This document shows, one piece after another, positions 1-41,158 of a stretch of 41,158 nt of DNA. Source of the stretch: Hyphochytrium catenoides (lineage: Eukaryota > Protista > Hyphochytriomycota); contig FLMG01003107.1 in NCBI GenBank assembly GCA_900088475.1, positions 1-41,158 of the forward strand, written 5' to 3'. A program made the translations under genes and the position numbers. The notes below the pieces were generated by a model. The model saw only the letters and a list, made by a program, of their open reading frames with translations, was not told the DNA's origin and did no database searches. Within the stretch, counting starts at the first letter, position 1. The number at the start of each line of letters is the position of its first letter.

Positions 1-779
1 TCTCTCTCTCTCTCTCTTTTCCCATTTCCCCCCTCCCTCCCTCCACGCTCCATGTTGGCCATCAGCGAGCAGTAGTAATACCATTTTCGGTCAACACCCC
101 CGTTTTCACGAATATAATGAATCACAACCACAGTACGGCCTCTGATTCTGAGCACCCTTCAGATGTCCCCCTGGTGTTGTGGGACCTGGCGGTAGGGGCG
201 GAAAAGCCGAGGAGCGACGCGGTCACCATCACTCACTCACCAGGCCTTGGGCATCACACAGCTCAACCTTGGTCACTGCTGCCAGGCAGGTAGTGAGAGT
301 TCTAGAGAAGAAGAGGAGATAGTCAGAGAGATGAGAGCCAGGGCGAGAGAGCGAGAGGGCGAACAGTGTTGGGGGAAGGGAGGAGAAGGCAACGGCTAGG
401 CAAAGGTTGATGTTAGGGGTGAGCCGGTTCGGTAACTTTGGGCTTGGTTTGTCGCCCTCCATCAGCGGAGAGCTGCATAGACGGACTGAGAAGTTCTATT
501 ACCCATTCTGCGGCCGAGACCATTCCAGAGAAATAAGAGCGAGGAGAAACTCCCGACGAAGGATCAAACAATATCTCTTCTCTCGGTAGAGAGAGAATGG
601 AGAAAGACTTGTACACTATATTCACCTGGCCTTAGCATCATGTTGGGAGTTAGCTTCCCTCATCAGCCACACAGACAGAATGATGCGGGGAACATACGCC
701 TCCACCGCTTCTGTCCGTCTCCGCCTCCTACAATACAATGTCTAACAATAGAATCACTAGAGTATCAGCTTATAGAAAA

Positions 780-1257
780 TTATAACTCGTCCTTTGCGGC
801 AGCACTATTATCTACTGAGCCTGTGGAGCGCCGAATGTGAAAAACTTGCGCGCTGCCGTCTTTCTCCTTGACCGTGTGAGACCAGATCTCCTCTAGGCTG
901 CCAGCCAGCCGTGCCTGCCAGGAGTGTCCATCAAAGGTATTATAGCCTTTCGCATCTTTGGGGGGTATGTCTGCCATAGTCTTCCCTCCCCAAAGCAGTG
1001 TGATGGGCTCCTCTTCCTCGTTAATGAACTTGGCATGGACCGGCGTAGAAGTCCCAGAAGAGTCCTCTGACGGTTTAATGCCATAGCGTACATTGTTCCA
1101 GACCCAGAGGTTTGCGCCCCACTTAGTGCCGCTGAGAACGGGGCAGCCTCCATGAGTGGATGTAGGGTCCATGGCGCCTAGTGTAAGCTAATGTTAGAAC
1201 AATCGCTAACCGCTTACATGTCACTAAGTTCCCAGAAATAAAATAGAGAGAGAAAGC

Positions 1258-1299
<42 letters not shown>

Positions 1300-3031
1300 A
1301 AGGAGAGTGGATGGAGATCGCTGATGGAGAAAGGAGAGGTCATCAGGCTTCTCTGTGCTCTTATACTAAATTTTCTATCTCTGTCGAGATAGACTCACCT
1401 GCGCCTGTCTGGCTGTAGAAGAGAACAGCTCCAGCTTTCTTTGGGTAGACCGCAAGCCTAAATGGAAAGAGCAACGAGGGTGGAAGAGGCACAGGAGAGA
1501 GTTGATGCGGAGAGGGACAAAGTTAGAGGCCATGCTGCAGCCAAGATGCGACAACGTATAAAGGACATCACTGCCTTCAGCACATTTTTTTAACCTCACC
1601 AGCTCCCTTAACATCCACCACCTTTCTCCGCCGCACCTTTCCCAACCGCATGTCCATGGGTCACTTACTTCTTGTAGCACTTGTGCACAAGCTCGTACTC
1701 CCAGTCCGTCTCATTGAAAAGCTCTTTCAGCTCCGCAGGTACCGGCTTCTCAGAAAAATCTGGATGCTCCGGGATCTCCCCATGCGTGAAGACAGTCTGT
1801 CCCCCTTGCTCCACATCGCTAAGATAGAGGAAAACTGTCGCGAAGCGGTTGGAGCCATTGCGAGCGGGATCCCAGTTAAAGTTTGCGTCAGCATCAGGCC
1901 TAAAGTAGTCTTCGTGCTGGATATATGCTTGCTTCTGCTGATAACGAAGAATTTGAAGGCCATCTGCCATATCGCGGTTCCAAGGCTCAATGCGGAGAAG
2001 CTTGAACATTCTCTTCATGAGTGCGATAGAGAGTGGAGAGCTAGAATCAAAGGCATTCTCGCTTGTCCTGACATTGGAATGGTTCTTCTTCTTTCCGCCG
2101 CCCTTGCCCACGGAAGAGCGCTGTAGCTTTCTGTCTTCGTCTTTGATGTTCTCGACGTTCGCGATAAGCTGGTCCGCTTCGGAGGCGTTGAAGAAGTTCC
2201 GAATGAGAAGAACTCGGGGCTTATCACTGATGGACTCCAGCTCGACATGTCCTTCAAGGTCTGGCAGACCCAAGATCTCACCGCTGATCCTAACGACGTG
2301 CCCAAGCTAGGGATAGAAAGGGCAGAGATTATAGAAGTTAAGGCGATTTGTCATTGTGCCAGTGAAGAACCAGAATCGATAGAGAGTGACAGAAACTTCC
2401 ATCAACGAGACAGACTGCTTCCCTATAGGGAGAGGACAAAATGCTATCCAACAGTGAGAGAGAGAAGGGCACACAACTTATAGGCAGGCTGTGAGAGACT
2501 GGATGAAGAGAAGACACGCTGAAGAAAGTGAGACATAGCTTTGCCGAAGGGCACACCAGTTTATAGACAGGTTGTGAGAGACTGGATGAAGAGAAGGCAA
2601 CTGAGGAAACGAGGCATGGCTTTGCCTTTGTGCCCTACCTCAACAAAAGGCCAGACGAAGTGAATGCCTTGGGGGACGAGGTACAGCCTCTCTCCATCCT
2701 GAAAGCTCTCGTAGGCAGTCACTGGCTGTCCATTCCCTGTGAAGACGCGATCTGCAACCACTGGCTCGCCCTCAGGTACGGCCTCTCGCTCTACTTTGAT
2801 CTTTGTGGAGAGAAAGGCCGCAAAGGCTGTAGGGTTCTCAAACTCTTCGGGACTGACGGTGATGGTCACCCCATCGGTGCTCTTTCCATTGGAATAGAGG
2901 GTGACGGTCTTGGGTCTGCCTCGCACTACAGCGTCAGCCTCCGCCGTCACGGTGCCCTGCCAGTAACTTAAAGTGAGGGCCAGGAGAAGAAGCAATGGTA
3001 TTGCCACGACTCGATAAGTCTTCGAGGCCAT
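780..3031 (-). CDS. Prolyl 4-hydroxylase alpha-like 2OG-Fe(II) dioxygenase, ER-resident (signal peptide, KDEL), about 495 aa; exons 3031-2639, 2306-1669, 1457-1399, 1177-780
   Basis: GT-AG junctions join in frame (..WPFVE|LGHVVRI.., ..CYKK|LAVYPKKAGAVLFYS.., ..G|AMDPTSTHGGCPV..). P4H motifs are present: PRVLLIRNF, VRTS, LQILRY, H-x-D (QHEDYF), NRFATVFLYLSDVEQGGQTVF, distal His in HGGCPV and the 2OG-binding Lys in GTKWGANLW. N-terminal hydrophobic stretch and terminal AKDEL*. Confidence 0.9.
1246..1296. repeat. (GA)n microsatellite in P4H intron 3
   Basis: Directly visible GA dinucleotide run. Confidence 0.9.
2464..2626. repeat. Imperfect ~82-bp tandem duplication in P4H intron 1
   Basis: Unit 1 (2464-2545) and unit 2 (2546-2626) both start gaagggcacac, share tgtgagagactggatgaagagaag and end gctttgcc. 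Confidence 0.85.
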
Positions 3032-3246
3032 CCTTCTCTCTCTCCTCTTAGGTTTCTCCTCTCCCTTGGCCACGCTGCGCAGCACGTTTTCTGACAGAGT
3101 AAAGGATCTCTGTACGCCCTCCTCGGCGGCTGCGTAGAAGTGAGAAAGTGACGGCGTTTGCTGCTCCTGTCCCTCTCTTTCTTTCATCTTTATGCTGTAA
3201 CACATTTCCTCATCCTCCATTGTAGCTCAAATGCGAACCTGAATCC

Positions 3247-3247
<1 letters not shown>

Positions 3248-3309
<62 letters not shown>

Positions 3310-3520
3310 TGTCTCTCTCTCTCTCTCTGTCATTCTCTGTCTGTGTCTTTCTCTCTCTCTGTGCCTCGTGGTATCTCCCAAACGGCTCCTGGGCAGTCTC
3401 TGTCTTTCTGACTCTGGCTCTGCCTCTCTCTCGTTTCCCTCTCCACTCCCTCTTTTTCTTTCTATTCTGTCTCTCTCTCACTTCCTCCTCCTGTCTCTCT
3501 CTCTCTTCATCTCTCTTCCT
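3248..3520. repeat. (CT)n microsatellite and CT-rich tract upstream of P4H
   Basis: Long perfect CT run at about 3248-3305 followed by a degenerate CT-rich tract. Confidence 0.9.
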
Positions 3521-5282
3521 CATCCATCACAACACAACGGCCGGCCCTCTTCCGCTAACACTGAAACTCCGCTAAACGCTCTTGTGCGCTTGAAAGGTGA
3601 ATACACTTTTTAAGGGTTTTCTCCTCTACCATGGCGGTAGCTGTTTACCGGAGTTTGGCAGGCAATCTAATAAGAACATAGACAGGGACGACTACTGGTA
3701 TCCCATTCCTGATAAGATCATTTGGGCAGATTACATCCATAATATGCCCAATATCGGTATGGAATACAAGGCTTGATCCAGAAAATCCGTTATATCTTAG
3801 GGTTCGGCGCCCTGGATGTCTGTCAGTGTACAGACTATTACAACGACAACAACTGCCGTGTTATCAGGGCTTCGCTGGATTACAGTACTGTACTACTTGT
3901 AGGAGGAGGACAAGCGGGCCAAGCCTTGGCATCCTGGGCATCGCCTGCTGAGAGGGTTCTCAAGCCTTCCTGCTCCTGCTCCTGCCGCTGCTGCCGCTGC
4001 TGTGACCCTGGCCTGGGGCCGCTGTGTACATTCGCAAGGGCTGGCACGACGGTGAATCCGCAGTAAAGTTGGCTGCTGCTGCTGGTGGTGGCGCTCTTGA
4101 CGTCCACGCTGCGGGAGTGATGGTAAGATGGTATGCAGGCTGATGGAGGCGTATCTCTTCCAGGGGGCGGTGCCTGGTGGCGTGCAGACTGCTGGTGGTG
4201 TTTCTCGTTAGGAGGCAAGCAGTGCGGGCGGGCTGCTGGCTGTTGACTGGTGGCGCTTCGCTTCCACGACCAAAGCTGTCCTCAGGGTCTACCCCTCGTC
4301 TTGTGTGGCTCCCGGGTATTATCCTCCTCCTCGATGATGTTCTCTGTTCCTACTTGATTGCTTTGGCCGTGGAGAGCTTTACCTTGCGCTCGCTGTGGCT
4401 CCATCTTTGCCTTCTCGTTAGCGATGGTTGAGAAGATGATGCCCCGCACGACTGTCGCTCATACGTTCAGAGTGTCGCGCGACAGGTCGAGAGGACTCAG
4501 AAATAAGAGATGAGAACGGAGTAGATTGATGTTATGCGGCCAGTTGCAGGAGGGACAGATGATCATCTTCTCCTGGCTAATGAGTGGAACCCGCTTAGCT
4601 GTTCGGTTTGACCTCCTCGTCGGCGTCATTCTTGTCTTCCTATTGCCCTGTCATGCATTCTACTCTTCTCTATAACGATCTTGAGGGGTTCCACCCACAC
4701 GTTGCCGAGCTTCTTCCAACTAATTGGCAGCTCTTTTGGAGTAGATTGCTTTCACTCCTTACTGACCTCTTTGGAGGCGGACATCAGTGGGCTACAGATA
4801 CTACCACTTTGCCCTATGAGAAACCCGTGTGATGAAGCCCCTTACGCAGAACGGAGTAGTCGAGAAGTATCGTTAGATACCGACAATGAAAGAAGACGTT
4901 GAAGAGGATGGTGGGACATGTTGATGAGGCAGAGTTGGCAACGGGATGGCTCTCAGAAGAGCTCAGGTCGGAAGGAGGTGTGCAGCACTAGTTCTGCTGA
5001 TATTATGTGGAAGGGCTACCCTTGAGCTTTATTTACTTAACGATCGACGACACTAGCTAGACATAGAGATAATAGACAGAAGCCAGGCTAATATTGCGAG
5101 AATGATGAGCCTGCCTCAAACACAACGAGTTAGAAGGAGGGAAGCTGAAACAATGGAAGAGAGCTTGGGGAAGGCGTAGTAGCAGACACCATGCCATGAT
5201 CTCTTCTTGGAGTTGGGAATCGCTAAGGCACGAAGGGTTCATCGTGAAGACAGAATAGCCGTCAATATGTTTATGGAGTGGA

Positions 5283-6113
5283 CTAACTGTAGAACACTGC
5301 AAGGAGCACTCCGCACGCAGCGAGAGAGCTAGCTAGGATTGGAGCACCAGTGAGAGATGGAGCTGCGCTTCTCATGTTATTCTTGTTTGTTGGCAGAGCA
5401 CCGGTCGCGGTACCGGCAGCGTTATTGACGTTGCCTTGCGCAGTGCCTGTCATTGTAGAATTAGTCATGCCTCCCATGGTGTTACCACCCATCGTGGTAC
5501 CCCCCATTGTGTTGCCGCCCATAGTGTTACCGCTGCGAGTGGTACCGCCTGCGGTGGTGCCTCCCATCATGGTGCCGCCCATAGTGTTACCTCCCGCAGC
5601 CTGGTTGCCCATAGTGGTGCCTCCCATCATCGTCCCGCCCATAGTATTACCTCCTCCGACACCTGTGTTGCCCATCGTGTTGCCTCCCATCATGGTGCCG
5701 CCCATCGTGTTGCCCCCCATCATAGTGCCGCCCGCAGTGGTACCTCCCATCATTGGATTGTTGCCATTCATTGGATTCATGACAGGGGTATTGCCTCCAG
5801 TAGTCATTCCGCCTCCAATTGTGGTACCTCCCATCGCTCTCGCTGCCGGGCAGACCCCTGGGTTGCACAAGGGTACGTTGTCGTTCTTCTTAGGGTCTAC
5901 CTTGCACACTCTACAGGTCCCTCCGTTTGGAAGAATGTAGCAACCAAAGAACTCGCATCTCATTGGAACTGCAGTCGCACAGAACTGGCCGCCCTGAAAG
6001 TTCATGGGCAGGGCCCCGTTGCACTCCTGATCGGTGGCGCTTTGTCCCTCAGAGACCAGAAGGGTCATGATGAGCGCCGCAGAGAGAGCACTGGTAGCGG
6101 TAAAGAACTTCAT
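5283..6113 (-). CDS. Secreted, probably GPI-anchored surface protein: signal peptide, 8-Cys domain, Gly/Met/Thr/Asn pentapeptide repeats, hydrophobic C-tail (276 aa, intronless)
   Basis: ATG at 6113 gives MKFFTATSALSAALIMTLLVSEGQSA (signal-like). Eight Cys lie in the next ~60 aa, followed by about 19 GG[NT][TM][MA] units. The C-terminus RSAAPSLTGAPILASSLAACGVLLAVFYS* has small residues then a hydrophobic tail with no cytosolic segment. Confidence 0.8.
   Translation of the reverse strand: MKFFTATSALSAALIMTLLVSEGQSATDQECNGALPMNFQGGQFCATAVPMRCEFFGCYILPNGGTCRVCKVDPKKNDNVPLCNPGVCPAARAMGGTTIGGGMTTGGNTPVMNPMNGNNPMMGGTTAGGTMMGGNTMGGTMMGGNTMGNTGVGGGNTMGGTMMGGTTMGNQAAGGNTMGGTMMGGTTAGGTTRSGNTMGGNTMGGTTMGGNTMGGMTNSTMTGTAQGNVNNAAGTATGALPTNKNNMRSAAPSLTGAPILASSLAACGVLLAVFYS
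5460..5747 (-). repeat. Coding 15-bp minisatellite (GGNTM/GGTMM/GGTTM pentapeptides)
   Basis: Recurrent 15-nt units such as cccatcatggtgccg and cccatagtgttacc on the + strand. Confidence 0.9.
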
Positions 6114-6228
6114 ACTTTTTGACTGTTGTCTTTCGGATAAGACTACAAAGACACTGATGCCGGTTGCTTGTGAATTAATGGAGCGTGCTGGTGAGAAGTC
6201 TCTCACTTCGTTGATGTTGGCTCGCTAA

Positions 6229-6384
6229 AGGACTGTGGGAAGTGTCCTGTCGCTGTCCAACTCGTAGTTATTAGCGGTGGTCCTGACTCGGCGAGAACTC
6301 TGCTAAGGGATTGCTAGAGGGCTGGCAGGAAGGGTATCTGAGAGCTAGCTTGGGCTCCTACTGAGGACTGTGGGAAGTGTCCTG
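6229..6384. repeat. Perfect 21-bp direct repeat AGGACTGTGGGAAGTGTCCTG, two copies
   Basis: Copies at 6229-6249 and 6364-6384. Confidence 0.85.
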
Positions 6385-7485
6385 GTCGGATGCCTTTGCA
6401 GGTTTGCTGGAGGGTAAATTGGATAATGACTGAGACTGGGAGCTTCTTCCAATCTCTGCACATGCTAAGACGTACTTGTTAACTTTAAGAGAGCACCAGG
6501 AGAAGACGCGATGGTTGTCTGTGCCACTAAGCCTTGCAAGAGAGAAGCTCCTTCGCTAATTTCATCGTGTCTAAACTTCTCAGATCATAGGGAGGTGGCA
6601 TTCCTTCTTTGGCCCTTCTTCTGTTCCCTTCTTTCCGCTCGATAATAAAGGTAGCAGGACTGTTCATCTCACACTAGATAGAGGACAGCGGCAGCAACCT
6701 GAGGAGGGGTTACCCTGTTGCAACCCTTGGCCAGGTCTTGTCTATGTTGCACTACCGCTGTAGCGGTGCGCTGCACTTTTAATAAGGAGCAGAGACTGTC
6801 AGAAAGCTGTGTGGATACCTACAGAGCAATGCTTCTGAACCCTCCGCAGACTCTACGTGAAGCTCAGTGTTCGCCATCATTGGCCCGGTATCCTCCTTCT
6901 CAGTGTCTCTCGCCACCGCTGAAGCACTTCCATTGGAAAGAATAAGGGGGATGATAGAGCGACCAAGGAAGTCGACACGTCTTTAGTCCTTATTAATCTA
7001 GAGGACGATGTCGTTGCTGCACCAGCCATCGATCCCTCTACGTGCAATAGAAAGAACTCTCTTCAAAGGCTCAACTCTTTCTCCAACAGCACCAGGGAAC
7101 CATGCGACTATGACGGACAAGAGCGTCTCTTATCTTCTCACCTGCCTGCTGCTGCTGCTGCTGCTGCAGCCAAACAACAACTGATGACTTTGGAGTGGTC
7201 TCATGTTATCCCTATGCACTTTCGGGGTAGGACCACCATCTGTCGTTTCCTGTCAGCTCCAGCAGGGAGAGAGCAGACGACGACACCAGACCCAGCGGCC
7301 TCGGCTGCTGCTGCTGCTGTCAATGGGTAAGGCTGCTTCCTGCTGACGCCTCTTCTCTCGTCATAGAAAACTACTTTTCACTTTCTCTTTTTCTTGCCTG
7401 AAGCATCGAAATAGAGCGCACTTGAGAGACAGAGTAAGAAGGAGAAAGGGTTGTACTAAGCAGAGGTAAAGAGAGGGGGGACACG

Positions 7486-7730
7486 AGAGAGAGAGAGAGA
7501 GAGAATTGAGAAAGAGAGAAAAGAGAAGGTAGAGAGAGAGGAGAGAAAGAGAGACTGAGAAAGAGAGGGAAGAGATAGATAAAGATAGCGATAGAGATAC
7601 ATAATTTGAGAGATAAAATATATATATAGAGAGAGAGAGCGAGATAGTGTGTGGGTGAGAGAGAGAGAGAGAGAGAGAAGACGCAGAGAGACAGAGAAAG
7701 AGAGAGAGAGACAGAGCGATAGAGAGAAGA
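7486..7730. repeat. Compound (GA)n/(TA)n low-complexity tract
   Basis: Directly visible. Confidence 0.85.
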
Positions 7731-8972
7731 AAGCGACTACATATCCCTGTCCCCTCTTCCCTCCTATCATCACACGTCCTTTCTGTCCCTCTGACACACC
7801 ACAACCGGCCCCTCCTCACGCTCACTCTTCTAGTATCGTCCCCATGCCTGTTGTCGTTGTTATCGGATGTTCGTAAATCTGTTTCCTAGGTGTCGGACGC
7901 GTTCGTTACTGGGGGAGAACAGCATGAAGATCCATTGCACTTCTTGAAAGGTTGAAGCGCCATCATCTGCCACTTCTATAGACGCCCGCTGCTGCTGCTG
8001 CTGCACTACTGACGACACTGACGCGCCTCCTCGCTGATGGCCCTGGCTTGTCGCCTCTCTTTTGCTCGCTGCTGCCTGCGCTGCTGAGTCTGGCAGGCTG
8101 CTGAGGAGAAGAGAATTGCTAGCACGAGGTAGGATTTAGTAGAATAGCTCAATGCGCAATGAGGGTTTATCAGGGGTTGATGATGATAAGCATGTAATGA
8201 GGGGTGGATGACGGAGATTGATGAGCATTGGTTCGCTGCACAGGGGATGGATGAAGCAGGGTGGCGAACGCGTTCTTATTCTACGATGATAGTGAGGTGG
8301 AGACGATCTTTGAGGGCTGTAAAAGAGAAATGACGAGGACAAAATCGTAGACGGATGTCCATCATTGTGCAGCAGACCACTTTTGGGAGACAACAAAGAA
8401 GACACCATCACTTGGAGTTTGCTATCAACTCCAATGACTGATGTCCTTGAGCCTTGCCATATATTCCGAGTGCCTAATGTTCATTGAACGAGTCCTGAAG
8501 AATGCATAGTCCTTGGGCTTACTAGACTATAGTCTCCGCCTATCAACACCAGTTGCTGATAGAAGTGCGCCTCTTTAGCCACGCTTTTACTACTGATAAT
8601 GTGAGGAGGGTGAGGTCTGGGAAGGAAGGATAAGGGCCTGCGATCGTGTCCACCATCTTTGGTACGCCATCCTAGACCTTATCGTACAGGCAACTAGCGC
8701 TTGGTCCGTCACGAGGTGAGGCTTGAAGCGCGTTCCACATCGCTTGCCATCCTTCAGACCCTGCTTATTATGGCCGCCCAAGTTCCTGAGGCTCCTAACC
8801 CGGTAGTCGTCATAATCCAAGCCCAGGTTTGTTATTGATTTTGGAGCCTTCAAGCTGGAGAAGAACACCTGTGTCCTGTCTTCAGCTTAGGAAGCAGCGA
8901 TGAGAGCTCTCCGTTGTCTTTTTCTTCCGCCCTTGGAACAGACGACTAATGTACCGGAAAGCTGGCCATGGT

Positions 8973-11247
8973 TTAACCCTTTCGACCGTGGGACACTGCA
9001 ACAGACGAGGAAACCCTTTCCTTTTCGTGGAAAACCATTGCGCACGATGAAGAAAGCGTGCTTGTTAAGTGTCTACCAGCCATCTTTATAATGTCACCTG
9101 CTGAATTTATGGCGCGGATCCTTGATTGAGAGCGCGAGAGTCGAAGGATGCCGTTGTATAGGAAGCCAGCGCACTTCGGAAGTGCTAGGCTGCTGGTGGA
9201 AGGAGATAAGTGTGCACGTCCTGGTTCTCTTTGAAAATCAGCGCCTTTACTGCTAAAGGCATGTTGCCTGACGCTTTTCCTTTCTTCCCTGGTGTGGGCA
9301 ACAATTGGATAAGTGCTAGTTCGAACGAGGGCTGTCAGAATATTGAATAAAGACGGACTAGGAAGGCCAAAACCTATCAAAGTAATGGAAACCGAACCTG
9401 CGGCTGATGGAGCCTTCTCCTGCTCCTTGTTGGTAGGTAACAGGAGTTTCCTCTTTGCGGGCTCCTCCCGTTCCTCTACTATCTTGCTGTGTCCCGGCGG
9501 CACGGCCCCATTCAGAGCCGCCACTTTTCGCTGAAACTCTGCCCGTCATAGTGTAAGGTCACATTCGAGCGTCTGAGTTAGAGTAGCCGGTGAAGAAGAA
9601 GTAAACGTCCCCGAGGGACGACTCACTTTTACGCGCAGATCGTAGCTTGTTCTCCACGTTGCATCGTGTACAAGAGCCTCCTTTCCGGTGCCTATGCTTG
9701 GTGCTCTGCATGCATTTAGGTGGTCAGCAGCTTGAAAAGTCCTAGACTAAGAGAAGCAGCAGCAGCACTATCCTTGTTGGGCTTACTTGGATCTGAGCGA
9801 AGGTCCTTTCTATGAACAGCTTCAGTTCTACAAGCTCTGGGGTCGAGCCCTTTGTTTGTGCTTGAGGTAGAGGGAAGAGAAACTCCCCTAATTGGCGATT
9901 CTCCTCGGACAGCGACCGCTTACCGCGCGATGACTCTTCATTCACCTTCCTCTTTTTCGCCTTATGAAGGCCTACATCACCCTTCCCGTTGCCTTTCGTT
10001 ACCATCTTCTTACTGGCGACGCCTTTAGGGCGAGAGAATGTCCGTCTTACTCCCTTTGTTGCATCTACCGCCTGATCCCTGTCAACGTCCCCAAAACTAA
10101 GGACATTCGCTGCCAGAAGCCTCTTCATGTGCACCCAGGTGGGTTCGCTCGGTGTGACAAGAAGGTTCTGCTTCCGTATTTCTTCTTCGTCACCATTCAC
10201 AGTTCTCTTTGGGGGAAGGAATATGGCCCCAGAGCTCCGTACGGTGTGAGAGACATTAAGCGTGATCGCTCCATCCGAGCACAAGGTATAAGAGCCCCAC
10301 ATGTCCTTGATGGGAACGAGTGGAAAGAAAACGAGGCCGTCGAGCAGAAGAATGTATAAGCCATGCTTCATGGGACATGAACCTGAATGGATAGAACTCA
10401 CCTGATCATCGGTCCAAGGGCATGACAACGAGGAGAGGGAGCCTAACCGAATAGCTGGCTTGGCTTCCAAGGTCTGAAACTGCTCTGAGCAGGTGAAAGG
10501 ACAAAGCTCCTCAACTAGGCGGTCGAGTTCCAGTTCATTGACCTGTTCCTGTTAACCATGTTAGAGATAGAGAGCCACTCAGCTCATCAGCAGTCATCAC
10601 TTCAAGCAGACAAGAGACACAAGTTGAGATCAGTGACAATATTATGTAAGGAGGAGACATAGAGGATGAAGATGTAGGCTGCCTTGTCAAAGTAACATTC
10701 CGTGATCTGCGTGGAACCTGCGGCCATAATGGATGTGGCAGCAGGTAGTAGAGACTCTCCTCCAACATCATCATCCAAGAGGTCTAGGAGATGCCAATAT
10801 GTAGAGCTGGAAAGATCTATAGCCCTTGACTGCGCTGCGGGCGTTGCCACGGCCACCGGAAAGGCCTAGATGAGGTTCCAACGTGAGCGAGCCTACCTTT
10901 TCGAGCTAAGAACGGGTTAACGCAGAAGGTGACAAAGACGAATTGCAATGAGGATAGAGGAGAAATTGTGAGACAAGAAGATTGAAAGCAGCGGGCGGGG
11001 CATGGAGCAGTGTAGACACATAAAGAGAGGACGTGGTAAGACGGCAAATAGCTACCTCTAATATGGGCGAACCTCCCGCAGTCATTGAAGAGAGCATCTC
11101 TACCGGGATACTGACCACCTGCCGCGGCAGGAGTTCCGGTGTGTGCTGCCCAGAAGATGCATGAATAGCCTCTTCGGCCCTATGTCTTGCAGCACAAAGC
11201 GGTGCAGTAGAGCCCTTGGTCAACGGAGCGTCTGGGATAAAGCCCAA
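8973..11247 (-). CDS. Orphan multi-exon gene of unknown function (both ends uncertain, 3' part possibly degenerate)
   Basis: Phase-consistent exon chain: ..11056 | 10865-10683 | (GC donor) 10542-9787, possibly with an in-frame intron at about 10401-10307 | 9705-9627 | ~9538 onward. It reads ..GSPILE|AFPVAV..CYFDK|VNELELDRLVEEL..FAQIQ|STKHRHRKGGSCTRC.. No family recognised. Confidence 0.45.
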
Positions 11248-12771
11248 TGAGGGATAGAAGAATGGTTCCTATTATCATCGCATAGGAAGGTTATCACTCT
11301 TCTTCCTCGGGAACATCGACGAAGCTGGCAGGCAGCGCTGATGACATCGTACCATGGTCGGTCGAGAGCTTCCTGAAATTCTGTCACAAAGGTGAAAACA
11401 TTCGTACGCGGCTCCAGCAGCTGGAAGAACGCATCATTCGGCGTGATTCTGCATGATGCAGCCTCTGTCCTTCAACCGTTGGTACTCTAGCAAATCGTTG
11501 CATCCTACGATCCTAGCTAAGGTGGGCTAGGCCCGCCCCAATGATAGGGAGCCCCGGACCGTCGGATCATCTGTTAGCGTTCACATGTTCTTCTACATAT
11601 CTGCTCCTCTGACAATTATCGTGGTCAGCCTCCATCAGCTGCAGCTGCTATCCCTTGTCCCCCAGGAGACTCCACAGCCCCCAACCAGAGCAGCGCTAGC
11701 GACGAGCATCAAGCAACCCCGTTGTGAAGGCTGGGGGCTGCTCGTTAGTAGGAAGCTAAGCATGGAAGCTTGTGACCCAAGGTCAGTGATCCATCGCCAT
11801 CGCCAGCAGAGGAGCAGCACATCAGGAGCAGCATCGCCAGCAGCAGCAGCAGCAGCATCATCAGCAGGAGCAGATTTTGAACATCCCGGTCCTGGGTCTC
11901 TAGCCATCACCGTCCCGAAAGGTAATCTTTGATCTTTGATGCTCAGGCAGTGGTAATAGGATTCTGAAGACCTTGGCACTGCATATAAACGCGGACTAGT
12001 GGTAGTAATATGCCGGGGTGTTGGTTTCTGAGCGAGGCATATTGTGGAAAATAAAATGGCGGTTTGGCCGCTTATGGAAAGGCATAAATGTGGTTATACT
12101 CGGGACCGGTAGAAGAGATAACCTTTGGGCTCCTTTGGTTGCTCTCGTAGATTTCGGTAACCTCCATAAAAGAGTTCATAATTTCATAACCATGACGCTT
12201 AATTTCTTACACCAAAGGTCTAATAATAAGAGAGGCGATCTATTCGCTATTTAATCGCGGCACATAAACTCAATAAAAGAAGAATAAACCAAAACTCGCA
12301 GCAACAATTATGTAAGCATTTTGTTGTTCTAAATACAGAGAATTATCTCTCAACATTATACCTGACAAGCCTCCGTTTATCAAGAACAGGGTAAGCCCTA
12401 GCAGCTTTTGTTGCGAGAAAGCTGTGACTGTTCATCCTGGCACCTTAGGGTGAGACAGAGTACCACTAGGTACCTCACACAAAGGAATGAAGCACTAATT
12501 GTCAGAGACAGAGCACGTGGAAACGCAAGGGATTGAGCAAAGGTTGCAGCTTCGCGATCTGGCCTGGCAGCAGCCGGAGGAGCGGCGCAAGGCTCAACAA
12601 GACGAGAGTGAGTGTTTGTCGAGTTCACGGTTCAATCGCCAATAGAGTTCCACGTCGGGTCTCCATACTCTATCTTGAGACTAGCAGGTTTTATAGCCTA
12701 TTAGCTTGCAGTGCCATCCGTCAGTAGGATTGAGGAGCAACGCACAAAGTCATAGACTTCCATCCCTCGAC

Positions 12772-14416
12772 ATGGCTGATTGGTCCTCAACCTCACTCCG
12801 CCAGCATGTCGTGGTGACGCCTGCGTACTGCTATAACAACCTTACCAGCAATCAAGGATCTACCGTGGTAAGAGGCTGAGCACATGCGAGCCGGGTAGCA
12901 GTAGTCTGAGATAACGCATCATGCAAATGCTCTCTCACAATTGACGGGACTTCCTTGCGTAGGCGTTCACCAATCATCACAGCCTCCTTTTGGTCGATCT
13001 GTCAGAGTCAAAGGACTCAGGAGAGCTGATCCGCCCACAGATTAGCAAGGGATGCAAAATCACGCAGGTGTCCGTCAATGAGTGGGCCTGAGAGTGCGGT
13101 CTTTCATTTGTAGGTCTAACTGTCTGAAGTCCAGGTGGCCTTTCTGCCCCTTGGGGATGAGGTTTGCCTAGGCATCGCCTCCACGGAGGGCTTTCAGGTC
13201 TGCTCTTGATCTCCCTCTATTCTATTTGATGGACAGTGGACAGTGTTACTAAAGCTGATTTCTCCGCAGCTCTGGAATGCGAGGGGTGACAAGATGCTTG
13301 GGTTCCTGGCCCTAGCGGGAGAGTACCAGGATAGCCAGGGTATGTAACTTGGTTTTTCTCTTATGGCCGCGGCTCAATGACATTTTGCCTTTCCTTCTCT
13401 CTAGTGTACTTCTGCAAAGCAATCTGCTCCGTAAAAGCCAACAGCCAGATCTTCGCAGGTAGGAAGTGGCTCTCTCACGCCGCGCATCCGTGAGATAGAT
13501 AGGCGCCTCAGTGGATCACCTAACGCCCCAATAATATGCAGGGTCTTCCGCTGGAGATATCTTCGTTCTCACGTTAGCAGGCGGTAAGATGTCGAAGACA
13601 AAGAAGCTGGCAGCCCATGACAGGGTACGCATCTACAATTCGGAGAACACGACAGTGTTGCTTGCCATACCCATCTTTACTGACGTCTTCCCATATAGCC
13701 GATTTCCGCCCTTGCTGCCAGCCGTCAGTTCCTAGTGAGCGCTGGTCTTGGCGGAACAGTATCTGTTCGAAAGAATGACGAGGACTTTACGAAGATCAAG
13801 ACCTTTCAAGGTGCTGCTGTACCAAGTTTTTGCGGCTCCAATTAATTGACTCTTCTGTCTCCTTTCCCCCAATGAACAGGAAAGAATGACATGTGCGCTA
13901 CCTCAATGGTCTTGCTGGACGATACTATCGTCGTTGGGTTCTCCTCAGGTCAACTTCGGGTCTATTCCATTGAAAGGGAAGCATTGGTGGCGGAGGTAGA
14001 TGCACATGCCAAATGCGTGACGGCGCTGTCCTGTCTTAATTCTCGGGTAAGTCAGAATGGCCTTTACTATCCATCCATCGTCCTTCCTGCTGCTGTTAGG
14101 CTTTGAGCTGACATCTGCCCCTGGTACACTCACCTATCCACTCCGATAAAGGTTGTGAGCACCGGCAGAGACTCGTTTGTTAATGTCTGGGCCATCCCAG
14201 CCTTTACAAAGGAGTCGGACGAGGTAGGAAACTCATTTGGCTGCGTGCGAAGCTGAAGTAGAGAGGGCTAAGATTTCTTCTGGTGCGCAGATTGAGCTAG
14301 TCTTTTCCAAGAACTGTCCAGACCAGCTGCTTACCGGCGCATGTTTCTTGAACAATGGGGATCTAGTCACCAGTGCTTATGATTTAGACAGCCTGAATGT
14401 GTACAATCTGATGTAG
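12772..14416 (+). CDS. WDR54: WD40-repeat protein, WDR54-like, about 315 aa; exons 12772-12867, 12963-13067, 13135-13197, 13270-13339, 13405-13458, 13542-13624, 13699-13810, 13880-14046, 14152-14223, 14291-14416
   Basis: Ten GT-AG exons join in frame (948 nt). The N-terminal TPAYCYNNL, the segments GFSSGQLRVY..EVDAHAKCVTAL and STGRDSFVNVW, and the C-terminal DQLLTGACF..VTSAYDL resemble hallmark WDR54 segments. Confidence 0.82.
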
Positions 14417-15595
14417 CAATGTTCTTCCCTTCCCTAACAGCTAGTGCAATGACCGAAAGCCAAGTCATATCACACTCCCATAAATGACTCTCCCAGAAGT
14501 GGCCATATGAGACGAATGAGAGTCAAACTACTCTGGGCACGTCAAGCGTGTGCTGCATGGGAGGAGGGGAGAGTCAAATCTTGCGTAAAGCCGGCTCAGG
14601 GTATGTAGGTTGCGGGTGCCCCTAATATATCACCGAGAGAGGTTCTGTCAAAAGAAGACTACGAGTAAGACCGGGAGAGTGACGCTCGAGATGGGTGAAG
14701 GGCGCAGAAAGTCAGGGGTTAGAGAGTTGCGAAGCTTTAGGAGACCACACTTCGTGGAGCTGTCACGGCATGCTTACAAAAGAAGGGCTCCTATTATTAG
14801 CTGGAGAATGGTTAGCTAGCCTACTTTATGAGTAAATGAGTATTTCTACAAGCGACTGCCCCGCAAAGCGAAGCGTTGCAGCCACGAATAAATAATGCCA
14901 CGTCCTTGCTGGAAGCAGCTTGGTCTTAGAGTACAGGGGATATCCTTTTTTAGGGACGGACGGCCGGATACGTCAGAATCGTTTAAAAGCCAATATATCC
15001 ACAGCCGCTTTGGTACGTGAGAGGACCCATGCGCGTTGAAATAGAGCCACCTCGACATGGCTGAGAGGCGTTCCGGCACCGCTCAAGCCGAGAGACAAAG
15101 AGCGCCTCTTTGGTGCTGGGCATTAGGCTCTCACTCTTGACATAGCTGGGACGCTTTGGATTGGTACTAGCGGTATGTACATTCTTGCCCAGATTGGTTG
15201 GCTTCCCTACAGCGGAGATGCACGTTGGAGACACAGGGCCTGCAGGCTTCTTAGGGCTCTCGCCGTGAAGGCGGTTGTCTTTATAGATCAGCACCATCTT
15301 TCCTATCACTTGAGCTGAAAGCTTCTGGAGAGCTTGAGATCCTTTCTGATCCTTAAAGATTGGTTGTTGTCTTGCGGTAAGAGATTGTGGATTGCTTTTA
15401 TTGTCTCTGTTTGAGAAGTGAGGGCGAGCAGTACTCCGTCGGAGGGGCCGCCGCCCTCGCTACCCAGCTATCCAGTTAAAAGAGGAAAGAGGCTCTAGAA
15501 GAGAGGAAACAGAGAGGTGAGGAAGACGGAAACCAAGTCATGCTGAGGAGGAAAACGCATCTTGACTGTTACAAGGTGAGGAGTAAGGGTCAAGG

Positions 15596-15647
15596 GAGGA
15601 AGGAGTAAGGGGAGAAAGAGAGAGAGAGAGAGAGGGAGAGAGAGAGG

Positions 15648-15725
<78 letters not shown>
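15596..15725. repeat. (GA)n microsatellite
   Basis: Directly visible. Confidence 0.9.
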
Positions 15726-18700
15726 ATAGATTGGAAGATAACTCTTAGATAGTGGACGAGGTAGAGAGTAGACGAGCAGGTGATGATGTTGAAGTGAGTG
15801 GACGGGTGTGGGGGCACACGGACAGTGTCGTATCCAAGGCACTGGAGGACAGCAGAGAGAGACAAGAGACCACAAACCGAAGCCAGACAGAGTAAAAGAG
15901 ATAGTAAGACTAGCGAGACAGACTGCCATCTATAGCGGAAACAGACTGTATATAGATGCTTCGAGATACGAGATGTCCGAGGAAGAGAGGGGGCCAAGTG
16001 GAAGAGATGCGGAACTGTGCGAGTCAGAACATCAGAAGAGAGAGAGAGAGAAAGGACAGAAAAGAACATCGTCCGAAAGGTGGACGCAGGAGTGAGGAAG
16101 AAAAAGAAAGGACCGCTTCCACCCACCCCATATCGTGCACGATTCTAACACTACTTACCTCTTTCTAACGATTTCGGCATTTTGGCGCTCCATTTCATGT
16201 AGTTGCCCAATCAATCTCTTGGTCGAATGATGGTAGATACCAGCCAACTAGAGAGAGCATTTAGGATTTGGGCATCGACTTCCTACGTTTGGAAAAAGAC
16301 TAGGACTGTCCTAGTATTTGAGGTCCAACAGCACAGCAGAGACAGCGTTATGATGAACCTTAGAAGTAAATTCCTAAGCTCTCGTCTCTTTAACCCCCTC
16401 CATTGGTCGTCACAACCTAAATTTAGACTGTGAAAATTCATTGGTGGTGGGGGCATCTCAGGTCTAAATGTCTAAATATACCGGAAGGAGAGGAGAAGGA
16501 AGCAGAGGATACAGAACGTAGAAAGTCCACCATCCACCCACCCGCCCCCACGCTATAAGCAAAGGATTTTGCGATGGGTGGGAAGTGACAGAAAAATGGA
16601 CGGGGGTTATCGTCGCATGTCCGCAAACAGTTGATAACTAAATATTACTAGTTCCTTTGTGCGCACGCTACATATACCCTGGTAAAGCTCTAATGAGCGC
16701 ATCAGGCGTGCGGATGTGAGATCATACCTTAAGAAAAGGTTGAAGATTCTTCCTGGTCGAAGTGGCCAATAGGCGCTCATCACGGCCACAGTCCAGTCTT
16801 TGACAAGCAGCGAGCCATCAACTTTGGCTGGTGCAGCAGCATCAGGCAGCGAGGAAGATTCGACAGGTGACTGGGCCGCAGCTGCTGCACTGCAGGTCCT
16901 ACGGCACCTTGTCATCACTTGCAGTGCCGGCCTGTCGTCCAGTCAGCACCAGCCGAACAAGGTCGTTTATAGTCCAATAGAGATGATGGTTGAAAATCTT
17001 AATGAAGCTTGTACCATTTCAGTGCAGTCGTTGAGAACAATAACTTACGCTTTATATAAGCACGCATGAGCTCCTCATTAGCTGTTGTTACGAGTATGCT
17101 TTCAGAGATGACGATCGTTGGTTCTCCGTTCTCCGGAACCCCGGAACCCATGCATGCCAAAGCCCCTCTATTACTAGATGAATACCATCCAATAAAGCTG
17201 TCAAAAACATATAGTTCTAGGGGCGTCTGTAGTTCTCCCTCTCCTGGACGGATGAGGTTGTGGCACACCTGCAACGAGCTTCAAACTGTTTTCTCGATGT
17301 TTGTGGTAACTTTACTGTTGACATATACCAGCAATGAAGCGGTACTTGTTCTAATAGTCAGCTAGGTTCCTAGTGGGACTTTGAGGCTTCGTTTAGTGGA
17401 ATGCTGGCCTCTTTAGCTGCCGTTATTGCTCGTTATTACTATGAAGACAAGCTATCGAACCCCAAAAATCTTTATATGTAAACTGCTTGCAAGAAAGAGA
17501 AATTTGATCGCGCTTAACCCCATGCTCCCCTCTCTACCACTGTGGATACCTCTTGGGTCGTGCATATTTTTCCTCCCTCCATGCATACTAACCACTTATA
17601 TCGTCTCATCGCATCCACACGGCTGGCTACAATGGAAATAGGAATCAACAACTCTGTGTAAGAGCTGAAGCTGTTGTGTGGACCCTCTCCCATTTTCCGA
17701 CTAACCTTTATCATAACTCCCTTGAAGCGTTGCATCTATCCTTCCGAGCTAGTCACTCGCTGATGATACCTCCTTTTGCATCTTGTTGATCATGCTAATT
17801 CTGACTTCAACTCCCCATTATCAGCAAGTTGATAAGGGTACTGAGCGACGCGAATGAAGCGTCATCCTCCTCGTGGGTGAAAGAAAAGGACATGCGAGCA
17901 CTTGCACTTAACAGCTCTCCTGGCCCCAACAACCGCCAATACCCCAATATATCACATTGTGGCTCTTGAAAGATGAAATCATGTTAAGGGAGAGACATCT
18001 TCCTGGCTTTGGTCGCTGAAGTTATGAGTAAAGTTTTGCAGTGATAGACAAATGCTAGGGTGCCTGTAACTCATAGCTTTTGGTGATGATGCTTCTTTGC
18101 CTGTCCATGTATCCAGCTAGATACATTCCATGGGGAAAATGTTGATGCTACCAGCTTCCTAGATAGCGGTAGTTGTCGTTTTATACGTCAATAGTATTGA
18201 GCGCCAACCTCCTACTGCAGAGTTTGTTGTCGAGATCGCTTCTCTGCGTGAACACGACAAGGCGATGAAAGCTGTACCTGTAAGAGAAAGCTAGCTGCCT
18301 TATCTACTAACTTTTAAGCATGATATGTTTGTCAGTAAGATAAACCCTACTGCTCCTATAATAATAGTCTGACTGAGAGAAGCACGCTTACGATGAGTTA
18401 GAGCTACACTATGTGCTGTCGTTGTTCAACCCTATAAAAAGGTCTTTAATGAGTGGACCACTTGGAGAAATTTCGGCGGCAACAAAAGGGGAGACGGCAT
18501 TGTGACTGGCCAATCCAATTAAAGAGGGCTGACCAGTAAATTTCATTGAGGATTGAATCATTCGAAACCTTCAGAGGAAGATTAAGCTCTAACCGCTGTT
18601 GAAAGTTACTAATTTGGCAGTAGAAATTTCCTGAAGCTCCACCTTTATTCTGTGACTGTATAATCAGAGTGCCGGAGAGATATGGGAATGGGAAACAGAG

Positions 18701-18840
18701 GAAAGCACACTATGCTTAATGGCTTAATGGTAGAGGCGGCAGATGCGTGAGGACGAGGAAGTGTGTGGAAGAGGCATGCTGCCATTCAAAACCCACCTCT
18801 TGTGGATAGATGATGGAACTACAAAGTTAGCTCAAGGTTT

Positions 18841-18939
18841 GGAGAGAAAGAGAGAGAAAGAGAGAGAGAAACAGAGAGAGAGACAGAGAGAGAGAGGGAG
18901 GGAGAGAGAGAGACAGAGAGAGGGTGTGAGAGGGAGAGG

Positions 18940-18970
<31 letters not shown>

Positions 18971-19050
18971 NNNNNNNNNNNNNNNNNNNNNNNNNNNNNN
19001 NNNNNNNNNNNNNNAGAGAGAGAGAGAGAGAAAAAGAGAGAGAGACAGAC
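18841..19050. repeat. (GA)n microsatellite spanning an assembly gap (N at 18971-19014)
   Basis: GA runs flank 44 N. Confidence 0.9.
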
Positions 19051-19417
19051 GAGGAGAAAGTTGGACCCTGCGATGTTGCAAAGAGCCGCAGCGCAGGGTC
19101 AGAATGCACAATCCACAGACAGAGGGAGAGTGATAGAGAAGAGAGACTCCATTGAAAGTGTATCTAAACGAGGGAGAGAGGAGAGCAACGGCAGCAGGAG
19201 TAAGCGTCTCCTATGACGTTGCGGTCTCGACTGTCTCTTGACACATTTTATTGAAGCCAGCGTCTCACAGGCCCATACATCAAGCCGACATACGACCAAA
19301 AGGTTGATCATCTGTTTTACTCGGAGCATAAGAAGATAGATTCCGTCGCAGCCTTATCTTATTATACCGATCCTCAGCCTATCTACATTAGAAGACATCG
19401 CCGACAGGAGCCTGACC

Positions 19418-20236
19418 ATGTATTCTGCGAACAGGGAACCTCATCCCAAGCAAGAAGCGATGGCTATGCAAAGTCCTCCACAGCCGAAGGAGGAAGCAGA
19501 GGTTTCAGAGCCAATTGTACCGACCAGCCCACAGAGGGGACTTCAGAGTGCGATCACGAACGAAGCGTTCAAGCACAGCATCTCACCTAAACCGCAAAGA
19601 TCACCAACAGACTTCACTGTCCTGGCAGCACCAGAAGCCAAAGCCACCGGTGCTTCTAACCTCTTTCCGCCATCTCCAGCGGCAGCTACTCAGCGGAAAA
19701 GGTCTAGACAGGAGGCTACTGATCCGTCATCTGTAGCCGAGGAGGAGAAGGAAAGCCTAGAGGAGCTCGGGAGAACCATTGTCACCTTTGGCCGAAGACA
19801 TAGGGGGCAGACCTTCAAGTATGTCTATGACCACGACTGGGGATACTGTCATTTTTTTGCAGTAGCACAAGCCGACCCCAGCCCTCAGCTTGCAAACCTA
19901 ATAAGCTACATTAAGCAGAGAGACAGGGAGGAGCGAAAGCTACGGGAGGCGGAGTTACGAAGAGAACTTCTAGAGGAAGCGGAGAGGTTCGTTGCTAAAT
20001 GCAACTGTGATGCTTGGATGGACCAGTACGTTTTGAGTCAGCTGGAGCGGGGTTGGAAAGGCTATTGTTGGGACTGGTTGGAAGACGGCTACTGCCCCGG
20101 TTGTCCTTACAAACATGCCTATCCGAAGAACTGGACTGAGGAAATGAAGAAGAGACACGCTGACATGCTTGACAGTCGAGACTTTTTTTACAATCCTGAC
20201 GAGGACTACTACTCTGATGCTGATTATTTTGATTAA
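19418..20236 (+). CDS. Tandem family copy 1: FG-x-H-x-G module plus CCCH zinc-finger protein, 272 aa, intronless
   Basis: Uninterrupted ORF with motifs SNLFPPSP, RKR, LEELGRTIVTFGRRHRGQTFKYVYDHDWGYC, a coiled-coil and GYC-x8-C-x2-C-x3-H. Clearly homologous to the two downstream ORFs. Confidence 0.8.
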   Translation: MYSANREPHPKQEAMAMQSPPQPKEEAEVSEPIVPTSPQRGLQSAITNEAFKHSISPKPQRSPTDFTVLAAPEAKATGASNLFPPSPAAATQRKRSRQEATDPSSVAEEEKESLEELGRTIVTFGRRHRGQTFKYVYDHDWGYCHFFAVAQADPSPQLANLISYIKQRDREERKLREAELRRELLEEAERFVAKCNCDAWMDQYVLSQLERGWKGYCWDWLEDGYCPGCPYKHAYPKNWTEEMKKRHADMLDSRDFFYNPDEDYYSDADYFD

Positions 20237-21274
20237 GAGAACAGACGAGAAGCGTTGGATCCGCAGGCGAGGGCTTGCGTCCTGTGTAGAACAATCTTTG
20301 TTCTTCTACGTGTTACGGTCTTTTGTGCAGTCTTTATGAGTTAATGAAGTGCTTCTGAATCAGACTTAGTCTTCCAGCGCTGATAAGAGTGCGCCTTTCC
20401 TCGTTGACTCCATCGAGACGCATTCTTGGTACGCCTGAACCCGGCCCTTCATCTTGCTCAGTCTGGGCAGGCTCTAGGTCGACCTGTATGGGCATCATTG
20501 ACGCAAGTAAATTTGAGATATGATGACTGCTAAGAGGGGTTAGAGACAACGAGCCCTTCCCTCAGTAGCTCCACCGCCCGTCAAAACCGACACCGAAGGG
20601 TTGGAAGGCTTTCATCGACCTCAGGGATCTGCGGTAGAAAGCAGGCACTACCTGGCGTCTGGATGATGGAAAGGTATCAAAAACTCTAACAAATGCAGCT
20701 CCTGGTTGATGGCTGGAGGATGGCGTTACAGGTGCGAACACAAGCTTCTTCTGAGAACCCAAATTTAAGATAAATCTCCAAAAGATAAACATCTGATACG
20801 GCAAGGGTAAATCGTGTTCTACCGAGATTAATCCAAGCACTGCGTTTACTGCTTGTTTATAGTCACCAAAACTTTCCCCTTCCTTCTTGTCCGCAAGCCT
20901 CCACGAAAATACTAGGACAGCACACGCAATTTGCACACCTGTACCTCGCAAAACACGAACTCTGTGTGCTGACGAATCAGAACAATCAGAATCAGTCCCC
21001 GTCATGGTGGGACATCGCCCGTTGGAACCTTGGCGCTCATGACTCCGCCGCAGCTATCGTGAAGAAACAAGAGCAGAGCAGGCTTTGGCGATAGGGCAAC
21101 GGGTTCGGCAAAGCTCTCCCATCGTTGCGGAGAGAAGGCTGATGATGCTCTGAGAGTATGGTGCACGGTGGCACAGTTCTCTTTGTTGTCAGTTGTAAAG
21201 GACGAGAAGCGTGTCTTCTTGAGAGCATTAGCTGCCACTTTCCCTTTCCTAGGTAAGTTGCAAGACCTCTCCCC

Positions 21275-22330
21275 ATGGCCAAGATGCCGTCCGACAAGAA
21301 GCGGGGCAAAGTAAAGCCGCAAGGGGTACCAACAGTCAAACAAGAGCCAGAAACGTCAGCAAGCACCACTGGCTCAGAGCAGAGTGATGATGATAATAAG
21401 AAGCTCACTTCCACCCCAAGGACGCCTTCCCAACGAAAAGGTAAGGGAGAAAATGGACCTGCCAGAGTTAAAAGAGAAGCTGCGATGGAGTCAAAGCGGA
21501 ACAGAGCTGAAGAGCAATATCAGCCAGGAGAACAGGTAGCAGTGCCATCCACCCCCCGGCGACCTAAACCTGTAGTTAAAGGGGAACCAGTAAGACCGAA
21601 GAGTGCGACCATCTCTCCAGAGCAGCAAAGAGTGGCAAGGCAAGCAGTGGAGGACGAAGCACCTCCAACTCAAAAACCGGCAAGTGCCGTTAATCTCTTT
21701 CCCACGTCGCCTCGCCCGGACCTTCCGCACAGAAAGAGAGCGAGAGAAGAAGCAGAGAAGGACGAGGGCATACAGCACGAAGAAGCTGGCGGAGAGGACT
21801 CACTAAGCCTGGAAGACCACGGAAATACCATTGTCGACTTTGGCATGCACAGAGGAAGGACATACAAGGAAGTGTATGACTCGTACCCTGGTTATTGCTA
21901 CAATTTCGCTTTGGCAGTAATAGACCCAAGCCCCCCTTTGACCGAGCTGATAGAATATGTCAAGAGAAGAGACGCCGCAGAACGAGAGGCGAGGAACAGA
22001 AGGCGTGAAGATCTGAAGTCAGCTTTACATCGCAGGCAAGCTATGGCAGGCACAACTCTTCAAGGCTTGCATCAGCAAGAGCATTGTGATGACGATGATG
22101 ATGGCATCTATGATGATTATGAGCCATTCGAAGCCTGGATGGACCGTTATGTTTCAAGCCATCTAGGGAAGGGACTGCTTGGCTACTGCTGGGAATGGCT
22201 GGATGAAGGGTACTGCGGTGGTCCCTGTCGCTATCTGCACACTTATCCGCGTTCCTGGACCGAGGCACAGAAGCAGCAACATGCTGCCAAAAGGACTAGA
22301 GCGGCCTATAATTGGTACTTGTCCCGCTAG
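21275..22330 (+). CDS. Tandem family copy 2: FG-x-H-x-G module plus CCCH zinc-finger protein, 351 aa, intronless
   Basis: Uninterrupted ORF (in-frame TAA at 21254 upstream) with SAVNLFPTSP, RKR, LEDHGNTIVDFGMHRGRTYKEVYDSYPGYC, FEAWMDRYV and GYC-x8-C-x3-C-x3-H. Confidence 0.82.
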   Translation: MAKMPSDKKRGKVKPQGVPTVKQEPETSASTTGSEQSDDDNKKLTSTPRTPSQRKGKGENGPARVKREAAMESKRNRAEEQYQPGEQVAVPSTPRRPKPVVKGEPVRPKSATISPEQQRVARQAVEDEAPPTQKPASAVNLFPTSPRPDLPHRKRAREEAEKDEGIQHEEAGGEDSLSLEDHGNTIVDFGMHRGRTYKEVYDSYPGYCYNFALAVIDPSPPLTELIEYVKRRDAAEREARNRRREDLKSALHRRQAMAGTTLQGLHQQEHCDDDDDGIYDDYEPFEAWMDRYVSSHLGKGLLGYCWEWLDEGYCGGPCRYLHTYPRSWTEAQKQQHAAKRTRAAYNWYLSR

Positions 22331-23445
22331 ATGACTTCCATCTTTCTTTCATAGGGAAGAGAAAGATAGAGAAGAGCGATGACGTGGGAGGAGGAGTTGG
22401 AAATTGCAGACGAAGGCGAAGAGACCAATCTAACTGACGGTAGTAGGGGCAATATACTCAAAGAGTCAGGATACCATGCCCCTTGTACATAAGCTTTGCA
22501 CTTCTCTTTTATAATAACATATAAATACATAGACTGATCATGCTGCTTTGCTCACGGTTGACTACTATCAGTGACAGCTCCTCATAATAGTGGTTCATCG
22601 GGTTCTTATTAGGATGCGGGCTTTCCAATATCAGTGCCAGGAGCGACTCCAGTACTAGCAGCCTCTCCGCTTTTCTCGACCCTGTAGCCTTCCTCGGCGT
22701 TCATCAGAAGACATGCCTTTTGGAAAGCAGAAGCCTGGAGCCTTGGTGGTGTGGCCATTGGCTACCAGTACCTTGTTCATCAAACAAAGCCAAAGAGGTC
22801 GTCGGCTGCTAGATAGAGGACCAAACTGACTTACGACGTGCGTTCAAACGGTATAACAGCCGCTGCGTGCTCAGGTTATACTTCCTCGGGTTTGGTCCGT
22901 CGAGCCGCAGCCGCCCAGGTCAGAAGCCATCATCGCCCACCGCACTACTACCGTTAACAAGCAACAAACTATTAAAAAAGAGGGATCACTTTTTTCAACC
23001 GCTACGGTCGGACGGCCTGTCAAATAACTATGTAAATGCCCCGGAACCTTTCGTCTGTTCTGTTCAAGTCTGTGAATATTGTTAAACGCGAAGATAACGT
23101 TTTCTTTATCAATGTATTCATGCTGGGCAGAAGGAGGAAGTTTCGGCGACGTCTACTTCCAAGCTTGAGACCAACAATGGGACGCCCTAGTGAGAGAGCA
23201 GCCTGGATGGGAGGTGGGGCCCGCGCCGGGCAATGCACAGAGAGCATGATGAGGCTCAAAGAGATTATGAGATACCCCCGTGCAGCCACCACCACATTGT
23301 GTATGTCCTTGCTCTTCACGGATGGAAAAGCCGCCACCGCGGCCACGGGGAGAAGAAACGAAGACGGTATGTGGACAGATTGATGTACACGCGCCGCGAG
23401 GATAGACTGTTCAAAGTCCTTTAGAGGAGCCATGGTACGGGTTGA

Positions 23446-24328
23446 GGAAGACTGCCGACCCATGTCTATAGCTCGGACGAGGAGGAGGTAGAGGCAGAAG
23501 AGGAAGGAGATCTTACAGAAGAAGAAATCGCGCCTCATGAGTGTACACCTGTACGTCTTCAGACTGTCGCTCAAGCTTCTTTAAGAGCACTTGTTGACGC
23601 TTCCATCTCCCCCCCACGAACGGAGAGAAGATGCCAATGGAGTATCAATGACCCTACTACCAGCGGCGCCTCTGAGGCCTGTGAGTGCTGCGAACCTGTT
23701 TCCTGCGTCAGCACCAGATAGTTCTAGAAAGAGGCCTAGGGAAGAAGGAGGCCAGACCAACGAGGATAATGAGATCTTAGAGCTGAGCCTGGAAGAGCAC
23801 GGCAAACTTGTCGTCAACTTTGGCATGCACCAAGGCAAGTCGTACAAGCAAGTCTACGACACAGCTCGCGGCTACTGCTATGACTTTGCTCTGAAAGTGG
23901 CAGACCCGCAACCGCCCTTGACGGATCTCATAAAGTATATCAAGAGGAGACAAAGGGTCGACATAGAAGCAGAAGAAGAAAGAGGCCGAGCAAGAAGAAG
24001 GTTGGCGACAGGAAGTCAGGCGCTCCTGGCGACAGGAAACGACGCGCAACAAGGCAACTTTGCCGCGGGGGATGAGGGCTGTGTAGGCGATGACTATTAT
24101 GAGCCCTTTGAGGCTTGGAGAGAACGCTACGTATCCAGCCGTCTTCAACGTGGTCTGCATGGCTACTGCTGGGATATGCTTGAGTGGGGTGGCTGCTACG
24201 ACCAGCGCTGCCCGTACAGCCATACTTACCCGCCAAATTGGAATGCCGTGGACTGAGTGCAGCACGGAGTCAGAAGGAAGGCTGTCGGACCTCGTGGAGA
24301 AATAATAGCTTCGTTACCGCTATTATGA
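23446..24328 (+). pseudogene. Tandem family copy 3: core ORF 23591/23648-24256 intact, N-terminus frameshifted at the C7 run (23609-23615), premature TGA at 24254 (likely pseudogene or truncated allele)
   Basis: The core has SAANLFP, RKR, LEEHGKLVVNFGMHQGKSYKQVYD, FEAWRERYV and GYC-x8-C-x4-C-x3-H. Homology to copies 1 and 2 continues upstream in another frame (..EEEIAPHECTPVR..ASISP) and past the TGA (WNAVD*VQHG versus WTEAQKQQHA). Confidence 0.6.
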
Positions 24329-25666
24329 GAGAGTGGAGGTCAGCTACCCCTTTGGACCCCACTTGCTGGAGGAGGGAGGTATAAGCCCGAACGGTGACGG
24401 ACACAAGGATTCGCTTTGGCTAAATCTCCTTCCTCTGAACAGCTGAAAGCTAGATCCTGCTTTCTCTCTGACCAACAGCCAATATAATATGCAAAGCGCT
24501 TAACGGTAATGTGAAGTGAATTACCGCGGCGCTTCCATCAATCTTCTCAATAGTTACGCAAGACATTATTTGGCAGGCGAGTCATCGCTCATCATAGATG
24601 GCCGGTCCAATTGTCAAAGAGCGTAAGCCTTTTCTATGTGCAGGCAGCGGCCTCTTTTTTAGAAACGTTAAAATAAACAGAGTAACAAACGCTTGCCGGT
24701 TGGTTGACGAGGTCATCGAGACACAGTCAGAAGATGTATCACAGGAAGAGACACCACGAAAACAATAAACCGACGGCAATAGCCTGCCCTTCCTTTCCGC
24801 AAATGCTGTCCAACGACAGCTGCCTTCTTGTCCCGGTCAGAAAGACCAATACTCTTTCATTCATTTGACACCACTGGTACATCTTTCTTCGACATTGCTG
24901 CCAGGAGGCTCTCAGTGCGCTAGTTCTTGCCGCTTCATCGAGAGGGCACGCATCACCGGCATCCCTCCTCCATCGTCCAGCTCTTCCCACTTCATGACAG
25001 CTAACAGTTTGTATGTAAGCCCGAGATAAAAGGAGTCAGTATGCAAGCTGCCCAAGAACGCAGGAGAGACAGTGTAGTCCACGAAGCCAAGGGTCACGAC
25101 GTCACGACCCAGAGCAAATGTATAGCTAAATATCCATCCTCCTGCAGGCTATTCCTTCCTTCAGACAGAGCTCGTACCATGAATTTTGAAGCTTCAGAGC
25201 TTCAGTTCGGTTCACAGCTATGACGAAGATATGGGGATGATCGAGATAGCCGTTAGCGAATATTACCGCTGGTTAAGCCATTGATAACTGAGTCAAAGGT
25301 TTTTCTTTGATCTGCCGCTCCCACCAGCCATCTCCCTGGGCTTCTGATGTTTCTGCTGCTGCTGCGGCTGCCGTCGCCGGCCGCTGGGAAGATGATGTCT
25401 CCCCTCCGCTACGATGATTATTGGGCCGCGGCCTCCTTCCGCTGAAGCTCACACGATCGGCACTGCTACAGCTTCTCCTGCTTCCGCTTCTTGTTGATGG
25501 TACTTCTCAGCGAGCTGGGCTGTGTGTCACCGACTCCCGACTGTTCTTGACCTGGAGGGAGGAGTCTCCGCATAGTGCCCATTCAATCCTTTTAGCTCTC
25601 TTATAGACGCAGCGGCAGCTTTTAGTCGTAGAAGGAAAGGGAGAGTTCTAAACAAATATTGGAAGG

Positions 25667-28600
25667 ATGCCTCCTAAGAAGGCCACCGGAGGGAAGGTGA
25701 CGGGGAAGAGGTGAGTGATGGGATTAGGCCGAGTAAGAGCCGCGATACTGTCACTTAGATGGAAGACGCTACTGCTCTGCAGACGAAGAGACGGCTGACC
25801 CTTGTGCAACTTGCTCCCACAGGACAATTGCGGAGAGGCTTGAAAGCCTTCGGAGCAACCCTTTTGAGAAGAGAAGCAATCTTAAGCAAAAGCACAACGT
25901 GATCGGCCGTAGGGTTAAAGGACAGAACCGAGATGTGGCTGCCGCGAGGTTGAGGGCTGTCGAGAAGCGAAAGAAGACCCTGTTGCTAGAATATAATAGT
26001 AGGGGCAAAACGAACTCCTTCAAGGATAGGTAAGACAGCCGATCAGAGGCAGCCACCACTGAGCTGAGAGCTATCACTGAGCACCTTCCTTCTCATCGCC
26101 AGCCCCCTATTCCTTTCCTGTCACCCGCCAAGAGTTCATGTCCAGCTTCTCTCTTCCTCCGGGCTCACCTCTTCTTAACTTTCTTTCAGCCGTAACTCGC
26201 CTCTTGACTCTCTGCGATGCCATCTGTCTCATTTTCTCATTGTATAGGCGGTTTGGAGAGAAGGATGATGGGAGTATGTCCATGGAGGACAAGCTTTTTG
26301 CGCGCTTCCAGGCAGAGAGAAAGAAGCGAGTGCGGAACTCTTCTCTCTTCAATCTTTCAGAAGAACCCGCGCCGGAGGACGTCCTCACTCACGGAGGGAA
26401 GGTTATTGACGACTTTCAGGATGTGGATGTGGAGAGACAATCCTCGGACGAGGAGGATGATCATGAGGCTAATGCCACAATCACAGAGAGACTGCATTTT
26501 GGAGGAGGAGAAGGACGAGATGGGGAGAAGGAAGAGAGGGATAACCGCTCTCATAAAGAGATCATGGCGGAGGTGATTGCCAAGTCAAAGCTTCATAAGC
26601 AGGAGCGCCAACGACTGAAGGAGGAGAGGGAAGACCTTACCGAGGCTCTGGACAGCGAGTTTTCGTCGCTCCAAGGCTTGTTGAGCTTCAGGCCTAAGAA
26701 GAATGTTAGTGAGAAGGATTGCGCGATGGCTTTCTACTAGTATCCCGGCGCTCTGCTCTTCCGCCCTGAACTCACCTTGATATCCGCGCCTAGACGTCCT
26801 CCTCATACCTTCCAGATTTGTTGATATGTTCCTTCTCTGGCTCCCTCTGTCCCTTGCTCGCCTCTCACTTTGGTGTCTCTCTTTACCTGGCCTAACCTTT
26901 CTCACTCTCTTAGGAGCGTCAGGAGGAGCGCGAGGCTCCTGATCACTACGACAAGATTACTCGGGAGCTTGCGTTTGAGGCAAAGGCGAAAGCCACTAGT
27001 CGAACCTTGACACCAGAGGAGCAGGCGCAGAAGGAGAAAGAGAAGGCAAGGGATCTACCATTCCTCTTCTGCTACAATCCCTTACCGTCCCACCACTTCC
27101 CCCAGCTCCGTCGCGTTATCCTCTTGCTTCTCTGCGGTCTCGGCTTGTGAGTCCCACTTTAGCATCCGTTCCTAGCCTTTTCTGTCCTAGAGTGTTGCCT
27201 TTGGTGCTGCTCCTCCTGCTCTTGCAGATTGACTCCCAACATTCAACGTAGCTTTCCTTCCTTCCCAATCTTCGTGCCTTTATACACCGACCTTTCTACC
27301 CAAGATCCGTCCGTTGGCCAGCCATTCAGAGCGTGCGACACTAAACGGCTAACGTTTCGTTTGTCTTTATTTAGCTTGAAGAGCTTGAGAAGAAGAGACT
27401 GAGAAGGATGCAGGGTTTGCCGTCTGACAGCGAAGATGAGACAGAGAAGGGAAAAAAGAAGAGGAGAGGACCAGCAACAGATGATGACCTGAATGATGAT
27501 TATGCCATAGACCCCGCCAATGAAGACGAGGAAGAAGAGGGAGACCTTCTTTCCTCAGATGACGAAGGAGAAGAGGAAGAGGATAGTGAGGAAGAAGAGG
27601 AAGAAGAGACAGAGAAGCCTTCTAAGAGACTTAAGCCCTCTGCCGACAGAGATGAAGCGGAGGAGGAGGAAGGGGAAGAAGAAGACACTGATGAAGGATC
27701 AGACCTGGAGAATGATGATGAAGTCGAACTCTCTCCCAGTGAAAAGAAAGAGCAGGGCGCAGAGGAAGACGATAATGGAGAAGGAGCTGACATGGGCAAA
27801 GAGAAGGCGAAACAACGCCAGGCAGCGAAGGATGAAATTCCGTACATCTTCCCTTGTCCCTCTTCTCTGTCGGAGCTCTTGGCTCTCCTTGCGAACTATG
27901 CAAAGAAACCAGCCGATGATCTGCTCATTGTCTCCCGCATCCTCAAGTGCCACTCCATACATTTGGGAGGCGAGAACAAGAAGAAGCTCACAGCTTTTTT
28001 TGGCGTCATGCTGCAGTTCTTCCTCCATCTAGCGGACAACGATCATGAGACCGAGGAACGAAAGGAGGAGGTAACGAAGCGAGACACCGTCTTTCGCTGT
28101 TCTTCTTTCTCTCTTTTCGGCACTCATTGTGTGGAACTTCTACTCTGATGAGCTCTTTCACATCTCGTCCTCCCATCACTGGGATAAGTCCCTATGGCCG
28201 CCTTATTGCCTTCTCAACTTCTGTTAACTCTTCCTTCTTTCATCTCCTCATTGTGGTTTGACTTCAGCTTATCTCTTTGTTGCCGGTCTTTCTGGGTAGA
28301 TTTCTGAGTTGTCGAAGGTCCTCTGGCAAGTGGCTCAGGAGCTGCCTGAGGTTGCTGGGAAAGGTTTCCGATCTCAGTTGGAAGCCATTCGCCTGGAGTT
28401 TTATAAGAGGAAGATGGATAAGAGGCAAGGTGCCACGGTCTCCTCCGCTTGGCCATCTCTTTCTTCCCTTCTATTTTTCCGCCTTCTCCCCAACATCTTT
28501 CCCAGCAGTGACTTTAAGCACTCTGTCGTCTCGCCCGCAGAGCTCCTTATTTGCCAGGTGAGAAAGTGATGTGGTTCTCTCTCTCTCTCTCTCTTTCTCG

Positions 28601-30280
28601 CTCTATGCCGCCTTCTTTATTCCTTAGCTCTCTAGCAAGCTTCCCTTGGATTGCGTTTGTTTGTCATGCTCATTCCGTCCATTTTTCTTCTCAATCTTCT
28701 GAATTCCTGTCTCCGAGAAGTACTCATTGTCTGGTCATACAGATGCTCGTTCAGAATCCTGTCTGTGGGGCGAGAGATATAGCACACGGGCTCTATCTCT
28801 GCGCCATGCTTCTCCATTATACGGCGGAGAATAAAAGATATGTCCCAGAAGGTGAAGACGTGGCTTTCTTCTGGTTATTCCGCTGTCTCCGTTCTGTATG
28901 TCTGTCTGTCTCTCTCTCTCACACACACTGATACGTACAGATAAACGCTCTCGGGGTCTCTTTCACTCTTCCCTCTAGACCTTTCTTTGGTATAACGCAG
29001 GTGTTCTCTCCTCTTTCCAACTTTCTCCTGATCCTGCGGTGGCTTGCGGGTCTCCTCTTCTCACCTTCTGCTCTATAAAAAAAACCTCCCCTATCCCTTG
29101 GTCCTACCCACTGCAGATGGGCTCTATATCTCAAGAGTTGTCTCATTCCCTTCTACTATCGGCATACGTCGAACCTCACTTTGCTTCCATGTAGTGCTCC
29201 ACTTCTTTTTGGTGGCGCTGGGTTATCTGCTGGCCATTCCCCAGACTGCTGCACTGTCAGGCTCGCTAGCGGGAGACAAGAAGGAGAGAAAGAGTAGGAA
29301 ACAAATACTCCAGGCATGGAGAGGGGAAGGGAAACCCTTGTTGGTGTGGAGTTTGCCCGATATAAGAGACGGAGAGGAGGAGCTGGGAGCTGTGCTCTGG
29401 AGCATGTAAGCGTCCTTCTTCCTCTGTTCCACTTATCTCTCTTTCTCTTGCTTGTCTTCTAAGTGGCGTAGAACTTCTCTCACACTCCTACTCCCCCTTA
29501 CAGGGCGCGGTTAGTTGGTGCGGCTTGCTTTCAGTGGTCTGCTCTTCCTGCTGCGCCGGAGATATTTCGGCCTCTGCGAGCCATGTTAGGGAAGTTGTTG
29601 ACTGAGCTCCAAGATGCGTCCCCAGAACTCCGCCAAGCGCTGCAGCAGTGCTTTGAAGCGTTGGACGCCACAGTGACAGAGGTATTTCGTTAGCCTTTCG
29701 ATGCTTTCTGGGACCATCTCGTCATATCTCTGACTCTCCCCGATCTTCCCACTTTTTCCTTAGCATGAGCAAGGTCGCGCTCCCTTGCAGCTGCAGAAAG
29801 TAAAGCCTGTCGCCATTCCTACCTTGGATCCAAAGTTTGAGGAGACTTATACATTCAAGAAGGATATGGATCCTAACAAGGAGAGAGCCAAGGTACAGGC
29901 TTTCCTTCTCTCTTCCAGCGATCTGCTTCGTAGTGCCTCGTGCTTCTCTGTCTGCTCTCTCGCGCTTTCTCTCCCTGTCTCTATCCGTTTAAAGCTTCCT
30001 AATATGGAGTTTCCCTCTCTATTGCTCAGCTGTGGGCGGTGCCTTTCTTCGCCTCCAACACTTTTGCGCAGTCATGAGCTAATCCTTTACTCTTACTGGA
30101 TGATAGGCGAAGCAGTTGGAGCGGCAAGTGAAGAGAGAAAAGAAGGGAGCAGTGAGGGAACTCAAGAGAGATGCAGCGTTCCTGGCCAAGGTATGACGCT
30201 GACTTGAAATAGCCGCTTTCCCTCTATCTGTCGTCTTGACGTATTCGGCAATTTAGCGCTTTAGGACTTGGAACAGCCAA

Positions 30281-30314
<34 letters not shown>

Positions 30315-30588
30315 GCCTTCTCATAACTCTCTCTGTTTATCTCTCTCTCTCTCTCCCTCGTTCTCCCTTCCTCTTTCGTTCTCAACTAACTCTGTCTCCC
30401 TTTCTGTGTAGGCCAAGCTGGAAGATGAGCGGAAGGCTACTCAGGCCAAGAAAGAGAAGCAGAAGGAGATTTGGTCATGGCTGCAGGACCAGCAAGCAAC
30501 AGTTAACCAGCAAGTGAAGAAAGGAGGAGGACTTCTTACAGGGGGAGGAAGCGGCATAAAGAAGAGGCCGAGGGTAAACCGAGGCTAA
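25667..30588 (+). CDS. NOP14: Nucleolar protein 14 (SSU processome), multi-exon
   Basis: Hallmarks: SNPFE, RKKTLLLEY..KTNSFKDR|RFGE, LFNLSEE..LTHGG, RSHKEIMAEVIAKSKLHKQERQ, FPSSDFKHSVVSPA, RYVPE, KREKKGAVRELKRDAAFLA. ATG at 25667 and TAA at 30586-30588. Confidence 0.93.
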
Positions 30589-30778
30589 AGATATAGGAAG
30601 AAACAGAGATAGAGAGAGGAGAGATGAGCTCGGGGAGGGAAAGGGAAAGAGACGGCGGCTTTCACAGTCTTACAATCATTATTTATTATTTACTTTATCG
30701 CGCGCGAGAGAGAGAGACAAAAAGAGATACAATGTTTTTCTTTTTGCACAGAATAATATATCTCTTGGAAAGGCCTAT

Positions 30779-33700
30779 TTACATACTTGAGGGCAGTCCT
30801 TGCTCCCTGATCTGGACTTGAGAGAGAAGAGAGGAGAGTTTCTCCTTTTCCTCTGGCTTCAGGCCACTCTCCTTCGCCAGGATAAGCAGGAGAGACAGGG
30901 CGACCTGATACTTCTCTGCTGCCTCTTTCTCCTGTCGCATGAACTCGCTTACTATCCCTTCCCTTACATACCGCACGGCACTACTATATATAACCTCCTC
31001 TATCGGTACCTCGCCCTCCCCTCCTTGGACGTGTTGCAGGCAGCTCTCAGCCAGTTGGAGGCAAGACGAGAGCTGAGAGAAGAGCCACTTGATGCTCGAA
31101 AGGAGCTCGAGGGGAAGGGAAGAGCGCGGTGTGGGGGAGGTCGAGAGAGAGAAAGAGCGAGGAGGGAGAGAACGGAGAGTGTGCTGGATGATTCTCTGCA
31201 ATAATTGCAGTGCCTTCACATACAATCCCCCAGCCTCCTTAAAAGAGAGAGTAGCAGAGACTTCAGCGGAGGAGTGAGAGACTATCGGAGATGCCGCCTG
31301 CTTATCGCCGTCACGCTGCGTAGCTTCCAAACGCTTGAGAGCAGGGCTAGCTGCCTCCTGTCTCTGTATGGAGGCGACCTCAGCCTCCTGGGCAAGAAGC
31401 AGTAGAGCAATGACTTTTTTTCTCTCTTCTTCTATGAATGCCAGCAGCTCATCATAAATATTTCTTTTGCTATATAAAGGGGCCGACGGAGAGGCAGCAG
31501 TGAGAGTTGGAGAGGGAGAAGGGCAAGCGAGCCCTCTTCCTGAGGGTACCCTGTCCTCAAAGGCGGGCGATGGAGCTCTGTGAGAAGAAGAGGCGATGGG
31601 AACACTCTGTCGACGGCGAATGGAAGTGAGATCCGCGTCTGGACTCGGGTCATAACGGTTGTTCTCGCGATCTACCAAGACGAAGTCGTTATCCGAGCCC
31701 TCCGCGCCACCTGCTCCTTGTCCCCTCTCCCTCTCGCCTTCCCTGCCACTGTTAACGCGAGAGCGGGAGAAAGAAAGGCGTGACGGTTCGGCGGAGCCTC
31801 CTCCAGACGGGGGAAGAGGAGGGAGAACGCTCTTAAATGGGTTGAGACGGATTGGGGTGGATGCATTACTGCCAGAAGCGTCTGGACGGGCACCCAAGTA
31901 ACCAATGCCTCCGTCCGCCCTGCTGCTACCCGTTCTCTCCCTCTCAGACCCTCCAAACTGCTTAGGACTGATAGACAAACGGGAAAGCTCGGGATAGGTG
32001 CTTGGAGCTATTTGTGACTTCCTAGAAAAGTCTCCAGAAGGCGACGAAGCAGGAGCACGACTCCCCTGTGGGAACAAAATGGTGAAAAAGTGCCGCGTGT
32101 GTGAGAGTCAATCGTACTGTCACGCTCGTGGGGAGACAAGGACTATAAGGTAGAAATCGTCTTCCGCGAGAAAACGCGCAGAAGCGGCTCTCCCCTCAGA
32201 CACCACCATGAACGAAGCGATAAAGCCGAAGACATGCAGATAAAGAGGAGAGACCAAAAAGAGAGAATGGTTCAGGCAGCTTCCTAGCTGTCTTACCGTA
32301 GCTCCTGATGTAGTTACTATGGGGCTAACCCCTCCCGCTGTCCTCTCCTGCAAACTAGGATTTGACGTTGACGCTCCTCCGTCGCCTCTCCCTCCAACCA
32401 AGCCCGTCACCTCCGCCAACGGAGACGGCGGCGTCTGTGAGCTTATGGGCGGGGACGGAGCATAAGGGGAGGAAGGAGGTAATGGAAGCCGCGAGGAGTC
32501 CGGACGAGTGCCGCCGCTCTTCTCTGAAGCTTTAAGGAAAGGATGATTGAAAAAGTCTTCAAAAGAGACTCGCAGGACCGGATTCCGCCTGAGCAGTAGC
32601 TGATAGACAACGAGTGACCAGGGAAGAATAACCATGCGCGAGTGAGGACACAACTATCGATAGATAATAGAGCGCTGACCAAACCCTAGCCCTAAGGACT
32701 CCAAAGCTCCCGAGAAAATAGCAGCAATGAGTAGAGCAAAAGCCTAGAGGGAGCTCTGGGAGCTGAACATCATAGAACCATAATAGGAGACCTTTTTGGA
32801 GAGAGCCAAAGGAGGGGACCAGCACGCTGTCATACCTGTAAGAGATCTAAGCACTCCGAAGACAGCTTCACTTCGGGTGGAATCCTGAGCTCGTTCCTCT
32901 CAATGTTAGAAAGCAATTGAATATGGTTGGCGCCATTGAACGGCGGCTTCCCAACAACCTGATCAGCGGGAGAGCTGGAGTCAGGAGGTGTGCTTCCCTG
33001 AGAGGTCGTGCAACCAGGCAACCATCATGAAGGGAGATCGGATAGAGAATGCGGCCAAGCAGCACACAGCGACAGGGCAAAAGTAGAGCTTGACACAGGT
33101 GAATAGGGTGGCAGCAGGGGAGGGGACTTAAAGCAGGGTGAGATAAGACAGACCATTTCGTAGAGAATGGCGCCCACGGACCAAAGGTCAGCCTTGGCGT
33201 CGTATTTTTGAAACTTCAGGATCTCTGGGGCCTGATAGTATCAGACATTACGGAGAGAAAAAGAGAGATTAGCTTGGCTAATTGCTGAAGGATGGCAAAA
33301 AGAGCAGAAGGCAGCCCTGACATAGCAAGGTTAAGAAGAGTGATGCAGGTGTGAGTGTGCTTATTAGCAGGGTAATGCTGGTGTCTGGCGTGGGAGATAC
33401 TTCCTACCATATACAGGGGAGAGCCACATAGCGTCTCCGCCATTGACGCCGCGGCCAAGTGCCGTGCAAAGCCAAAATCAGCTGCAGGAGATGGAAAGAG
33501 AGGTAAAGACAAGACAAAAGGTAAGTCAACAAGCTCAGAGCGAGATGCACAAGCACGATGAGGGTCTCACCAATCTTTAGCGTGGCATCTAGGGATTTCG
33601 TTGTAAGCAGCAGATTCTGGGGTTTCAAGTCACGATGGATAAGATTCTTCGACCATAGAAACTCCAAACCTTGGGCTGCGCCACCGAAGGAAGAAAGGTC

Positions 33701-34463
33701 TTAGTTGACAAAGACTCTCCCTCTCTCTCTACCTTCCTGTCTCTTCGCAGGACAGACATGCTTCACTCTATGAGTGCTACATCTTTGAGGTTCTATACTG
33801 CCTTTCTCATTTCCTTCTCTCTCTCTCAATTCTCTCTCTTCCTTTCTCTTCTCTTGCGCTCTCGTTCTGCATATTTTCCATTCCCTCCTTGAGTTGATGA
33901 CTTTGTCCCTTCTTCACAACTGAGGGGTTCTATCTTTTGCTGTCAACATACCAAGCTCTCTAAGAAAATGCCTAGCCGAGTCTTCAGATAGAGTGCCATT
34001 CCTCTTGATAAACTTCTGTAGATCCCCTCCGCCACAATATTCAAGGATGAGATAGATGTTTCGCTCAGTTTTCTGTGAAGGACAGCAGAGACTCAGTGCC
34101 TGCCATCACTGCTGCATATGCACTCAGGCTATCGCGGCTCTTCACCTTGATATCATAGAGTTTCACGATGTTTGGGTGCTGGAAGTTTCTAAGGATTGAG
34201 ATCTCCGACTCTAAGTTTTCTTGCAGCTTCTTATTCAGCCGATCTCGACTTATAGCCTTGATAGCTACCTCCTGGAGAGTATCCTTGTGATGGCCCTTGT
34301 AGACCTAGAAAGTGAGATGTGAGCGGCAATAACTTGGCGCTATTTTGGCCATAGGCTGAAGTTGTGCAGGACAGGGCAGCCGTTGAAGGCGAACTCTTAC
34401 CACTGCAAAGGACCCTTGGCCTATCTTTCCAGTGACGACATATTCGCCTACCGAACGGCTCAT
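30779..34463 (-). CDS. ATG1: Autophagy serine/threonine kinase ATG1/ULK, about 9 exons
   Basis: Spliced kinase domain: IGQGSFAV|[60 protein letters not shown]|[22 protein letters not shown]|..[13 protein letters not shown]. Then a Ser/Pro-rich linker with an AIM (DNDFVLV) and a helical C-terminal region resembling the tandem MIT domain. Confidence 0.92.
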
Positions 34464-35046
34464 GTCTACCGCTCTCAGCTAGAGCACTTAAGCTATATCC
34501 GCTACCGAAAGGCTAGGATACCGAGTAATGATCTGCGCTGCCCATTCTACTCCACATTGCAGGGAGAAGAATACGTTGGCGGCAGCGCAGGTTCAACAAT
34601 TGACTTATCCTCTCCGGAGGCAGGAAAAATTTCGTCTGTGTGAGCAAACGCCAAATGTACAAGATAGGGAACTCTGCGATGTTCCAGGCCACAGACACTC
34701 AATGCTCGCCCCTGCAAACTCCCACACAGCCGGGAGCTATTGCGTTTTTCAAGCTCCGTCAAGAGGTCTCCGATCTCTGTCTGGGAGGCAATTTTCTGTG
34801 CATTTCGGTCTCTGAAATTTACAAAGGAGACTTTTTGCCCAGAACTCTTCTCAGCTATCCAGAACATAACAAGATCAATAACTAAATAAATTACAATTTA
34901 TGCTGAATAACGTTACAGGAGTGAATGTTGTGAGGAAATCGGTTATTTGGGCCTGGCCTGCCTCTTGCCACCTATTCCTATTCCGCCTGGGGTGACACAG
35001 CTAAGAATAACCACGGATAGGTCCTGTAGATTCGCCGCCCGAGGCG

Positions 35047-38000
35047 TCAGATTTTTCTTCTGTTGGCGTTGCCGCGGCGCGGGCTGCTGGTCAGAAGCTT
35101 CCGCATCCCTTTCTGCGCCTGCGCCATCGGGACCAACAGCCAGCAGCAGATAGAGACGCGGCATTGGGGACGAGGAGGAACAGACGAGAGGTGTGAGAAG
35201 AGAGAGAGAGAGAAGTTTTGATGGAGAAAAGGGAGAGAGAGAGAGATGGCAATGGATGTTTCAAATGGATGAGACAGCGGAAGAGATAAAGATAGTTGTA
35301 GAGGTTGAGTGCAGGTTTTGGTCAGTGAAGCGGCATGGTAACTGGGAGATGAACAGGCATTTGAGGCCACACGGAAGCTTGATCAATACGCAGCGAAATA
35401 TAGGATCAGAAGTAAGGAAGGCTGGACCAAAGGAAAGAACAAGCAGGAAAGGATGCTTGTGAACAGTAAACAAATAATGGACATGAAGGCTCCGACGTCA
35501 TGCAAGTGGAAGCAGCTGAACAGAGCTACCATGCGTCCTACCTGGAAGAAAGCTAGGGAGTCTGGGTTCTCCGAGCAGACTTTTGCCATTTCCATCTGCT
35601 CAAACTTCTCTCCGTCATCAAGCGGGTCATCCTCCTCTTCTTCCTGCATCAGCAAGGCGCTTCTGCCACCCTTGCCCGGACTCCTCCCGGGGCTGGGAGA
35701 GATGGCAGAAGGGTCTGCGTTCGCCTTGTACCACGCTTCAAATTGCTCCAAGAGTTGTGCCTTGGTGCTGGAAACCTGTCGGTCTAGATGCTGCAGCTCG
35801 TTTCTGAGGACATGTAGGTCTTCGTAGCCTTGGCGGTAGGATTTCTGTGTGGACGTTGCGTTTAGAAGGAAATAACTGTTAGCTGCTCCGGCCAACGTGA
35901 GAGATAGATGAAGTTTGAAGAACGAAGGCCTCTAAGCGATAGGGTGAGAAAAAGAAGAACCTGAAGAGAGAGAAAAGAGTGAGAGAGAAAGGAAAAAGAG
36001 TAAGCGAGAGGAGGAAGAGAAGGGAGCGATAGAAAGTTTGAAAGAGAGGAGAGAAAACCAACTAAATAGAGAAAAGTGACAGACAGAGAGCAACGAAGCC
36101 CTTAGAAGACCGGAGCAAGAGGGGCAAGTGATATCCAGGTAAAGAGTGAAGGAAAGCGGTACTTTGACCGAACAGACAGGCGGAGAAGTGGACCTAAGAA
36201 GTAAAAGGTTGTTCACTGCACACCTTAGCCTGTCGTTCAAGCTTGATGAGCCTGAACTCTTCCTCATCGATGATCTCGTCAGCCTCCATTCCGTCAATGC
36301 TCTCTTCAATCCTAGAGCAGAGAGCGAGAGAGAAGCTAAGACAATGCTATATGATATCCCTGTGGCTGAGACCAGTTACGCGAGACAAAGAGACAGAGCG
36401 TCTGTCTTCTGAAGAGAGACTTCTTTCGAGGCGAAAGCGAAGTCGAAGGCAAGGTCATACTTCCTCATTCTCTTCTTCTCCTCTATCTGCGCCTTCAGAT
36501 CGTCTATCTCTCTCTTCGCCTCATTCACGCCAGCTGTCACGCTCTTGACCCTCTGTCTCACGCTGGAGGCCTTCTCCTTTAGCTGAGTGAGCTGCTCTGC
36601 CAGTGTTGAGCCTTCTGAGGCTTTATACTGACGGAAAGCTTTGTTCTTGTCAGCTGGGATGCTGTCCTCAAACGCTGAGAGATACGAAAAGAGAATGACA
36701 AGGAAAGTTAGGTCATTAGATAGCGGAGAAAGGAGAGAAGGGTGGAAAAAGAAGGGCTCTAAGCCAAGAGAGAAAAAGAGACAACGAGGCAGATGACGTC
36801 TTCTTACCTTCTCTACCGCCTGCCTTGCTTCGCGCACCCGGTGATAAGTCTCTCCGCGCTGTACGGGGTGAAGGACTGACCGCTAGCGGGCTTCCAGGTA
36901 GATCCCCAGCACTGAAAGGAGAGAAGGAGGAGCGACACAGGGCGAAAACGAATCTAACGGTCAGCGGACTAGTCTCCCACATCGAGAAATGAAAAGATGA
37001 AAGGCATCTTTGGGGTGCTCACTTTCTTGGTCGGCTGCTAAGATCTAAAGCAGCAGGTCGAGCGCCATCTGGAGCCACACCAACAGGAAAGCTGCCTGCA
37101 TTTTCCTCCTCTCCAACCAGCTCCGCACCTCTCTGCTCATTGCGATCTATAGCAGAACCATCCGCTAAGAAGATAAGTCAGCTTGAGCAGAGGAATCCAG
37201 GGCGATAGAGAGAGAGATCGAAGCAGACAAACTGTGGAAGACAGAGGGTAGGGAGTGGAGGCTTGTGGAGGAGGAAGAAGAGAGAGAACCGAGAGAAAGA
37301 ACACGAACTCTAGGAACTTTCAAAGGAGACTGAGATGAAATAGAGGCAGGAGACAGAGAGACGTTTAGAAGGTGATCTACCTGGGAGGTTGGAAGAGGAT
37401 GCTATCATGTCGCCTAGCCTATTCGAAGAACGACTCTGTCCTGACGCTGCTCTACTTTCTGTGTGCCCAAACAAAGCGAGAGAGAAACACGGGTGAGGAA
37501 AAAGAGAGAGAGAGAGAGCAGGCAACAAGTCGACGCGTGAGGGACTGTCTCAAGTCGCAGGGAAAACAGCGAAAGCCGTAGTCTCACCAGCGTTCAGAAC
37601 AAGGGTCTTGAATTGTCTCATAATCTCTTTGATCTGACGCACGCTCTCAAACTGGACGATGGAGTCTTCTTCCTCTAGAAAGTGTTGTCAATATGAGAAG
37701 AAGAAAAGTAAAGGGAACTAAGGGTTCAAGCTGTGGTCTTTTCCTGAACAGAGAGACAGGAGAAAAGAAAGACAGAGGCAAAGAGAAAGAGAGAGAGAGG
37801 GAGTCTACCTGGCTTAGCGTCTATGTACCGCCTCACCGTCTCCATTAGCCTAAACTTCTCCTCTGGCGTGTACTCATCATAAACAACTCCTAACATAGGA
37901 TGACGTTAATTGCAAAGGCTCTTGCAGACAAGAGAAGGAAAGAGAGACCGGCTTTCCCCGGCCCACCCCGCCAAAAAGAGCGTTTGAGAGAGACACACAC

Positions 38001-38748
38001 TCTAGACGTAGACAGACGGAGAAAATAAGAGAGAGAAAAAACAGAGAGAGAGAGAATCTTACCACTCCTGTCAGCTAAAGCGTCATGCATCATCAACTCC
38101 TGCTTAAGGTCCTTGACCTGCTTCTCTAATCGAAGCACCAGCTGCCCCTGATCCATCTCCACTGTCGGCGATGTCTCATTCTGGACTCGCATCATCCTCT
38201 GAGCCAGCTTCAGGGTGGAAATGGACTCCTCGATGTGCTTGGCCTCACCCTGACCGAGGAAGGAGACAGAAGATAACGTTAAGAGACAGCTCCAGAGAGT
38301 AAAAAGGAGAGTACTCTTGTAGGACGATGGGCCACGCCAAAGCAGTGGCAGAGCCCTAAATGAGCCCCTAGCGCTGAGGGAAGACAGTGAGAGACAGGAG
38401 CTCAGGAGCTGAAGAAAGCTAGAGGAGGGATAGATTAAGAGAGAGCTAGAGAAGTGACGCCAGGACAGCAGCCAAGAGCATTACCCAGATACAAGCAACC
38501 ATCAGAGTGTTGCAGTTTCCTCCGAGAGAGTCCTTCAGAATGGCTGTCAGCTTCGTCTGTCGGTAGGGCACGTAGCCCGCGCCTGTCATTATGGAGCAGC
38601 AAAGAAGAAGGGATGGGTGAGAGAGCGAGAACCCAAATGCAAGGAGAGACGCGAAAGGGAGAAGAAAGAAGACAACGTCTGCCCATTTCTAACGCTATTT
38701 AGCTAATATCCTCTCGCTGTTGGTCTCTCTTTTCTGCTTCCTTACTCG

Positions 38749-38780
<32 letters not shown>

Positions 38781-39614
38781 CCCCTCCCTTTCTCTCTCCC
38801 TCTCTGTCTCTCCTCTCTCCCCCTCTCTTTTTCTCTCTCTCTCTCTCTTTTCTGTCTGTGTCTCTCTCTCTCTTTTCCTGATGTTTAACCTTTCTCGTGA
38901 TCTCTCTCTCTCTTCTTTTCGTGGTGGTCCACTCCTCGTCATTAGTCTCCACGTGCTGTCTTTTCTCCCACTTACCGTCCTTCTTGCTCAATGCCACGAT
39001 GCACTGCTCCAGGTAGGTGAGACTCTGGTTGATGTGCATCGACTCTCTCTTTATCATATCATCCGCCGCCTTATCCTCTACGGGACCCTCGGTCATGGTT
39101 TTCTTCAGTCTCTCGCTCCCTGCGAGATCCACCAGGTGCAGTTTGGACCTAAGGACGCGTTCTCTGGGTCCCGTGCGCGGCCGCTGAGAGATGTTCAGAG
39201 TGAAGATGCAGTGACTCCGATTGGAATGCTTGTTCAGCTTGTGCGCCGCTGTGGTCCGATTCGTCTCCCCTAAGAAGAGCTGCAGGACAAGTGAGCCCAG
39301 CAGATAAAGAATATAAAATGGAAGGATTCAAGGAGAGAAGAGAAGAGCATAAGCAAGCAGCCACGTGGAAGGAATGTGGGAGTGTGACCGAGCGGGGCGA
39401 TGACATTAAAAGAGAGAAAAGACACACAGAAGCTAGAACATGGAGAGCGTGCTGATAGAGAGAACGTATTGAATGGGTACTCTACCTGGTCGAGGGCCTC
39501 CTTCTCACTGGTAACTTCCTTTTCTGTCAATCCCTTCACGTATGTTCCTCTGCCTCCCTTCGTGTCTTCCACAATCGTCAGATCGCTGAGAGGAGAGAGA
39601 GAGAGAGGGAGGGA

Positions 39615-39662
<48 letters not shown>

Positions 39663-40634
39663 TAGGGAGATACAGATAGGGAGAGATATAGAAGAGGAAG
39701 ATATTGTTGAGAGCTCAGCTAGACCAAGACTGAACGTCTGGGAAGGTGGAGGCGGGCTAAGAGTAAGGAACTAACAAGAACGAAGCCATGGAGAAAGAAT
39801 GAAAAGGACCAGAGAGAGAGAGAGAGAGAATGCCGGGACAGAGGACGCTAAAGGAAGGACTCTTTCGCACTTTGTTCTGGCTGGGTCCATACTCAGCAGG
39901 TCATAGATGCGCTCGTTGTAGATCTCAAGGTAGGAGACCGTGATCGTGAAGCTGACTTCAACCTTTGACTGAACTTCCTGGAAGATGTGAGCGAGAGCGC
40001 GAGGGGCGATCCCGCGGTGCTGGTAGCTCCTAAGAAGACGTTATAAACGTGTGATGAGACGGAAGAGAAGAATGAACTGAGATGTAGAAAGGATGAGAGA
40101 AACAGCGTAGTCTCATACAAAGAAATTGACTCGCAGAGAAAGAGAGAGAGAGGGACAGAGAAAGAGAGAGAAAGAGAGAGAGAGAGGGGGAGNNNNNNNN
40201 NNNNNNNNNNNNNNNNNNNNNNNNNNNNNNNNNNNNNNNNNNNNGAGAGAGAGAGAGAGACAGACAGAGACAGAGAGACAGAGACAGAGAGAGAGAGAGA
40301 AAACCGGAGGCACATAGAGAGAGCGAGACACGGATATACAGGCAAAAGGGCCCCTAGAACGAGAGAGACAAGAGGGAATAGCTGGGTGTTGTTCCTACCT
40401 TGTATCTCCTATCATGGTGAAGGTCTTGCCGGCCCCTGTCTGGCCGTAAGAGATGAGAGAGCCATTGACTCCGTCGATGGAGCCTTGCACCACATCGCGC
40501 GCCAGCGTGTCATACACAGTCTCCTGGCTTACATTATGCAGAACATTATGGAACTTGAACTTCCAGCTTTCCTACAAATAAAGCAACGCTGTGAGGAGGA
40601 ACTGCTATCGATGGGAGACTCTCTCTCTCTCTCT

Positions 40635-40681
<47 letters not shown>

Positions 40682-40844
40682 TTCTGATGGCCCATACCTT
40701 CTTATTGGACGGTCCCTCCCCTTCTGAGGCTGAAGGGTTTACCACTGTGATTGAGTTCTCATCGGGTTTGATAAGAATCTGAGAAGTAGCAAAGTTGGCT
40801 GTCGGCCTCGTCCTCACCACCACCTTGCAAGGGTTCTTTGGCAT
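35047..40844 (-). CDS. KIF9: Kinesin-9 family motor (KIF9/KLP1-like), multi-exon
   Basis: [14 protein letters not shown]-loop [26 protein letters not shown], switch [51 protein letters not shown]6/KIF9-type C-terminal segments [17 protein letters not shown]|KSYR and DSLAFFQ|AQK. Stop at 35047. Confidence 0.88.
38749..38875. repeat. (CT)n microsatellite in a kinesin intron
   Basis: Directly visible. Confidence 0.85.
39590..39660. repeat. (GA)n microsatellite in a kinesin intron
   Basis: Directly visible. Confidence 0.9.
40135..40300. repeat. (GA)n microsatellite spanning an assembly gap (N at 40193-40243)
   Basis: GA runs flank 51 N inside a kinesin intron. Confidence 0.9.
40618..40680. repeat. 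(CT)n microsatellite in kinesin intron 1
   Basis: Directly visible. Confidence 0.9.
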
Positions 40845-41158
40845 TGTTGACGACCTTCAAGCCGCAATATGCCGGCCCTCGTCTCCCTGGAAGCCTGAGG
40901 TCTCTCTTCCCCTCTATCTTCAAGATAAATTGATCACTGATGACGTGTTGGGCTTGAGGATAAAAACCTAGTGGTAGCGGCGGTGCGGGCCGTCTATAGA
41001 AGAGACATAACTTCGGCGGCAGAGGTGCTGCGAGCAAAGGTTTGAGGACGGAGCTACGGGAGCCAATGGCAAGCAGAGCTCAGAGCTAAATCGAGCAAGA
41101 AGAGGAACGAACAGAATGCCTGAGAGCAGTGAAGAGAGTGAGAACGGCTGATACAGAG

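Follow-up and report, generated by a model that had tools for sequence, protein, structure and literature searches.

The C-terminal accessory module of Escherichia coli exonuclease X (ExoX-like_C, PF20600) is shared with many phage, giant-virus and protist proteins. To our knowledge no structure of this module has been solved, and we found no paper on its function. Residues 1-167 of the enzyme, which lack the module, retain nuclease activity, and the crystal structure of exonuclease X was likewise determined without it (PMC3753628). Zinc fingers of the C3H1 type, such as those of CPSF30 and TIS11d (PF00642 and PF18044 in Pfam, C3H1-type in PROSITE), follow the pattern C-x7-8-C-x4-5-C-x3-H. In the pneumovirus protein M2-1, the N-terminal CCCH zinc-binding domain is followed by the oligomerisation helix.

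Putative relatives of these two modules are joined in three neighbouring genes of Hyphochytrium catenoides. The window, that is, the whole stretch of DNA analysed, comprises 41,158 nucleotides of contig FLMG01003107.1. The genes (p1, p2 and p3) are intact, intronless and all on the + strand, with start-to-start distances of 1857 bases (p1-p2) and 2316 bases (p2-p3), and profile searches of the 61 Mb assembly detect no further copies. The open reading frames and their alignment confirm three same-strand paralogues with the motif order given in a preliminary description of this DNA: NLFP, RKR, an FG.H.G module, a variable acidic linker and AW..YV..GYCW..C..C.Y.H.YP..W. Overall identity is 39-43% with 63 invariant columns, and the shared order is far beyond chance. 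A small correction concerns the end of the array, previously placed at 24328, which is 72 bases beyond the p3 stop codon. The features are as follows.

19418..20236, + strand: paralogue p1, 272 aa, single exon (open reading frame; alignment A1; own-genome profile match, E 2.2e-126)
19658..19702, + strand: p1, NLFP to RKR, with invariant N81 L82 F83 P84 and R93 K94 R95 (alignment)
19754..19921, + strand: p1, module 1 (E), putative ExoX-like_C relative (hhalign 98.9% against repeats of Pfam-positive proteins; pLDDT about 97-98)
19922..20011, + strand: p1, linker, forming a single long helix with the last one of module 1 (model residues 51-89)
20012..20134, + strand: p1, module 2 (Z), helix, predicted CCCH knuckle C-x8-C-x2-C-x3-H, YP..W
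21275..22330, + strand: paralogue p2, 351 aa, single exon, longest basic N-terminus (own-genome profile, E 2.2e-151)
21692..21739, + strand: p2, NLFP to RKR (alignment)
21806..21970, + strand: p2, module 1 (alignment, own-genome profile)
22133..22258, + strand: p2, module 2, C-x8-C-x3-C-x3-H
23591..24256, + strand: paralogue p3, 221 aa (own-genome profile, E 5.2e-115)
23693..23734, + strand: p3, NLFP to RKR (alignment)
23786..23950, + strand: p3, module 1 (alignment, own-genome profile)
24113..24241, + strand: p3, module 2, C-x8-C-x4-C-x3-H
24254..24277, + strand: p3, TGA and in-frame remnant (own-genome profile match crossing one TGA to 24277; translations)

The third gene departs from the others at both ends. 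Its open frame follows directly on a stop codon and has its first ATG at 23648, from which 202 aa are encoded. At the other end the C-terminal tail helix is missing, its homologous region being cut by a TGA at 24254-24256; a conserved His lies three codons beyond this stop.

Module 1, which is 55-60% identical among p1-p3, is by profile and motif comparison a divergent ExoX-like_C / DUF3820-type domain below the reach of the Pfam models. None of the three proteins matches PF20600 at E<=1 (gathering threshold 26.5 bits) or PF12843 (QSregVF_b, DUF3820; threshold 22 bits), and a six-frame search of the genome detects no PF20600 at E<=10. Among the best 150 matches of a profile built from the three window copies, however, PF20600 is present on 115 and PF12843 on 18, and hhalign relates the module 1 alignment (A2) to the repeats of Pfam-positive proteins with a probability of 98.9% (E 1.5e-17, 49 columns), in agreement with the kinship to ExoX/DUF3820 accessory units first suggested for the FG module. 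The ExoX-like_C motif tested was FG-K-[HY]-x-G-x-T-[FY], then [DE]P.Y..W and a helix; the window motif, FG.H.G.[TS][YF]K.VYD...GYC..FA with a helix after DPSP, fits it with Phe in place of Trp. A fold search of BFVD returned uncharacterised giant-virus proteins at a probability of 1.0 over about 53 residues (rmsd 1.6-2.2 A, E 0.016-0.3) and, lower in rank, an annotated ExoX-like_C phage protein (E 2.3) and a protein of Sinorhizobium phage phiM9. Like ExoX-like_C, module 1 is a non-catalytic addition to other domains; it spans some 50 residues and has FG-[KRM]-H-x-G-x-[TS]-[FY], a D/P..Y motif and, at its end, a helix. It differs in scoring under the Pfam models, in having Phe (C..FA) instead of the usual Trp, in occurring once per protein whereas arrays of 2-9 repeats are common among the matches, and in being fused to a CCCH knuckle, not to a DEDD nuclease. 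Elsewhere, partners of ExoX-like modules include RING (9 of the best 150 matches), BRCT (2 of 150), SAP, His_Phos_1 and DUF5710.

Module 2 (61% identity among p1-p3) is, by motif, ligand conservation and a confidently modelled fold, an atypical CCCH finger, as originally proposed; it is flanked by helices and predicted to bind zinc. The putative ligands C112, C121, C124 and H128 are each at least 90% conserved in alignment A7, 40 of the 41 segments from the family retain the pattern C-x7-9-C-x2-8-C-x3-H, and AlphaFold2 models the fold with a mean pLDDT of 92.3. It shares with C3H1 fingers the ligand order C-x8-C-...-C-x3-H, aromatics after C1 and C3 and a Gly before C2. In all three copies C1 and C2 are separated by 8 residues and C3 and His by 3; the C2-C3 spacing, usually 4-5, is 2 in p1, 3 in p2 and 4 in p3 (2-8 in the family), so that only p3 is canonical. 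Unlike C3H1 fingers, Z also has obligatory flanks, a W...Y[VI]..H helix before the knuckle and YP..W with a conserved-His helix after it. No match to the curated CCCH models PF00642, PF18044, PF18345 and others was found in p1-p3. PF00642 is matched by one of the best 150 proteins, a generic multi-finger protein; the Ostreobium homologue P0006 reaches E 0.019 with PF18044, under the cut-off, and Ostreobium A0A8S1IQM5 is labelled a C3H1-type domain protein in UniRef. The best hit of a PDB sequence search was a CPSF30 finger at only E 4.3, and PDB fold searches with the two-domain model gave nothing significant. The best structural match, a weak one, is to M2-1 (PDB 4cs9; Z 3.1, 50 residues, rmsd 3.9 A, 20% identity), in which, as in the model (residues 107-158 against chain residues 2-54), a helix directly follows the CCCH knuckle; this match is too weak to equate the folds, no other domain is common to the two, and nothing in it is evidence of homology.

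Disorder is predicted for the N-terminus, as previously noted. Its RKR is a candidate monopartite nuclear localisation signal, read from the pattern K/R-K/R-x-K/R, and the genes probably encode small nuclear proteins. As the preliminary description had it, no catalytic domain was found in p1-p3. Z itself carries almost no net charge (-1 to +1); linkers and tails include strongly acidic ones (net -6 to -7), and the p1 linker has a net charge of -2. Over their whole length p1 (pI 5.3) and p3 (pI 5.5) are acidic.

Searched against 1.84 billion proteins, the three-copy profile reaches 261 of them at E<=0.001, both modules have homologues among database proteins, and the E-Z relatives found are uncharacterised. 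The same E-Z architecture occurs in P0003, P0006 (Ostreobium), P0008, P0055 (Borealophlyctis), P0069 and P0088 (a dinoflagellate). The family had been thought lineage-specific, a view contradicted by this presence in a green alga (Ostreobium), a chytrid fungus (Borealophlyctis), a dinoflagellate and marine metagenomes; as far as database sequences can tell, E-Z proteins form a sparse, widespread and uncharacterised family of eukaryotes. Ostreobium quekettii CAD7696109.1 (P0006) and Borealophlyctis nickersoniae KAJ3294055.1 (P0055) resemble the window genes in their single exon, in a cluster of basic K/R residues close to the N-terminus and in the succession of E (one or two), linker and Z. They differ in lacking NLFP and in having no second copy within about 10 kb of their loci, with no tandem array, and P0006 has two E modules. 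We know of no study of these or similar E-Z database proteins. The Z module is found in other company as well: it precedes an ExoX-like module in a foraminifer, and in the xanthophyte Tribonema minus (KAG5189711.1, P0032) the identical kind of Z is C-terminal but its N-terminal partner is DUF5710 (PF18974) instead of ExoX-like_C. No DUF5710 was detected in the H. catenoides genome. The combinations found are E-Z, Z-E, DUF5710-Z and E with DUF5710.

Synonymous sites between the copies are saturated (pS 0.70-0.99, about 0.8), and the intergenic DNA between them can no longer be aligned. Nonsynonymous divergence, pN, is 0.19-0.29 in the modules versus 0.51-0.57 in the linker, which upholds the earlier remark on conserved cores and quickly diverging linkers; being well below the saturated pS in the conserved blocks, it indicates purifying selection there. 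The three genes thus arose long ago from one intronless gene by tandem duplication and are under purifying selection. Where linkers are disordered, conserved cores with fast-evolving linkers are commonplace and give no hint of genome defence.

The genes, their constraint, the kinship of both modules to database proteins, the confident model of the fold and the spread of the family are findings of this analysis; built on them, our picture of small, non-catalytic, four-part proteins, derived from three old tandem duplicates within a sparse eukaryotic family and acting as nuclear adaptors, stands as a whole at about even chances. The best functional reading, which we hold tentatively, is that they are nuclear non-catalytic adaptors binding nucleic acid or a protein partner. 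Each would consist of a disordered N-terminus with NLFP and an RKR-type localisation signal, one E module, an acidic linker in helical form and, as Z, a CCCH knuckle of extended type (helix, C-x8-C-x2-4-C-x3-H, YP..W, helix). In the mechanism that we propose, at somewhat less than even chances, the knuckle would in the nucleus hold single-stranded nucleic acid through its conserved aromatics, like ordinary CCCH fingers, and the ExoX-like module would serve as the docking site for a DNA structure or another protein; the two may in this way join nucleic acid with a DNA/RNA-processing or chromatin factor. The paralogues differ in N-termini and linkers and so might differ in partners or regulation. 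A nearly neutral Z within acidic proteins such as p1 and p3 is not usually the mark of a strong nucleic-acid binder, and this counts against the proposal, as do the absence of scores for the window proteins under the Pfam CCCH and ExoX-like_C models and the lack of a significant PDB match by sequence or by fold.

A different question is where the genes came from. They may have been gained horizontally, for instance through a large DNA virus or as a retroposed copy, and then domesticated and duplicated; this bears on origin, not on function, and we regard it as unlikely. All three are intronless, against a genome average of 3.64 introns per gene (PMC5795050). In Ostreobium and Borealophlyctis, too, the homologues have a single exon, and occurrences are scattered patchily over green algae, chytrids, dinoflagellates, foraminifera and stramenopiles. 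The best matches in the viral library BFVD are giant-virus proteins, and a Z-E homologue (L013) lies on a contig of small same-strand ORFs without Pfam matches. Yet no viral copy of the Z finger turned up in IMG/VR viral contigs (three pattern sets) or phage records, nor any Z-bearing locus in prokaryote genomes, the GC and GC3 of the array are those of the adjacent cellular genes, and the poorly resolved tree of Z yields no donor.

The charges also fit proteins whose knuckle docks protein, not nucleic acid, making them acidic, chaperone- or scaffold-like nuclear factors, for instance for basic chromatin proteins or the ubiquitin/SUMO machinery. The co-occurrence of ExoX-like modules with RING and BRCT domains agrees with this, as does the lack of significant similarity to RNA-binding CCCH families in Pfam models and the PDB sequence search. 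We nevertheless think it decidedly unlikely, since the aromatic after C1, the G before C2 and the aromatic two residues after C3 make up the nucleic-acid-binding CCCH pattern; the only structural match, weak as it is, is the RNA-binding M2-1 finger, and a language-model lead, within noise, points to zf-CCCH clusters (score 0.79).

The preliminary description saw in the array a genome-defence or RNA-surveillance pattern, that is, an expanding, fast-evolving family of sensors for foreign nucleic acid engaged in an arms race. Tandem triplication, linkers and N-termini evolving much faster than the cores, the frequency of the ExoX-like module in phages and giant viruses, and the giant-virus insertions reported in the host genome (PMC5795050) could be read in this way. 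However, the duplicates are old and their modules constrained, fast linkers are normal for disordered segments, there are just three copies with single-copy homologues at the loci read elsewhere, and no effector or catalytic gene is linked to the array, whose neighbours are housekeeping genes (Nop14 and an MIT-domain gene); with no viral copy of the finger found in IMG/VR contigs or phage records, the idea appears improbable. That the frames are chance ORFs or decaying pseudogenes is scarcely credible: p3 lacks an ATG at the aligned start, and its TGA removes a tail helix kept by p1, p2 and most homologues, but the frames are open across every conserved module, pN is far under saturated pS, homologues number in the hundreds, the fold is confident, and p3 is partly truncated at most.

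Nothing here indicates an unusual mechanism, and what had been put forward as the best candidate for an undescribed system is better seen as a modestly interesting uncharacterised family. ExoX-like_C/DUF3820 and DUF5710 have no described function, though phage, plasmid, giant-virus and protist proteins often carry them, and a compact eukaryotic protein with one such module, a single zinc knuckle and no further domain is a simple object for finding the ligands of the module. The Z finger with its conserved flanks lies outside every Pfam model, so that defining the family would allow some hundreds of orphan proteins to be annotated. Z, ExoX-like_C and DUF5710 might even form a small network of promiscuous adaptor modules across protists, giant viruses and phages, in which E-Z proteins would act as nuclear sensors or recruiters of DNA-end/repair machinery to foreign, damaged or nascent nucleic acids; this is a long shot, but if true it would offer a first way into the function of the exonuclease X C-terminal module.

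Three paralogous genes, called here p1, p2 and p3 in their order along the window, lie on the plus strand, with gene starts 1857 bases (p1 to p2) and 2316 bases (p2 to p3) apart. Their products share 39-43% pairwise identity and 63 invariant alignment columns, and follow one order of motifs: NLFP, an invariant RKR cluster, a first module (E), a variable linker and a second module (Z). The open reading frames and the alignment bear out the same-strand paralogues with a shared motif order put forward in the preliminary description. The absence of a catalytic domain noted there also holds, each protein being non-catalytic and carrying one E and one Z. The N-terminus is disordered (pLDDT below 50) in a poor AlphaFold2 model built on the three-sequence alignment (pLDDT 52). 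The three loci are the sole matches in the 61 Mb assembly to profiles of the full protein, of E and of Z.

19418-20236, plus strand: p1, complete open reading frame, 272 amino acids
21275-22330, plus strand: p2, complete open reading frame, 351 amino acids
23591-24256, plus strand: p3, complete open reading frame, 221 amino acids; the frame begins right behind a stop codon and its earliest ATG is at 23648
19754-19921 (p1), 21806-21970 (p2), 23786-23950 (p3), plus strand: module E, about 55 residues, LE..G..V.FG.H.G..K.VYD...GYC..FA....DP.P.L..LI.Y.K.R
20012-20134 (p1), 22133-22258 (p2), 24113-24241 (p3), plus strand: module Z, AW...YV.S.L..G..GYCW..L..G.C..C.Y.H.YP..W

Between the three genes, synonymous differences are saturated (proportion 0.70-0.99, Nei-Gojobori). 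By the same method the non-synonymous proportion is 0.19-0.29 in E and Z against 0.51-0.57 in the linker, in keeping with the variable linker between conserved modules that had been described from the sequence. The dN/dS ratio, for which a value of about 1 in the conserved blocks had been named as a refuting outcome, is about 0.10 for E between p2 and p3, the sole pair with a computable ratio. No alignable similarity is left in the intergenic DNA among the three units, coding similarity alone being detectable. Because synonymous sites are saturated, non-synonymous change in the modules is low and the intergenic DNA is unalignable, p1-p3 are old duplicates whose modules are under purifying selection. 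Chance open reading frames are rejected, since the non-synonymous proportion in the modules lies far under the saturated synonymous one. A repeated unit whose intergenic DNA is conserved too is also rejected, since no similarity is detectable outside the coding parts. GC and GC3 of p1-p3 (0.49-0.56) agree with those of adjoining cellular reading frames. Just upstream of p1 lies a long GA-rich microsatellite (18818-19079). It includes an assembly gap, a run of N at 18971-19014, and yields spurious ERER/LSLS reading frames at 18743-19216 on the plus strand and 18819-19111 on the minus strand.

In p3, a TGA at 24254-24256 interrupts the segment whose homologue in p1 and p2 is the tail helix, so that the last helix of Z is missing. 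The profile match continues through this codon to 24277, with a conserved His in frame three codons past the stop. Either this one paralogue was cut short fairly recently, or the loss of its final Z helix is tolerated.

Searches of Pfam, PHROGs and PDB sequences with p1-p3 gave no significant match, a word-index protein search with p2 gave none, and ESM Atlas scores (0.78-0.79) were at noise level. Of 1.84 billion representative proteins searched with a profile of the window copies from NLFP to the end, 261 matched at E<=0.001, and 57 of these at E<=1e-10. The word-index search with a family alignment of Z-bearing homologues returned 3 matches, each already known. Domain annotation with E and Z HMMs covered the best 150 of the 261 matches, of which 115 contain PF20600 (ExoX-like_C) and 18 contain PF12843 (QSregVF_b, formerly DUF3820). 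The PF20600 and PF12843 models give no score to the window copies of E. When the three copies were compared by hhalign with repeats of Pfam-positive proteins, chosen by a simple motif, the probability was 98.9% (E 1.5e-17, 49 columns). The window copies are divergent members of the superfamily that fall outside Pfam's threshold, and the earlier assignment of E to the DUF3820/ExoX-accessory kind was essentially right. Compared with a viral structure library, the predicted structure of p1 matched proteins from pithovirus-like viruses, from an iridovirus and from Tetraselmis virus 1, all uncharacterised, with probability 1.0 over about 53 residues (rmsd 1.6-2.2 A), at E-values of only 0.016-2; an annotated ExoX-like_C phage protein ranked lower. 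Among the best 150 matches, the partners of E are RING fingers (9), His_Phos_1 (9), DUF5710 (5), SAP (4) and BRCT (2). Escherichia coli ExoX cut to residues 1-167 is still active as a nuclease (PMC3753628). No functional study was found in the literature on DUF3820, DUF5710, PF20600 or ExoX-like modules.

The pattern C-x7-9-C-x2-8-C-x3-H is kept in 40 of 41 family segments, with spacings of 8/2/3, 8/3/3 and 8/4/3 in the window. The first description of Z as an atypical CCCH finger was also essentially right. In a 39-sequence alignment, conservation reaches at least 90% at the three Cys, the His and one Leu. Conservation extends outside the knuckle to an upstream helix, W...Y[VI]..H, and to a downstream YP..W followed by a helix with a conserved His. 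AlphaFold2 on the 39-sequence alignment (p1 residues 106-272, mean pLDDT 92.3) predicts a compact E, a single long helix running from its end across the linker, and a helix-knuckle-helix Z. Pfam CCCH models score only one of the best 150 matches, a generic multi-finger protein, and the top PDB sequence match of the window proteins is a CPSF30 finger (E 4.3). Whole-model fold searches against the PDB returned nothing significant (helical noise, best Z-score 5.3), the sole topologically sensible row being the CCCH-plus-helix of metapneumovirus M2-1 (Z-score 3.1, rmsd 3.9 A, 50 residues). The module is a putative extended CCCH knuckle that the Pfam models miss.

The RKR cluster would direct nuclear import, the CCCH ligands would bind zinc, the aromatic residues adjacent to C1 and to C3 may bind single-stranded nucleic acid, and E may dock a partner. 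Since Z carries almost no net charge and both p1 and p3 are acidic as whole proteins, docking of proteins in place of nucleic-acid binding is a serious rival.

Among the best 150 of the 261 matches, the majority are arrays of 2-9 E modules. About 40 contain Z; the order E-Z or E-E-Z, as in the window, occurs in 9 and Z-E in a few.

Ostreobium quekettii CAD7696109.1: E-E-Z, UniRef label "C3H1-type domain-containing protein"
Borealophlyctis nickersoniae KAJ3294055.1: E-Z
Dinoflagellate transcriptome protein: E-Z
Bolivina argentea protein: Z-E
Tribonema minus KAG5189711.1: two DUF5710 domains, then Z

The remaining relatives come from marine and other metagenomes. Because the same architecture is found in Ostreobium, Borealophlyctis and a dinoflagellate as well as in metagenomes, the family is not lineage-specific, and the reading to that effect in the preliminary description is rejected. 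One copy only is present within about 10 kb at each of five homologous loci read, and the tandem triplication is therefore local to the Hyphochytrium catenoides genome. ExoX-like_C, DUF5710 and the Z knuckle form a recurrent combination set of small modules in protist and metagenome proteins: the homologue P0108 (1010 aa) carries both ExoX-like_C and DUF5710, each of which pairs elsewhere with the knuckle (P0032, the Tribonema protein; P0104; P0148). In two metagenome proteins of 630 aa each (P0001, P0005), ExoX-like_C repeats, 8-9 in tandem and recurring about every 61 residues, take up almost the entire length.

The published assembly of H. catenoides comprises 4758 scaffolds and a mitochondrial genome; its haploid size is estimated at 54-69 Mb, and the average gene has 3.64 introns (PMC5795050). 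Given that average, three single-exon genes are somewhat unusual; the E-Z genes of Ostreobium and Borealophlyctis are likewise single-exon. An origin by horizontal spread is possible in view of the intronless genes, the patchy distribution of relatives and the viral E-like folds, but the tree of Z gives it no support: with 35 rows, six divergent ones (P0071, P0089, P0058, P0109, P0028, P0069) left out, it was unresolved and neither united nor separated p1-p3. When IMG/VR (three alignments), GTDB prokaryote genomes and JGI metagenomes were scanned with patterns of Z, no confirmed relative emerged, which is weak evidence because the patterns are narrow; tblastn against phage records found none. 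One metagenome contig (L013:1-15645) carries a Z-E homologue at 7459-7872; its 17 called genes share a single strand and lack Pfam matches, and it may belong to a viral or otherwise unusual genome.

The array is flanked in the window by ordinary genes of cellular type. Scanning the window for Rfam families and tRNA genes gave no match.

26138-26740 and 27408-28148, plus strand: consecutive parts of Nop14 (E 4.6e-43 and 5.6e-34), directly downstream of the array
30779-32077, minus strand: MIT-domain reading frame, 431 amino acids, weak C-terminal match (E 1.1e-4) under the Pfam cut-off

Nop14 is a spliced gene of nucleolar ribosome biogenesis, the two reading frames being exons. With no effector, turnover or viral context, nothing favours a defence role for p1-p3, and the earlier suggestion of lineage-specific genome-defence or RNA-surveillance factors is unsupported. 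The array consists of three tandem members of an uncharacterised family, sparsely but widely distributed among eukaryotes, in which a divergent ExoX-like_C module is joined to an extended CCCH knuckle that lacks a Pfam model.
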